DNA from: a virus
Lineage: Duplodnaviria > Heunggongvirae > Uroviricota > Caudoviricetes
Length of the DNA: 64,000 bases
IMG/VR virus record: IMGVR_UViG_3300045996_002451
Location: 83,172 to 147,171 of that record
Reading direction: 5' to 3' (one strand)
The notes under the pieces were generated by a model, which saw only the letters and a list, made by a program, of their open reading frames with translations, had not been told where the DNA came from and ran no database searches. The position numbers were made by a program, and so were the translations under genes. The stretch's first letter is position 1, and each line of letters starts with the position of its first letter. This document shows, one piece after another, positions 1 through 64,000 of this stretch.

Positions 1-1
1 G

Positions 2-592
2 TTCATCGGGTTGATCAAAGCCATCGACCGGTTTGATGACACGCGCGGGGTACAGTTTGTCAGCTTCGCCGTGGGCATGATCCGCTCCCACATCCTGGAG
101 CAGATTCGGGAGGAAGATCCCTTACCTCGGTTGACGCAAGATCGACGTAAGCGCCTAGCCCGAGAATCAGCAAGGTTGATCGCTACCCTGGGTCGCTTAC
201 CAACCTCCGAGGAGTTAGCGGAAGCGATGGGACTGGAGCTGGATACGTTCTACAAGTTCCGTGCCAAACTCGCCATGTCCCACGCTGAGTCGCTGGAGAA
301 AACCCTGGATAGGGAAGAGGAGCAACTTACGCTTCGGGACACAGTGTCCGATCCTGCCGTAGACGTGGCTCAGCAGGTAATGGCCAAGGCCGCGGCAGGT
401 GAGGTCAAGAGTTTTATGAAGTACCTGCCTAGTCGCGAGTGCTTGGTTCTGGAGCGCTATTACTGGGGACATGAGACCCTGCTGGAGATCGCGCGCAGTC
501 TGGGTATAAGCGAGTCCCGCGTACACCAGATTCAGCAACTGGCGCTTTCCCGGCTAAGGCAGATGTTGGTGGGCTCCATCGTCGCCTCCTAA
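2..592 (+). CDS. RNA polymerase sigma factor, FliA/WhiG (sigma-28) type, 5'-truncated by window edge
   Basis: Frame open from base 2: FIGLIKAIDRFDDTRGVQFVSFAVGMIR (region 2), LGRLPTSEELAEAMGL (region 3), LPSRECLVLERYY...TLLEIARSLGISESRVHQIQQLALSRLR (region 4 HTH). Confidence 0.9.
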   Translation, partial: FIGLIKAIDRFDDTRGVQFVSFAVGMIRSHILEQIREEDPLPRLTQDRRKRLARESARLIATLGRLPTSEELAEAMGLELDTFYKFRAKLAMSHAESLEKTLDREEEQLTLRDTVSDPAVDVAQQVMAKAAAGEVKSFMKYLPSRECLVLERYYWGHETLLEIARSLGISESRVHQIQQLALSRLRQMLVGSIVAS

Positions 593-595
593 GGC

Positions 596-626
596 AAAAA
601 AAGACCGGTCCTGTTAAAGACCGGTC
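596..626 (-). terminator. Rho-independent terminator-like hairpin with its U-tract on the minus strand
   Basis: A7 (596-602), then GACCGGTC (603-610), 8-nt loop, GACCGGTC (619-626). Confidence 0.45.
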
Positions 627-667
627 GAAGTGCCGGGGCCATCCATCGAAAAAACCCCAGCTCCTCA

Positions 668-683
668 TGTTACCCGTGTAACC
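668..683. promoter_or_regulatory. Motif A copy (TGTTACCCGTGTAACC)
   Basis: Exact 14-mer GTTACCCGTGTAAC at 669-682, upstream of the LmbU/ParB-like gene. Confidence 0.8.
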
Positions 684-688
684 CTACG

Positions 689-704
689 GTTCGACGCGTC
701 ATAC
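689..704. promoter_or_regulatory. Motif B copy (GTTCGACGCGTCATAC; 2 mismatches to GTATGACGCGTCATAC)
   Basis: 5 bp downstream of motif A; matches perfect palindromes at 27613 and 43728. Confidence 0.65.
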
Positions 705-733
705 AAAAGTGTATCAGGCGTGAACGAAAGGGG

Positions 734-739
734 TATACT
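734..739 (+). promoter_or_regulatory. Possible -10 element (TATACT)
   Basis: TATACT about 120 bp upstream of the 860 start; no convincing -35 seen. Confidence 0.3.
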
Positions 740-859
740 GTAAGTGATCGAGATTGAGCGAGAGCCGAGCCGCCCTCCCTCGGAAGACCTCAATCGGGTT
801 AGCGGAAGACTTCCCACTTCCGCACCCAAGAAGCGTTTGTTACTTTTGGAGGAACTGAG

Positions 860-1582
860 TTGAGCAACCCATTACCGGCTATCGTGCAGACCGTTAACCA
901 GCAGCAGTCGCAAAGCTGGCAAGACTTTGTCGAAGAGATCGAAAAGATCGACGTGCAGGAGACGCAAGGGGCGCTCCGCATGGGTGACCTGTTCATCCTG
1001 GCGGAAGAGACCTACGGTCCGAAGAACCTGCAGAAGCTGGCGGAAAACGCCGGGGTTTCGTGGAGTGTGGCTCGACAGCGCCTTTGGGTGTCGAAGCGCA
1101 TCCCGAAAGACAGCATCGTACGGAAGATGAAGGCGCTCACCTTCGGTCACCTGCGCGCGCTGGCGGCAACCGACAAGCAGGAAGAGTGGGCGACCAAGGT
1201 GGAAACCGAGGACCTCACGGTTCGCGATCTGATCGAGGCCATCGACCAGTCCGGCGACAAGCGTAAGGTGGAAAACGGCTTTGCGAGTTGTGCGGACTGC
1301 GGCACGGACATTGTTGCAGGTAGCGAAACCTACGTAGCGGTAAGTCTGGCGGGTGGCAAACGCAACCTCTGCTGCAACGCGGCTTGTGCGATCAACTACC
1401 TGAACCGCGCCGTGACCGCCACGAGCGTGCCGGAAGCCGATCCTTTTACCCCCACGGTCCCTACGGACGCGGCGGAAGCTGAAACAGCGGAAGTCGGCCC
1501 GGTTGAGGACAGCGAAGGGATGCTGGATGCCCCAAGTGTGGATGAGGTCACTTCTAACGAAGATGATCCCTGGGCCGAGTAA
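860..1582 (+). CDS. LmbU/ParB(Spo0J)-like HTH DNA-binding protein with Cys-rich (Zn-binding) domain and acidic tail
   Basis: LQKLAENAGVSWSVARQRLWV...LTFGHLRALA...LTVRDLIEAI resembles the Spo0J/LmbU HTH region (LSMGHGRTLL...LNVRQLEQLI); CADC...CCNAAC; GGAGG RBS; no ParB N-terminal CTPase domain. Confidence 0.6.
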   Translation: MSNPLPAIVQTVNQQQSQSWQDFVEEIEKIDVQETQGALRMGDLFILAEETYGPKNLQKLAENAGVSWSVARQRLWVSKRIPKDSIVRKMKALTFGHLRALAATDKQEEWATKVETEDLTVRDLIEAIDQSGDKRKVENGFASCADCGTDIVAGSETYVAVSLAGGKRNLCCNAACAINYLNRAVTATSVPEADPFTPTVPTDAAEAETAEVGPVEDSEGMLDAPSVDEVTSNEDDPWAE

Positions 1583-1609
1583 GGTTCCGGCTCAACGTTT
1601 AGACGCTTC

Positions 1610-1637
1610 GGGGTGTTACAGACTGTAACACCCCTTT
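1610..1637 (+). terminator. Terminator-like hairpin whose arms contain motif-A half sites
   Basis: GGGGTGTTACA-GAC-TGTAACACCCC-TTT just after the 860-1582 gene. Confidence 0.6.
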
Positions 1638-1661
1638 GCGTCGTCTTGCTAGGAGAAACCT

Positions 1662-2174
1662 GTGACGACTCCCGAAGAGCCCGGTAGCAACCCCGATTTT
1701 GATTGCATGGCGTCGTATCTCAAGGGGGAGAAGCCTGAACTTCCTGAGCTGGACGAAGAGGCCGTACAGCGCCTGGACGCTCAACTGGAAGCAGAGATGG
1801 TGGCGGACTTCGCGGATGCGCTGGGTATGCGGGAGAACGAACCAAAAGAGCACGAAGCCTACCTCCGCAAGATCCTGGACACGTTCTCGCTGCACTGTCC
1901 GGAGTGCGGGACGATCTGCGAAGAGCATGGGTGGGACGTGCGTGTACGGGATCACGTGATTCGACACGCGGCGAAGCTGGCCAAGCGCTTTGTAGAGGGC
2001 GCCGAGATTTACAGTCAGCAGCGGGCCTGGGGGGTTAACGAACCGCGCGAACTGCTGGGTGCCCTCTTTGAGATCCTGGACGAGTTGCAGGTGCTGAATG
2101 AAGCATCTGAACCACAGGATCACCAGGACCACTCCTTTCCAGAGCAAGAGGACAAGGAAGGCACGGAGGAGTAA
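1662..2174 (+). CDS. Hypothetical acidic protein with CxxC motif
   Basis: 170-aa ORF, AGGAG RBS, HCPECGTIC motif. Confidence 0.7.
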   Translation: MTTPEEPGSNPDFDCMASYLKGEKPELPELDEEAVQRLDAQLEAEMVADFADALGMRENEPKEHEAYLRKILDTFSLHCPECGTICEEHGWDVRVRDHVIRHAAKLAKRFVEGAEIYSQQRAWGVNEPRELLGALFEILDELQVLNEASEPQDHQDHSFPEQEDKEGTEE

Positions 2175-2179
2175 ACTCC

Positions 2180-2482
2180 ATGCCCCACACCCGCCACCCA
2201 TTCGAGTATCCGATCAACCGGTTATTCATTCACGTCGGGATGGCGTTGCAGACCTGGATCACCCGCCTTCCCCGCGCGTACACACCCGAAGAACGCGCCG
2301 CCACCGAGGCCCTCATCGAAGAGCGCCTCTCCCTCCCTAAAGCGGTTGAGTTGCAGCTTCTCAAAAGCTACCATTTCCGCTGGGGCAGTAACGGACGCGT
2401 GCGGACCATTAAACTGGTTCCGGACCCCAAGCATCGGCGCTGCCCGGGGATCGCTCAACTCAAAGATTTGTTTTTCAGGTGA
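2180..2482 (+). CDS. Hypothetical protein
   Basis: 100-aa ORF packed between neighbours, GGAGGAG upstream. Confidence 0.6.
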   Translation: MPHTRHPFEYPINRLFIHVGMALQTWITRLPRAYTPEERAATEALIEERLSLPKAVELQLLKSYHFRWGSNGRVRTIKLVPDPKHRRCPGIAQLKDLFFR

Positions 2483-2485
2483 CCT

Positions 2486-3331
2486 ATGTCTGTTGACGAC
2501 GAGTCAAACGCGGGACTTCCCGTACCCCGACCCGATGAAGTGGTGAAGCCCCTGCGGGGCCGTCCGGGCAGACGCATCAAGGCCCGGAGCGACCGACTGC
2601 TGCCGGTGTTGAACATCGACTTCAAGAAGTCGCCCGCCGATCAGATCCTGCCTTGCAGTGATCTGGAGCAGTCGCAGGACCTGGGCTGGTCCATTGACGA
2701 CGTGCGCGTCATCAATCAGGGACTCGGACTCTACGAGACGATCCCGATGGTCTGCAAAGGCTCGGACTGTTTCTGGGCCACCCGGTGCAAAACCGGTCCG
2801 GAGTTCCTGTTCAAGGACTTCCCCTGCCCGATCCAGGTACAGGAAGCCTACACCCACTTTGTCGACCTCGTCCAAGAGCTGGAAGTAAAGCCGGACGACA
2901 ACGTTGACATGAAGATGATCGCTGACCTGGTCCGTATCGATATGCGGATCAAGGCGATCGACATGCAGGTGGCGATCGAAGGCCAGATGACGGATGTGCC
3001 GCACAGTCTCTGGCAGTCCCGCGGTGAGATCAAGTACGCCAAGGGGGTCCATCCCCTGCTCGCCGAGCAGCACAAGCAGCGCGACGCCCGAAACAAGCTG
3101 TACGACAAGCTGATCGCCTCCCGAGAGGCCAAAAAGAAGTCGGAAGCTATGGAAGGCAAGAAAGAAGCGGACTTGCTGGAAGCGCTTTCGAAGCTGCGGG
3201 AGTCCGGGATGGCGTATCTCAACCAGGGCCCACGCGGCAAGATCATCGACGTGACCCCCTCTCCTTCTCCAGCCTTATCCTCGGGTGAGGCTGATGGTCC
3301 TGAAGACGAAGATGATGACATCTTTGCCTAA
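2486..3331 (+). CDS. Putative terminase small subunit (Cys-containing)
   Basis: PMVCKGSDC...C...CP cysteine cluster, helical core, KGVHPLL motif, basic-then-acidic C-terminus; upstream of TerL; function inferred. Confidence 0.4.
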   Translation: MSVDDESNAGLPVPRPDEVVKPLRGRPGRRIKARSDRLLPVLNIDFKKSPADQILPCSDLEQSQDLGWSIDDVRVINQGLGLYETIPMVCKGSDCFWATRCKTGPEFLFKDFPCPIQVQEAYTHFVDLVQELEVKPDDNVDMKMIADLVRIDMRIKAIDMQVAIEGQMTDVPHSLWQSRGEIKYAKGVHPLLAEQHKQRDARNKLYDKLIASREAKKKSEAMEGKKEADLLEALSKLRESGMAYLNQGPRGKIIDVTPSPSPALSSGEADGPEDEDDDIFA

Positions 3332-3342
3332 GGAGATTACTG

Positions 3343-3921
3343 ATGAACGCTAGTCAAGTAATGCGCTCCATGCGGGGTGATGCCCGCATGGGCCTGCAGA
3401 GTATCTTTAGCTCCGAAGGTCGTTCCACCCTCAAGCTCGGCATGAAGACCCTGGGACACATGGGTTCGGCCTGGATGGGCGGTAACGATGAGCTGGCGGG
3501 TCTCGCCTCCAAAGCTTTCGGAAGTGCGTTTCGCACCATGGGACGCCGCGGGATGTACAGCGGTGCCATGATGGGGGCTGCCGGTGGGGGCGCGCTCCAG
3601 ATGGGCAGTAACATCATGAGCGGGGACAACCTCCTGGCAGGAGTACCCGGCGCGATGGGACGCGGCGCGTTCTACGGCGGTGCCACCGGTTTGGCGCTGG
3701 GCATGGGTAACTGGGCAGGACGCCGTGGCCAGACGGCCATTAACCCGTATAACGCAACGCGCAGTCCCGTAGGTGGCGGACGCGCGTTCAATGCGGCTTC
3801 TACGCTACGCGACATGGGTATCGGTCCGGACAAGTTCCAGGCAGGCTCCTTCGGACACGTGAACCGGATGCCAAGTGCTCTTCGCAACTTCTACGCTGCG
3901 CGCAACCCAGTACCCAAGTAG
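3343..3921 (+). CDS. Gly/Ala/Met-rich protein, possible virion internal/membrane-inserting protein
   Basis: AAGGAG RBS; glycine-zipper-like GAMMGAAGGGAL...GAFYGGATGLALGMG. Confidence 0.65.
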   Translation: MNASQVMRSMRGDARMGLQSIFSSEGRSTLKLGMKTLGHMGSAWMGGNDELAGLASKAFGSAFRTMGRRGMYSGAMMGAAGGGALQMGSNIMSGDNLLAGVPGAMGRGAFYGGATGLALGMGNWAGRRGQTAINPYNATRSPVGGGRAFNAASTLRDMGIGPDKFQAGSFGHVNRMPSALRNFYAARNPVPK

Positions 3922-3933
3922 GAAGACCTAACC

Positions 3934-4710
3934 ATGGCAGGTGTAAACGTATTCGGTGGCATCGTCAAGGATAACTCCAAGAACTGGATGAAGGCCGCTT
4001 GGGAAACCGTTGATCATAACATCGGGCAGTTCGGCAAGATGCTGGAAACCGATTCGGCACGCGCTTGGGGCGCTGCGGGTCGGCATGCACGCGCAGGCGC
4101 GATCCCCGGAGCTATGTACGGAGCCATTGGCGGCGGCGGTCTTGCGCTCGCGGACCAAGCCCAAACCGGGGACTACCGCCTGGGCGGCATCGTGGGCGGC
4201 GCGATGCGCGGTGCAGCCATGGGGGCTGTAGGCGGTGCGGCGTATGGAATGGGTCGCCGTCTATCGGGTAACCCGATGGCAGGTGCGATCCCTAAACCGG
4301 CCATGCCTGCTTCGATGGCAAAAGCCGCGCAGTACGAAAAAGACTACGCCAACTGGCGGGGAAGCTTACCTGGACCTCCGGTTAGTGCAGCCCCTCCGGT
4401 GGTCCGTACCCAACAGGGTTCCGGTTTAGGAGCACGGATCCGCGCGCGCTTGAGTGATCCCTTAGGGGTAGGCCGGATGACGGACGGCATCTCCGGAGGG
4501 GTCGGTCTGGATATGCTGCCGTTCCAGAATACGTCCAAGGCCGTACGGAACAACCCCCACTTGAGTGGCACGCAAGCCATGTTTGGACGTGCTCCCGGGC
4601 AAGCGCAATCGATTGGGGGTAGATCAGCCCCTGTGAATCGTACGCGCGCTAAGGTGAACACGCGGAACCCCCACATAAACCCGACCGCCGCTATGTTTGG
4701 TCGTTACTAA
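3934..4710 (+). CDS. Gly/Ala-rich protein, likely paralog of 3343-3921
   Basis: GAMYGAIGGGGLAL...GAAMGAVGGAAYGMGRR, similar to the preceding gene. Confidence 0.65.
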   Translation: MAGVNVFGGIVKDNSKNWMKAAWETVDHNIGQFGKMLETDSARAWGAAGRHARAGAIPGAMYGAIGGGGLALADQAQTGDYRLGGIVGGAMRGAAMGAVGGAAYGMGRRLSGNPMAGAIPKPAMPASMAKAAQYEKDYANWRGSLPGPPVSAAPPVVRTQQGSGLGARIRARLSDPLGVGRMTDGISGGVGLDMLPFQNTSKAVRNNPHLSGTQAMFGRAPGQAQSIGGRSAPVNRTRAKVNTRNPHINPTAAMFGRY

Positions 4711-4721
4711 AGGAGAGTTAA

Positions 4722-4901
4722 GTGCCTACGTACGTGTACCAGTGTAAGTCCTGTGAAGTGAAGAGTGAGAAGATCCAGCGCATCACTGATGCGGCTCTCA
4801 AAACCTGTGAAGACTGCGGCGGTGAGCTGCGTAAGGTGATGCAACCCGTCGCCGTATCGTACAACTGCCTCGGTTTCCACCGTACCGACTATCCGAGGTA
4901 A
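4722..4901 (+). CDS. FmdB-family zinc-ribbon protein (59 aa; missing from ORF track)
   Basis: GTG start after AGGAG; MPTYVYQCKSCEVKSEKIQRITDAALKTCEDCGGELRKVMQPVAVSYNCLGFHRTDYPR fits the MPTYEY.C..C...Q...D.PL..C..CGG.L.K....GF..TD pattern. Confidence 0.85.
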   Translation: MPTYVYQCKSCEVKSEKIQRITDAALKTCEDCGGELRKVMQPVAVSYNCLGFHRTDYPR

Positions 4902-4904
4902 GCT

Positions 4905-5615
4905 ATGGCAGGGCTTTTTGCCCGCGGCGGAAACGCCATCGGTAGTGTTCTAGGCTCGGTCGCCAAGACCGTAGCCCAGAAGTCTGCGGAACACGTAGGT
5001 AACCTGTGGCACTCTGGTCACATTCAGCGTAACGCCGCCTGGCACGCAAGAAACGCGATGTCTGTAGGTCGGATGGGAGCCCAGGCAGTGAACGCCGCGG
5101 CTTATCCGGTTTCGGCAATGGCGGTCGGTGCGGTGCGCGGAGCGGCGGATGTCGCGCTGGGTACCGCGTCCATGGCTTACCGCACGGCCAAATGGGTCGG
5201 CGGAGGCAGCATCACCAAATGGGGTGATGAGATCGCCAACATCGGCGGACACTCCCTCAAGGCGCCCCGGTTCACCGGACAGATGGAAGACAGCCTGGTA
5301 GTGGGCGCGATGGGCCTGGCGGCAGCGGGTGGAGCCTGGAACGCGGCTTCTGCCGGGTTCTCGTTACCTAGTAACGGCGGGCGCGGCGGTGGTTGGGGCG
5401 TGACCCAGTCCGCGGTAAACGGTCAGCTCGAGATTGAGGACGACCGGTTCCTCGGAGCCACCGGTTCCTTGACCCTCGCGATGCACCGCTCCAAGTTCGG
5501 TGGTCAGCAACTCCTTCCCCAGAACTCCTCCGGACAACCTCTCCAGCAGCGAGCCATGGCGTACGCGCACCTGGCCGACGAGGCCGCAATGATGGCGGTC
5601 CACATGGTACGGTAA
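4905..5615 (+). CDS. Gly/Ala-rich hypothetical protein
   Basis: 236-aa ORF, GAGG RBS, hydrophobic LVVGAMGLAAAGGAW segment. Confidence 0.65.
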   Translation: MAGLFARGGNAIGSVLGSVAKTVAQKSAEHVGNLWHSGHIQRNAAWHARNAMSVGRMGAQAVNAAAYPVSAMAVGAVRGAADVALGTASMAYRTAKWVGGGSITKWGDEIANIGGHSLKAPRFTGQMEDSLVVGAMGLAAAGGAWNAASAGFSLPSNGGRGGGWGVTQSAVNGQLEIEDDRFLGATGSLTLAMHRSKFGGQQLLPQNSSGQPLQQRAMAYAHLADEAAMMAVHMVR

Positions 5616-5619
5616 CCTG

Positions 5620-6054
5620 ATGCCTATTCCCCAGTTGAAGTCCATTACCGAGAGTCTTGGCGGCTCTGTTGCCACGATGGGCGGTTGGGGTTTGATGGGG
5701 GCACTCAGCCTCCACAGCTACCACCAGCGCGTCAAGGGCGGCGAGTACTTTGCCAGCGCCGCGGTCAAAGAAGGCGCCTCCTTTGCCATGGGGGCCCTAC
5801 TCTCCGGTCCGGCAGCGTTTGCGATCTACGCGGTCGCTCCGGCAGTCGGGTTCGGCACAACCGCGCTGATTGGAGCGGTTAACCGACAGACCACCATGAA
5901 TCGGCAGATGCGCACGCCGTTCAGTCACCGCTTTGAACACACCGAGATCACGGCTCGCGCGCAAGTCGCGGGCCTGCAAGCCATTGGTGCTTCTGTCGCC
6001 CACCAGTACATGGGTTCAGAAGCGGCCATGATGGCGCGTCGTTATGGAAGATAG
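5620..6054 (+). CDS. Gly/Ala-rich hypothetical membrane protein
   Basis: 144-aa ORF with hydrophobic segments (FAMGALLSGPAAFAIYAVAPAVGFGTTALIGAV). Confidence 0.65.
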   Translation: MPIPQLKSITESLGGSVATMGGWGLMGALSLHSYHQRVKGGEYFASAAVKEGASFAMGALLSGPAAFAIYAVAPAVGFGTTALIGAVNRQTTMNRQMRTPFSHRFEHTEITARAQVAGLQAIGASVAHQYMGSEAAMMARRYGR

Positions 6055-6592
6055 TATGTTTGACCCTTTAATGAAGATCGATCGGCCTTACCTAGCCAGC
6101 CTGCTGCAGTATGGCGGGAAACCCTTCGAGCCCAACGCGTTACAACGACACGTCCTGGGAAAGGAAGAGTGTACGTTAGATGTGATTCGACGCATCGGTA
6201 AAAGTCTGGCGCTGGCCAGCTACGCTGTGGCGGAAGCGTTGTTCCAACCCGAGCAGGACGTGGTGGTGCTTATCCCTAGTCTGCTCCAAGGTGGAGAGAT
6301 TATAAGTTACGTGGATGAGCTGCTCGAGACAGACTGGGTCGTTCCTTACCAGCGCTTCAGCACAGACCGTCCGTATCCTTGTCGCGGGTTTAACAATGGT
6401 TCCCGGATCCGGTTCCTGAGCCAGGAAAAGCACGCGCACGGATTTACGCCGACTACCTTGTTGGTAGACGAGCCGTGTCAGATAGAAGACGCTACCTGGG
6501 TCAAGGTGCTGCGTAAGCTCGCTGGTAAGCGCATCGAACTGGGAAGTTCCCCTTTAATGGAAGAAATCTTCCAGGAAATCACGCGCAGCTAA
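6044..6592 (+). CDS. Truncated terminase-large-subunit ATPase-domain paralog (no nuclease domain)
   Basis: Colinear with the N-terminus of 6687-8381: PFEPNALQR/PFTANDVQR, RRIGKS/RRAGKS (Walker A), TDWVVPY/NDWIAPY, FNNGSRI/FSNGSRV, LLVDE/VLIDE (Walker B). Confidence 0.7.
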   Translation: MEDSMFDPLMKIDRPYLASLLQYGGKPFEPNALQRHVLGKEECTLDVIRRIGKSLALASYAVAEALFQPEQDVVVLIPSLLQGGEIISYVDELLETDWVVPYQRFSTDRPYPCRGFNNGSRIRFLSQEKHAHGFTPTTLLVDEPCQIEDATWVKVLRKLAGKRIELGSSPLMEEIFQEITRS

Positions 6593-6632
6593 AACGGAAG
6601 CGCGCAATCTCCCTTCTCCCTCTAAGGCCACC

Positions 6633-6658
6633 TGGGTGGGTTGTTAACAACCCACCCA
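6633..6658. repeat. 26-bp perfect palindrome
   Basis: TGGGTGGGTTGTTAACAACCCACCCA upstream of TerL. Confidence 0.85.
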
Positions 6659-6668
6659 TCCCTCCGCC

Positions 6669-6684
6669 TGTTACCCGTGTAACA
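6669..6684. promoter_or_regulatory. Motif A copy (TGTTACCCGTGTAACA)
   Basis: Exact copy ending 2 nt before the TTG start of TerL. Confidence 0.85.
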
Positions 6685-6686
6685 CC

Positions 6687-8381
6687 TTGGCACTGAACCT
6701 TGCCTCCCTCCTGGCGCAGCTCCCTCCGGAGCAGGCTGCCGCCGTGCTGTGTAACCCCAAAGAGTTCGCGGAGACCTTTATCCGCAACCCGGACGGGACT
6801 CCCTTTACCGCGAACGACGTTCAGCGGCGGATCTTCAAAAGTCCGTACAACAAGAACGTCATTCGCGTGCATCGCCGCGCCGGGAAGTCGCACTCGTTCG
6901 CCATCATCATCCTGTACCACGCCCTGGTACGCCCCAACTGCAAGATCCTGGTCGTCGGCCCGATGGCCGTCCACGTCGAAGAAGTCTTCAAGAAGGTTCG
7001 TGACTTCATCGAAGCCAACGACTGGATCGCCCCGTACAAGGTCGTCGACTCCCAGAGCCCTAAGCAGAAACTTGAGTTTTCTAACGGCTCCCGGGTCACC
7101 GGTCTTACCACCGGGGTCAAGAGTAAGGGCGGGGCGCTTAGCGCGCGCGGTCAGGAAGCCGACGTGGTCCTGATCGACGAAGCTGCGTACCTGAACGAAT
7201 CGGACTGGGAATCGCTCAAAGCTATTCTTTCCGGAGACGCCTACCGTTCCGGTAAGGTGTTGGTCTATGTAGCATCCACTCCCGCGTTCACTCGCGGGAC
7301 TTATTACAAGCTGTGTAAAGACCCGAAGCGTAAAGATCCGACCAAGGGTAACTACTGGCACGAGATCTACCAGGACCTCAAAAGCAACCCGGATCCGCTC
7401 TGTACTCCTAAGTACAAGCAGGACTGTGAAAACGAGTGCACCACCGAGCTGGAGTGGACCAAGGAGTGGATGGCGGAGTTCCCAGAACTGGGACTCGGCA
7501 TCTTCCCGAAGAACCTGGTCGAGAAATGTCAGATTTCGATCATCTACGCAGAGCACTACGAACGGTGTGCCAACGAGGACCGCACCAAGCGCGCGGCCTC
7601 GCGCACGATCGGGGTCGACTGGGATAAGTTGAACCGCGACGGGCATGGACCCAACATTGCGGTGCTGGAAGCGCAAACAAGTGGGAACTATCGGGTAATC
7701 TATAGAGAAGAGATCCCTCAGAGTCAGTTCGCCTTGCATAAAGCGGTCGCGCGTGTGCAGGTGCTGAACGAGATCTTCCGCCCCGAATGGATCTACGTGG
7801 ACCGCGGTTACGGCGAGTACCAGGTGGAAGAGTTCCAACTGGCGGGTCAAGCCGATCCTTCTTCGGGCCTCGATACCAAAGTTGTGGGGATCAACTTCCG
7901 CAACATGATCGAGACCCCGATGCCGGGCGGTGGTCCGGTGGACCGCAAACCGTTCAAGCACGCCATGATTAACCTCATGCGGATGTGGTTTGAGCGGGGA
8001 CGCATCGAGATCTCGAAAGAAGACGAAGAGTTCTTCGAGCAGCTCCTCGGTTACGAGGTGGTTACCCAGACCGCCACGACCCTGACCTACTCCAGCGAGA
8101 ACGAGCACGCCATTGACGCCGTGGGCCTGGCTGCGATGGCCATGCATCACATGGTGAAGAACCCCTACGGGTTCCAGCAAGCCACGCAGATGCACGTCGT
8201 GGATGCGCCGCAAGCGGTTCCGGGTCATCTGGCTAAGGCGGTGACCCAGTACGGAACCGCGCGCGGACTACAGAGCCCACGCGAAACCACCCGTCAGTTT
8301 TTTGAGCACCTGGGAACCGACAACAGCTTCAGTCGTTCCCGTTTGGGAATGGCGCCTCCGGTACGTCGTTCCAGTCTTTGA
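6687..8381 (+). CDS. terL: Terminase large subunit
   Basis: Walker A HRRAGKS, Walker B VLIDEAA, motif III VASTP, RNase H-like nuclease IGVDW...IYVDRG...EHAIDAVGLA. Confidence 0.9.
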   Translation: MALNLASLLAQLPPEQAAAVLCNPKEFAETFIRNPDGTPFTANDVQRRIFKSPYNKNVIRVHRRAGKSHSFAIIILYHALVRPNCKILVVGPMAVHVEEVFKKVRDFIEANDWIAPYKVVDSQSPKQKLEFSNGSRVTGLTTGVKSKGGALSARGQEADVVLIDEAAYLNESDWESLKAILSGDAYRSGKVLVYVASTPAFTRGTYYKLCKDPKRKDPTKGNYWHEIYQDLKSNPDPLCTPKYKQDCENECTTELEWTKEWMAEFPELGLGIFPKNLVEKCQISIIYAEHYERCANEDRTKRAASRTIGVDWDKLNRDGHGPNIAVLEAQTSGNYRVIYREEIPQSQFALHKAVARVQVLNEIFRPEWIYVDRGYGEYQVEEFQLAGQADPSSGLDTKVVGINFRNMIETPMPGGGPVDRKPFKHAMINLMRMWFERGRIEISKEDEEFFEQLLGYEVVTQTATTLTYSSENEHAIDAVGLAAMAMHHMVKNPYGFQQATQMHVVDAPQAVPGHLAKAVTQYGTARGLQSPRETTRQFFEHLGTDNSFSRSRLGMAPPVRRSSL

Positions 8382-8395
8382 TGTTGGAGTAGCGC

Positions 8396-9730
8396 GTGTC
8401 TTTTAACTTCGAACAGCTTCTGAAGCGCCCGCGCGTCGAAAAGCCAAACGAAGAGTTCGAGCTTCCCCCTCCGGAACCGGTAGTTCGACCTGACATTCCG
8501 GAGGTCGGTAGCGAGACTCCCGCGGCGCTTCCCAACCTGATCGAAGAGCTGTACGACGAAGCCGCACGGATGCAGGAACTGTACCAGTTGGTGGTGGAAA
8601 CCGCCGAACCGGTAGAGGTTCCGGTACCGGTGCAGGACCAGCCCCTTCTGGGACAGGTCATCACCAGCGCCGATTACATCCACCACCTGAAAGACCGCTC
8701 GCCTAAAGGCAAGCGCCTGCGTCAGACGTTTGAGGATGGGATCCTCCAGCAGTCCGGTTGCGGCGTCAGTCCGCACTGGCCCCTGCTTACGTCAGGCCGC
8801 ATGCTCTCTTTCCAGGATGGGCTGATCGGTGCTGCGCAGGCGCTGGAAGGTGGACTGCTGGCGGGGGTAGAGCAGGACATTGCTCAGGATGCGGCGCGTA
8901 AGCGCGCTGAAGCTCCCAGCGATCCCAGTGCGCAGATCAATCGCGCCTTGATCGATCAAAGTCGCATCTACCGCAGCAAGTTTGCGCAGACCTTGGGCAC
9001 GTTTGCTACCGATCTTTCCGGGGACGTCTTTCGCTGCCTGTTTGCTCCAGCTAACCTGCACGCCCTGACCGAGATCCGTCCGATGTTGACGGAGATCCGC
9101 AGCACCTTGTACCTGCTCAAGCAGTGGTTGTGCACCGCGATGCTGCTCCGGCTATTCGAGTACCAGAAGGTACGAGACGCCTTGCAGACGCTGCTGGATC
9201 AGATGCTCTTCGAGATGTTCTTGCAAGCGCTGTCTCTCCTGGTGGAACGGGCGCAAAGTGCGGTAATCGACCCGCTGCTCAGCAAGCTCACGGGACCGGT
9301 AATGACCAGTCATCCGGAGTGCGACCTGCTGGCGATGGTGGGCAGCCGGGCCGCGCGGACGCTCTCGGAAACGATTTACGGCTCCATCTGGAGCGTGACC
9401 AATTACTACAACGAGATCCTTTCCGACATCCTGCGGGAGTCGCAGAACCGTACCCGCGGCGCGCTCGACGAGCTGCAGGTATTGGGAGAGCGCAACTCGA
9501 TTGGTCGCTGGATCCTGCACCTGGAAGAAGCCATCCAGATGTGCGATCAGATCCTCAATAGTGTGGGCAGCTTGGACCGGGCGCAAGAGATCCTGAACCG
9601 CTTTGTGCGCCGTTCCTTGCCGAGTACGAACAGTGCGTTGTATACGCGAGCCGTGAATCACCCGGAGTACCAGGATGCGGTACAGAGTGGTTTTCAGTTC
9701 CGCATGTTGCAAGGGGACTCCACCTTATGA
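8396..9730 (+). CDS. Hypothetical helical protein
   Basis: 444-aa ORF with phage-like codon usage between TerL and portal; GGAG RBS. Confidence 0.7.
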   Translation: MSFNFEQLLKRPRVEKPNEEFELPPPEPVVRPDIPEVGSETPAALPNLIEELYDEAARMQELYQLVVETAEPVEVPVPVQDQPLLGQVITSADYIHHLKDRSPKGKRLRQTFEDGILQQSGCGVSPHWPLLTSGRMLSFQDGLIGAAQALEGGLLAGVEQDIAQDAARKRAEAPSDPSAQINRALIDQSRIYRSKFAQTLGTFATDLSGDVFRCLFAPANLHALTEIRPMLTEIRSTLYLLKQWLCTAMLLRLFEYQKVRDALQTLLDQMLFEMFLQALSLLVERAQSAVIDPLLSKLTGPVMTSHPECDLLAMVGSRAARTLSETIYGSIWSVTNYYNEILSDILRESQNRTRGALDELQVLGERNSIGRWILHLEEAIQMCDQILNSVGSLDRAQEILNRFVRRSLPSTNSALYTRAVNHPEYQDAVQSGFQFRMLQGDSTL

Positions 9731-10236
9731 AGTCAGCTTCGATGGTGTTAATGGATCAGCTTTTGAGCCCGGACTATTGGTGGGACTGGGCTAAGTTGGG
9801 ACCGGTACGCCGTTTGTACCGCTACCACGTCCGCCAGCGGGCACGTCGTAGGATCGCGGTCTGGCACCAAACTGTTCTCGAGACCTTCGTACGCGACGTG
9901 TTCCGCCCGGATGTACCGTTTGTGTTGGACGCTGCCTTTTCCTGGCTATTTGATCGGCGTACGGAACTCAGCACCCCGCGACGACTCGACCTGTTTCTTC
10001 CCGAAGTTCCCCTGGCCATCGATATCCTGGGACCGGAGTATGCAGAGACCTGGCCCGACGCGGAAGAGTATGTGGAACGCGAGGAATGGGAAGCTCTCCA
10101 GGCGGCGCAAGCCCGTCGCCGCCAGATTATGAAGCACCACCGCTGCCCTTATCTGGAAGTGCGCCACGGGGAGCTGGTCAACGTTTCCAGTCTCAAAGAG
10201 CGGATCAGTATTCTTTCTGAAAGCCGCTACGCTTAA
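9727..10236 (+). CDS. DUF559/Vsr-like endonuclease-fold protein (possibly degenerate)
   Basis: RRLDLFLPEVPLAIDILGPEY...RRRQIMKHHRCPYLEV resembles the very-short-patch endonuclease pattern; ATGA overlap with previous gene. Confidence 0.45.
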   Translation: MKSASMVLMDQLLSPDYWWDWAKLGPVRRLYRYHVRQRARRRIAVWHQTVLETFVRDVFRPDVPFVLDAAFSWLFDRRTELSTPRRLDLFLPEVPLAIDILGPEYAETWPDAEEYVEREEWEALQAAQARRRQIMKHHRCPYLEVRHGELVNVSSLKERISILSESRYA

Positions 10237-10262
10237 CGCCCCTAAGGCGTCCTGAAGGTTAA

Positions 10263-11735
10263 TTGATGCCTGACACTGCCGAGCTGCTGGAACGAACCGG
10301 CTTCGCTGCGATCGATCGTGCAGAAGCACCCCGGGCGCCCAAGACGCTGGCCGGAATCACGGTGATCAGCGACCCGACGGGAACTCCTTCGATCAACCGC
10401 ATGCACTGCTTTGACGGTGACCGCGGTAATAAGGTGGCGTACCGTGACATCGACAAAGCCTGGAATGTCGACTCCTACTTCCGCCAGGGAGTAGACAAGT
10501 ACGTCGAGCTGTGTTTCATTCGCGGCTGGCGTTACGACTGCGAAACCGACGAGCCGGTAGCGTACTTGCGCCGACGTTTCCAGTTGATGGGTATCATGAC
10601 CCGTAAGCCTTGGGATATTTTGATCGCCGAGGTGCTGGACGACGTTACCAAGTATGCAAACTGCTACCTGGTAAAAAAGCGTGGTTCCCTTTCCCAGCCG
10701 ATCCCCGGTATTCCCAGTCAAGGCGTACTTGGCAACGCGAACCCGATCCTCGGTTACTTCCGTGCAGATCCCAAGCGGCTCTGTCCGGAGTTCTCTCCCG
10801 ACGGAAAACGGTTGATCCGTTACCGGTACACCCTGCCGACCGGCAAGCTTTCCTATTTCAAAGCCAACGACGTCGTCCACTTCACGCGCAGCGTGCAAGC
10901 AGGAGACGCACTCGGTAACAGTCATCTTGGCCCGGTGCTGGATGACGTCAAGACTTACCGCCAGTGCGAAGAGTACGTCATTCGGCTGCTTTACAAGCAC
11001 CTGAACCCGTTGCTCCACCACGAAGTGCCGGAGCGCACGCCGGGTTACGGGGCAGCGCAGGGCGACGTGGATGCGGCGGCTTGGAGCCACGCGTTCATCG
11101 CGCCGGACGGGATGGTAGTTACTCCTCCCGGACACAAGATTAGCATGATCGGCGCGGAGAGCCGCGCGCTTCGCGGTGAGGGCTACATGGACCTCCTGAA
11201 GAAGCGCCTCTTCGCAGGCCTGGGTGTCTCGCAGGTCGCCATGGGCGAAGGCGAAACCTCTACGGCAGGCTCTGCTGACGCGCAGACCGCGACCATGCAC
11301 AACAAGGCACACTTTATCCAGTCGGTGCTGGCCTCTCAGTTGACGGAGTACATCTTATTTGAACTCCTGATGGAAGGCGGTTACGATCCCACCGCGGAGC
11401 TGGACAAAGTCACCTGGTCCTGGAATGACTTCGAGATCGAGACACGAATCAAGATCGAGAACAATGAAGTTCAGAAGTACACCAACGGGCTAACTACCCG
11501 GACTCGTGCGCTACGCCGCATGGGTGAGCGTCCTTTTGCGGATAGCGAACAGGAAGACACCTACGTTTACCTGGTTACGATTCCTGCTGAAGAGGCACGC
11601 GCGGAAGGGCAGGCTTCAATTGCTGCCGCACGGGGAACCGCTTCCGCTACCGGTCCAGCTAAGCAAGTAGCTAGCCGGAACAAACCTTCTAATCAGCATG
11701 GTGCGCGTAGTGCACCTAAGGTCCGCCCCAAGTAG
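10263..11735 (+). CDS. Portal protein
   Basis: 490 aa; DDVTKYANCYLVKKR, NDVVHF, LFAGLGVSQVAMG, IQSVLASQLTEYILFELL; position after TerL and before protease. Confidence 0.85.
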   Translation: MMPDTAELLERTGFAAIDRAEAPRAPKTLAGITVISDPTGTPSINRMHCFDGDRGNKVAYRDIDKAWNVDSYFRQGVDKYVELCFIRGWRYDCETDEPVAYLRRRFQLMGIMTRKPWDILIAEVLDDVTKYANCYLVKKRGSLSQPIPGIPSQGVLGNANPILGYFRADPKRLCPEFSPDGKRLIRYRYTLPTGKLSYFKANDVVHFTRSVQAGDALGNSHLGPVLDDVKTYRQCEEYVIRLLYKHLNPLLHHEVPERTPGYGAAQGDVDAAAWSHAFIAPDGMVVTPPGHKISMIGAESRALRGEGYMDLLKKRLFAGLGVSQVAMGEGETSTAGSADAQTATMHNKAHFIQSVLASQLTEYILFELLMEGGYDPTAELDKVTWSWNDFEIETRIKIENNEVQKYTNGLTTRTRALRRMGERPFADSEQEDTYVYLVTIPAEEARAEGQASIAAARGTASATGPAKQVASRNKPSNQHGARSAPKVRPK

Positions 11736-11747
11736 TAAGGACCCCGG

Positions 11748-12209
11748 ATGCTTGCCCTTATGCAAATGGTCCCTTCGGTACCGCAAGGTGCCCTAGGGAT
11801 GGTCAACCTTGGCACGGTCGTTCAAGTCCTCTTCTTTGCCGTAATCTGCGTCTGCGCAGTAGCGACACTCGTGCTCCAAACCCGACGAGCCCGCGTATCG
11901 GTGGCACACGAAGAGGCGAACGCCTGGAAAAGCCTCGCTCAAGCACGCGCAGAAGAGATGACCAATCTCTGCCGCCGCGTTACCGATATGGAAACGCGGG
12001 TTGCGGATCTGCGCCGTGAAAACGAAGAGCTGCGAACCCTTAATATTTCCCTCCAACGTGAGAACGCCGAACTGCGACACCGAGTCGATGAGCTGGAGCG
12101 ACTGGTGCGCGAGCGCCGCGAGCTGGCGCAAGAAAACTCTGAGTTCCGCGAAGAGATTCGGCGCCTCAAGTCCCTGATTCGGGAACGAGAAACCTCCAAT
12201 GAAGACTAG
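11748..12209 (+). CDS. Membrane-anchored coiled-coil protein (possible lysis accessory)
   Basis: N-terminal TM (VVQVLFFAVICVCAVATLVL) followed by long heptad repeats. Confidence 0.55.
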   Translation: MLALMQMVPSVPQGALGMVNLGTVVQVLFFAVICVCAVATLVLQTRRARVSVAHEEANAWKSLAQARAEEMTNLCRRVTDMETRVADLRRENEELRTLNISLQRENAELRHRVDELERLVRERRELAQENSEFREEIRRLKSLIRERETSNED

Positions 12210-12993
12210 TGGTCCTTGCCATACGGGACGGTTAAACGAGGAGATCTGCTCCTTTAACCTACCGAGCCGTTTGACGGAAGGGTACCTCTCGGAGAGTGAC
12301 CAGGTAATGCCCTCCGTCATCTTTCCAGAGATCCGGGTGATCACCGCCGACAAGATCACCCAGAACAAAACGTTCTACGCCGCGGAATCTCTGCGCAAGG
12401 GGCTGGGTTCTTTTGTTCGTCCCTACCCGATCCCGGTGATCAAGGACCATGACACTTCGGACAACAGCAACGTCTATGGCCGTATCGCCAAGAAGCCGCA
12501 GCTAATCTCCGAAGGAAACGTCTCCTACATCCGCGCCATCGCGACGATCACTCATCAAGAAGCGATCGAAGCGGTGATGTCCGGGCGCTGGCTGACGGTC
12601 TCCTTGGGAAGCCGCACGGAAAGCGTGCACTGTTCCATCTGCGAGACTGAGCTTACCAAGGAATGGTGCGAGCACATTCGCGGCGAGCAGTACGACGTCG
12701 GCAAAAAGAAGCAGATGGCGTACTGGAAGATCGGTCCGATCACCGCCAAGGAAGTCTCCTTCGTCATCAACCCTTCCGATAACGAAGCGGGCGTGACCAA
12801 CGCCAACACCCAGACCGAAGCGGCCCGGGGCGGACGGCAAGAGTGCGGCGCCGGAGCTGTTACACGGGTAATCGTCGGGAACGAAAAGGGGCTGTTCGAT
12901 CTGGTAACAGGCAGCCTCATTCGGGAGAGTGCGTTCCTCCCGAGCCAATCTCCTGCCGCCCAGTGTGGCAACTTCCAGTTCCTCGGGTTCTAG
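12199..12993 (+). CDS. Prohead (capsid maturation) protease
   Basis: PVIKDHD (His), WLTVSLGS (Ser), CSIC..CEH insert, EVSFVINPSD; follows portal. Confidence 0.8.
   Translation: MKTSGPCHTGRLNEEICSFNLPSRLTEGYLSESDQVMPSVIFPEIRVITADKITQNKTFYAAESLRKGLGSFVRPYPIPVIKDHDTSDNSNVYGRIAKKPQLISEGNVSYIRAIATITHQEAIEAVMSGRWLTVSLGSRTESVHCSICETELTKEWCEHIRGEQYDVGKKKQMAYWKIGPITAKEVSFVINPSDNEAGVTNANTQTEAARGGRQECGAGAVTRVIVGNEKGLFDLVTGSLIRESAFLPSQSPAAQCGNFQFLGF
12858..12873. promoter_or_regulatory. Motif A copy, 1 mismatch (TGTTACACGGGTAATC), inside protease CDS
   Basis: 13/14 match to GTTACACGGGTAAC. Confidence 0.6.
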
Positions 12994-12996
12994 CGT

Positions 12997-13012
12997 GTAT
13001 CACGCGTCATAC
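12997..13012. promoter_or_regulatory. Motif B copy (GTATCACGCGTCATAC; 1 mismatch)
   Basis: 3 nt after the protease stop, upstream of the scaffold gene. Confidence 0.75.
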
Positions 13013-13038
13013 GAACCTCCCCTCTTGAAAGGACGCCC

Positions 13039-14082
13039 ATGAAGACCTATGCCGTAAAGGCTGTGGATCAGACGTACCGGGTGCAGCTCGGTGTCTACCC
13101 TTTGCCGGAGAACAGCACCGAACTGACTACGGTACTGTCCCACATCGAAGCGATGCCGCACACCGCGGAAGAGCGCACTGACATTCTGCGGGTAGTTGCC
13201 GCACACGTTTCCGCGAACTTCTCCAAGAAGGATGCGACCGAAGCGTTTGCGGGCGGACTCGTGGAGTTCAAGGATGAGCAGTTCGAAAGCGAGCTGGAGG
13301 CGGTTGAGATCGCCCTGGATGAGCACAACTATGCGCTCGTTTACAGCGCGGTGCAGTACGCGCCCGGCAGCACCGGACCAGTTTCTATGCTCGCTCCAAA
13401 AGCTGCGGAAGAAACCGGTGATACTGATATTGTAGAGTCCACGGAAGAAGTAACGGCAGAAGCCGAAACGGAAGCAACCGAAGACACCCAGGAATCGGGC
13501 GATGCGTCCGAAACTACAACGTCCACCGAGTCCCAGGAAGATCCGCTAGCAGCTCAAGTTGACGCGCTCCGCGTCGAGTTCGCTGCCAAGCTGGACGCGA
13601 TCCTCGAAACGGCCAAGCCGAAGGATCCGGAAGTCCTGGAGACCGAGACTCCCGCTCTGTCTGAAACCGAGCGCAAGCTCGCTGAAGCCGAAACCTCCGT
13701 CAAGAAGGCCGTAGCTTCCAGCGTAGCGCTCTACATGAAGACGCTCAAGAAGCCGCAGGCTCGCGACAAGTCCACCGAAGCTCTGATTACCGAGCTAATG
13801 GCCAAGTCGCTGGATGTCCTTCAGGATCGCCTGGAGACCTTGACCGCAGAAGCTGCTGCCGGTCCCATCGCGACGCCCGATCAGCTTCCTACTGTTTCTG
13901 ACCCGACTCTGGGCACCGAAACGGACACCCCTTCATCGATGGACCCGAGCAAGCTCCAGTCCGAGATCGAAGAGAGCGAAGACACTGACGAAGTGTTCAT
14001 CATCGACACCTCCAGTGCGCTAGACGAGCTGTTCAAGGACAACCAAGGCTCCAAGGCTTTCGACGCCGCGGGCCTGCTCTAG
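13039..14082 (+). CDS. Putative capsid scaffolding protein
   Basis: Very acidic, Glu/Thr-rich linker plus coiled coil; between protease and capsid genes; AAAGGA RBS. Confidence 0.6.
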   Translation: MKTYAVKAVDQTYRVQLGVYPLPENSTELTTVLSHIEAMPHTAEERTDILRVVAAHVSANFSKKDATEAFAGGLVEFKDEQFESELEAVEIALDEHNYALVYSAVQYAPGSTGPVSMLAPKAAEETGDTDIVESTEEVTAEAETEATEDTQESGDASETTTSTESQEDPLAAQVDALRVEFAAKLDAILETAKPKDPEVLETETPALSETERKLAEAETSVKKAVASSVALYMKTLKKPQARDKSTEALITELMAKSLDVLQDRLETLTAEAAAGPIATPDQLPTVSDPTLGTETDTPSSMDPSKLQSEIEESEDTDEVFIIDTSSALDELFKDNQGSKAFDAAGLL

Positions 14083-14147
14083 CCTCGAAACTGGGACCTA
14101 TTACGGTCCCACTCCCTTAACCTGATCCTCTTAGGAGAAGCAGAGAC

Positions 14148-15494
14148 ATGAACGACGCCCTTTACCTGGGTATCAATGGCCCCAACAGCCAGCGCTTCAG
14201 TGCTGGTCACCGCCTGGGCCAGGTTGCCTACACCCCGATCGAACTCGATCTGGACACCAGCCTCCCGACCCTCGGCCAGGATGCCAACAACAACTACCTG
14301 AACCGGGACTACATCGTGATCCCGCATGGCCGCATCGTCGGTCTGCGCCCGCGTGACCTGACGGACAAGGATCGCAAGTCGATCCTGACCATGGCCAACG
14401 GGGTCGATCCGCTGAACGCTCCTACGTTCGCCAAGTACAGCTCCACCCCGTTCGGGTATGCGCCTTACCACCTTTTCAAAGGTTTCCGCGGTCTTCCGGC
14501 TGACGCGCCGCTCGGCGTGCGCCACGAGACCATCTCGATGCCGTACACCTCGGCCAACGAGTCGTACAACCTGAGCACCAACGGTGGAAGCCGCCTGGTC
14601 GTGGGTGAGTACGTGATGCCGTACTACGGTTCGAAGGACAAGCAGGCTGCCAACGCCGTGCACACCGGTAAAATGGTGCGCTACATCGGTCGCCACGTCA
14701 TCAAGACCGTGGCCGGTACCGCCTCCGCTCAGGTCCTCCTGGACGCGAAGTTCCCGGCGTTCCTGCCGACCGTTCTGTACGCGTACGACGCCTCCGGCGC
14801 CGTTTACACGGGTACCGAACCGACCCTTTCCTACGTGGAAGCGTCCGGTAAGTGGAAGGCCACCTTCGCCACCGCCGTCAAGGGCGTCGTGTTCGAGTAC
14901 GGTGCTTCCGACCAGCAGCGCATCGGTCAGATCATGGGGATCGAACCGGTCGGCACTGCCGGGGGCATCAACGGCAGCACGCACGAACAGACCGGTTGGT
15001 TCAAGTGGGTGCAGACCAACTACGGCGCGTGGGAGTTCCCGCTGATCCTCAACCGCATGGCCTCGACGGCAGTGACGGATGAAGCGGTCACGGTAACCGA
15101 CAACGCCGGTACGCTGGCTTACGCTCCTGTGATCCCGTTCAAGACCGTGACTGTCAAGGTGACCGGTACTCGCTACGAGACCGACGGCACTGAGACCGCA
15201 CTGACGGACGAAGTCCTCACCCCGATGGACGAGGCGTTCTTCGGCGACGTGATCCGTGGTACCGAGTACAGCATCGACATCCTCACGGGTGCGATCGAGT
15301 TCACCGGCAACCTGGACGTGGATAGCGCCAAGGTGACCTACTCCTACGAAGGCGACTTCCGCAACGGAATCACCTGGGACGCGCAGGGCATCTTCGGTCT
15401 GACCGACGGTTCCGGTCCTTCCGGCATCACCGGCATCCAGCCGCACCTCGACGTCGTTGGCGTCTACGGCGAGCTTCGGGTCGCGATCCTCTAA
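14148..15494 (+). CDS. Head decoration / capsid-associated structural protein
   Basis: 448 aa, strongly biased (high-expression) codons, immediately upstream of major capsid gene. Confidence 0.6.
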   Translation: MNDALYLGINGPNSQRFSAGHRLGQVAYTPIELDLDTSLPTLGQDANNNYLNRDYIVIPHGRIVGLRPRDLTDKDRKSILTMANGVDPLNAPTFAKYSSTPFGYAPYHLFKGFRGLPADAPLGVRHETISMPYTSANESYNLSTNGGSRLVVGEYVMPYYGSKDKQAANAVHTGKMVRYIGRHVIKTVAGTASAQVLLDAKFPAFLPTVLYAYDASGAVYTGTEPTLSYVEASGKWKATFATAVKGVVFEYGASDQQRIGQIMGIEPVGTAGGINGSTHEQTGWFKWVQTNYGAWEFPLILNRMASTAVTDEAVTVTDNAGTLAYAPVIPFKTVTVKVTGTRYETDGTETALTDEVLTPMDEAFFGDVIRGTEYSIDILTGAIEFTGNLDVDSAKVTYSYEGDFRNGITWDAQGIFGLTDGSGPSGITGIQPHLDVVGVYGELRVAIL

Positions 15495-15516
15495 CCGCGG
15501 CGTCCGCCGCACTGTG

Positions 15517-15575
15517 GAGAGCGGAGCGGGGAGAGTGAGGCCCAGCCTCCTCCCCGCCCCACTCACCCCGCTCTC
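15517..15575 (+). other. Long imperfect RNA hairpin in the major capsid leader
   Basis: GAGAGCGG/CCGCTCTC, GCGGGGAG/CTCCCCGC and GAGGC/GCCTC nested pairings. Confidence 0.55.
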
Positions 15576-15612
15576 AACTCTCTACCAACTCCATTTTTAG
15601 GAGATCCTCCCA

Positions 15613-16791
15613 ATGACGATTAAGGAACTCGCGGCGAAGTCCCTCCGCGAAGAACTGAAGCTGGCCTACGGCGCTCCGACCGAGTCGCTCAGCGAAGCGG
15701 ACCAGTACGAGCAGTACAAGCAGACCCAGAAGCTGCTTGAGCAGCTCATGAGCCCCGGCACCCATCGCCGTGTCCCCAAGGTCGACATGTCGGAAGCGGT
15801 GTTCGCCGCTGACTTCAAGCTCCTCTTCCCCAAGGTGGTTCAGTCCGTGATGCAGCGCCCGCAGGAGCCGCTGTTCCTCGGTCAGTCCCTCCTGGCGCGC
15901 ACGGTCCAGGTGGACGGCGCGAAGATCATGTCCTTCCCTTCGTTCGGCGTCATCCGCGCCTTCGAAGTGGCCGACGGACAAGAGTACCCGGAACAGGACC
16001 TGGCGTTCGCTTCGAACGCGACCGAGATCCGCACCAAGCGGTACGGTCTGAAGATCACCATTTCCCAGGAAGTCATCGACGAGTCCCAGTGGGACATCCT
16101 CGCGATGCACATCGAGGCCGCTGGCAACGCCATGAAGCGCCTCAAGGAAGAGAAGATCTTCGCTGAGTACGAAGCGCGCTCCGTCGTAGCTTTCGACAAC
16201 GAGGATACCGACACTTCCTACCACACCAGTGGTAAGGGCGCCGACGGTACCACCAAGAACGGTACCTTCTCCTACATGGACCTGATGGACATGCAGGCGG
16301 CGATGGTCAATAACGAGTACAACCCCACGGACCTGATCACCCACCCGATGGCGTGGTCCCTGTGGCAGCGTGACCCGATCCTTCGCTTCCAGCTCCTCCA
16401 CCGCGGCGGCGTCGGTGCGAACCTCGGCCCCGTGCCGAGCGACCTGAACCAGACCCCGGCCAACGTGCCGATGGGCTTCAACGTGGTGGTCTCCCCGTTC
16501 CAGACGATGGAACTGGACAAGACCCTCTCTGCCGGTGTAACGGGCCCTGGTGCCGGTAACTACACCAGCGTGACCATGGTGGACCGCAACTCCAGCATCC
16601 TGGTGCTCGAGCGCTCCCCGATGAACATCGCGCAGTGGGAAGACCCGATGCGAGACCTGATCACGATGCGCTTCGCGGAGAAGTACGGCCTGGCGCTCCT
16701 GAACGCCGGTCGCTCCAGCATCATCGCGAAGAACATCCGCGTCGACCTGAACGAAGAGCCGGTCTACACCATCAAGACGGTTTCCGTCTAA
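15613..16791 (+). CDS. Major capsid protein (HK97 fold)
   Basis: 392 aa; ATEIRTKRYGLKITISQEVIDESQWDILAMHIEAAGNAMKRLKE and ITMRFAEKYGLALLN patterns; AGGAG RBS; extreme codon bias. Confidence 0.88.
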   Translation: MTIKELAAKSLREELKLAYGAPTESLSEADQYEQYKQTQKLLEQLMSPGTHRRVPKVDMSEAVFAADFKLLFPKVVQSVMQRPQEPLFLGQSLLARTVQVDGAKIMSFPSFGVIRAFEVADGQEYPEQDLAFASNATEIRTKRYGLKITISQEVIDESQWDILAMHIEAAGNAMKRLKEEKIFAEYEARSVVAFDNEDTDTSYHTSGKGADGTTKNGTFSYMDLMDMQAAMVNNEYNPTDLITHPMAWSLWQRDPILRFQLLHRGGVGANLGPVPSDLNQTPANVPMGFNVVVSPFQTMELDKTLSAGVTGPGAGNYTSVTMVDRNSSILVLERSPMNIAQWEDPMRDLITMRFAEKYGLALLNAGRSSIIAKNIRVDLNEEPVYTIKTVSV

Positions 16792-16799
16792 CTTGGTCT

Positions 16800-16887
16800 G
16801 TGGGGAGGTAACCCTCCCCACCTTCGTTTCAAGAGGCAGTTACTGTCGTCTGGCGTAGCGCCGGGCCTGGCGGTAGCTGCCTCTTTT
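16800..16887 (+). terminator. Tandem hairpins / terminator after major capsid gene
   Basis: GTGGGGAG-GTAACC-CTCCCCAC, then AAGAGGCAGTTACTGTC...GGCGGTAGCTGCCTCTT-TT. Confidence 0.7.
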
Positions 16888-16916
16888 CATTTCAGTTAGC
16901 TGGTTAGGAACCACCC

Positions 16917-17246
16917 ATGCCTACGCTTAGCACCGCGAACACCCATTCCCCTGCGGCGAACACCGATGCGGTACTTACCTACACAGGCGTTGCCGGAACC
17001 ACGCACGTCTTTTTGAACGGTGTTTCGTGGAGTTACGACAACGATCCCACAGGCGGACGGATCTGGATCACGGTAGACGGCAGCACCGTGTTCGACATGG
17101 ACATCACTGGTGGGGGTGCTGGGTTTATCCCGTTCCACGAGCCCCTCTACGCAACTCCCGGTAAGACCGTAATCTTCCGTCTTGAAGCAGGCGGCTCCGG
17201 CGTCACCGGTAAGCTTTCTGTACTGGGGCACCGAGCCGTATCCTAA
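16917..17246 (+). CDS. Small beta-rich putative virion protein
   Basis: 109 aa, AGGA RBS, Thr/Gly-rich beta composition. Confidence 0.6.
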   Translation: MPTLSTANTHSPAANTDAVLTYTGVAGTTHVFLNGVSWSYDNDPTGGRIWITVDGSTVFDMDITGGGAGFIPFHEPLYATPGKTVIFRLEAGGSGVTGKLSVLGHRAVS

Positions 17247-17255
17247 GGAGGCGCT

Positions 17256-19499
17256 ATGGCTTTTCGTTATCTAGATACCTTCACGGACACTGCGGGGGTA
17301 GAGCTTACTTCCCATACTAGTGATAGCGGAGCAGGCTTAACTCCAATCACCTGGAGTATGAACGGCGGTGCCACACCCACAATCACTGCGGCAGGGCGAC
17401 TAGCCTTTGGTGCTAACGAAAACCGCTGTATTGCGGGCACAGAGCCACCGGACGCCACCTACGACCTGTTCTGGAAAGTGCGGGTTAACGAGGTTGGAAG
17501 CTTTAGCGAGTCCGGGGTGCTTTGCTGTTGGCATACGGGTAACGGAGACTGGTACCGCGCTGCCTTAACCAACTACAGTGGTAATAGTGGCTACATTCAC
17601 CGGGTTGCAGGCCTCTCTATTCAGGGTGGCGGCGCTTCCGGGGCAGTCACTATCTCGGCAGGTAATACCTACGAGTGTAAGTTGGAGGTACGGGCGAGCA
17701 CGCTTACGCTGTTCTACCGCGTCTCCGGATCAGGTACTTGGATCCAGGTTTGTCAACTCACTGACTCCGTGTTGCCGCGCAACACGAGCGGTAGCAGTAA
17801 GGCAGGTATCTGGAACCTGGCCGCGTCCTCGGACTCCACGGGACTGCAGATCGATGACTGGGAGATCGTCTCTGTAGGAGAGGTTACTCCTGATACGACG
17901 GCCCCGGCGTTTGCCAGTGCTGCTGTACCCTCGGCAGGCACGACGGTCGTCGTTACCCTGACGGAAGGGGAAAGCGCGCCCATCTTGCCGGAGACCGGGA
18001 TCACCGGGTTCTCCCTCACAGTAGCCGGAGAACCACGCACGATTAGCTCGGCGGCACGGACCACGAGCAACACGCTGACCTTGACGGTCGCTTCGGTGAT
18101 CTACTCCGGAGAAGCGGTACTGCTGTCCTACACCCCAGGTAACGTGACAGACAGTGCGACTTCACCCAACTCCATGTCTTCGTTCTCCGCCCAGTCGGTG
18201 ACCAATAACTCGACGGAGGAGAACCCGGAAACTCCGCTGGCCGCTGGAACCCTGACGTGTACCAGTCGCTACCCTGCCATCGCAATGGAGGCCACCGCCC
18301 CTACCGGAGGCGTTGAGCCGTATACTCAGCAGTGGTATGTTTCGACGGACCCACTCTTCACTCCAGGTGTCGGCACACTGCTCTCTGGTGAGACCGGGCT
18401 AACTTGTGAGTACACGCCTCCGGACCACGAACCGCGCTGGTTCAAGGTCGTTTACACGGATGACGAAGACACAACGGTTACTAGCGATGTACGCGGCGCA
18501 ACGCTCCACAATGCTCCGTTAATCTGGGGAGTGGTGGGGGACAGCACCAGTGCGGCGACCGGTGAAGCCGGATCAGTAGGCGGTCCTTATTGGGCGGCAC
18601 TTCGTCTAGGCGAGCTGACGCAGCGCACGGTAACCCTGGTCAATCGGGCCATCGGCGGCTCCAACTCCGCGCAGTGGCTGCCGGACAACACCTACCTGAA
18701 CAACGCCATTGCCGCGTTCCAGGCAGCGGGTGTTACGGACGTCAGCATCCGCCTGGGGACCAACAACACCAGTGACTCCGTCTCGGCGGAACTGGTTGCG
18801 GAAGGAACCGCAGAGCACGTCTTGGCAATTGCCGAGGAGCTGCTAGCCGAAGGCGTCGAGCGCGTGCACATCGACTGGCCTTTTTCCCAAAACCCGAACG
18901 GTACGTTGACCCGGCGCAATAACATCGCGGACCTCCTCCTGATGGGGGCGGCGCTGGATGGGATCTGCAATGGGACCACGATTCTTCAGGGAGACCGGAC
19001 CAGTTACCGTTGCACCATCGACAACCCGGCTTCGATGTATGACGGGGTGCATGCGACGCCGACCTTCGAGCATACAGTAGGCTCTAATATCGCACGCGCA
19101 CTCTACGACTCCTTGTACGCAGAGACTGAAAGTACTGACTACCCTAGCGTCGATGATGTACGGGCAGGTACAAGCTTCAATGGTCTCACCGGAACGCTTG
19201 TGCTTCCGGATGCAGACCAGGTAGAAGAAGGAGTGGCTTACGGGGCCGACGGCACCGAGTACACGGGTACTTTCGCAGGCGGCACCACCGTCAATGCACT
19301 CAGCATCACACTGGATGAGAATGGCGGAGACCCGCTCCTGACGTGGGAAGCGGCAGACGATGCGACCTCTTACAACGTCCTGCGGGCGACCGATCCCCAG
19401 GGGCCCTACACCGTCATTGCCAGTGAGCTGACCGACCTGACCTACACGGATACCGGAGCACCAGGAGCGGCTTACTACACCGTAGTCGGAGTAAGCTAA
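17256..19499 (+). CDS. Multidomain virion protein: lectin-like + SwmB/Ig-like + SGNH (GDSL) hydrolase + FN3-like
   Basis: SGNH blocks VVGDST, NRAIGGSNS, IRLGTNN, DGVH; DTTAPAFASAAV Ig-like repeat; C-terminal LTWEAADDATSYNVLRA...LTYTD. Confidence 0.7.
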   Translation: MAFRYLDTFTDTAGVELTSHTSDSGAGLTPITWSMNGGATPTITAAGRLAFGANENRCIAGTEPPDATYDLFWKVRVNEVGSFSESGVLCCWHTGNGDWYRAALTNYSGNSGYIHRVAGLSIQGGGASGAVTISAGNTYECKLEVRASTLTLFYRVSGSGTWIQVCQLTDSVLPRNTSGSSKAGIWNLAASSDSTGLQIDDWEIVSVGEVTPDTTAPAFASAAVPSAGTTVVVTLTEGESAPILPETGITGFSLTVAGEPRTISSAARTTSNTLTLTVASVIYSGEAVLLSYTPGNVTDSATSPNSMSSFSAQSVTNNSTEENPETPLAAGTLTCTSRYPAIAMEATAPTGGVEPYTQQWYVSTDPLFTPGVGTLLSGETGLTCEYTPPDHEPRWFKVVYTDDEDTTVTSDVRGATLHNAPLIWGVVGDSTSAATGEAGSVGGPYWAALRLGELTQRTVTLVNRAIGGSNSAQWLPDNTYLNNAIAAFQAAGVTDVSIRLGTNNTSDSVSAELVAEGTAEHVLAIAEELLAEGVERVHIDWPFSQNPNGTLTRRNNIADLLLMGAALDGICNGTTILQGDRTSYRCTIDNPASMYDGVHATPTFEHTVGSNIARALYDSLYAETESTDYPSVDDVRAGTSFNGLTGTLVLPDADQVEEGVAYGADGTEYTGTFAGGTTVNALSITLDENGGDPLLTWEAADDATSYNVLRATDPQGPYTVIASELTDLTYTDTGAPGAAYYTVVGVS

Positions 19500-19927
19500 T
19501 GCCCTACTATGTCCAGCAAGGCTACATGCAGGTGAGCTACGTCCCCCAGGAAGGCTACACTGTGGGTGGGCCAGGCACGGGTAACCAGGACGAAACTTCC
19601 ACCAACTTCACCGTGACCAAAACGGGTGGTGCGGAGTTTGATGGCACGGAAACGATCACCCTCTCCGACTTCGGAGGGGGTGGTACGTTCACCGTCAGCC
19701 TGGGAGCTTCCGGAGCCGGTCCGCTCACAGTTACCCCACCGTCCGGGACGAGCTTTACCTTTACGTACACGCCGATTACTCCGGGACTGAAAACCCTTGG
19801 GTTTACCAACGCACAGGGGTGGACCAACCCCAGCAGCTTGGAGTACCGGGTCATTCGCACCGTACCGCTTCTCTCCCGAGGACCGCTCCCTGGTCTCTCC
19901 GGACTCTCTGGACTCTCCGGGTACTAA
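19499..19927 (+). CDS. Putative Ig-like structural protein
   Basis: 142 aa Thr/Gly-rich; TAATG overlap; 9-bp tandem repeats (GLSGLSGLSG) at the C-terminus. Confidence 0.55.
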   Translation: MPYYVQQGYMQVSYVPQEGYTVGGPGTGNQDETSTNFTVTKTGGAEFDGTETITLSDFGGGGTFTVSLGASGAGPLTVTPPSGTSFTFTYTPITPGLKTLGFTNAQGWTNPSSLEYRVIRTVPLLSRGPLPGLSGLSGLSGY

Positions 19928-19945
19928 CCAGGAAGGATCGTTCGT

Positions 19946-21508
19946 ATGCCTCCCTCTTTGCCGACGTGGCTCTCTGTCGTTAACTTCGAACCTCGCCTGG
20001 GTGCGGCCTCGGTGTCGGTGCTGCCGCAGTTCAAGGTGCGTTTTAACACCGCCCTGGACTCAGACCTTGTCTCGACGGATGAGGGGCTCAATACGTACGT
20101 CATCCTGGTGCGCATGGACACCGATGATGTGGTCGAGGTGGAGTACGTTTCGTACGACGCCGACAACCGCCTCCTGACGTTCCAACCCTCCGAGGATCTC
20201 AGTGCCGGAGCCTTCTACCAGGTCACCATCCGCAAGAGCCTGAAGAACGCGCAAGGGCGCGCGATGGCAGGCGACCGGATCTGGAGCTTCCAGGTAGACG
20301 CGTCTCCACTGGGAGTTCCGGAGCTGTCTTCTCCAGGTGACTCCACGGCGTACAGCAGCGCGCCCACCCTTACCTGGGAAGGGGTGACCGTCGCTTCGGG
20401 TACCGTCACCTATGAGATCCAACTCGACAACACCTGGACCTTCGGTTCGGACCTGACCTGGGAGAGCAGCTACACCGTTGCGGCTTCCGGAGCCTCAGGA
20501 ACCCAGGAACTGGAGATCGGGGTCAGCCTGGATGAAGAAAGAACGTACTACTGGCGAGTACGGGCCATAACTTCCGAGGTGACGGGAGAATGGACGGACG
20601 CGTGGGCCTTCTGGTTGGGCACCACGGCGCGCGCGGCGCCCAATACCAGCGCGAGCTGGGAACCGGAAGACCACTTTACCTTGCTGGATCTTCAGCCGGG
20701 TGATGGCGCTTACCACCTAGGAAGCTGGCCTACGATCCGGGCGGTCTTCTCTCAACCGGTATCCGGAGGCGGGCTTTCCAGCGACGTGTTCCAGGTCTGG
20801 CAAGAATCGATCGATGGGCAGCTCGGTGTTACCGGCGCCTCCCTGGTTTCCGGTTCGCTGGTTGCCGACGACGGGATCGTGGTCTTTACGCCTGCCGACG
20901 ACATCCTGCCAAACACCCGCTACACCATCGTGGTCAAGAAGGGCCTGACCTCGGAAAGCGGCGACACGCTGCGGGCGGACGTGCTCCAGTACTTCAGTGG
21001 AACCTACACCCCTCTCTACGGCGGTACCACGCAGGTCCGGAGCTTGCACGGAGAGTGCTGCGACTCGGTCTCTACCGATGAGCTGCTTTACCAGCTTTGG
21101 CGAGCTTCCCTAGAAGTGCACCGGATCCTCCTTTCCCAGGAACCCACCCGGCAAGCTCATACTCTGACCTTTAGCCAAGTGCTCAACTATACCCCCCGAG
21201 ATGTGACGTACGGGATGGTGACCTGGTGCGAGCATGCCGCGGCGGTTTCGGTATTGGAAGGTCACTACTTCGACCTGCTGGAGCGGGCCGGTCGTAAGCG
21301 TACGCTAGGGGTCTGGGAAGACGAACTCTCGACCGACATCCTGCCGGAGATTCGTGCCAAGCTCAAAGAGCTGAAGGCCGAGCGTGATGAGATTGCTGCG
21401 AACATGCTGCGCGCGGCGGTACTTTCTCGCACGGTGCAAAAGAGCATGCTCTGGAGACCGGAACTGGCGGTCCTGGACCAGAGCTACACGGGACGTAAAA
21501 CCCTCTAG
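19946..21508 (+). CDS. Ig-like (Big_5/SbsA-type) domain protein, candidate head-tail connector
   Basis: Two Ig-like units (FKVRFNTALD...LLTFQPSEDLSAGAFYQVTI; IRAVFSQPV...VVFTPADDILPNTRYTIVV), FN3-like YYWRVRA, helical C-terminal domain. Confidence 0.6.
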   Translation: MPPSLPTWLSVVNFEPRLGAASVSVLPQFKVRFNTALDSDLVSTDEGLNTYVILVRMDTDDVVEVEYVSYDADNRLLTFQPSEDLSAGAFYQVTIRKSLKNAQGRAMAGDRIWSFQVDASPLGVPELSSPGDSTAYSSAPTLTWEGVTVASGTVTYEIQLDNTWTFGSDLTWESSYTVAASGASGTQELEIGVSLDEERTYYWRVRAITSEVTGEWTDAWAFWLGTTARAAPNTSASWEPEDHFTLLDLQPGDGAYHLGSWPTIRAVFSQPVSGGGLSSDVFQVWQESIDGQLGVTGASLVSGSLVADDGIVVFTPADDILPNTRYTIVVKKGLTSESGDTLRADVLQYFSGTYTPLYGGTTQVRSLHGECCDSVSTDELLYQLWRASLEVHRILLSQEPTRQAHTLTFSQVLNYTPRDVTYGMVTWCEHAAAVSVLEGHYFDLLERAGRKRTLGVWEDELSTDILPEIRAKLKELKAERDEIAANMLRAAVLSRTVQKSMLWRPELAVLDQSYTGRKTL

Positions 21509-21511
21509 GTC

Positions 21512-21527
21512 GGGTACACGGGTAACA
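21512..21527. promoter_or_regulatory. Motif A copy, 1 mismatch (GGGTACACGGGTAACA)
   Basis: 3 nt after the TAG of 19946-21508. Confidence 0.7.
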
Positions 21528-21556
21528 TGGGTTGTTGCTTGTTACCTTGGTTATCT

Positions 21557-21784
21557 ATGAAACCTACCATTCGAGTATCCACCCCTGTACGCCAAGCTTC
21601 TCTGGAAGGCACGATTATCCGCTGCACATGTGGAAATCCGTCCGACCACCTGGATACTGTCTGTCCGAAAGGACGGGCGATCCCGCTAGGGCAGCTAGCC
21701 TACTACCATCAAAACCCGTTAGTACGGGGCTTGCGGTGGGTGCTCTTCAAGCTAAAACTTCGAACGACTTTCTGGAAGACCTGA
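21557..21784 (+). CDS. Small hypothetical protein (CxC...C)
   Basis: ATG 21557 in the 21527 frame; stop abuts the next start at 21786. Confidence 0.45.
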   Translation: MKPTIRVSTPVRQASLEGTIIRCTCGNPSDHLDTVCPKGRAIPLGQLAYYHQNPLVRGLRWVLFKLKLRTTFWKT

Positions 21785-21785
21785 C

Positions 21786-22007
21786 ATGACACCTAAGTTT
21801 TCTGTCGGCAACGAGGTAGCGTGGAGTCACGAGCACGGGGCTCTCCACGCTGCTGGATCGATCCTGCGCAAGGACGCGCTTCCTGCGGGAACCCCCATCG
21901 GGGTCGTTACGGCTATCGCCAACGAAGAAGGAACGTGGTTTGAAGTTACGTTCCCGGACACTTCCGTGCGCACGCTGACCAACGAAGAGTTGGTGCGCGT
22001 AGCCTAG
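21786..22007 (+). CDS. Small hypothetical protein (SH3-like)
   Basis: 73 aa, KFSVGNEV...GVVTAI...WFEVTF pattern; followed by hairpin GGGGCACCT/AGGTGCCCC. Confidence 0.55.
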   Translation: MTPKFSVGNEVAWSHEHGALHAAGSILRKDALPAGTPIGVVTAIANEEGTWFEVTFPDTSVRTLTNEELVRVA

Positions 22008-22106
22008 CCTTCTGGGGCACCTTTTCGTAGGTGCCCCATCCCACTTCCCTTCTGCGGTACGTCCGCATCCCTTCTCTCTGCCCTTCCTCACGTCTGAGGT
22101 ATTCCC

Positions 22107-22508
22107 ATGCCTTTCGGAACTGCTACGGTTGTTACGAATATCGGTAAGGCAATTATTGCTGACCGAATCCGTACGACCCCCGCCACCTACACTGCGTCTC
22201 CCAAGTTCGTCGCCATGGGCGTCGGTGCAACAGGGGCTGCTCGCACTGCGGTGGTTGCGGATACTGCGCTTTCTACTCAAGTGGAAACCCGCACTTCCGG
22301 CACTGAATCGGTCGCTACGGTTACCAACACCGGTGACGCGTACCAGGTGGTCGGCACCATTACAGCGACAGCCACGCGCGCTGTCGACGAAGCGGGTCTT
22401 TTCGATGCAAGCAGCGCAGGCAACATGTTTACCAGCGCTACTTTCCCCATCGTAAACCTGGCTTCTGGTGACTCGATCCAGTTCACCTGGAAAGTACAGC
22501 TCACGTAA
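22107..22508 (+). CDS. Tail-collar/fibre-attachment-like structural protein
   Basis: VVTNIGKAIIA...FVAMGVG...DTAL...DEAGLFDA...DSIQFTWKVQL pattern; GAGG RBS. Confidence 0.6.
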   Translation: MPFGTATVVTNIGKAIIADRIRTTPATYTASPKFVAMGVGATGAARTAVVADTALSTQVETRTSGTESVATVTNTGDAYQVVGTITATATRAVDEAGLFDASSAGNMFTSATFPIVNLASGDSIQFTWKVQLT

Positions 22509-22556
22509 AGACTCGGATCCGGGACAGCCTACCGGATCCTTCTTTAGGAAGTAACC

Positions 22557-23039
22557 ATGTCACTGTCCCCTGAAAAGCTCACGCTGCTTAGTGCTGAGCT
22601 GACACTTCCGGCGTACGCTTCTCTGGTAGCTCTGGGAGCGGACAACGCCCTGGCGGATCTCCTAAACAGCCGCGATATTGAATCGACCCGGTTGGTACCT
22701 GTCGATGAGATTCAAGCCTGGATGATGGGGAACGGCGTCTGGTTTGCACTTCGCATGGCGCAGCGCACCGAAGGCGTTCCGGACATGATTCTGGCTGCCA
22801 TCGAGTTCGTGGTGGATGCCTGCGCTTCGCGTCTGATGGCCTTGGATCTGAGTAACGCTCAATCCGTCCAGTTGATGGGCGCGTTCCAGCAAGCCGGGCT
22901 GCTGACTGCAGAGCAAGCGGCGGAACTGTCCGCTCTAGGAGAAAGCGTTACTTCTCGGGCCGAACAGCTTTTGGGCCAAACAATTACTACCGATGACGTA
23001 AGCCAAGCGCTTGTCTCGGTACGTACCGGAGAAAACTAA
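22557..23039 (+). CDS. Hypothetical protein
   Basis: 160-aa ORF, AGGA RBS. Confidence 0.65.
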   Translation: MSLSPEKLTLLSAELTLPAYASLVALGADNALADLLNSRDIESTRLVPVDEIQAWMMGNGVWFALRMAQRTEGVPDMILAAIEFVVDACASRLMALDLSNAQSVQLMGAFQQAGLLTAEQAAELSALGESVTSRAEQLLGQTITTDDVSQALVSVRTGEN

Positions 23040-23500
23040 TGGCCAGTGCAAAGTGGTCAGTTGCCGCAGATCGTGGCATCGTCATCTCCAGCGCCAACGA
23101 CGGCTCTGGCAACCTGTACGGACTAGCCAACGGGAGCCGGACCAACGCAGGCGCAGAGATTAACAACTCATCCAACCTGGATGAGTACGGCTGGCTGGAA
23201 CTGGTGGTGACCTTTGGTTCTGCCCCTTCCACGGGAGGTTATGTGGGGATCTACATGCTGACGTCCCCCAATGGAATCAACTACGAGGATGGTTCTACCA
23301 CTGTGGATCCGGGTGCCCACACCTGGGTGTGCAACATTCCGGTGAAAGCTTCCACCAGTGCGCAGCGAGTGCGCTCCCCGCTCATCCTCCTTCATCCCTT
23401 CAAGACCAAGTTCATTGCCTTGAACGGGACCGGCGTTGCGTTCCCGTCTACGACCGCCTCCGAGATCCGGTTGTGGACCACCTATGAAGTGATCAGCTAG
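23039..23500 (+). CDS. Hypothetical beta-rich structural protein
   Basis: 153-aa ORF, TAATG coupling. Confidence 0.65.
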   Translation: MASAKWSVAADRGIVISSANDGSGNLYGLANGSRTNAGAEINNSSNLDEYGWLELVVTFGSAPSTGGYVGIYMLTSPNGINYEDGSTTVDPGAHTWVCNIPVKASTSAQRVRSPLILLHPFKTKFIALNGTGVAFPSTTASEIRLWTTYEVIS

Positions 23501-23506
23501 GACTGC

Positions 23507-26500
23507 ATGCCGCGTCATCCCAAGCCCGTCTGGACTCCTGGTGCGTCCTTTATCATCAACCCTGCGTCTCCCCAGGCGCAGGGTTTGCTGGGTTGGTGGC
23601 CAGAGCTGGCGATGCGGGGAACCCGTACCTACCAGGACCGGATCAGCTACAACCACGGTAGTCCGAATGACGTCCAGATCACATTGGACCTGGACGCGGA
23701 ACGGGGGTGGGCCTGGCGGTTTCCTTACATCAACAACACTTATGTAGAAGTGCCTCGTATTAACGCCAGCCTCGATATCGGGGCAGGCAGTTATACTGTT
23801 AGCCTTTGGGTCTACCTGGAATCAGGGATCCTCGCCACCTCGTCGTATGTCTGTGTAGCGACGATGCGAGATTCCGCCAACTACACCGGCTGGATCTTGG
23901 CCCTCTACCCCCAGACGGACGCTACGCACCCTAACAAACTGCTCTTCGGGGTGGCGGCTACTCACGCCGGACCTTACCCGACTGCGCTGGCTAACGCGAC
24001 TTTCCCCACGGCCCGCTGGGTGCATGTGGCGGGAGTCGTAGACCGCAAGAGCCAGATCGTCAAACTTTATCTGGACGGAGTGCCCCAGACCACCACGGCG
24101 AGTATCGCGGCCCTCGGAGCCATCAACGGCACGAAGCCCATTCGCCTTGGGTATGAGTCCGGACTCGCCGCCTTCAAAGGACGCCAATCGGACCTGCGGA
24201 TCTACGGCAGGGCCCTTTCCGATCAGGAAATCTACCAGCTTTACGCCCCCGAAACCCGGTGGGATCTCTACCGCAGTCAGCTCCATCGCAAGTTCCCGCT
24301 GTTCCCCCAGCCGGAAACTCACCGCACAGGCCGACGTCCGCAGCGGGCGCTGGCCGGGGTCCCCTCGACGCCGTACCGCCTCAATCCCTATTCCCGGCAG
24401 CGTGCGGGTTTGGTGGGTTGCTGGGCGCTTTTACAGGCTCGGGGTTGTAACAACGTAATCGATCTAGCCCGGAACCAGACTGCGCCGTTTACCAATACCC
24501 CGGTGTGGCAGCCTGATCCGGAGCTAGGTTACGTGCTGAAATTCAACGGGGAAGGGGCCAGTAACACCAAGTACCTGGCCCTCCCCAACACCGCCACGGT
24601 GGGAGGGTTGGACGAGGTCACGGTGGCGGTGTGGTACAAGCCGACGGCTAACCCGACAGACGTGGCCTCTTACCCGCCCCTCTGGTTTGAGAGCACTGGC
24701 TCCACCGACTACACCCGTTTTGGCATCTTCCACATCAGTAACACAAGCAACCTCCTGGTGGTCGTGCGCGATAGCGTTGCGGGTAACACCGGCAGCGCCA
24801 CGGTCAACACCACCCTCACCAGCGCGTTCTCCACCCTGAACGTCTGGTACCATGTGGTAGTAACGTACAGTGCGGTGCAGGATCGCTTGCGGATCTACCT
24901 TAACGGAGTGCTCCGCAGCACTGTGACCGGCACCTACGGCACCCTGCTGACGGTTACGCCGAGCAACCCGATTTCACTCGGCGGCATCTATGGGTCCGCT
25001 GGGCAGCAGCGATCTTTGACGGGGTGCTTAGGCCTGGATGCCCGGATGTATAGCCGGGAACTAAGTGCGGCAGAAGTCTACCAGCTTTACGCTCCGGAAA
25101 CCCGGTGGGATCTTTACAGTCTCGTTAAGCGCATGAGTCTGCTGTGGACAGAGGTGGTTACCAGCACCCTGTATTACCAGGCACTGACTGCTACGGTGAG
25201 CCAGGTAGGTTCGGTACTCCGAGGAGTTTACCGAATCTTAACTGGTAGCCAGTCGGAGACGGCCACTGTCTCTCGACAGGCAGCCGTAACACGAAGTTCC
25301 AGTCAGGCGCAAACAGCCGGGACCCAGCGGCAGACCGCGCACAGTAGCAGCTCTGCGCTAGTCGTGAGTCCGAGCACCCTTAAAGGCGCCCAGGTGACGC
25401 AGTCTGCTGCTCAGCAAGCCACGCCCACCCTCACTTTCCAGAATGTGCTAAATGTAATTCTTAACCTCACGGTTACTGGCGCAGGGACAGTGGCAAGGTG
25501 GGTCCAGCGTACGCTTACTGGTACCCAGGCCAGTAGTTCCGGAGCGCAGCGCTCAGTAGCAGTCACCAAGACGGCCTCCCAAGGTGAGACGGCTACACTA
25601 CCTCGCCAGATGCAGACGGCAAAGTCTACCAGCAGCACGTCGGTTGCTACTACCGCACGCAGTATTGGCTGGTTGCGTACCGCCATGCAGAGTCAGAGTG
25701 TGCTGCTGAGCCGCGTGCTGAACTGGCTGCGTTCGGCGACGCAAGGCAACAGTGCCACGGCTTCTCGCCACATCCAAGTCACACGCAACGCTGCGCAAAC
25801 TGGGGTAGTTACAAGCGCAAAGCACGTAAGCCAGTACCAAGCAGCGAGTGCCTCGGAAGTAGCTACTTCCCAGCGTCAAGCAGGTTTGGCGCGTACTGCG
25901 CTGCAAAGCTCCAGCAGTATCGTAAGCCGCGGCGTGAACTGGCTACGCACCGCGAGCCAAAACACCGTCACTTCCTTGACGCGTTTTCACGCCAAAATTC
26001 TCTCAGCCGCACAAACCATCCTGGTTGAACTCTCCAATCAGGGGGTGATTCTGTACACGTTGTCGGTGACGCTTACCACGCTTAACACGTTACAGCGAAG
26101 TATTATGCGTGTCGTACAAAGCACGACACCTGTCAGTAGCACGGTAAGTCGCGCGATCACGCGTACCTTGACTGCAGTAGCTGCTCCGCTCGCGACGGTA
26201 ACCCGGCAACTGGTCTGGATGCAGACCACCAGCAGTACTCCGCTGAGTACCATGCTGCCAACCCTAGCACGGGTACTCACGGCGGTCAGTGCTCCGGTAG
26301 TTTCCTGGACGCGGAGCGTGGCACGTACCTTGTACACGAACACCACGTTGAGTGTAAGCCGTGTGCGCCAACTTGCGCGCGCAGTAAGTGTCACAGCTTC
26401 AAGCGGGTCCACGCTTCTCCGACAATCAGGGAGAATCTTAAGCGGTAGCCAAAGCGTTCAGAGCACCCTCAGTCGACTGGCAAATAAAACGTGGCTTGCT

Positions 26501-26869
26501 CTCCAGGGAAAAACCGCTACCGCCAACCGGGCCATGAATAAGTCGGTGACCCGCACGCAAAGCAGTACCCCTACGGTTACCCGAAGTAACGCTCGAACCG
26601 TCCAGACGGCGGTAACGCAGTCAACCAATCTGGTCCGACGGGGTTACTCGATCCTGTCGAGCAGCGCGGCTCCGTTGGGTAACCTGCTGCGCCACATCGG
26701 TAAGTCTTGCTCACAGTCTGTCACCCTGACGGCAGTCCAACTGAAGTCAGTAGCTAAGACAGTGCGCACCTCTTCACTCGTGCAAGCCTTCCTGGCGAAA
26801 ACGCGCCATCTAGCCCAAAGCGGTGCCTTCTTCTTCCAACACGTAATCCTGCGCCGGAGAAATAAGTAA
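23507..26869 (+). CDS. Tandem LamG/ConA-like lectin domains plus ~30 degenerate 18-aa Ser/Thr/Arg repeats; putative fibre/receptor-binding protein
   Basis: WVHVAGVVDR...VKLYLDG...SDLRIYGRALSDQEIYQLY and WYHVVVTY...LRIYLNG...DARMYSRELSAAEVYQLY; C-terminal period-18 repeats (RSIGWLRTAMQSQSVLLS, RVLNWLRSATQGNSATAS, ...). Confidence 0.75.
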   Translation: MPRHPKPVWTPGASFIINPASPQAQGLLGWWPELAMRGTRTYQDRISYNHGSPNDVQITLDLDAERGWAWRFPYINNTYVEVPRINASLDIGAGSYTVSLWVYLESGILATSSYVCVATMRDSANYTGWILALYPQTDATHPNKLLFGVAATHAGPYPTALANATFPTARWVHVAGVVDRKSQIVKLYLDGVPQTTTASIAALGAINGTKPIRLGYESGLAAFKGRQSDLRIYGRALSDQEIYQLYAPETRWDLYRSQLHRKFPLFPQPETHRTGRRPQRALAGVPSTPYRLNPYSRQRAGLVGCWALLQARGCNNVIDLARNQTAPFTNTPVWQPDPELGYVLKFNGEGASNTKYLALPNTATVGGLDEVTVAVWYKPTANPTDVASYPPLWFESTGSTDYTRFGIFHISNTSNLLVVVRDSVAGNTGSATVNTTLTSAFSTLNVWYHVVVTYSAVQDRLRIYLNGVLRSTVTGTYGTLLTVTPSNPISLGGIYGSAGQQRSLTGCLGLDARMYSRELSAAEVYQLYAPETRWDLYSLVKRMSLLWTEVVTSTLYYQALTATVSQVGSVLRGVYRILTGSQSETATVSRQAAVTRSSSQAQTAGTQRQTAHSSSSALVVSPSTLKGAQVTQSAAQQATPTLTFQNVLNVILNLTVTGAGTVARWVQRTLTGTQASSSGAQRSVAVTKTASQGETATLPRQMQTAKSTSSTSVATTARSIGWLRTAMQSQSVLLSRVLNWLRSATQGNSATASRHIQVTRNAAQTGVVTSAKHVSQYQAASASEVATSQRQAGLARTALQSSSSIVSRGVNWLRTASQNTVTSLTRFHAKILSAAQTILVELSNQGVILYTLSVTLTTLNTLQRSIMRVVQSTTPVSSTVSRAITRTLTAVAAPLATVTRQLVWMQTTSSTPLSTMLPTLARVLTAVSAPVVSWTRSVARTLYTNTTLSVSRVRQLARAVSVTASSGSTLLRQSGRILSGSQSVQSTLSRLANKTWLALQGKTATANRAMNKSVTRTQSSTPTVTRSNARTVQTAVTQSTNLVRRGYSILSSSAAPLGNLLRHIGKSCSQSVTLTAVQLKSVAKTVRTSSLVQAFLAKTRHLAQSGAFFFQHVILRRRNK

Positions 26870-27594
26870 TGGCTCGATTGATTAAGGCCGGTCAAACGGA
26901 TGCTGCCAAGCGTCGCGTTTTCTTCGACTTGAGGGAAACGGACGGGGTTACCACGGCAGAGGGAGAAGAAGGCGGGCAACCGGTGCGGAGTACCTCTAGT
27001 GGGTACACGGAAGATGGCATCGGTACGCTGGTCTATATGGGACGCGGGACCTACTACGCGATTGTAGATACGGAGATCCTGACGGCAGGCGCCCTGTACG
27101 AGACGCGCTACAAAAGCGACAACACGGCGGAGTGTCCGGGGGACTCCCTGCAAGTGGTGGCGTTCGATCCGGACGACGCGGAAACCCTCGGCCTTGCGAT
27201 TCCAGAAGCAGTCAACGCGCTTCTGGAAGAAGAACATGGTACCGGCACCTGGGGAGCCAGTCTAGGCAATGGGGACCACGCCATCACGTTCCAACTCCTG
27301 GATAACCTGAGTGCGGTGGTGCCCAACATTCCGATCACGGTCAAGAACTCCGATGGGACGACCGTGATTGTGGGACCGTTGCCCACCAACTCGGAAGGTC
27401 AACTGGCGGTTAACCTGAACTCCGGAGAGTACCTGGTCCTGGTCCGCAGCAACATCTATTACGAACCGCTATCGGTCTACGAGCTGACAGTTGCGGGCGA
27501 CGACACGGTTGAGCTGGTCTTGACCAAGGTTTCCGCTACCGGTTCTTCCACGGTGACCAGTCTACCGCCGCAGGTCAATCGACCGTGGCGCTAG
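26869..27594 (+). CDS. Putative structural protein with carboxypeptidase-regulatory-like beta domain
   Basis: VPNIPITVKNSDG...TNSEGQLAVNLNSGEYLV pattern; TAATG coupling. Confidence 0.55.
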   Translation: MARLIKAGQTDAAKRRVFFDLRETDGVTTAEGEEGGQPVRSTSSGYTEDGIGTLVYMGRGTYYAIVDTEILTAGALYETRYKSDNTAECPGDSLQVVAFDPDDAETLGLAIPEAVNALLEEEHGTGTWGASLGNGDHAITFQLLDNLSAVVPNIPITVKNSDGTTVIVGPLPTNSEGQLAVNLNSGEYLVLVRSNIYYEPLSVYELTVAGDDTVELVLTKVSATGSSTVTSLPPQVNRPWR

Positions 27595-27595
27595 C

Positions 27596-27611
27596 TGTTA
27601 CACGGGTAACG
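27596..27611. promoter_or_regulatory. Motif A copy (TGTTACACGGGTAACG)
   Basis: Exact 14-mer, 1 nt after the TAG at 27594. Confidence 0.85.
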
Positions 27612-27612
27612 C

Positions 27613-27628
27613 GTATGACGCGTCATAC
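27613..27628. promoter_or_regulatory. Motif B, perfect 16-bp palindrome GTATGACGCGTCATAC
   Basis: Directly adjacent to motif A. Confidence 0.85.
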
Positions 27629-27727
27629 CAACTTAGAAGCGCCGTACGCAAACGGGTAACCTTCTTTCGAAGCCTCCTTTTGTTCTTCGCAGAAACGTAT
27701 CTCTGCGCCTTTTTTGATTTGAGACCT

Positions 27728-28249
27728 ATGGAACACGCGGTTGTCTCAGAGGCGATCTCTTTACAGGTCGCTCCACCGACAGTGGTGGAAAAGTTGGGGT
27801 ACTACCCCAAGTGGATCATCGAGAAGTTCGATGAGCACGGCGTTTTGATGGAGCGCATCGAAGAGGATGGAAACCTCCTCTTGACCGCAGGGGTTACGTG
27901 TATCTGGAAGCGGTTTGCTGGACAGACCGCGACCGCCTTCGATGGCACCGCCAAGATCGGCGTCGGAGACTCCAGCACGGCTGAGAGCGCTGCCCAGACG
28001 GATCTCCAGGCCGCCACCAACAAGCTATTTAACACCGTGACCGGGGCTCCGGTAGTCTCCGGAAACAAGATCACGTACATCGCTTCCTTTACCTCGGGTC
28101 AAGCGGAGTGGAACTGGAAAGAGCTGGCGCTGAAGAACAACACCGACGGGGTGGTCTTCAACCGTAAGGTCAACGCCGCAGGTTGGGGAGACAAGAGTCT
28201 TACGCCTGGTTCCACCTGGACTGTGACGCTCGAACTCACCCTCAGCTAA
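27728..28249 (+). CDS. Tail-collar/fibre-attachment-like protein, paralog of 22107-22508
   Basis: LLLTAGV...KIGVGDSSTA...QTDL...WNWKELAL...WTVTLELTL; ATG 27728 preferred over TTG 27680. Confidence 0.6.
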   Translation: MEHAVVSEAISLQVAPPTVVEKLGYYPKWIIEKFDEHGVLMERIEEDGNLLLTAGVTCIWKRFAGQTATAFDGTAKIGVGDSSTAESAAQTDLQAATNKLFNTVTGAPVVSGNKITYIASFTSGQAEWNWKELALKNNTDGVVFNRKVNAAGWGDKSLTPGSTWTVTLELTLS

Positions 28250-28259
28250 AGGTATTGCT

Positions 28260-28793
28260 GTGAACGAGACTGCACGCACCCGCGAGGAGTTTAACTCCGC
28301 CTTACACGAGGTGGGGGTGTGGGCGCTCTACACACGCACCGATCGCCGGTTTCCGTGTCGAACGTGTACGCGCGCGGAAACCGTAACCAGTCGTCCTGAT
28401 TGCCTGACGTGCTACGGCACGGGCTACAAGACGGTACTGGAACCCTGGCTGGTCCAGTGGGCCAACAGCCTCCGGCGTCCCGCTCAGGTAGACCCGGTAG
28501 CCTCCCGCATGGGCATCAGTGCCGAGAACATTCCGGTGGTGATCAGCCGGGCAAAAGATGTCCCGGTCTCCGGGGATCGCTTCTTCTTTGTGGACTGGGA
28601 TGTGGAGTGGGAGAACGTTCCGCGCGGCGGACGTCCCGTCAACGTCATCCAGGGTGTCCAGGTAGGCGTGGTGGATCCGTTCTTCATTCGAGAAGTGATC
28701 TACTACATTTCGTACACGACCTACCTGACGGAGCAGCTCAACGTTTACGAGCGCTCCATTCTCAAAGCCCCTATTGAGCCAGCTCGGCTCTAA
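28260..28793 (+). CDS. Putative neck/head-closure protein with Zn-finger insert
   Basis: FPCRTC...PDCLTCYGTGY; position between head and tail modules. Confidence 0.55.
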   Translation: MNETARTREEFNSALHEVGVWALYTRTDRRFPCRTCTRAETVTSRPDCLTCYGTGYKTVLEPWLVQWANSLRRPAQVDPVASRMGISAENIPVVISRAKDVPVSGDRFFFVDWDVEWENVPRGGRPVNVIQGVQVGVVDPFFIREVIYYISYTTYLTEQLNVYERSILKAPIEPARL

Positions 28794-28802
28794 GAGAAGC
28801 GC

Positions 28803-30251
28803 ATGATCAGCATCGACTTTCTTCTGGTCGGTGACGCCTTGGATGGTCCCGAAGGGGAGATCCTAGAGCTGCGCGATCTCGAGCATGCCTTCTCGGTCTA
28901 CGGTGGTTACCTTTACACCGCGACCACCCTGGCTACCGGCGCCACAGGTTATACCCTACCCGCCACTCCCTGGGGTGAAGAGGTCGCACCGCTCGGGCTA
29001 GACAGCGACGGGGCGTACATCCCGAAGTCCTTATTTGAGTTTTCCGTCAACGGTACGGCCCTGACCTGGACCCGCAACGGCGACTGGGATCGGTACGAAG
29101 ACACGGATCCCAGCGTGGCTCCGGATCTGATCTTCCGGTACCCTGGTGTTCCGGGAACGACGTCGCTCTTGAAAGGGGTGCTCGCCGCCCAGGGAGTCGG
29201 GGTGCGCATCCACACCCTCCGGATCGGCGGGGAGATTGCCAGCGTTACCAGCTCCGGTTGGACCTTTACCGCAAAGCATCCGGGTGCCCGTTATAACGGC
29301 ACGGTCGTTACGGTCGAGGACGGCGTAGTCACCGTTGAGCCTGCACCTGGTACGGGACGCGTCAGAGTCTACGAGCCGGACAGCGACGCCCACTTGTGGG
29401 AACTGCTTAGCCGGGACATGGACCGGGAATGGCAGCCGCTTTACTTCTCCGGACCGCTGAGCACCACCGCGCTGACGCTGCCGGAAGCTACCTACACCCT
29501 GGCAGGAGGAACCAATGGCTCTCTTACTCCAGCACTCTTTGCCGATTGGCTAGAGACGTACGACCTGACCGGTATCGATGTGGTCTGTCCCGTAGGGTTT
29601 ACTACGGAAGACGTCCGTGATACCGGCGTGTTAGACATCCTGGCTGCGGGGGGTTATCCGACCCTCCTGGTAGCACAGGCTACCACCACCGGTGCCGCGC
29701 TCTCCGGCGTAACCCATACCGAAGAGAACCTGGTCTCGGTGGCGTTCAAGGTACGTTACGACACCGGTACCGCTTACGAGCGGACGGATGACGGGGCTCC
29801 GATGGCGGCGGCGCTGATCGCTTCGCGCCTCCATGGGATCACCCTGGCCCCATTGCCGCAAGGTCGCAGTTACCCCAGGTTGACCCAGGACGAGCTGCAC
29901 GCGGTGACGAGCGCCGGTCACCTCTGCGCGTACCAAAGTATCTCCAAGGGAGAAGCCTTGTGGTATGGCGTTACGGGCGACACGGAATGGCCGATCTCGG
30001 TCTACCGCTCGCTGCAAGAAGTAGCGCGCATCCTGTACGAAGTGCTGGAACCACACCTGGGCCAGAACCTCGTGAGTTTGACGGAGATTGAAGCCCAACT
30101 GGCTAACCCGCTGGCTAGAGCGCGCGGGGGTGTCGTGCACAACTGGTCGCTGCGTCAGCAGAACCAGTCCTTGATCGCAGACGTCGAGTTTATCCCGTAC
30201 GGAGAAGTCCGCGTAGTGAAAGCTACCATTGCTTTAGGAGTAACTGGATGA
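28803..30251 (+). CDS. Divergent tail-sheath-like protein (second sheath paralog)
   Basis: LRDLEHAFSVYG, HTLRIGG, SVYRSLQEV...LEPHLGQN, LIADVEFIPYGEVRVVKATI parallel the 31225 sheath's N- and C-terminal motifs. Confidence 0.6.
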   Translation: MISIDFLLVGDALDGPEGEILELRDLEHAFSVYGGYLYTATTLATGATGYTLPATPWGEEVAPLGLDSDGAYIPKSLFEFSVNGTALTWTRNGDWDRYEDTDPSVAPDLIFRYPGVPGTTSLLKGVLAAQGVGVRIHTLRIGGEIASVTSSGWTFTAKHPGARYNGTVVTVEDGVVTVEPAPGTGRVRVYEPDSDAHLWELLSRDMDREWQPLYFSGPLSTTALTLPEATYTLAGGTNGSLTPALFADWLETYDLTGIDVVCPVGFTTEDVRDTGVLDILAAGGYPTLLVAQATTTGAALSGVTHTEENLVSVAFKVRYDTGTAYERTDDGAPMAAALIASRLHGITLAPLPQGRSYPRLTQDELHAVTSAGHLCAYQSISKGEALWYGVTGDTEWPISVYRSLQEVARILYEVLEPHLGQNLVSLTEIEAQLANPLARARGGVVHNWSLRQQNQSLIADVEFIPYGEVRVVKATIALGVTG

Positions 30252-31168
30252 GCGCGCTAGATCCAGATTTCCGAGTCGTGCGGCTACTCAAGTACATCGA
30301 CCAGCAGACCTTTCCCCAGATCGTGGGGGAGCTGGTGCGCAATCATCCGGATCTGCGCCATGTGAGTTACAGCAACGTCTTTGACTCCGAGAATGGTGAG
30401 ACGCGGGACCTGCCAAAGATTGTCTGGACGCTCAAGCATCGCCTACCCGGCAAAGCAGACATCGAACGGTATAAAGCCCGCCTCCGACCGGACTCTACCT
30501 GGCGCAATGAGGACGGGAGCTGGTCGAAGTTGTACGCCCAGTACATGAACTGTCTCTGGCAGTTCGACGTGCTGAGCCGCAACGCTTCTGAAGCGGACGA
30601 GATCCTGTACCGTTTTGAGTCCGCTCTCATGGGAGCGATCTCGGAGTTCAAGATTCTGGGTCCCTTCGAGCTGTTCTTTGAGGAGCAACTGGAAGATGTG
30701 CACTTGCCGAAGACCAAGGACGTGCACGTGCGCAGCATCCGTTTCCGCACCTTCATGGAACAGAACCACGTGCAGACGGTAGGTTCGATCGATGAGATCC
30801 GGTTGCGGACGTTTACTCCGCAGGACCAGGGTTGGGAAACGGTGGTACGTGGAGCTACTTCTCCAGAACGCCAACCTCAGCTCGACATCCTGACTCAGAC
30901 TCACATTTCCAACATCCTCTGCGTCTCGGCAGAGCAACCGACGGGGATCGCACGAGCTTCGGAGCCAATTGTCTATGGGACGGCTTCTGATCATCGTGAC
31001 GCGGCGGAGTACGTCAAAGGCGTCGACTACGACACAGTCTACGAACGTGAGACTGGACTGACCGGCATCGAATGGCTGGCACCTGGCAAGAAACCTGCCG
31101 CGGGAGAAAGCTACTTCGTTCGGTACATCTACTGGACTGCCTTCTCGACCCTCTACATTCCCCTCTGA
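30248..31168 (+). CDS. Putative tail terminator/completion protein
   Basis: LWQFDVLSRNASEADEIL.RFE...F motif typical of tail-completion proteins; directly before sheath. Confidence 0.55.
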   Translation: MSALDPDFRVVRLLKYIDQQTFPQIVGELVRNHPDLRHVSYSNVFDSENGETRDLPKIVWTLKHRLPGKADIERYKARLRPDSTWRNEDGSWSKLYAQYMNCLWQFDVLSRNASEADEILYRFESALMGAISEFKILGPFELFFEEQLEDVHLPKTKDVHVRSIRFRTFMEQNHVQTVGSIDEIRLRTFTPQDQGWETVVRGATSPERQPQLDILTQTHISNILCVSAEQPTGIARASEPIVYGTASDHRDAAEYVKGVDYDTVYERETGLTGIEWLAPGKKPAAGESYFVRYIYWTAFSTLYIPL

Positions 31169-31224
31169 CCTAGGTAACTCGTAAGAGCTACCGACCCTTC
31201 CTTTTCGCTAAAGGAGCTTCCTTC

Positions 31225-32922
31225 ATGGCACAGTTCGAACACCTGCCGAGCATCCAGTTCACGACCCACAATGGCGGGCTGGCGCTCGTTCGCACCCGTC
31301 CTTCCACGGACCGGCTGATCATCATCGCGCCTGCGGTGGATGGTCCTACCGAACAGATCATCGACGCGCAGACCATTGTCTCTCCCGAGAACCTGTACGG
31401 TCCGATCAACTTCACCTCGTCCTACACCCGACCTTCCGGCGTAGGCAGCGCGGAGCTGTTCAACGGCAACCACCTGATGAAGGCCGTGCGCGAAGCGATG
31501 AGCGCGGGCGCCGCCAGCATCTACTTGCTGCGCGTCGGTGGTACCAAGGCGACCGACAGCCTCACCATCGCCGGTAACGCGGCGTCGGGAGACCTGACGG
31601 CCAACGCCCTGTACGCTGGACGGATCTACAACTCCGTGACCCTCACCTTCACCTCCGGAGCCGCTTCCGGTAAGTGCGTCGTGGCTCAGCCGGACGTCAA
31701 GGGTGGAGCCTTCACCCTGAGCTGGAGCGGGGAGTCCTCGGGTCTGACCGTGCGCGAAGCCATCGATCGCCTCAACACCGATGGACGCAACCGCACCTTC
31801 GTGCTCCAGAATGACTCCGTGGACGGTACGGTAGCAGCTCGCCTGCTGAACGGTACCATCACCCTGACGGGTGGTCTGGACGGAACGTTCCGCGATGACG
31901 CCGACTACCGGGTCAACCTGTACGAAGCCTTCCAGGATGCGTTCCAGTTCCTGGAGGATGAAGGGTTCGAAGTAGACGTGAACCTGATCGCCGGTCTTTA
32001 CCTGGACGACAAGGTAGCTGGGGACAATACGACCTCGGTGGCACAGGACTTCGCGGAGTACCTGGCGCGTCGTTCCATGGATCACCCGCAGATCGGGGTC
32101 ATCGGCGTCCGCCCGCTGGCGAACCTCTCCAGCCGCAGCAAGATCGTCGAGCGCTACGATGCGCTTGTAACGGAGGATGCCGGTGCGTTCGGAGCCGTCT
32201 CCGATAAGTGCACCAACGCAGGCTACTTCATGCACCAGGGGTTCCGCTACCAGGACTCCACCACCGGGCTGGACATCGACGCGGGCGCCTACCTCCAGGT
32301 AGTAGCCGGGGATGTTTACATCAGTGACCGGGACGTCTCGCTCTACACGGAAAGCGCTGCCGCGGTTTACGCCGGTACCCTTTGCCGACTGAAGCCGTAC
32401 AAGGCGGCGAGCAACGAGCTGGTGCGCGGGATCTACGATCTGCCGTACACCTACTCGCGCACGCAGCTCAACGCGCTTACGGGCGGTCTGGGACGTGATG
32501 CGACGCGTGCTTACGAAGGGGCAGGCGCGTATGTGACCGTGCGCAAGAATCGCGGCGTGGTCTTCACCCGCGACGTCACGGCCTCGGCGCGCGACAATGA
32601 CTTCCGGGACCTCCAGCCACTGCGCCTGGCGAATGCTGTGCACAAGGGTGTGAAGGACCTGGTCTTCCCGTACCTGGGTGGTCCGAACGACATCTCGGTA
32701 CGCCTGGGCCTGGAAACCAAGATCAAGGGCTTCTTGGACGGACTGGCCGACGCTCGCGCCCTCCTGGGTGGCGAGAACGTAGGGTACACCCTGGAAGTAC
32801 TCGGTGCTGATTCCGATCCGTTCTCGAACATCCTCGGGATCCTCCAAATCAACATGACGCTCGTTCCCGCGCTCCAGATCAAAGAGATCCGGGTCAGCGT
32901 GCGGATGTCGCGCCAGCTCTAA
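31225..32922 (+). CDS. Tail sheath protein
   Basis: 565 aa; GAASIYLLRVGG, LQPLRLANAVHKGVKDLVFPYLGGPN, INMTLVPALQIKEIRVSV; AAAGGAG RBS; strong codon bias. Confidence 0.88.
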   Translation: MAQFEHLPSIQFTTHNGGLALVRTRPSTDRLIIIAPAVDGPTEQIIDAQTIVSPENLYGPINFTSSYTRPSGVGSAELFNGNHLMKAVREAMSAGAASIYLLRVGGTKATDSLTIAGNAASGDLTANALYAGRIYNSVTLTFTSGAASGKCVVAQPDVKGGAFTLSWSGESSGLTVREAIDRLNTDGRNRTFVLQNDSVDGTVAARLLNGTITLTGGLDGTFRDDADYRVNLYEAFQDAFQFLEDEGFEVDVNLIAGLYLDDKVAGDNTTSVAQDFAEYLARRSMDHPQIGVIGVRPLANLSSRSKIVERYDALVTEDAGAFGAVSDKCTNAGYFMHQGFRYQDSTTGLDIDAGAYLQVVAGDVYISDRDVSLYTESAAAVYAGTLCRLKPYKAASNELVRGIYDLPYTYSRTQLNALTGGLGRDATRAYEGAGAYVTVRKNRGVVFTRDVTASARDNDFRDLQPLRLANAVHKGVKDLVFPYLGGPNDISVRLGLETKIKGFLDGLADARALLGGENVGYTLEVLGADSDPFSNILGILQINMTLVPALQIKEIRVSVRMSRQL

Positions 32923-32936
32923 CCCTTCCTTGCTTT

Positions 32937-32973
32937 GAGGGGCCCTGAAGACGACTGAGGGGCCCCCTCTTTT
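32937..32973 (+). terminator. Terminator after sheath gene
   Basis: GAGGGGCCC...GGGGCCCCCTC-TTTT. Confidence 0.6.
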
Positions 32974-32991
32974 CCGATTGAGCACACTCCT

Positions 32992-33720
32992 ATGGGAAAC
33001 TCTCGACAGGTCCAGGGCGCAGTTCGTCTTGAAGGGGACACTCCCTACAAGGCGTTTAGCGGTGCCCAGATCCAGGCCGTTATTAACGACAAGGCGGTAG
33101 GGTCGCTGCAAGCGTGCACTGTTAGTGTTACGCGCGAAGTCGCGGCCATCTACGGCATGGGTTCTGCCGACCCTCGCACCTTCGTGAAGGGCAAGCGCGG
33201 CATCGCCGGTACCCTGGTCTTCAGCCAGTTCGATCGCCACGCGGTCCTCTTCGACGTATTCGATGGGCTGCACGGTCAGAACATGAACAGTGGTCGAATG
33301 GACCTGGTTACCAGCCGGTTCGCCCGGATGACCCAGGACCAGGGACTCCTGAGCCAGAAGCCGATTTCCAGCTCGAACTGGTCCAGCGATCAGACGATCA
33401 GCAACTCGCTCAAGAACTTCGGTTCCCCGATTGCAGACGATCTGGCGCAGATGCTGAAGTCCGTTTACGGAATGGTAGGAGCGCACAAGCTGCGCTACGC
33501 CGACCAGATCCCGGAGTTCGACATCACCCTGACCATGGTGGATGAGTCGGGCGCGGCCTCGTTCTGCGTTATCGGCGGCATCACCCTGGTGAACGAAGGC
33601 TTCGGGTTCTCCTTGGATGACTTGACCAGCGAGACCGCCTACACCTACGTGGCGCGGTACATCACTCCGCTGACCTCGATCACCCAGGGTCGAAACTTCG
33701 AGCGAACCCGCATCGCTTAG
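32992..33720 (+). CDS. Tail tube protein
   Basis: GSLQACTVSVTREVAAIYGMGSADPRTFVKGKRGIAGTLVF...DQIPEFDITLT...ETAYTYVA; follows sheath. Confidence 0.8.
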   Translation: MGNSRQVQGAVRLEGDTPYKAFSGAQIQAVINDKAVGSLQACTVSVTREVAAIYGMGSADPRTFVKGKRGIAGTLVFSQFDRHAVLFDVFDGLHGQNMNSGRMDLVTSRFARMTQDQGLLSQKPISSSNWSSDQTISNSLKNFGSPIADDLAQMLKSVYGMVGAHKLRYADQIPEFDITLTMVDESGAASFCVIGGITLVNEGFGFSLDDLTSETAYTYVARYITPLTSITQGRNFERTRIA

Positions 33721-33730
33721 TCCCTGCAGT

Positions 33731-33758
33731 AAGGCCCCAGGGTTAACCCTGGGGCCTT
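33731..33758. repeat. 28-bp perfect palindrome (likely terminator hairpin)
   Basis: AAGGCCCCAGGGTTAACCCTGGGGCCTT. Confidence 0.8.
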
Positions 33759-33779
33759 TACTCTGGGTTGAGGTAGCAC

Positions 33780-34493
33780 GTGGCTAACGATGAAATGCGT
33801 CGGTTTGTAACCGGCGACGAGTACAACAAGACTTATCCGGGAGCGTTCTCTGCTACCGATATCGAAGCCGTCATGGTATTACCTGGCGGTGAGTTGTTTC
33901 GTCTAGGCTCCTTAGCTGCGATCAGTATTTCCACGCACCGGGATGCGTTCCCGGTGACCAGCATGGGCTCCATCAAGCCGCGCGGCTTCACCCGCGGACA
34001 CGTTACGGTAGGTGGCACGCTCCTGTTCCATACCCTGGACCGAGCCGCCCTCGGGACGGTGGGCGGGGCAACGAATCGCGTGACATCCATCACGCAGCAA
34101 ACCGAAGCGACTCCGGCGCGCGCCGATCAACTGCCCCTGTTTGACGTGTACCTCACCTACGTGAACGAGATCGGGATGCTTTCGGTGGAACGCATCTTCG
34201 GTCTGGTACTGCTGGACTTTGGTAAGACCGTCTCACTCGAGAATCTGGTCCCCATGGAACAGTACAGCTACATGGCGCTGGACTACGCGCCGTTGCAGTC
34301 GGTGTTGACCTCCGCGCCGCAAAGCTTGAAGATCGAGCCGACCGCCTCGCAGAAGCGTAGCCCCAAAGTGTACAGCAGCGGCGAGCCCACGTTCCAGAGT
34401 CCGTGGAACATGGACAATCTCCAGCCGGAAACCATCTCCCAAAAGGTGTTGCGGTACGAACGCTACCTGGCTACTGAAAGTGAGGGCACCTAG
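33780..34493 (+). CDS. Tail tube paralog 2
   Basis: GSLAAISISTHRDAFPV..MG...PRGFTRGHVTVGGTLLF...DQLPLFDVYLT mirrors the 32992 tube. Confidence 0.75.
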   Translation: MANDEMRRFVTGDEYNKTYPGAFSATDIEAVMVLPGGELFRLGSLAAISISTHRDAFPVTSMGSIKPRGFTRGHVTVGGTLLFHTLDRAALGTVGGATNRVTSITQQTEATPARADQLPLFDVYLTYVNEIGMLSVERIFGLVLLDFGKTVSLENLVPMEQYSYMALDYAPLQSVLTSAPQSLKIEPTASQKRSPKVYSSGEPTFQSPWNMDNLQPETISQKVLRYERYLATESEGT

Positions 34494-35330
34494 ATGCCGC
34501 ACATTGATGTTCGTAACACCCGCGTCCAGGATGGTGAGACTGTCTGGAAGTCCGTGGACGAATGGTACCAGACCTACTGGTCGGGAATGGACGCGCGTTT
34601 TTACGCGGGTAACATCCTCTTGGATGAGCTGATCTCACTTCAGTGGGAGATGCAGGAAGCGGTGATGCCGATTATTGGCTACGCGGACTACACCCATCGT
34701 CGTGCGATCCACGGTACCCGCCGAGTTCAAGGTGCGATCCACATGAACTTCAAGCGGGAAGGTTACCTGTACGAGATCCTGCGCGCTCTTTCCAGCCCCG
34801 ATACTGGAGCACAGAGTGGTGTAGGCCAGGAAAAGAATCTTCCGGCTTGGCGATTGGCACGCACCGGTACCGCTACTGTAGAAGACTTCACTGCCTTGGT
34901 AGCGGAGAATCCGACCAAGCCGGTAAGCACGGGTTCTGGGGCCAAGATACTCAAGACGCCTGCCTCCGCGGCGCGCTTGAAGAGTGTGACGACTGCGTTC
35001 GAAGAGGCGATCTGGGGACAGCTACCTGCGGGACCCCCCTTGCCTGCGTTGCAAGAGAGTTTGCGTTTTACTCAGCTCAACCGACCGCGCTTTGCGCTCG
35101 AAGAGCCGTTTGACCTGAACATCCAGTTTGGTTCCGTCAGCCCGACGGAGCTGGCCCAGCGAGAGTTCATTGAGAAGACTAAGCAGGTGTCGGACACCTC
35201 GGTAGGGATGCCCGTCTCCACCTCCTTAAAGATCGTAGCTGTGGACATCAACGGTCGTCAGACCGTTTACGATGACAGCGGCAGGCCGATTGCTGAAACT
35301 TACGCCTTCATCGCGAAGGACGTCGTCTAG
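34494..35330 (+). CDS. Tail tube paralog 3 / tube initiator
   Basis: LISLQWEMQEAVMPIIGYAD...IHGTRRVQGAIHMNF...EEPFDLNIQFG, a tube-family pattern. Confidence 0.65.
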   Translation: MPHIDVRNTRVQDGETVWKSVDEWYQTYWSGMDARFYAGNILLDELISLQWEMQEAVMPIIGYADYTHRRAIHGTRRVQGAIHMNFKREGYLYEILRALSSPDTGAQSGVGQEKNLPAWRLARTGTATVEDFTALVAENPTKPVSTGSGAKILKTPASAARLKSVTTAFEEAIWGQLPAGPPLPALQESLRFTQLNRPRFALEEPFDLNIQFGSVSPTELAQREFIEKTKQVSDTSVGMPVSTSLKIVAVDINGRQTVYDDSGRPIAETYAFIAKDVV

Positions 35331-35332
35331 GT

Positions 35333-35348
35333 TGTTACACGGGTAACA
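35333..35348. promoter_or_regulatory. Motif A copy (TGTTACACGGGTAACA)
   Basis: Exact 16-mer 2 nt after the TAG at 35330. Confidence 0.85.
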
Positions 35349-35352
35349 CCGA

Positions 35353-36120
35353 TTGTCAGGAGATTGTATGTCCGTAGGAATGGTTGATCCGGGCCAGATG
35401 CAGAAGCTCACCCACGTCGACAAGGTGGAGCTGACCCCGGAGATCGTGGCCCAGATTAAGAAAGAGTTGGCGGATCAGGGACTGCCCACCAAGATCTACA
35501 AGTTCGTCTTTGATGGCGACGAGTTCGTGTTCCGCCCGCTCTATAAGAAGGACTGGAACCGTATCCAGGCCCACGCCAAGGAGTTCGAGAGCACCTTCAC
35601 TCCCGATGACCTGGATGAGAAGATCTGTCAGACCGGGGTGATTTTCCCGGACACCATGTTCCATCCGATCCAGTGGCAGGTACAGCGCGCCGGTTACTCT
35701 GGTTCCCTGGCCAAGCTGGTCCTGGCCAAGTCCGGTTTCTACGATCCCGACGTGGACCAGAGCGACATCCTCTCGGTAGAAGCCCTGGGTGAGGTGGAGA
35801 AGGATCCGAAGCCGACCGACGAGATCGTGGCTGAGCTGAAGGAGAAGTTCCCGAACTGGGCCTCGACGCTCAAGCTGGTCAACGTCGGTGACGAGTACTT
35901 CGTGGTGCGCCCGATTACCCGGGGTGAATGGAAGGGTGTGCAACAGGATCCCCGCGGCGACTCGGACCTGGCCACCGTAGAGCGCGCCTGTGTCTGGAGT
36001 CGGGAGTATCCCGAGAAGCCCAAGTATGCCGACAAGATGGCCGGAACGATCCGCGCGATCTCAGAAGTCGTGATGCATATCTCGGCCTTCATGGTGCAGG
36101 GTACGGTCGAACCCCTTTAA
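35353..36120 (+). CDS. Tail assembly chaperone with two tandem domains (start may be ATG 35368)
   Basis: Internal duplication DEFVFRPLYKKDW / DEYFVVRPITRGEW; position after tube genes. Confidence 0.6.
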   Translation: MSGDCMSVGMVDPGQMQKLTHVDKVELTPEIVAQIKKELADQGLPTKIYKFVFDGDEFVFRPLYKKDWNRIQAHAKEFESTFTPDDLDEKICQTGVIFPDTMFHPIQWQVQRAGYSGSLAKLVLAKSGFYDPDVDQSDILSVEALGEVEKDPKPTDEIVAELKEKFPNWASTLKLVNVGDEYFVVRPITRGEWKGVQQDPRGDSDLATVERACVWSREYPEKPKYADKMAGTIRAISEVVMHISAFMVQGTVEPL

Positions 36121-36145
36121 CGCTGTAGTCCCCTAAAGACTGCTC

Positions 36146-36183
36146 CCTGGAGTAGCGGGCGCCTCCGCTACTCCAGGTCTTCT
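36146..36183 (+). terminator. Terminator-like hairpin
   Basis: CCTGGAGTAGCGG-GCGCCT-CCGCTACTCCAGG-TCTTCT. Confidence 0.6.
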
Positions 36184-36205
36184 CCCTCTTCCCAGGAGTA
36201 AACCC

Positions 36206-36490
36206 ATGGTTCCGCACATCGGTAAGATCATTGAGACCGTCGTCGCTGCCCTCACGACGATCACCGCTTTTGTCGGAGTAGCCGAAGACCTGTTCCAGGG
36301 TGGTCAGCGCGGCGCTGAGAAGAAGACGTACGTCGTGGGCGAAGTCTCCAAGCTGCTCGGCAGCAAGGTGAACGCTTTCTGGAGCGGTGACCTCGGCAAG
36401 GTCGTGATCGCCATCCTCATCGACGTGATCGTGTCCGCGGTAAACCGAGAGGGAAACCCCTCGACCTCTCCAGCGCCGTCCGCCAGCTAA
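36206..36490 (+). CDS. Holin-like protein (LL-H-type pattern)
   Basis: Hydrophobic N-terminal helix, VAEDLFQGGQRGAEKKTYV...ILIDVIVSAVN resembles the AAEQ...GAEKK...LIEAAV pattern; AGGAG RBS. Confidence 0.55.
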   Translation: MVPHIGKIIETVVAALTTITAFVGVAEDLFQGGQRGAEKKTYVVGEVSKLLGSKVNAFWSGDLGKVVIAILIDVIVSAVNREGNPSTSPAPSAS

Positions 36491-36669
36491 AGCGTGCCGG
36501 TTGGCGCGCTGTGAAGAAGCAGGCTGGTGAGGTAATCGCGGATAAGCTAACCGACCTCTTGATGCTGGAAGCCCAGGAGCGCCTCGGACTGCCTACTAAA
36601 GACGGACTGCAGATCAAAGTCAATCCTGCTAAGCAGTCTGTCTGGATCGGCTGGCGTAAAAGCTTCTGA
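36457..36669 (+). CDS. -1-frame continuation of the holin-like gene (or separate 52-aa ORF from GTG 36511); missing from ORF track
   Basis: Open -1 frame PLDLSSAVRQLKRAGWRAVKKQAGEVIADKLTDLL...WIGWRKSF* following heptamer G GGA AAC at 36451-36457. Confidence 0.55.
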   Translation, partial: PLDLSSAVRQLKRAGWRAVKKQAGEVIADKLTDLLMLEAQERLGLPTKDGLQIKVNPAKQSVWIGWRKSF

Positions 36670-36687
36670 CCGATCCACTCCCGTTGT

Positions 36688-36722
36688 GGCCCCCGCCCTT
36701 AGACTGGCGTGGGGCCTTTTTT
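36688..36722 (+). terminator. Rho-independent terminator
   Basis: GGCCCC-CGCC...GGCG-T-GGGGCC-TTTTTT. Confidence 0.75.
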
Positions 36723-36727
36723 CTTAA

Positions 36728-37432
36728 TTGACCATGTACCGCTATCCGATCACGATCCCTGTTTATCGCGGACTGGTAGGCGACGATGAAGGTATCCATC
36801 GTCGATTTGACTACTACAAGTTTGAGGTGCGTACGATCACGCGCCGCGAGTTTCGGAACTGGCGCCTGGCCTACGATAACCCGTACGAGTTAGAAGATCG
36901 CATCCTGGCAGAGACGGTGCTTGCGCACCCGGAAGCGTATGACGGTCGAGCCTGGCAGTGGGATGAGATCCCCTTTGGTATCCCGCAGCGCTTGCTCGAA
37001 GAGATCCTCAGTCTATCTGGCTTCAGTGAGCAGGGGGTGCATCCGCTCATCATGGAGCGCGTGCAGGACTACCTGGCCAATGATGAGGCCAAGTACGACC
37101 AGTTGATCATGCTGGCCACGGATGCGTACAAGATCACCGATCTCCAGGATATGGAGCCGGAAGATTACCATGCGCTCGTCGGCCAGGCGCAGTGGAAGTT
37201 GTCGTTGATCGGGTTCGATCCTGATATCATCCTCGACCCGCAGGGTTACCAGGTCAAAGCCAAGAAAGCCCGCGCCCAGGCTCGGGCCGAGGCGGAAGTA
37301 GGCGCTCGGAACATCAACAACCGGAGCCGGGGCCGTGGTCAGCAAAACCACGTTGAGACCACGGGTGAGATGTCTGTCGTAGCCGGGGAGCAGGTGCAGA
37401 TGCCTGCCTCGTTTGTCAACGGAAGTTACTAG
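36728..37432 (+). CDS. Second tail assembly chaperone-like protein
   Basis: FEVRTITRREFRNW...LEDRILAETVL...GIPQRLLEEILSLSGF resembles the chaperone domains of 35353; immediately before the giant tail protein. Confidence 0.55.
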   Translation: MTMYRYPITIPVYRGLVGDDEGIHRRFDYYKFEVRTITRREFRNWRLAYDNPYELEDRILAETVLAHPEAYDGRAWQWDEIPFGIPQRLLEEILSLSGFSEQGVHPLIMERVQDYLANDEAKYDQLIMLATDAYKITDLQDMEPEDYHALVGQAQWKLSLIGFDPDIILDPQGYQVKAKKARAQARAEAEVGARNINNRSRGRGQQNHVETTGEMSVVAGEQVQMPASFVNGSY

Positions 37433-37438
37433 CCTCCC

Positions 37439-40400
37439 ATGTCATTTCGTACCTACGAAGACCGCGCGCGCGAACGTCGAGATCTGTTCCTCGGCGGAGC
37501 GGTGGCGGTGGGCGCTGCCCTCCTCAACCCGCGCTCGCGCGCTACCATCACGCGTTCCGCCCTGAAAGGGATGGAGCGGGTGGGGCGGCGCTTCGGCAAG
37601 GTAAGCCGGGAGTTACCACTTACCTCGACCGCGGCGGAGCTGGACAACCTTTTTGAAAAGGTTCTGCCCCGCGCAGCCCAACTGGCGGCAGGGGAGCGCC
37701 TGGCCCGCGAGCGCATCTCCCAGGCGCTGGTAAACTCCAGCAAAGCGTTCGGTGCTCCAGAAGCCATCAAGCTGGCCAAGGAGATCTCGGTCGCGGGACC
37801 GATGCGCAAGTTCTTGATGAACGAGGTGCACGACACCCGGGCCTTGTTCCGCAACAAGGAGATGCAGCGCCTGCTGGAGCGACCGGACCTGAACGCGGAC
37901 CACCGGATCGCGATTGCCAACGCGCTGGAAGAAGCCCGCAAGCGGATCCCGAAAAAGGACCTGATCGTTCAGGATCAGATCTACCAGAACATCCAGGCGC
38001 AGATGCGCGCCGCGGTAGGCAGCGAGCTGGGACGCATGGGTCGGGACCCTCAAGTCCCGTTGCTCAACCGTCAGCTCCAGATGGTCCGTCGGGCGATCGG
38101 CGTGGAGCAGGTCCGGCTCGGTCAAGGTTCCACCAAGGTCGGCCCGCTGCAAGACCTGCACAACGGGCTGGCCCGCTACGCGCCGAGCGACACGGTAAAG
38201 CAACTGGCGCTGGGACGGGTGGTACGGCACGAAGGCAAGGAGTACGATCTCCGCGGCTTCTTCCAAGTACTGGACCAGGCACGCTCGTCGTTCACCAACC
38301 ACTTCCAGGTGCCCCTGGCTCCGGGTGCTTCCGGGATCAACCCCCTGCAGCTCTTCCCGTGGCGTCACGGGGTAGTGAACCGTCCGTTCGGTGAGGTCAG
38401 CCACCTGGCCCTGGACGCCCAACTGCGTGCCCACCTGGGTTCCGAGTCCCGCCACATCGGCAAGGACGTCTACAAGATCGGGGAGAAGTGGCTGGCCACG
38501 GACTGGACCAGCGGCCTGGATGACCTCGGTATCGAAGGCAACCTGCGCACCGGTCTGTACGGGTTCATGCGACGCCGGGCCCAATCGATTGAGAAGGCTC
38601 AGGTCGCGCGCGCCGGGGAGGGTCCACAGGACCTCAACAGCTTCCAGAACTTGGTACACGGGTTCCTGGCCAAGGATGAGGACTCGACCTGGAGCCGCCT
38701 CTCCTCGGTCGTCTCCAAATTTGGTCCGCAGTCGAACTGGGCGCCGCGTGTGCTGTCGCGCGTGCTCGAAACCGAACCCGGCAAGGTAGACCTGGAAGAC
38801 TTCCAGCGTGCCGCGGGGTTCCTTTCGACCGGTAAGCTTTCCGGGCGGCATCAACGCAACCTAGTCCGGGCCGGACTGGATGGGTTCGAAGATGAGACCT
38901 TGCGGGCCAGTCTGCAGAATCTGGATCAGGACCAGTCGGTTGTAGATTTCTACCGGCACTTCCTCACGCTGGAGGATGCTGACGGCGTTAAGCGCTCGTC
39001 GCAGTTCACGGAGCTGCTCAACCACCTGAAGGCCAGTCCGGAAGGGGTACTCGATCGGTTCGATCCATCCGCGGATCGGGCGGTGCTCGGTTGGAACTTC
39101 CTGGGTCAGGAGTCCCACAAGAACTCCATCGATATCCTGCGGGATGGGATCCTGGATGAAGTGGCGGGTCGCCTCTCGGAGGACGATCCGTTTGGGGCGG
39201 CGAAAGCGCTGGCCGGGATCCACAAGCGCACCTCCCCGTTCGGTAAGCTGGGGCAGAAGGGGATCAACGCAGAGGATGATGAGGCGCTGGCCTGGGCGTA
39301 TGGGCGCGGCTTGCAGCAGATCGCGGAACCCCGCAAGGGCGAGGACAACCTCGATAACATCCGCGACGCCATCCGTGCGTTCCAGAACAACCCGGAAGCC
39401 CAGGAGGTAGCAGGACGCTTCACGGCAAACCGGGCCAAGATCTGGGACACCCACGTCCAGCCGGAAGAGCACGTCCTTCGAACCAGCGAGCTGTTCTCCC
39501 AGCGGGGACGCACGCTGATCGGTGAGTTGAACACCCGCCTGAAGGAGAACAACGGCGACTGGGGCCTGGCGTTCCGCGACACCATCCGTGGACCCTGGGG
39601 ACGTCAGTACGCCGCCTTCTTTACCGGAAACCAGAAGGACGTCACCGAGACGACCTTGATGCTGGAGTACTTCCCGCGCAAGCTCAACGAGTACTTCAAC
39701 GAGTTCGGTATTCCGCTGACCGGACGCAGTCTGGGACTGCCGGATAAGGATCTGCTCTCGGGCGGTTCGATCATGGCCGGTCTCCTCGGTAAGCGGGTCC
39801 TGCCTGCGGTGCTGGGGTATGAACTCTACCGGTACACCGACTACAAGGCGGACCAACTCGGCTTGCCCGGACCCTCGGATCTCTACGCCAACATCCGCGC
39901 GGATCTGGGTGAACAGCGCGCTCGGCTCTTCGGGGACAACATCCTCGGCATGGACCGGGATCTGTTGCCGGGTCTCGAGAAGTTCCTCTCTGACCGCAAC
40001 GTAGAAGAAGAGCGTAAGCATCAGGAGAGCGGCTACGAGCCGGTCCGCAAAGGACGCTTCTGGAGCCTGGGTTCTCGTTCGGAGTTCTGGGGAGACCGGG
40101 TCAGTTACTACTTACCGTCCGCGGTGCGCGCGGCCAAGAGCGACTGGCAGGGTGCTGAAAACGCAGACCTCAACACCCACGACTACTGGGCGCATAGCTG
40201 GGTACCACTGCCGGAAAACGGGTTCATGGGACCGGTCTCCCGGCTGCTGGATCCGGGCTGGTGGGAGCGCAAGCACGCCACCGGACCGAACGCGGACCGA
40301 CCGTATCCGATCAGCTCGGAGGCGTTTGATCCCAACACGGCCCACGGACCGGTGCTCAATAGCGCGCTGGGCTGGCTGATCAAGCCGCAAGAAGTCCTTC

Positions 40401-43400
40401 ATCCAGAACTGGTGCCGCGCTCTGCGGGAGGTACCGCTACCCGGGATCAGATCCGGCAGATCAACGAGTCGGTGAAGCAAGGACAGGATCGTCGTGGTAT
40501 TGCCCTCCTCGTGGGCGGCGGGGGAATGTCGGGTACCGGGGGCGGGGGTGGTTATCCGGAGATGGGCTTCGGCTCGCCGGGCGTCCTGGCACCGCGCGGT
40601 ACGGGAGACATCACCGGCCTGGCCGACGTCACCTCCGGAGGCGAGTTAACGGTCAAGACGATCCCTGCAGGGTTTGGCAACGGTTCCGGGATCGGCCCTT
40701 GGTCGGGAGCAGGCGGCGGCGGGTACACGGGTAACAACCGGCCTTCCGGTTCGAAGCTGTCGCGCAAAGAGTTGATGGAAATCAACCAGCGGATCAAGGC
40801 CGGGATGGGCGGAGGCGTGCCTCGCAGCCCCGCAGGGATCTTGAAGCCGCAGACCCCCGGGGTCTTTGCGGACGTCCGCCTAGATCAGATCGGAGCGCAA
40901 AGCGCAGAGATCACCGCTACCCGAAACCTGGTCGACCTGGCAGGTCTCTACGGCTTCATGGCCGAGAGCGTGCATCCGACGGCTCAGGACGGACTGGTCC
41001 TACCCACTGCGCAGCAGGCTACCGGATACAACCAGCGCTTCTACGAGATGGAACTGGGGGGCCTCGGCGGCACCTTGTCCGAAGTCGGACGCCGGTTCTT
41101 GCCGCGGCGCCAGCGCTTTGACGGCGAGTGGAACCCGGTAGCCAACACGATGGCTTCCTGGATGCCAGGTCCGGAGTACTTCCTCGACTTCAAGCACGGA
41201 GACCCTTACGCTAAGGTGCCTCGCGGCGAGATGCGTCTCCCGGGAGAAGCCTACGAGCGCCTGAACCCGCACATCAAGTTGATGGAAACCCGCGCCTCCT
41301 CCATCGGGGGTTCGATCGAAGAGATCATGCGCGGGATGCTCTTCCTGAAGGAGCCGCTTTCCAACTACGGCGAAGACGTCACCGAGTTCGGAGACCGCGT
41401 CCACCTCATGGTCCAGAACCGCTGGAAAGAGATGGGGGTGCTGCTCGGAGCGGAAGACACCGTCTACAACAAGCGACTGGGGATCAGCGGGCACTACGAC
41501 GCCATCATCGAAACCCAGAACGGTCCGGCGCTGACGGACATCAAGACTGTCAGTGAGAAGCGTTACCAGACGGCCCTGTCGAAGGGCGCGTTTGAAGAGC
41601 ACGCTTCGCAGTTGACCTTCTACATGCACGAGACGGGGGTCAAGGACGGGTTCATCACCTACGTGAACCGAGATGCGCTGAAGGCCGGACGGGTTGAAAC
41701 CTTCATGGCCCCGGTAGCGTACGACCAGGGTCGCTTCGATCGATCGATCCACAAAGTAGAGACGGCCCGCGAGCGCCTCTTGCAGATGACCAAGGACGGC
41801 ACGATCCATCGCGGGGACCTGTATGACCCGGTCACCCGTTTTGAGATCCTGTCGGACGTCGCACCCTACTCGGAGAACTACAATCAGCTCAAGCAGTACC
41901 TGACCCAGGAGAACACGGCAGGCAAACTGCTGGAAGAGGACAACGCGCGCTTCCAGGCGGCGAAGGACCGGGCTGCCGAACAGAAGAAGACCACCCAGAT
42001 CTTCCCCTACCACTTCAAGAATGTCGAGGTAGAGCGGCAAGGGATGACGGTCGAGAAGATCCTGGACGCCAATACAGTCCTGACCAAGGAAGGTGTCCGG
42101 GTCCGGTTGGCCGGGGTCGAAGCCAGCAACGAACGGATCGAGGCGAAGTACGGCGTTGCTCCGGAAGGGATGACTCCCGGGGAATGGATGTTCTCCCATT
42201 TCGGGATCCACGCCGGTTCCCGCATCAGCGTATTACTCGAAACCGATCCGCTGCATCGCCAGGAGAACGACGTGTTACGCACGTCGCACGGCGTCATCAT
42301 GGCGGGCGATCGCAATGTCAACCACGCGCTCATGCAGCTCGGGGTGGCGGCGGAGCGCGAGACGGACTGGACCGACACCGGGGTAGCCGCGCGGTTCACT
42401 CCGGCGCAGATCAAGGCAGGCGCCCGGTGGGAAACCCTGGCCCACCAGGACACCCCGTTCCACACCAAGTTCTTGAAGGTACGCTCCCCGCTGGAAGAGC
42501 TGGAGCGGGGCCTGGTCTACGGTAAGCGCACGGGTTCCTGGCTTAGCCCCATCCGAGACTACATCGGTCCGTCCATCGAGAGCTTCGTCTCCCGTACTCC
42601 AGAAATGGCGGGCATCGGACTGGGGCTTTTCGCGCAGTACTTTGCCCGGACTCCGGAGGCCAAGATCGGCAGCTTCCTGGGAGGGCTCGCTCTGGGCGGG
42701 ATGCTCTCCACCGGACGTATCCTAAATGAGGCCACCGACGGCATCTGGAAGCCGGAGCGGGTCCGGACCCGGGAGTCTTTGGAAGAGTACTGGGATGTCC
42801 TCAAGTACGTGAAGGTCCGGGGTCTGGCCGCACGGGAAGAGCGGCTGGCCCGTTTGAAAGAAGGGGTCAACATCGGACAGTTGACCAAGCGGCTACACGT
42901 CCAGGGCGAAAGTCGTAAGCGCAAGCGCCGAGAGCTGGAAGAGAAAAAGCGGAGCTTGATTGAAGCGGATCAAGTAGGTAACGCCGACCAGATCGAACGG
43001 CTCACCGGTCAGATTGAGAAGCTCTCTGGTAATCAAGGAGCGGTCCGCCTGGGTAAGCACGCCACCAAAGCGCTGCTCTACCGTCAGATGTTCCGCTCGA
43101 CCTTGTACGGGATCGATCCAGAGACCACGCCGTTCAAGAGCATCTTCGCCGCCTTCCCGAAGTACAAGCGCGAACTGATCACCGGCTTCATGGACGAAAG
43201 CAGTCCGAAAGAGCGCGCGCGCATCTACGAGCTGTTGCCGGATCACGAGAAGCGCGTCCTCGGCAGATATATGGGCGTGAAGCCGAAAGACCTGCCGAAG
43301 CGTCCGGAGCTGAAGGACTACTTCAAGAACCACCCGCTCCCGGATGAAAACTGGGAAGGCTGGAAACCGGAGATCGACCTGGAGCAACTGCGGATGCGGG

Positions 43401-43687
43401 CGATCCGCGGCGAAGGGCTGGACCCGATGGAGTCCGGGATCTACGAACTCCAGATCGACGAAGCCGAGCAGGTGACCCACGACGTGCGGGTGCCGACGAT
43501 GCACGGCAACGCCTCTCACGTCCAGCAATCACTCAATGAGATGCTCTCCGGACGCGGCTTGAAGAACGTACGCGTCGAGGTCAGCAGTAAACCACACGAT
43601 GGGCCTAATGACGTTGTGCAGGTACAGATGGACCTTCGCCACGAGCGCGAACAAGACCTGCGCAACGCGCTGCAGTTACACGGGTAA
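37439..43687 (+). CDS. 2082-aa tape-measure-position virion protein with Cas4-like PD-(D/E)xK and SNase-like domains
   Basis: GDRVH...EDTV...ISGHYDAII...LTDIKT...HASQLTFYM (about 41380-41800); VEKILDANTV...VRLAGVEA...NVNHALMQLGVA (about 42040-42350). Confidence 0.7.
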   Translation: MSFRTYEDRARERRDLFLGGAVAVGAALLNPRSRATITRSALKGMERVGRRFGKVSRELPLTSTAAELDNLFEKVLPRAAQLAAGERLARERISQALVNSSKAFGAPEAIKLAKEISVAGPMRKFLMNEVHDTRALFRNKEMQRLLERPDLNADHRIAIANALEEARKRIPKKDLIVQDQIYQNIQAQMRAAVGSELGRMGRDPQVPLLNRQLQMVRRAIGVEQVRLGQGSTKVGPLQDLHNGLARYAPSDTVKQLALGRVVRHEGKEYDLRGFFQVLDQARSSFTNHFQVPLAPGASGINPLQLFPWRHGVVNRPFGEVSHLALDAQLRAHLGSESRHIGKDVYKIGEKWLATDWTSGLDDLGIEGNLRTGLYGFMRRRAQSIEKAQVARAGEGPQDLNSFQNLVHGFLAKDEDSTWSRLSSVVSKFGPQSNWAPRVLSRVLETEPGKVDLEDFQRAAGFLSTGKLSGRHQRNLVRAGLDGFEDETLRASLQNLDQDQSVVDFYRHFLTLEDADGVKRSSQFTELLNHLKASPEGVLDRFDPSADRAVLGWNFLGQESHKNSIDILRDGILDEVAGRLSEDDPFGAAKALAGIHKRTSPFGKLGQKGINAEDDEALAWAYGRGLQQIAEPRKGEDNLDNIRDAIRAFQNNPEAQEVAGRFTANRAKIWDTHVQPEEHVLRTSELFSQRGRTLIGELNTRLKENNGDWGLAFRDTIRGPWGRQYAAFFTGNQKDVTETTLMLEYFPRKLNEYFNEFGIPLTGRSLGLPDKDLLSGGSIMAGLLGKRVLPAVLGYELYRYTDYKADQLGLPGPSDLYANIRADLGEQRARLFGDNILGMDRDLLPGLEKFLSDRNVEEERKHQESGYEPVRKGRFWSLGSRSEFWGDRVSYYLPSAVRAAKSDWQGAENADLNTHDYWAHSWVPLPENGFMGPVSRLLDPGWWERKHATGPNADRPYPISSEAFDPNTAHGPVLNSALGWLIKPQEVLHPELVPRSAGGTATRDQIRQINESVKQGQDRRGIALLVGGGGMSGTGGGGGYPEMGFGSPGVLAPRGTGDITGLADVTSGGELTVKTIPAGFGNGSGIGPWSGAGGGGYTGNNRPSGSKLSRKELMEINQRIKAGMGGGVPRSPAGILKPQTPGVFADVRLDQIGAQSAEITATRNLVDLAGLYGFMAESVHPTAQDGLVLPTAQQATGYNQRFYEMELGGLGGTLSEVGRRFLPRRQRFDGEWNPVANTMASWMPGPEYFLDFKHGDPYAKVPRGEMRLPGEAYERLNPHIKLMETRASSIGGSIEEIMRGMLFLKEPLSNYGEDVTEFGDRVHLMVQNRWKEMGVLLGAEDTVYNKRLGISGHYDAIIETQNGPALTDIKTVSEKRYQTALSKGAFEEHASQLTFYMHETGVKDGFITYVNRDALKAGRVETFMAPVAYDQGRFDRSIHKVETARERLLQMTKDGTIHRGDLYDPVTRFEILSDVAPYSENYNQLKQYLTQENTAGKLLEEDNARFQAAKDRAAEQKKTTQIFPYHFKNVEVERQGMTVEKILDANTVLTKEGVRVRLAGVEASNERIEAKYGVAPEGMTPGEWMFSHFGIHAGSRISVLLETDPLHRQENDVLRTSHGVIMAGDRNVNHALMQLGVAAERETDWTDTGVAARFTPAQIKAGARWETLAHQDTPFHTKFLKVRSPLEELERGLVYGKRTGSWLSPIRDYIGPSIESFVSRTPEMAGIGLGLFAQYFARTPEAKIGSFLGGLALGGMLSTGRILNEATDGIWKPERVRTRESLEEYWDVLKYVKVRGLAAREERLARLKEGVNIGQLTKRLHVQGESRKRKRRELEEKKRSLIEADQVGNADQIERLTGQIEKLSGNQGAVRLGKHATKALLYRQMFRSTLYGIDPETTPFKSIFAAFPKYKRELITGFMDESSPKERARIYELLPDHEKRVLGRYMGVKPKDLPKRPELKDYFKNHPLPDENWEGWKPEIDLEQLRMRAIRGEGLDPMESGIYELQIDEAEQVTHDVRVPTMHGNASHVQQSLNEMLSGRGLKNVRVEVSSKPHDGPNDVVQVQMDLRHEREQDLRNALQLHG
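40721..40736. promoter_or_regulatory. Motif A copy, 1 mismatch (GGGTACACGGGTAACA), in a Gly-rich linker
   Basis: 13/14 match. Confidence 0.55.
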
Positions 43688-43689
43688 CG
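43674..43689. promoter_or_regulatory. Motif A copy (AGTTACACGGGTAACG) containing the stop codon of 37439-43687
   Basis: Exact 14-mer 43675-43688. Confidence 0.85.
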
Positions 43690-43727
43690 CTCCCCGGGTG
43701 ACCTAGTTATCTACATATGCGCTTCTT

Positions 43728-43743
43728 GTATGACGCGTCATAC
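43728..43743. promoter_or_regulatory. Motif B, perfect palindrome GTATGACGCGTCATAC
   Basis: Intergenic, upstream of the metallophosphoesterase gene. Confidence 0.85.
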
Positions 43744-43784
43744 TAAGTAAGCTGAAAAAACGGTGAACATGGGCTGGAGGAATC

Positions 43785-45014
43785 ATGAGTCACCCAAATT
43801 TTGCAGGTGCTGAGCGGTTGATCGAACTCTGGAACGCGCCCGAGCGCCTTACGATTCGTGAGATCTCTTGCGATCCAGAACTCGGTCGAACCTTGCTGTC
43901 CAAGCAGGTTACGGAGCGAAACAAGTACACCAAGACCTACCGGACGGTGGAGCAGTTGCTGAAGCACGGGATCATCAAGCCTCACTCCGTTCTCCAGGGT
44001 CTGAAGTTCAACGGCAGCGTCGAGCCGGTGGTGGAAGAACCCGTAACCGTCCGCAACTACATCAACCTGGATGCGTCGGCTTCGCCTGCGCGGATGCCTG
44101 GAATCAGCGACCGGTTTGTTGAGCGTGACAATGGTGACGACCTGGGTTTGCCTCCGGGGAAGAGTCGAGCGGACGCGATCCTGGAGGAGTTCGAAAAAGA
44201 ACTGGGTCACTACCGACGCTACGCCGCTAAGCCTCATGGGGACAAGCGCGGGCGCCGCGAGTACATCATTGCCTCCGACTTCCACGTCGCCGACGATCGA
44301 CCGGACCTGCTGATCAAGCTCGTCACCGAGCACCAGGGAAAGAGTCTGATCATCGGCGGAGATTTCTTCGATTTCAGCAGCCTGTCTCGCCATCCCCTGA
44401 ACGGCTGGCAGGATCCTGGTCTGTACGACTGCCTCAGCCGGGGTGCCGCGGTGCTGGATCTACTCGCCAGCAACTTTGTGGACATCACGCTGGTACTCGG
44501 CAACCACGATAAGCGCGCCTGGACCAAGGCGCTGAACAACGTCTCCACCGAGTATGGAAAGTTCAATCACGAGAACTTCATCTACATGCTGGAGCACAAG
44601 TTCGGGGTGAAGGTGGTGGACCACGTCCTCACCAAGCAGAACGGTGCCACGTGTGAGGGGCTGCACTACTGGCACCAGGTCGGAGACTGCATCGTTTCGC
44701 ACTCCGAGCACTGCGGGCGTCCGGTCGGTAAAGGGGCGGAGGGAGCGTTTGAGTTCTTCCGCGATTGGACCGACATCTTAGGTTTGAACCCCTTCCGCGT
44801 AATCTTGCAGGCCCACACGCACAAGCAGAGCTACCACCGCAGCCGCAACGGCAAGGTGCATCTTTACGAGATCGGCTGTATGTGCGAGTGGCAGAACTAC
44901 AGCTTGCAGGGACGGCAGGTCTACGGACCGCCGCAGCACGGCTATTACCATCTGGTACAGTTCGACGGCGTCACGGACATCAACGCGTCGAGACTGGTAA
45001 ACCTGGACGACTAA
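43785..45014 (+). CDS. Calcineurin-like metallophosphoesterase
   Basis: ASDFHV, GGDFFD, LGNHD, VSHSEH, QAHTHK motifs; GGAGG RBS. Confidence 0.85.
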   Translation: MSHPNFAGAERLIELWNAPERLTIREISCDPELGRTLLSKQVTERNKYTKTYRTVEQLLKHGIIKPHSVLQGLKFNGSVEPVVEEPVTVRNYINLDASASPARMPGISDRFVERDNGDDLGLPPGKSRADAILEEFEKELGHYRRYAAKPHGDKRGRREYIIASDFHVADDRPDLLIKLVTEHQGKSLIIGGDFFDFSSLSRHPLNGWQDPGLYDCLSRGAAVLDLLASNFVDITLVLGNHDKRAWTKALNNVSTEYGKFNHENFIYMLEHKFGVKVVDHVLTKQNGATCEGLHYWHQVGDCIVSHSEHCGRPVGKGAEGAFEFFRDWTDILGLNPFRVILQAHTHKQSYHRSRNGKVHLYEIGCMCEWQNYSLQGRQVYGPPQHGYYHLVQFDGVTDINASRLVNLDD

Positions 45015-45017
45015 GTT

Positions 45018-45257
45018 ATGGAAAACCGGACCAAGAACCAGCGTTACCGGGAACTTGATCCGGAGCGCAACGAAAGTCTCCTCCCGGACGCCTTGTGGCA
45101 CGCCTATGCGGAGGAGAGTAACCGGGAAAACCTGGTGTACCGTGCGATGGAGATCCAACTGGATCCCTGCGAAGAGCGCCTGGTAGTGGGTTTGGATCCG
45201 GTGACTGCGGAAATGCGTGCGTATTGCGACGAACCTAGCTCGTCGGAAAGTGAGTAA
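45018..45257 (+). CDS. Hypothetical protein
   Basis: 79-aa ORF tightly packed in operon. Confidence 0.55.
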   Translation: MENRTKNQRYRELDPERNESLLPDALWHAYAEESNRENLVYRAMEIQLDPCEERLVVGLDPVTAEMRAYCDEPSSSESE

Positions 45258-45260
45258 GAG

Positions 45261-46418
45261 TTGGTTAACCAGAGCACCTTCGATACCTTCAGTATCCTGA
45301 ACACAGACGCGGCTCCGGCTCCGTCCGGCTACAAGCCCCAGATCCAGTTCTTCTCCGGCAAGAACCGCGCCGGGGCGAAGAAGGCGGGTAAGCAGCCCCG
45401 CAACGCTCCGGCGTTCAAGCCGCTTCCCAGCCCGGCACCGCGGCGGCTGGTGGTCGTGGACAGCGGGATCTCCCTGACGGATGAGCTGTTTATCCTGGCC
45501 TCTCTGGAACTGCTCAAGAAGCAGGACCGGTTCGCCAAGACTAACCTCACCTACGTGAGTTTCCGCGCCGACGTGGTGCGCCTGGTCAAGGGCGCCTGGT
45601 TCCTGAAAGAGACCTACCTCTGCACGGACCCGAAGATCTCCGACGACCTGGAAGGGGAGGGAGCGCACTGGCTTACCGTACCGACCGCTGAACAGGCGCT
45701 GGCTACGGAACAGCAGATCTTTGCGCAACTGCATACGCTGCGCATGAAGCAGTATGAACAGATGGTCGCGCAGCTCGGCGCCCAAGGTATCAGCGCGCCG
45801 AACCTGGAAGAGCCCAACGGGACGTTCGAGCCGAACTGGCACCGCAGCCAAGCCATCTTTGCCCAGGTAGCCAACACGCTCGGAATCCAGTACTCGATGC
45901 CGGACCGGGAGTTCGCCCCCTATGCGACGCTGCCGAAGAACCGGGAAGGCTTCTACCGCAACATCCTGGAGAAGTCGGGGATCGGACAGGACCTCTTCCT
46001 GCTGCACCACTTCCCAGAGTCCGAGACCAGCGGAGAAGCCTGTGTGGAGCAGTTGGGGATCACCTTTCCTGGAGCCGGTCTGATCTCCGCCAGCGCCATC
46101 CTCGATAAAGCCGCGCTCTACTTCCGCGATGATCCAGAGGCTACCAGTCACGGCCTGTCGCTCCTGATTGCCGCGCTGGCGCACCGCAACTGCTTTATGG
46201 CGATTGGTCCTGCCGGGGATCTGACCAATTTGGCGTGGGGCGCAGGCCAGCTCTCGGTGCTCTCCGTGTACCGCGGAGACGATCCGCGCTGGGACGGGGT
46301 GTACTCCCCGAACCCGTTCATGCTGAATGCCAAGAAGTTCAACGACGAAGAGTTGCCAAAAGCGCTGCACCAGGCCGCGGTCAACCTGATCCAGAAAGTT
46401 GTGAGTGTAGTTCAATGA
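45261..46418 (+). CDS. GT-B glycosyltransferase, family-9 (heptosyltransferase)-like
   Basis: SLTDELFILASLELLKK...LTYVS (cf. GIGD.LL..P.L..LK), LLIAALAHRNCFMAIGPAGDLTNLAWGAGQLSVLSVY (cf. FIGNDSG..HLA.A.G...V.LF). Confidence 0.5.
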   Translation: MVNQSTFDTFSILNTDAAPAPSGYKPQIQFFSGKNRAGAKKAGKQPRNAPAFKPLPSPAPRRLVVVDSGISLTDELFILASLELLKKQDRFAKTNLTYVSFRADVVRLVKGAWFLKETYLCTDPKISDDLEGEGAHWLTVPTAEQALATEQQIFAQLHTLRMKQYEQMVAQLGAQGISAPNLEEPNGTFEPNWHRSQAIFAQVANTLGIQYSMPDREFAPYATLPKNREGFYRNILEKSGIGQDLFLLHHFPESETSGEACVEQLGITFPGAGLISASAILDKAALYFRDDPEATSHGLSLLIAALAHRNCFMAIGPAGDLTNLAWGAGQLSVLSVYRGDDPRWDGVYSPNPFMLNAKKFNDEELPKALHQAAVNLIQKVVSVVQ

Positions 46419-47272
46419 GCCGTATTGTCCCGGAAAAATGGATGCCTGCATGTCAGATGAAAGGCATCATTACGCACTGGAACGCGGGAGCCCACAAAGC
46501 TTCCGAGCTGGATAAAGAGCACTACCACCTCTTGATCGAGGATGATGGTCGGCTGATTCGCGGTGACCACGAGATCTCAGACAACCTGAACACCGGGGAC
46601 GGAGACTACGCGGCCCACACGCGCGGCTGCAACACGGGCTACATCGGGGTTTCCTTGATGTGCATGGGTAACGCCGTCCAGAGTCCGGCGTACTATGGCA
46701 AATGGCCGATGACCAAGAAGCAGTGGGAAACCATGGCGCTGGTCTGTGCCGACCTCTGTGAGCGGTATCAAATTCCGGTCTCTCCGACCACAGTCCTAGG
46801 ACACGGGGAAGTCGGCAAGTACCTCGGTATTCCCCAGCGCGGGAAGTGGGATCCGCTGGCCTTGCCGTGGCGTCCGGAACTCGGAATGTACGCGGTTGGC
46901 GAGCTGTTTCGTGATGAAGTAAGGAAAGCACTTTCAGACACAAATACGCTGCCCACTAAAGATGAGCGCACACCGGTGAACATTCTAGTGAACGGTGTGG
47001 ACCTCGGAGTGGATGGCTACCTGCTGGACGCCAACACGCTGGCTCCCGTACGACCCCTGGCTAAAGCCCTGGACGCGGTGATCACCAACGTGGACGAGTA
47101 CAAAGTGTACTTCGTCTCTCCCGATAACCAGCGGCGCGAGGCGCTGTACCTGAACCATGCCGGGGTGGGTCACGTCTCGGTGCGTGACTTCGCCACCAAG
47201 TGTGGGAAGGACGTGCAGTGGGATGCTAAGAGCCATACGCTGAACGTGGTGTCCCGTGGCCCAGCTTTTTAA
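46415..47272 (+). CDS. N-acetylmuramoyl-L-alanine amidase (Amidase_2) endolysin with copper-amine-oxidase-N-like C-terminal domain
   Basis: IITHWNAG, YHLLIEDDG, AAHTRGCNTGYIGVSL, VLGHGEV, KWDP; LAPVRPLAKAL...VQWDAKSHTLNV; true start ATG 46415 within the 46235 ORF. Confidence 0.85.
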   Translation: MSRIVPEKWMPACQMKGIITHWNAGAHKASELDKEHYHLLIEDDGRLIRGDHEISDNLNTGDGDYAAHTRGCNTGYIGVSLMCMGNAVQSPAYYGKWPMTKKQWETMALVCADLCERYQIPVSPTTVLGHGEVGKYLGIPQRGKWDPLALPWRPELGMYAVGELFRDEVRKALSDTNTLPTKDERTPVNILVNGVDLGVDGYLLDANTLAPVRPLAKALDAVITNVDEYKVYFVSPDNQRREALYLNHAGVGHVSVRDFATKCGKDVQWDAKSHTLNVVSRGPAF

Positions 47273-47615
47273 GCCCCGCGCCTTCAAGGTGCGTACCCTG
47301 CAAGGATCCAGCTTTGTCATGCGGCTGGATCCCACCCACGAATACTGCGGCCTGCAGTTTGGCCGTCTGCGTGTTGTGGGTCACGCCCTTTCCACCAACT
47401 ACAAGATTGATTGGACTGCTAACGGGGCTTGTGAGCCTGCGGTCGGCGGTGAAATGATCGTCCATCCGGAACCAGTGGAAAGCGCTGACTTCCTGGGCGA
47501 GCACGTCAAGAGCTGGCACATGGAGGAGATCTCCCATGTGGAAGAGATTGCCGTGCCGGAAGAACTGGTAGAGCGCGTGCTCGCCAAACAGAGAGCTGCA
47601 CAGCTCCTGACTTAA
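47256..47615 (+). CDS. Hypothetical protein, weak GroES-like pattern
   Basis: FKPRAFKV...GRLRVVGH...AVGGEMIV...FLGEHVKSWHMEEISHV loosely parallels Cpn10. Confidence 0.35.
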   Translation: MAQLFKPRAFKVRTLQGSSFVMRLDPTHEYCGLQFGRLRVVGHALSTNYKIDWTANGACEPAVGGEMIVHPEPVESADFLGEHVKSWHMEEISHVEEIAVPEELVERVLAKQRAAQLLT

Positions 47616-47625
47616 GTAGGAACCC

Positions 47626-48417
47626 ATGCCTCAATTAACCCTTGCCGAACACCGGGAAGTCCTCAGCAAAGCGAGCGAAGCTCGCGTAGCTGCGGGCCTG
47701 TCCAAGATCGAAAACTTGGGCAGCATCGTTAAAGCTCAAACCGACACGCGGAAGATTGATCCGTGGGATCACTTCTACTTCCGACCGGTAGGTGAGCAGT
47801 TGTACCAGGTGGCGGTAAAGCGCTCGCTGGAGACCATTCGTTCCAGCCGAGGCGGCAAGAAGACCTTGGTCATGAGCGAGAACTCAGAAGTCATCGGCAA
47901 GGTAGGCGAGCTGGTGTTCGAGGAGTTCTGCTGGTACTACTACGGTGCGCCGACCGACTTCAATGAAGAGCAGCTCGCGCGCGTTAACGAGAGCAGCGAC
48001 TACCAGCACACGATCCAGGCGGCGCTGTCCCTGTACCAGCCTCAGGTAGCCTGGAAGACATTCGTGCACCAGGTCCAAAAAGGCGGCGACCTCACCGACT
48101 TCCAGATCCACGGGTTGCTGGTGGATGTGAAGACCCGGCAGTTGCATACGGACGTTTCGATCGCTCCGATTTTCGACCTGCGTATCCCCAAGCACGAACT
48201 GCCCAAGTTCCAGGATGTCTACGTGCTGGCCGGGTACTGCCCGAGCAGCACCTACGCCTACGTCCTGGGATGGTGCAGCTACGAGCAGGTGGCGGAGAAG
48301 GAACTGAACACGAACGTCAAGTACGCCGCCAAGTGCGTCCCGATCTCCGAGCTGTACCGCATGGACACCCTCTCCAGTTACCTGGAAGAGCGAGCACGTG
48401 CGGTCGGTGCTGGTTAG
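47626..48417 (+). CDS. PD-(D/E)xK restriction-endonuclease-like protein
   Basis: GKVGELVFEE...GGDLTDF...LVDVKT...DVYVLA pattern. Confidence 0.55.
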   Translation: MPQLTLAEHREVLSKASEARVAAGLSKIENLGSIVKAQTDTRKIDPWDHFYFRPVGEQLYQVAVKRSLETIRSSRGGKKTLVMSENSEVIGKVGELVFEEFCWYYYGAPTDFNEEQLARVNESSDYQHTIQAALSLYQPQVAWKTFVHQVQKGGDLTDFQIHGLLVDVKTRQLHTDVSIAPIFDLRIPKHELPKFQDVYVLAGYCPSSTYAYVLGWCSYEQVAEKELNTNVKYAAKCVPISELYRMDTLSSYLEERARAVGAG

Positions 48418-48448
48418 GGTAGAATGGTTCGTTAGGAATCACGAGAGA

Positions 48449-48485
48449 GCCCCGTAGCTTAACTGCTACGGGGCCTTTCTTTTTG
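48449..48485 (+). terminator. Rho-independent terminator
   Basis: GCCCCGTAGC-TTAACT-GCTACGGGGC-CTTTCTTTTT. Confidence 0.8.
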
Positions 48486-48510
48486 GTGAACATAGAAGAG
48501 AGGTATCCAG

Positions 48511-48825
48511 ATGAAGGTGTTGGATCTATTTGATAACGAGATCGAGATCGGGTCGGTTGTCGTCTACCCGGTAGGTCAGGGTGGGATTACCTACGGGCTC
48601 GTGACGGCGATGCAGTTAAACCAGAAAACTTGGCGTGGCACGGCAAAGTTGTCGATCCTGAAAGCAAGCGGAAGTAAGACCACGTTGACCAAACACCGGG
48701 ACGCGGTCGTCCTCCTCCCCTGCCAGTACAACGAGAACGTACGTAAGCTGGTAGCCCTCTATCAAGAAACGCAGTCTCCGGTAGCGCGCGCCGCCGAAAT
48801 GCTCTCCGATCCCAACGAAGACTGA
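48511..48825 (+). CDS. Hypothetical phage protein (SH3-like)
   Basis: DLFDNEIEIGSVVVYP...GLVTAM; GAGG RBS. Confidence 0.6.
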   Translation: MKVLDLFDNEIEIGSVVVYPVGQGGITYGLVTAMQLNQKTWRGTAKLSILKASGSKTTLTKHRDAVVLLPCQYNENVRKLVALYQETQSPVARAAEMLSDPNED

Positions 48826-49139
48826 TGCAACTGCATGTCGTTAAGCCTCGGGAAACCCCGAAGTACAATTTTGAGTATCTGGTGACGCCTAAGGGTACGA
48901 TCCGGATCGAGCAACTCGCCGAAGGACGCATCGAAGTCCGCGCTCCGGCAGAGTTCTTTTATGGACTTCCGACCACCTTACTGCAAGCGTTCCCGGAACG
49001 GTTTGCTTCGGTAAGTGGCAGTGCTGGTATCTTGGTACTCAACCCCCATGAAACACGACAAGAAGATTCTGACTCCCGAGGAGAGCGAACAGGACCGGAA
49101 GAAGACGTTCAACTTCCTGAACAAGATCCGTCCGAATGA
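48825..49139 (+). CDS. Hypothetical protein (3' 92 nt overlap next ORF)
   Basis: TGATG coupling with previous gene. Confidence 0.5.
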   Translation: MQLHVVKPRETPKYNFEYLVTPKGTIRIEQLAEGRIEVRAPAEFFYGLPTTLLQAFPERFASVSGSAGILVLNPHETRQEDSDSRGERTGPEEDVQLPEQDPSE

Positions 49140-49251
49140 GCTGGGCATCGCGCACGCGGTGATCGAGATGAACGGGACGCACATCGAACTGAAGCCGTTC
49201 CCCAAGCGCACCTCGAAGCTCGCGCAAAAAGACGACGTCACCCTCATTTAA
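49048..49251 (+). CDS. Hypothetical protein (67 aa)
   Basis: ATG 49048; phage-typical codon usage in this frame. Confidence 0.5.
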   Translation: MKHDKKILTPEESEQDRKKTFNFLNKIRPNELGIAHAVIEMNGTHIELKPFPKRTSKLAQKDDVTLI

Positions 49252-49252
49252 C

Positions 49253-49268
49253 TGGTACCCGTGTAACA
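49253..49268. promoter_or_regulatory. Motif A copy, 1 mismatch (TGGTACCCGTGTAACA)
   Basis: 1 nt after the TAA at 49251 and 4 nt before ATG 49273. Confidence 0.75.
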
Positions 49269-49272
49269 GCTC

Positions 49273-52200
49273 ATGGCAGACCCTACAAAGCTACCGTATC
49301 GACTGGGCGATCGTGTTCGGGACAAAGACTCCGGACGCGAGGGCCGCGTCACGCGTATTGCCGCCACGGGACGGGATATGGTGGTGGTCACGGTAGCTTT
49401 GCTGGCTACTGGCGGCGGCGCCTACCTGTGGAACGTCACGCAAGAGATCAAGCACGGACAGGTAGGCGGGCACCGCTTCGAAGCGATCCAAGAAGGGGTG
49501 AAGGAATCGTTCCAGAGTTGGCTGCGAGGGACGGAGACGCCTGCCCAGGCCAAGTCTTCGGCAGGTATCTCTACCGGTCCGCTGACACCAGACGAGATCA
49601 AGCTTACCTTCAAAGAAGCGCAGCAACTGCGTAAGCTCCGTGATCGATTGGTCTTAAAGCATCAAGGTGAGGTGCGTCAGTTACTTGTAAAGCAGCGCTT
49701 TGGCACGCGGAGCACTGAACGGGTCGAGCTATCCAAAGAAGCCAAAGAGCGCCTCTGGTTTCGGGTCAAGACCGATCCGGACTCGCGTCCCTTACTAGAC
49801 GCGAAGGGTGAGTGGCTAAAGCTACCCAATGCTTACGGCGAGTTGGAGACAAGCTGGAAAGCCATCGACGCGCTTGACGACGACGAGTTAGTCCGGGTTC
49901 TTACCCGGCAGTCTAAAAATGACCTGGTGAATGTCGGCGAAGCTCGAGTCAAGTTCGATCCCTTTTCGGGACAGGCGGACGAAAAGCTAAAGCTACGCGG
50001 TACTGGGGTTGGAAACTCAAAGATAGACTTTTTCGAACGTCCTGTACAGCCGCAGGACTTTCACCTGTACGGTAGAAACACTTCGACAACCTACGCCAGT
50101 ATCGAAGACCTAACAGAAAAGGCGTTCCGCATGCACCGGGAGATCAGCACCTCCCGCGCCCAGATTGGTCATCTTAAGAAGAAGGGCGAAGACCTGGTCC
50201 GCTACCTCACGGGATCAGGCCGAGTTACCGATGCTGGACGGTGGGAAGGCAGCTTCTTCTCGGACATCGTTGCGGGACGGACCAAGAACGAGCAGCTCGA
50301 AGCCCTGTACCGGGAGTTCGGACAAAGCAACCTCTCGCCAGAGTTCATGCGGAAGTACGGCGTGAAGGGAGATGGAAACTTCTGGGACTACCTGAAGAAC
50401 TTCCAACAAGAGGTCACTCGTCACAACCGCAAGGATGCGTACGCCCTGTGGACGAACCGGCGTGGCATGCTCGGAGAAGCCGCGCGCAGCACGGACCTCT
50501 TCCGCAACTTGCAGCGAGACACGGAACTCCTGAACAAGAACGAGGAGTTCCTGTCGCGACTGCTCCACGACCTGGAAGGTGACCCGGTTTTTCAGAACCA
50601 CAAGGAGCACTGGGTCCAGATCTCTGACTTCCAGGACTTACCGCGCAATCGCTACGACCTGGATGCTGACTCATTTACCCAGCACGAACTGCGTTCGGGA
50701 CTAAGTGACCAGCGTCAGGGTTCACTGAGTGCCCAGGAGCTGGCCAATGCTGCCCAAGAGCAGCGACTGCGCACCGCACTGCAGCGCACCGGTGTTCGTG
50801 GTCAACTGACCTTGCCCTCGCGTGCGGAGCGCATGTGGGACCCCCGCTGGCTCTCGGCACACGAATCGTTGCCGGGGCCGGTACAGCCAGGGGCCGCGGG
50901 TCCACAGCGTCCGGCCATTGATCCGGAGAGCCTGCTGGATCGCCTGGTCAAACACGGCGATCACACCTACCGCGTGACGGCGCTGGCTTCCGATCTCCAG
51001 AGCCGAAACACTCAGGTAATCCTGGAGTCTACCGCGGAAGCGTTCCAGATCCGTAACCCGTTTGACTTCCGGGACAGCCAGATTTCCCACCTGCTCCAAA
51101 ATGCGCAGTATCCGGAAAAGCTAGCAAACCCGATCGAACTGAGTGCGTCTGCCCAGATCAAGATCCGAAACCCCCGCACGAAGGAGGTAGTGTCTCACAA
51201 CGTGCTGGACGTGCTGACGCACTTGAACGGCAACAAGGACTTGGAGGGTTATCGCGAGCTGCTCCAAAATGTGCAGCATCCGGCAAAACTCACCAATCCT
51301 ATCGAACTCAGCGGCGTAACCCAGATCGGCATCGCGCACCCACGTACCGGGGTAGTTACTTCCCATCCGGTCATGGACCTGCTTGCGCACCTGATCGGGG
51401 ACAAGGAGTTGCCGGGCTACCGGGGTGCCGGACTGGGAGCGTTCAAGCCAAAGGAACTAGGTAACTGGCTGGCAACGGCATCCCTGGAAAATGATCTGCT
51501 GAATGACCTGGTCTCCCGCAACGATCCAGATGAGTTGTGGGAGCACACCACGAACGCCATCATCGGAGAGTTCGGGGATCAGCGGCGAGCGCGGGCGTAC
51601 GAAGGCAAGCGACTCGATCAGATCGTGACCGGTTTACAGAAGCGGTTACCTTCACGTATCAAACGCTCGCTTAGGTCGGACAACCAGACGATCCAGAACG
51701 GCGGAGAAGTCCTATCGCTGGACGCGCCGATTACGGACGACGGCAAGCTGACGGGTTACGATCGGCACGGCACAGACGACGTCTCCGAGTTAATCATGCA
51801 GCAGGAGATGGAAGCGCACTCCATGCTGCTCGATGACCTGCAGAAGAGCCAGGTAGACGAGTTCTCGGTCTCGGTGCAGAAGCTCCCGTGGGAGCACCTG
51901 CGCGAGGAAGTGGAGACCGGTGGGTTCCCGGCTAAGAAGGGAGATCTGGTTGCGCCGGAATGGGAAGGTCGGTTCCAGAAGATCATCTCGGAATACCTGA
52001 ACCTGTACCAGGAGAAGGGCGCCGAAGCCGTTCCCAAGAGTATGCGGGAAGGGATCAGTCTGGTAGACGGTCAGGCGGCGCTGCGTGTACCGCTGGCTAG
52101 TGAAGGGGAGTCGGCCTATGTCTTTGCGGATGGCCGGATGCGGCACGTCAAGGATAAGCAGCGCGTAGGCGGCCTGGCCAGCACGCTGGACCGTACCCTC

Positions 52201-55140
52201 AAAGTCGGACTGGAAGAGATCGGTGCCGCGAACGCTCCAGGAAAACTGGGCGAGCCGGACAAGCGCTTCCAGGCGTTCGACAAGCTGGAAGCTACCGCTG
52301 CCGTGGCAGCTAAGGCCAGGGAAGGGTTGGACGGCAAGGCTGCCTACCAGAACGCCCTACACGGGGCCGTACGGTTCGGAGATGCCGACATCGGCCTGTA
52401 CCGTTCGCAAGGGCCGAAAGGACAACTGCTCGGCTTCCAGGTACCGGAAGGCGCGAACTGGGAACAGATTCGCAAGAACACCTCGGCCCTGGTAGACCCC
52501 TCGACCCAGAGCTACGTCGGCTTTGACCTGGAAACCTTCACCGAGAAGTTCGAGGAATCCAAGAAGCGAATGGACTACCTGAAGACCCAGGGTCGAGAGG
52601 TAGTGGAAGATGAAGTACACAACCTGGCCATGGTGCGCTTCGAGCGCGGCCAGGATGGTTTCCGTGCCCGGAAGACCCTGCACATCGCCACCGAGTGGAG
52701 CCAGAAAGCCGACGCCGTGCGTAAAGCAGGCGGCATGATCGTCGACTCGGAGCAGAAGCTGCTCGACCAGGCCCGACGCTTCCTCTTCGATCATCAAGAA
52801 GAGATCGTGGGTGGTCATAACATCGCGTTCGACATCAAGACCTTAACGGACCGGTTGGTGGCAAACGGCTTGAACCCGGCCCTCGCCAAGAAGGCCATGA
52901 GCCGCGCGGCAGACACACTGTTGCTGACACACGCGGCGTTGCCGGATCACAAGGGCGGGTTCGGTCTGGAATACCTGGCGCAGTCGCACCTGAGCTACGG
53001 TACGAAGTTCAAAGAAGCCCACGAAGCGCTTTCAGACACGCTTCTCGCAAACAGCCTCACCAACTCTTTCCAGAGTCCGGAGTACCGGGAACGGGTCAAG
53101 AACTCCCTGGCCATGAGTAAGCAGTTGGCCTTGAAAGCGGGAGACGCCACCCAGGCCCAGGTTTCGGGAACCATCCTCTGGAATAACTCGACGCGCCGGG
53201 CTTACGAGTTCCTGGGTGTTCTGGATCCACAAAAGGCAGCCGAAGCCTTAACCGAGATCGGTAGGGAAGCAGAGACCGTCTACGGGTTTGCCGCGCGCAA
53301 GATCGACTTCACGGATCCGACCCGGGCTAGCATGGATCCGGCTGATGTGCGCGTGGTCTCAAAGCGGACCCCAACAAACCTGGCCAAGGCCGTGGCAGGT
53401 AGCTGGGAAGTGCTGGCTACACCGGAGATCGCCGCGGAGCGCATGGAAGAGGCCGCGCGCGATATGGCGCGTAACCGTCTGCGACTTCGGCTGAACGGCA
53501 AGAACTCGTTCGGTCAGTTACTAAGTGAGAGCTGGCGTTACGGTCTGATCAGCGGACAACTTTCCGAAGATCAACTGATCGAAAAGTTCAACAGCTTTGA
53601 CACGACGGCAGACAAGCAAGAAGTCCGTCGTGCCGCCGACTGGTTCCAGAACTACGGTTCCGACACGCGCATCCAGCGCCAGGTGCAGTTGGAGCAGACC
53701 TTCTGGGAACAGGAGCTGCCGCACCATCAGCCGATCGTGGACATGCTCTCCCAGCACGTCGCTCAAGGCGGCTCGACCGAGGAAGCTTCCGCAGTCTGGA
53801 ACCGCTATCAGAAAACGGTGAGTGACTGGAAGCCGATGCCGACGATCCTGGACCAGGAGGTCCCGCTGAAACAGCGCCAGATCTCGGTGAAGGTCCCGAT
53901 ACTCGGGAACAACTCCGTCGCGCTCCGTGTCGGCTCGCGTGAGATGCTGGAAGCGGACCTGCTCCAGCACTCGGCCTCGATTGCCAAGAAGCTGGGTTTG
54001 CCGGACGTCTTTGAGTCGATGCGCGACCCCACAAACCTGGCAGAGTTCGCCGAGGGTAGACCGTACCTGGAGAAGGCGTGGAAAGAGCACCTGCAGCCTG
54101 CCCTCGCGGAAGGCGGTTTTGCGCAGGCCGGGGGAAGTGCCCAGGAACGGATCACCATCGATGCTCTTGACCAGCACAGCGCCGTACAGGAGCTGTTGGG
54201 TAAAGGGCAGCAAGCTGCGCAGCGGATCATCAAGAGCATGGAAGATCCGCTGCAGGCGCGCGCCTACACCGAGGCGGAGCAGCGGACCCTGCAAGTCTTA
54301 CAAAGCACCTTCCTCAAGGACGGTGTGGCCGGGAGTATTGAGCGGGGTACCCGCAATGCGTTGGTCCTGCACTCCGGTCACCAGGTGCCGAGCACCATGG
54401 AGAACCGGACCATCGAGGACCTGCTTAAGGATGCCAAGACCGGCGCGCAAGTCACCGAGGAAAGCCAGGCGAACTTTGTCCGTCACCTGAAGAACGCCAC
54501 GGCCCACATGGACATGGTGGAGGAGCAGCAGCTTCGTCAGGCCTTGAAGAATCAGGCCCCGGAGTGGATGGATCAGATCTTCCAGACACCTAAGGTGCGC
54601 ACAGGCAGCTACCGCAGCAAGCTCTCGATTTTGGCCGGAATGGAAAGTGTTACGGAAGCCGCGGTTGCCGCCACGGCCCAGACTGCCGAGCGGGCGTTTA
54701 ATCCCGGGACGGCGCACCAACTGGGAATGGATGTCGCAACTAAAGTCGTTGACAACCAGTCCACGGCCAAGCTGATCGGACTGGGTGCCCTCGGACTGAT
54801 GGGAGCGACGCTCCTCGTAGCGGGGATGACGCAACCCAAAAAGCCGAAGGCAGCCTCCGATGATCCGGACGGGTTCCGTTCCTCTCCGGAAGAACGGGCC
54901 GCGCGCAAGCAGACCATTCAAAACCAGATCCCGCAGAGCCAGTCGGTAAACGTCCGTATCTTTGCGGACGGTCAGGGCATGGATCCGCAAGAGATCAGTG
55001 CCTCCGTGAACCAGGTACTCGGACAGCACTTCAAAGCTGAACTGCCGAATACCCAGGCTCAGGTGCAGGACAACCGGCGCACGTTCGACCGGTCTTACTT
55101 GGATGAACTGGCGGCGAGTCTCCTGACCGGCCAATCCTGA
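49273..55140 (+). CDS. 1955-aa putative virion/ejected protein with DEDDh 3'-5' exonuclease domain
   Basis: YVGFDLET, GGHNIAFDI, ADTLLL, HEALSDT (about 52510-53060); hydrophobic segments near both termini; 56-aa tandem repeat at 51091-51426. Confidence 0.7.
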   Translation: MADPTKLPYRLGDRVRDKDSGREGRVTRIAATGRDMVVVTVALLATGGGAYLWNVTQEIKHGQVGGHRFEAIQEGVKESFQSWLRGTETPAQAKSSAGISTGPLTPDEIKLTFKEAQQLRKLRDRLVLKHQGEVRQLLVKQRFGTRSTERVELSKEAKERLWFRVKTDPDSRPLLDAKGEWLKLPNAYGELETSWKAIDALDDDELVRVLTRQSKNDLVNVGEARVKFDPFSGQADEKLKLRGTGVGNSKIDFFERPVQPQDFHLYGRNTSTTYASIEDLTEKAFRMHREISTSRAQIGHLKKKGEDLVRYLTGSGRVTDAGRWEGSFFSDIVAGRTKNEQLEALYREFGQSNLSPEFMRKYGVKGDGNFWDYLKNFQQEVTRHNRKDAYALWTNRRGMLGEAARSTDLFRNLQRDTELLNKNEEFLSRLLHDLEGDPVFQNHKEHWVQISDFQDLPRNRYDLDADSFTQHELRSGLSDQRQGSLSAQELANAAQEQRLRTALQRTGVRGQLTLPSRAERMWDPRWLSAHESLPGPVQPGAAGPQRPAIDPESLLDRLVKHGDHTYRVTALASDLQSRNTQVILESTAEAFQIRNPFDFRDSQISHLLQNAQYPEKLANPIELSASAQIKIRNPRTKEVVSHNVLDVLTHLNGNKDLEGYRELLQNVQHPAKLTNPIELSGVTQIGIAHPRTGVVTSHPVMDLLAHLIGDKELPGYRGAGLGAFKPKELGNWLATASLENDLLNDLVSRNDPDELWEHTTNAIIGEFGDQRRARAYEGKRLDQIVTGLQKRLPSRIKRSLRSDNQTIQNGGEVLSLDAPITDDGKLTGYDRHGTDDVSELIMQQEMEAHSMLLDDLQKSQVDEFSVSVQKLPWEHLREEVETGGFPAKKGDLVAPEWEGRFQKIISEYLNLYQEKGAEAVPKSMREGISLVDGQAALRVPLASEGESAYVFADGRMRHVKDKQRVGGLASTLDRTLKVGLEEIGAANAPGKLGEPDKRFQAFDKLEATAAVAAKAREGLDGKAAYQNALHGAVRFGDADIGLYRSQGPKGQLLGFQVPEGANWEQIRKNTSALVDPSTQSYVGFDLETFTEKFEESKKRMDYLKTQGREVVEDEVHNLAMVRFERGQDGFRARKTLHIATEWSQKADAVRKAGGMIVDSEQKLLDQARRFLFDHQEEIVGGHNIAFDIKTLTDRLVANGLNPALAKKAMSRAADTLLLTHAALPDHKGGFGLEYLAQSHLSYGTKFKEAHEALSDTLLANSLTNSFQSPEYRERVKNSLAMSKQLALKAGDATQAQVSGTILWNNSTRRAYEFLGVLDPQKAAEALTEIGREAETVYGFAARKIDFTDPTRASMDPADVRVVSKRTPTNLAKAVAGSWEVLATPEIAAERMEEAARDMARNRLRLRLNGKNSFGQLLSESWRYGLISGQLSEDQLIEKFNSFDTTADKQEVRRAADWFQNYGSDTRIQRQVQLEQTFWEQELPHHQPIVDMLSQHVAQGGSTEEASAVWNRYQKTVSDWKPMPTILDQEVPLKQRQISVKVPILGNNSVALRVGSREMLEADLLQHSASIAKKLGLPDVFESMRDPTNLAEFAEGRPYLEKAWKEHLQPALAEGGFAQAGGSAQERITIDALDQHSAVQELLGKGQQAAQRIIKSMEDPLQARAYTEAEQRTLQVLQSTFLKDGVAGSIERGTRNALVLHSGHQVPSTMENRTIEDLLKDAKTGAQVTEESQANFVRHLKNATAHMDMVEEQQLRQALKNQAPEWMDQIFQTPKVRTGSYRSKLSILAGMESVTEAAVAATAQTAERAFNPGTAHQLGMDVATKVVDNQSTAKLIGLGALGLMGATLLVAGMTQPKKPKAASDDPDGFRSSPEERAARKQTIQNQIPQSQSVNVRIFADGQGMDPQEISASVNQVLGQHFKAELPNTQAQVQDNRRTFDRSYLDELAASLLTGQS

Positions 55141-55679
55141 CGATACTGATTCAGGATGGCCAGTCCGCGTCGCTCGCAGATCGCCTCTCTTTCCAGCCCC
55201 GGTTGCCAGTAGTTGTTACGGAACTGCTTGATGTGTCCGAACTCATGCGCAGTGGATGCGAGCAGCCCCTCTTGCCAGGTACGACAGGTAATGAGGGGTG
55301 AGTTCGGTCCGCCGTAAGCCATACGACGTAGCTTTCCGTTTATCTGGTAACGTGCCCAGTTGGTGGTAGGGAAACGTTTGGGGTCCAGGGCAACCGTTAC
55401 AAACAGGCTGTAACCAGGTGCTCCGTTTGGAGCGACCCATTTGGGTACAGCGTAGAACGTACGCCCCTGGATCCCCCATCCGGTCTTGACCCAATTGGGC
55501 ATCGGTTTCACGTGGACCAGCACTCCCGTGCCGTCCATCTGGCCGACGCCTGCTTTGACGAGTTGCTCGACCTCCCGGTCCGGGAAGGCGGTGTAGTTGA
55601 CGACAGTGAGTGGCCGGTCCGCCTGGACCGGAGTGTGGAAAAGAAGCAGGGCTAACGCCCCATAGAACAACGTTTTCAT
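55095..55679 (-). CDS. Secreted HEXXH zinc-metallopeptidase-like protein
   Basis: GGAG RBS, signal peptide MKTLFYGALALLLFHTPVQA, STAHEFGHIKQ zincin motif; the only credible minus-strand gene. Confidence 0.65.
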   Translation of the reverse strand: MKTLFYGALALLLFHTPVQADRPLTVVNYTAFPDREVEQLVKAGVGQMDGTGVLVHVKPMPNWVKTGWGIQGRTFYAVPKWVAPNGAPGYSLFVTVALDPKRFPTTNWARYQINGKLRRMAYGGPNSPLITCRTWQEGLLASTAHEFGHIKQFRNNYWQPGLEREAICERRGLAILNQYRQDWPVRRLAASSSK

Positions 55680-55702
55680 CTCAGTCTCCGACAGCAACTT
55701 GC

Positions 55703-55718
55703 TGTTACACGGGTAACG
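55703..55718. promoter_or_regulatory. Motif A copy (TGTTACACGGGTAACG) in the 44-bp gap between divergent genes
   Basis: Exact 14-mer 55704-55717. Confidence 0.85.
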
Positions 55719-55723
55719 CCCTT

Positions 55724-64000: not shown

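What the first reader, a model, noticed from the sequence alone, without database searches (positions are those of the whole stretch)
668..1637. LmbU/ParB-like HTH gene bracketed by motif-A sites: candidate cognate binder
Seen: 860-1582 has a Spo0J/LmbU-like HTH segment (LQKLAENAGVSWSVARQRL...LTFGHLRAL...LTVRDL) fused to a CxxC...CCxxxC module and an acidic tail, with no CTPase domain. An exact motif A lies upstream (668), and the terminator just after the gene has motif-A arms (TGTTACA-GAC-TGTAACA, 1614-1630). Inference: an autoregulated, CTPase-less ParB-type protein with a Zn module replacing the dimerisation domain could read the dispersed sites. It sits next to the phage sigma factor, so the two may form a late-programme control pair.
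Basis: inference. Interest (0 to 1): 0.7.

Follow-up and report, generated by a model that had tools for sequence, protein, structure and literature searches.

The report
Phage ParB-fold zinc-finger DNA binder
This jumbo-phage gene encodes a real but uncatalogued, probably dimeric DNA-binding protein (a ParB/LmbU-type helix-turn-helix plus a four-cysteine zinc finger), yet the dispersed "motif A" sites beside it more likely belong to the phage's separate full-length ParB.

Summary
Window 860-1582 encodes a 240-aa protein made of a long N-terminal helix, a ParB-type DNA-binding domain (VIA Z 10.4 to ParB, 9.7 to Spo0J, 8.0 to KorB), a C-x2-C-x24-C-x3-C zinc finger of the TRASH/MYM/eL24 type, and an acidic tail. 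It has no CTPase domain. An exact motif A lies upstream, and a strong hairpin built on motif-A arms lies downstream.

The family is real, with 667 cluster representatives, all from metagenomes. It matches no PHROG and only falls below threshold in Pfam and NCBIfam (HTH_ParB, DUF1016_N, LmbU). A homodimer is predicted (0.74 against 0.00 for the best control).

The claim that this protein is the cognate reader of motif A is weak. Motif A resembles parS, has about 49 evenly spaced copies, and co-occurs with a canonical ParB (GERRLRA) 14 kb upstream, here and in a relative. Homologues with the same recognition helix sit in loci without motif A.

The protein is most likely a stand-alone dimeric regulator at the head of the packaging and structural block, sometimes next to a sigma gene, with an unidentified operator.

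This scan had already read motif A as ParB sites on this genome (e1-5596832) and found similar tiled sites in other phages.

The parts
2..592 (+). 3' part of the phage sigma-70-family factor gene (regions 2, 3 and 4), the upstream neighbour
   Evidence: Pfam Sigma70_r4 6.2e-13, r3 5.7e-9, r2 3.4e-7; phrog_351 4.1e-30
603..626 (.). hairpin after the sigma gene (GACCGGTC...GACCGGTC); its T-run lies on the minus strand
668..682 (+). exact motif A copy (TGTTACCCGTGTAAC), one of about 49 parS-like sites in the genome
689..704 (.). motif B-like site GTTCGACGCGTCATAC (14 of 16 matches to the palindrome GTATGACGCGTCATAC)
734..739 (+). putative -10 element TATACT within GGGGTATACTGTAAGTG; the same GGGTATACTGTA context precedes the homologue in L027
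   Evidence: read from sequence; inference
848..853 (+). Shine-Dalgarno GGAGGA, 6 nt before the TTG start
860..1582 (+). CDS of the 240-aa ParB-fold/LmbU-like zinc-finger protein (P0001)
878..1015 (+). long N-terminal helix (residues 7-52), which forms the main predicted dimer interface
   Evidence: AF2 model, pLDDT 87; interface residues 19-52
1019..1273 (+). ParB-type DNA-binding domain (residues 54-138): HTH with recognition helix SWSVARQRLWVS, then the GHLRAL and LTVRDL helices
   Evidence: HTH_ParB residues 59-130; Foldseek top hits ParB/Noc; VIA Z 10.4/9.7/8.0
1289..1423 (+). C4 zinc finger (residues 144-188; C144, C147, C172, C176) of TRASH/MYM/eL24 type, plus the following helix
   Evidence: invariant Cys; MYM-type finger E 4.7e-4 and eL24 3.6e-3; TRASH and zf-FCS hits in members
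1424..1579 (+). disordered acidic tail (16 D/E, 0 K/R) ending in DDPWAE
   Evidence: pLDDT 53-62; composition; the PW-x-E ending is shared with P0003
1610..1634 (+). terminator-like hairpin GGGGTGTTACA-GAC-TGTAACACCCC followed by TTTGCG
   Evidence: hairpins follow the homologues in L001 and L002 too, with unrelated sequences
1662..2174 (+). conserved downstream 170-aa CxxC acidic-tail gene, syntenic in L001 and L002
   Evidence: 36% and 26% identity

Best explanation
The gene encodes a stand-alone, sequence-specific DNA-binding protein of an uncatalogued phage family.

Predicted architecture. Two subunits pair through their long N-terminal helices and their C4 zinc fingers. This presents two ParB-type helix-turn-helix units to a dyad-symmetric DNA site. 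There is no CTPase domain, so the protein cannot work as a sliding ParB clamp. It would behave as a classical operator-bound regulator, as its distant relative LmbU does.

Likely role. It is made from its own promoter-to-terminator unit as the first gene of the packaging and structural block, about 5 kb upstream of TerL. I infer that it regulates that late programme, possibly together with the neighbouring phage sigma factor.

Relation to the motifs. Its promoter region carries a motif A site and a motif B-like site, so the gene is itself wired into the phage's motif network. The roughly 49 evenly tiled, parS-like motif A sites are more probably read by the phage's canonical ParB. This protein's own operator has not been identified.

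Shown here: fold, zinc-ligand conservation, family, synteny.
Predicted: the dimer.
Inferred: regulatory role, timing and target.
For: Fold:
- The AF2 model has pLDDT 87 and pTM 0.72.
- The best structural matches are ParB, Spo0J, KorB, Noc, SopB and VirB DNA-binding domains (Foldseek prob 1.00, rmsd 2.2-2.5 over about 100 columns; VIA Z 10.4, 9.7, 8.0, 7.7).
- There are sub-threshold HTH_ParB, DUF1016_N and LmbU_fam_TF matches in the protein or its relatives.

Zinc finger:
- Four cysteines are invariant in 64 sequences.
- The profile matches a MYM-type finger and eL24.

Dimer:
- ipSAE is 0.74 against 0.00 for the best of 3 controls. At least 82% of contacts agree between runs, and partner pLDDT is at least 77.
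- In the tool's calibration this mark was reached by 20 of 30 proteins solved as pairs of one chain and by 1 of 23 solved as single chains. Those counts hold only roughly here, because my own alignment was used.
- The interface covers residues 19-52, 60-67 and 154-185.

DNA-targeting role of the N-domain:
- Longer relatives fuse it to DNA methyltransferases of five families: N6_N4_Mtase, C5 DNA_methylase, MT-A70, Dam and D12.
- The first half of the recognition helix varies across the family, while the scaffold residues Q-R-x-W-V-S are kept.

Family and context:
- The profile search finds 667 representatives at E <= 1e-3.
- The homologue lies 4.5-5.5 kb upstream of TerL in G000, L002, L013 and L025.
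- In the three closest loci a promoter-like sequence lies upstream and a hairpin downstream.
- A sigma region-4 gene lies directly upstream in G000, L012 and L001.

Motif A belongs to ParB rather than to this protein:
- A canonical ParB is present with a motif A variant 57 nt upstream of it.
- A 60%-identical ParB orthologue sits in an 8.1-kb relative locus with 3 motif A sites.
- L002 and L025 carry homologues with recognition helices SMSVARQRLWVS and SLSVARQRFWVS but have motif A only at chance level.
Against: - No DNA target was found. A search for dyads (5+5 nt, perfect arms) shared by the syntenic segments of G000, L001, L002 and L025 found none.
- Only 20.6 kb of the 261-kb L002 contig and 7.9 kb of L025 could be read, so a few motif A operators elsewhere in those phages cannot be excluded.
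- In a third phage (L027) a motif-A-like dyad, GTTACATGTGTAAC, lies 8 nt upstream of the -10 of the homologue's promoter. This fits autoregulation through motif A as well as it fits ParB control.
- The recognition helix shares A-R-Q with this phage lineage's ParB.
- The sigma neighbour is absent in L002, L025 and L011.
- The dimer is a prediction only.
- Foldseek E-values are weak (4e-3), and helical folds often give middling Z scores.
Confidence: 0.5

Rival explanations
1. The CTPase-less ParB-fold dimer itself reads motif A. It would do so either alone or at the same sites as ParB, for example as a lock, roadblock or competitor of the clamp, and it would autoregulate through the upstream site.
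For: - It has a ParB-type DNA-binding domain and a predicted dimer that suits a dyad site.
- An exact motif A lies 177 nt upstream of the start.
- In L027 a motif-A-like dyad lies in the promoter of the homologue. The chance of GTTAC-N4-GTAAC in 810 bp is about 8e-4 (the probability is my calculation).
- The downstream hairpin is built on motif-A arms.
- A-R-Q in the recognition helix is shared with the ParB lineage of motif-A phages but not with other ParBs.
Against: - A canonical ParB is present and co-occurs with motif A here and in the relative.
- Motif A matches 13 of 16 positions of the classical parS consensus as I recall it (established knowledge, not tested here).
- It is tiled evenly (mean spacing 4.2 kb, CV 0.48).
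- L002 (20.6 kb, about 4.9 sites expected at G000's density) and L025 lack it, although their recognition helices are the same.
- L001 has motif A but none upstream of its homologue.
- About one in six intergenic gaps carries a site anyway.
- The family profile scores the phage's own ParB below several unrelated ParBs.
Confidence: 0.18
2. The protein reads motif B (GTATGACGCGTCATAC). This is a perfect 16-bp palindrome lying in the spacer of sigma-70-like promoters. The protein would then act as a KorA-like operator protein alongside the ParB/motif A system.
For: - Motif B has about 12-16 copies, nearly all intergenic.
- Several copies lie 4-5 nt upstream of a -10-like hexamer, with TTGTAT as the -35, for example G000 80962, 126899 and 70219 (read; inference).
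- A 14/16 copy lies in this gene's own upstream region (689-704).
- Motif A and motif B are adjacent at three places.
- A perfect palindrome fits the predicted homodimer.
Against: - Motif B is absent from L002, L025, L013, L016 and from the 12.7 kb of L001, despite conserved recognition helices.
- Other candidates exist, notably the 271-aa HTH protein next to ParB, whose own promoter carries a perfect motif B.
- In the relative, motif B lies upstream of parA.
Confidence: 0.12
3. The protein is a packaging-site recognition factor, in the role of a small terminase subunit, rather than a transcription regulator.
For: - It keeps a conserved position at the head of the block that contains TerL and portal in four phages.
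- No recognisable small terminase was found between it and TerL.
- It has an N-terminal DNA-binding domain and a C-terminal acidic tail that could dock a partner.
Against: - It lies 4.5-5.5 kb and about nine genes from TerL, and has its own terminator-like hairpin.
- It is predicted to be a dimer, not a ring.
- Its structural match to a small terminase is negligible (3zqq, prob 0.06).
- Its relatives are LmbU-type regulators and the targeting domains of methyltransferases.
Confidence: 0.08
4. The HTH no longer reads DNA. The protein is instead an adaptor that binds the phage sigma factor, RNA polymerase or ParB through its zinc finger or acidic tail.
For: - A sigma gene lies directly upstream in three contigs.
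- MYM and TRASH-type fingers often mediate protein contacts (established knowledge).
- The tail is acidic and disordered, and its PW-x-E ending is shared with P0003.
Against: - The HTH scaffold and the basic residues R72, R74 and R99 are conserved.
- The tail is missing in P0004 and P0005.
- The sigma neighbour is not universal.
- No interaction was tested.
Confidence: 0.07

Closest known systems
DNA-binding domain of chromosomal and plasmid ParB proteins (Spo0J, Noc, KorB, SopB, VirB)
   Same: Same fold across the HTH and the following helices (VIA Z 10.4 to 6s6h, 9.7 to 1vz0, 8.0 to 8qa8). The sequence motifs G-x-S...recognition helix, GH-x-RAL and L(T/S)VR-x-L are kept.
   Different: No ParB_N CTPase domain and no GERRxRA box. 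No ParB C-terminal dimerisation domain; instead there is a long N-terminal helix and a C4 zinc finger. HTH_ParB scores below Pfam's cut-off (18.2 against 22.6 bits).
LmbU family of Streptomyces cluster-situated regulators (NCBIfam NF038070; PMC6510168)
   Same: A stand-alone Spo0J-like HTH regulator without a CTPase domain. It forms homodimers and binds promoter DNA through its HTH (PMC6510168). Homologues of P0001 hit the LmbU model over positions 12-131 (E 1.3e-9).
   Different: Scores are far below the family cut-off (38 bits at best against 125), and P0001 itself does not hit. No zinc finger is reported for LmbU, and its dimer depends on Cys12. LmbU is actinomycete and chromosomal; this family was seen only in phage-like metagenomic contigs.
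DUF1016_N (N-domain of YhcG-type PDDEXK nucleases) and DUF3102 phage/plasmid proteins
   Same: Same layout of helix, HTH and following helix. 9 of 64 members hit DUF1016_N. The nearest named Atlas clusters are viral DUF3102 and DUF1016/ParB-HTH proteins (scores 0.87 and 0.84, leads only). As in YhcG, relatives carry an enzyme domain after this module.
   Different: All hits are sub-threshold. Here the partner module is a zinc finger, not a nuclease or methyltransferase.
TRASH / MYM (FCS) / eL24 treble-clef zinc fingers, including archaeal HTH-TRASH metal-responsive regulators
   Same: C-x2-C-x24-C-x3-C spacing with a beta-hairpin and helix. The profile matches the ZMYM5 finger (E 4.7e-4) and eL24 (3.6e-3). 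Two members each hit TRASH_HVO_1752_C and zf-FCS. The HTH-plus-TRASH architecture recalls archaeal copper regulators (my recollection, not tested).
   Different: The finger is fused to a ParB-fold domain, not an Lrp-type HTH. Nothing here indicates metal sensing. In the model the finger packs into the dimer interface.
KorA/KorB with OA/OB operators of IncP plasmid RK2
   Same: The genome has a ParB-family clamp with many dispersed sites, plus a second palindrome at promoters, and the two motifs are sometimes adjacent. A small dimeric HTH partner would complete the analogy.
   Different: There is no sequence or fold relation to KorA, and no evidence that this protein binds motif B or ParB. The analogy is an inference, also made in the earlier scan note e1-5596832.

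Membership tests
ParB/Spo0J/Noc/KorB family (CTP-dependent clamps) | N-terminal ParB_N (CTPase) domain with the GERRxRA box | tested here: not met
   No ParB_N hit in P0001. The only ParB_N match in the genome is at G000 69240-69521, in another gene.
ParB/Spo0J/Noc/KorB family (CTP-dependent clamps) | HTH DNA-binding domain of ParB fold | tested here: met
   VIA Z 10.4, 9.7 and 8.0. Foldseek's top 12 hits are all ParB or Noc. Pfam HTH_ParB is sub-threshold, E 0.0028.
ParB/Spo0J/Noc/KorB family (CTP-dependent clamps) | C-terminal ParB dimerisation domain | tested here: not met
   Residues 144-188 form a C4 zinc finger and 189-240 are disordered.
ParB/Spo0J/Noc/KorB family (CTP-dependent clamps) | specific binding to a parS-type site | not testable with these tools
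   No protein-DNA assay or co-folding was available. The comparative evidence argues against motif A as this protein's site.
LmbU family (NF038070) | score above the curated cut-off of the family model (125 bits) | tested here: not met
   P0001 has no hit at E <= 0.1. Homologues score 24-38 bits.
LmbU family (NF038070) | stand-alone Spo0J-like HTH regulator that forms a homodimer | tested here: inconclusive
   The fold matches. The homodimer is predicted only (0.74 against 0.00 for the best control). LmbU's properties are taken from PMC6510168.
TRASH / MYM-FCS / eL24 zinc fingers | C-x2-C-x(19-24)-C-x3-C ligand pattern, conserved | tested here: met
   C144-x2-C147-x24-C172-x3-C176, invariant in 64 sequences. 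Profile hits to 2das (4.7e-4) and eL24.
TRASH / MYM-FCS / eL24 zinc fingers | bound metal ion | not testable with these tools
   Needs metal analysis of the purified protein.
Small terminase subunit | ring-forming oligomerisation domain, and a gene adjacent to TerL | tested here: inconclusive
   The gene lies 5.1 kb upstream of TerL and has its own hairpin. A dimer is predicted. Only a negligible match to 3zqq was found.

The most novel reading that the evidence does not exclude
The protein is a CTPase-less ParB-fold dimer that binds the same parS-like motif A sites as the phage's ParB clamp, or binds motif B next to them. It would act as a gate or lock on the clamp. With the neighbouring phage sigma factor, this would turn a genome-wide array of ParB loading sites into a switch for the late (packaging and structural) genes. 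That would be a phage analogue of KorA/KorB built from two ParB-fold proteins.
Probability: 0.15. Interest if true: 0.75.

Novelty: new variant of a known kind. Interest (0 to 1): 0.45.

Why it matters
Large uncultured phages carry genome-wide arrays of ParB-type sites whose purpose is unknown. This genome has two ParB-fold proteins: a full clamp and this clamp-less, zinc-finger dimer. Working out which one reads which motif would make the function of the arrays testable.

The family is large (667 representatives at 50% clustering) and absent from PHROGs. Its architecture, a ParB-fold DNA-binding domain plus a TRASH-type finger, matched no curated Pfam, NCBIfam or PHROG family above threshold.

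The same DNA-binding module is fused to five kinds of DNA methyltransferase in relatives. It therefore looks like a portable DNA-targeting domain of wider use.

If the protein proves to be only a conventional late-gene regulator, the finding is a useful annotation and nothing more.

Tried and rejected
- **Upstream ORF as ParB.** The 314-aa ORF upstream of the sigma gene (L007 1309-2253) is not the ParB. It is a PhyH dioxygenase.
- **Cultured or catalogued relatives.** None were found. tblastn of P0001, P0010 and P0038 against 50,697 phage records gave no match. IMG/VR and GTDB pattern scans found no relative. PHROGs gave no significant family.
- **Metagenome scan for ParB relatives.** This gave one distant locus only.
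- **Shared dyads.** Dyads shared by the syntenic segments of four phages: none, observed 0 against 0 in shuffles, so the test had little power.
- **Special kinship with the phage's own ParB.** I tested whether P0001's DNA-binding domain is specially related to it. hhalign gives 31% identity over 71 columns but only 28% probability. The family profile scores other ParBs higher. Rejected as evidence.
- **GGTATCC-N5-GGATACC as the conserved target.** This palindrome is shared by L001 and L002 but absent from G000. Rejected.
- **Motif A as an RNA hairpin or terminator.** The isolated site folds no better than shuffles (z -0.05), and copies occur in both orientations relative to transcription.
- **Short contigs for P0006, P0008, P0010, P0009 and P0011.** These gave little context.

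Full report
**Setting.** The window is bases 83172-147171 of a 211,171-bp IMG/VR virus record, estimated 98% complete and 59% GC. Genes run on the minus strand up to about 68 kb and on the plus strand from 69 to 196 kb. The finding lies at the start of the plus-strand block that holds TerL (window 6687-8381) and portal (10263-11735).

**The observation.**
- The ORF 860-1582 (TTG start, GGAGGA 6 nt upstream) gives a 240-aa protein, P0001.
- All quoted sequence features are present.
- Motif A (TGTTACCCGTGTAAC) is exact at 668-682. It is a real repeated element: 16 matches with up to 2 mismatches in the window against 0.06 expected.
- The whole genome holds 49 sites with up to 2 mismatches. The invariant core is TACCCGTGTA, mean spacing is 4.2 kb, and the CV of 0.48 is more even than random.
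- Most sites lie between genes, in both orientations relative to transcription.
- The hairpin after the gene (1610-1634) is strong and uses motif-A arms. However, it has N5 spacing and lacks the conserved core.
- That hairpin is almost identical to an extended motif A site at G000 152717-152746. The resemblance is therefore real, but by the motif's own conservation profile it is not a motif A site.

**What the protein is.**
- Pfam gives only a sub-threshold HTH_ParB match.
- A profile search of 1.84 billion cluster representatives finds 667 relatives at E <= 1e-3 and 104 at E <= 1e-10, most about 200 aa long.
- In a 64-sequence alignment, G42, R88 and four cysteines (C144, C147, C172, C176) are invariant.
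- Some members hit DUF1016_N, HTH_ParB, TRASH and zf-FCS, and LmbU_fam_TF at down to 1.3e-9. All of these are below the curated cut-offs.
- The AF2 model is confident (pLDDT 87). It shows a 46-residue N-terminal helix, a helical domain at residues 54-138, a small beta-hairpin-plus-helix zinc finger, and a disordered tail.
- Structure searches place residues 33-141 with ParB, Spo0J, KorB, Noc, SopB and VirB DNA-binding domains.
- The finger matches eL24/RLP24 and a MYM-type finger.
- LmbU itself was originally modelled on Spo0J templates and binds DNA through that HTH (PMC6510168). "ParB/LmbU-like" is therefore a fair description.
- The protein fails the ParB family's defining CTPase test and the LmbU model's cut-off, so it is a member of neither.

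**How it probably works.**
- A two-copy prediction passes clearly: 0.74 against 0.00 for the best of 3 controls, at least 82% of contacts agreeing between runs, and partner pLDDT at least 77.
- In the tool's calibration this mark was reached by 20 of 30 proteins solved as pairs of one chain and by 1 of 23 solved as single chains. Those counts hold only roughly here, because my own alignment was used.
- The interface is made of the N-terminal helix, residues 60-67 and the zinc finger. It also fits a dyad-symmetric DNA target.
- Longer relatives carry the same N-terminal module in front of DNA methyltransferases of five different families. This argues that the module targets DNA.
- Across the family, the first half of the recognition helix varies while its scaffold is kept, as expected for a specificity-determining helix.

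**Who reads motif A.**
- The genome encodes a canonical ParB at 69141-70151, with ParB_N (1.3e-17), HTH_ParB (2.8e-13), a GERRLRA box and 3e-20 to Noc.
- A motif A variant lies 57 nt upstream of that gene.
- Its 60%-identical orthologue lies in relatives next to a ParA gene, in an 8.1-kb locus with three motif A sites and one motif B. The same protein is also recorded on a contig of the same length (42,856 bp) as the one that carries P0003.
- Motif A matches 13 of 16 positions of the classical parS consensus as I recall it. That is established knowledge, not tested here.
- By contrast, P0004 (39% identity; helix SMSVARQRLWVS) and P0007 (41%; SLSVARQRFWVS) sit in 20.6-kb and 7.9-kb loci where motif A and motif B occur only at chance level. 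G000's density predicts about 5 and 2 sites respectively.
It is only partial because those genomes could not be read in full.

- In the 810-bp contig of P0011, the dyad GTTACATGTGTAAC lies 8 nt upstream of a GGGTATACTGTA -10 context that is also present before P0001.
- P0001 shares A-R-Q in its recognition helix with this ParB lineage.
- The family profile, however, does not favour that ParB over others.
- I therefore give the motif A reading about 0.18.

**Motif B.**
- GTATGACGCGTCATAC is a perfect 16-bp palindrome with about 12-16 copies, almost all intergenic.
- In several copies it fills the spacer of a sigma-70-like promoter, TTGTAT-N16/17-TAAACT or TAAGCT. This is my reading.
- A 14/16 copy lies at 689-704, between motif A and the putative -10 of this gene.
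- It is a candidate operator for P0001, but it is absent from the other homologue loci. Another HTH protein next to ParB has a perfect copy in its own promoter.

**Context.**
- The homologue is the first gene of the block leading to TerL and portal in G000, L002, L013 and L025.
- In the three closest loci a promoter-like sequence lies upstream and a hairpin downstream; this is my reading of the sequences.
- It is followed by a conserved CxxC acidic protein.
- A sigma region-4 gene lies directly upstream in G000, L012 and L001, but not in L002, L025 or L011.
- The proposed "control pair" with sigma is therefore a recurring association, not a constant one.

**Verdict.** The finding is a real, uncatalogued phage DNA-binding family with a new domain combination. 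The specific claim that it is the cognate reader of motif A is the less likely reading. This scan had already interpreted motif A as ParB sites on this genome (e1-5596832). I re-derived the ParB gene, the site count and the spacing independently.

Noticed in passing
window 12997-13012, 27613-27628, 43728-43743 (and G000 8736, 21654, 68873, 70219, 80962, 150926, 179732, 186152, 192186): Motif B, the perfect 16-bp palindrome GTATGACGCGTCATAC, is almost always intergenic. In several copies it sits in the spacer of a sigma-70-like promoter (TTGTAT ... TAAACT/TAAGCT/TATACT). It flanks the ParB gene on both sides and precedes the operon that contains the sigma gene.
   Followed up: partly
L023 2630-4601: In the close relative, the ParB orthologue (60% identity) is preceded by a 280-aa ParA/MipZ-type ATPase gene, with motif B 165 nt upstream of it. 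G000 has no gene in that position. The lineage may therefore have had a complete parAB system and lost parA.
   Followed up: partly
proteins P0088, P0093, P0094, P0117, P0128, P0143: Longer relatives fuse the same N-terminal ParB-fold/DUF1016_N-like module to DNA methyltransferases of five families (N6_N4, C5, Dam, MT-A70, D12-like). The module looks like a portable DNA-targeting domain.
   Followed up: partly
L001 5082-5100 and L002 739-757: Two distant relatives each carry a 19-bp palindrome with the same 7-bp arms (GGTATCC-N5-GGATACC). The palindromes lie inside non-homologous genes and in different reading frames. G000 has none. This remains unexplained.
   Followed up: partly
window 744-863: A 39-codon upstream ORF starts at GTG 744, 4 nt after the putative -10. 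It ends at a TGA that overlaps the TTG start of the gene (TTGA). It could couple translation or could be meaningless. It is not present in L001.
   Followed up: no
window 6044-6592 and 6669-6683: The 182-aa ORF just upstream of TerL hits a TerL PHROG (phrog_7579, 6.5e-7). An exact motif A lies between it and TerL. An earlier scan note (e1-5400578) describes it as a truncated duplicate of the ATPase.
   Followed up: partly
window 1662-2174: The downstream 170-aa protein has a CxxCG...IC(D/E)xH motif and an acidic tail. It is conserved and syntenic in L001 (36% identity) and L002 (26%). No family matches.
   Followed up: partly
G000 70219-70254 (outside the window): The 271-aa HTH protein next to ParB (weakly replication-initiator-O-like) starts at a GTG only 6 nt after a TATACT -10 that follows a perfect motif B. 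This suggests a leaderless mRNA.
   Followed up: no
window 1559-1579; P0003 C-terminus: P0001 and P0003 share a short (D/E)(D/N)PW-x-E motif at the end of otherwise unrelated acidic tails. It may be a docking motif. The tail is absent in P0004 and P0005.
   Followed up: no
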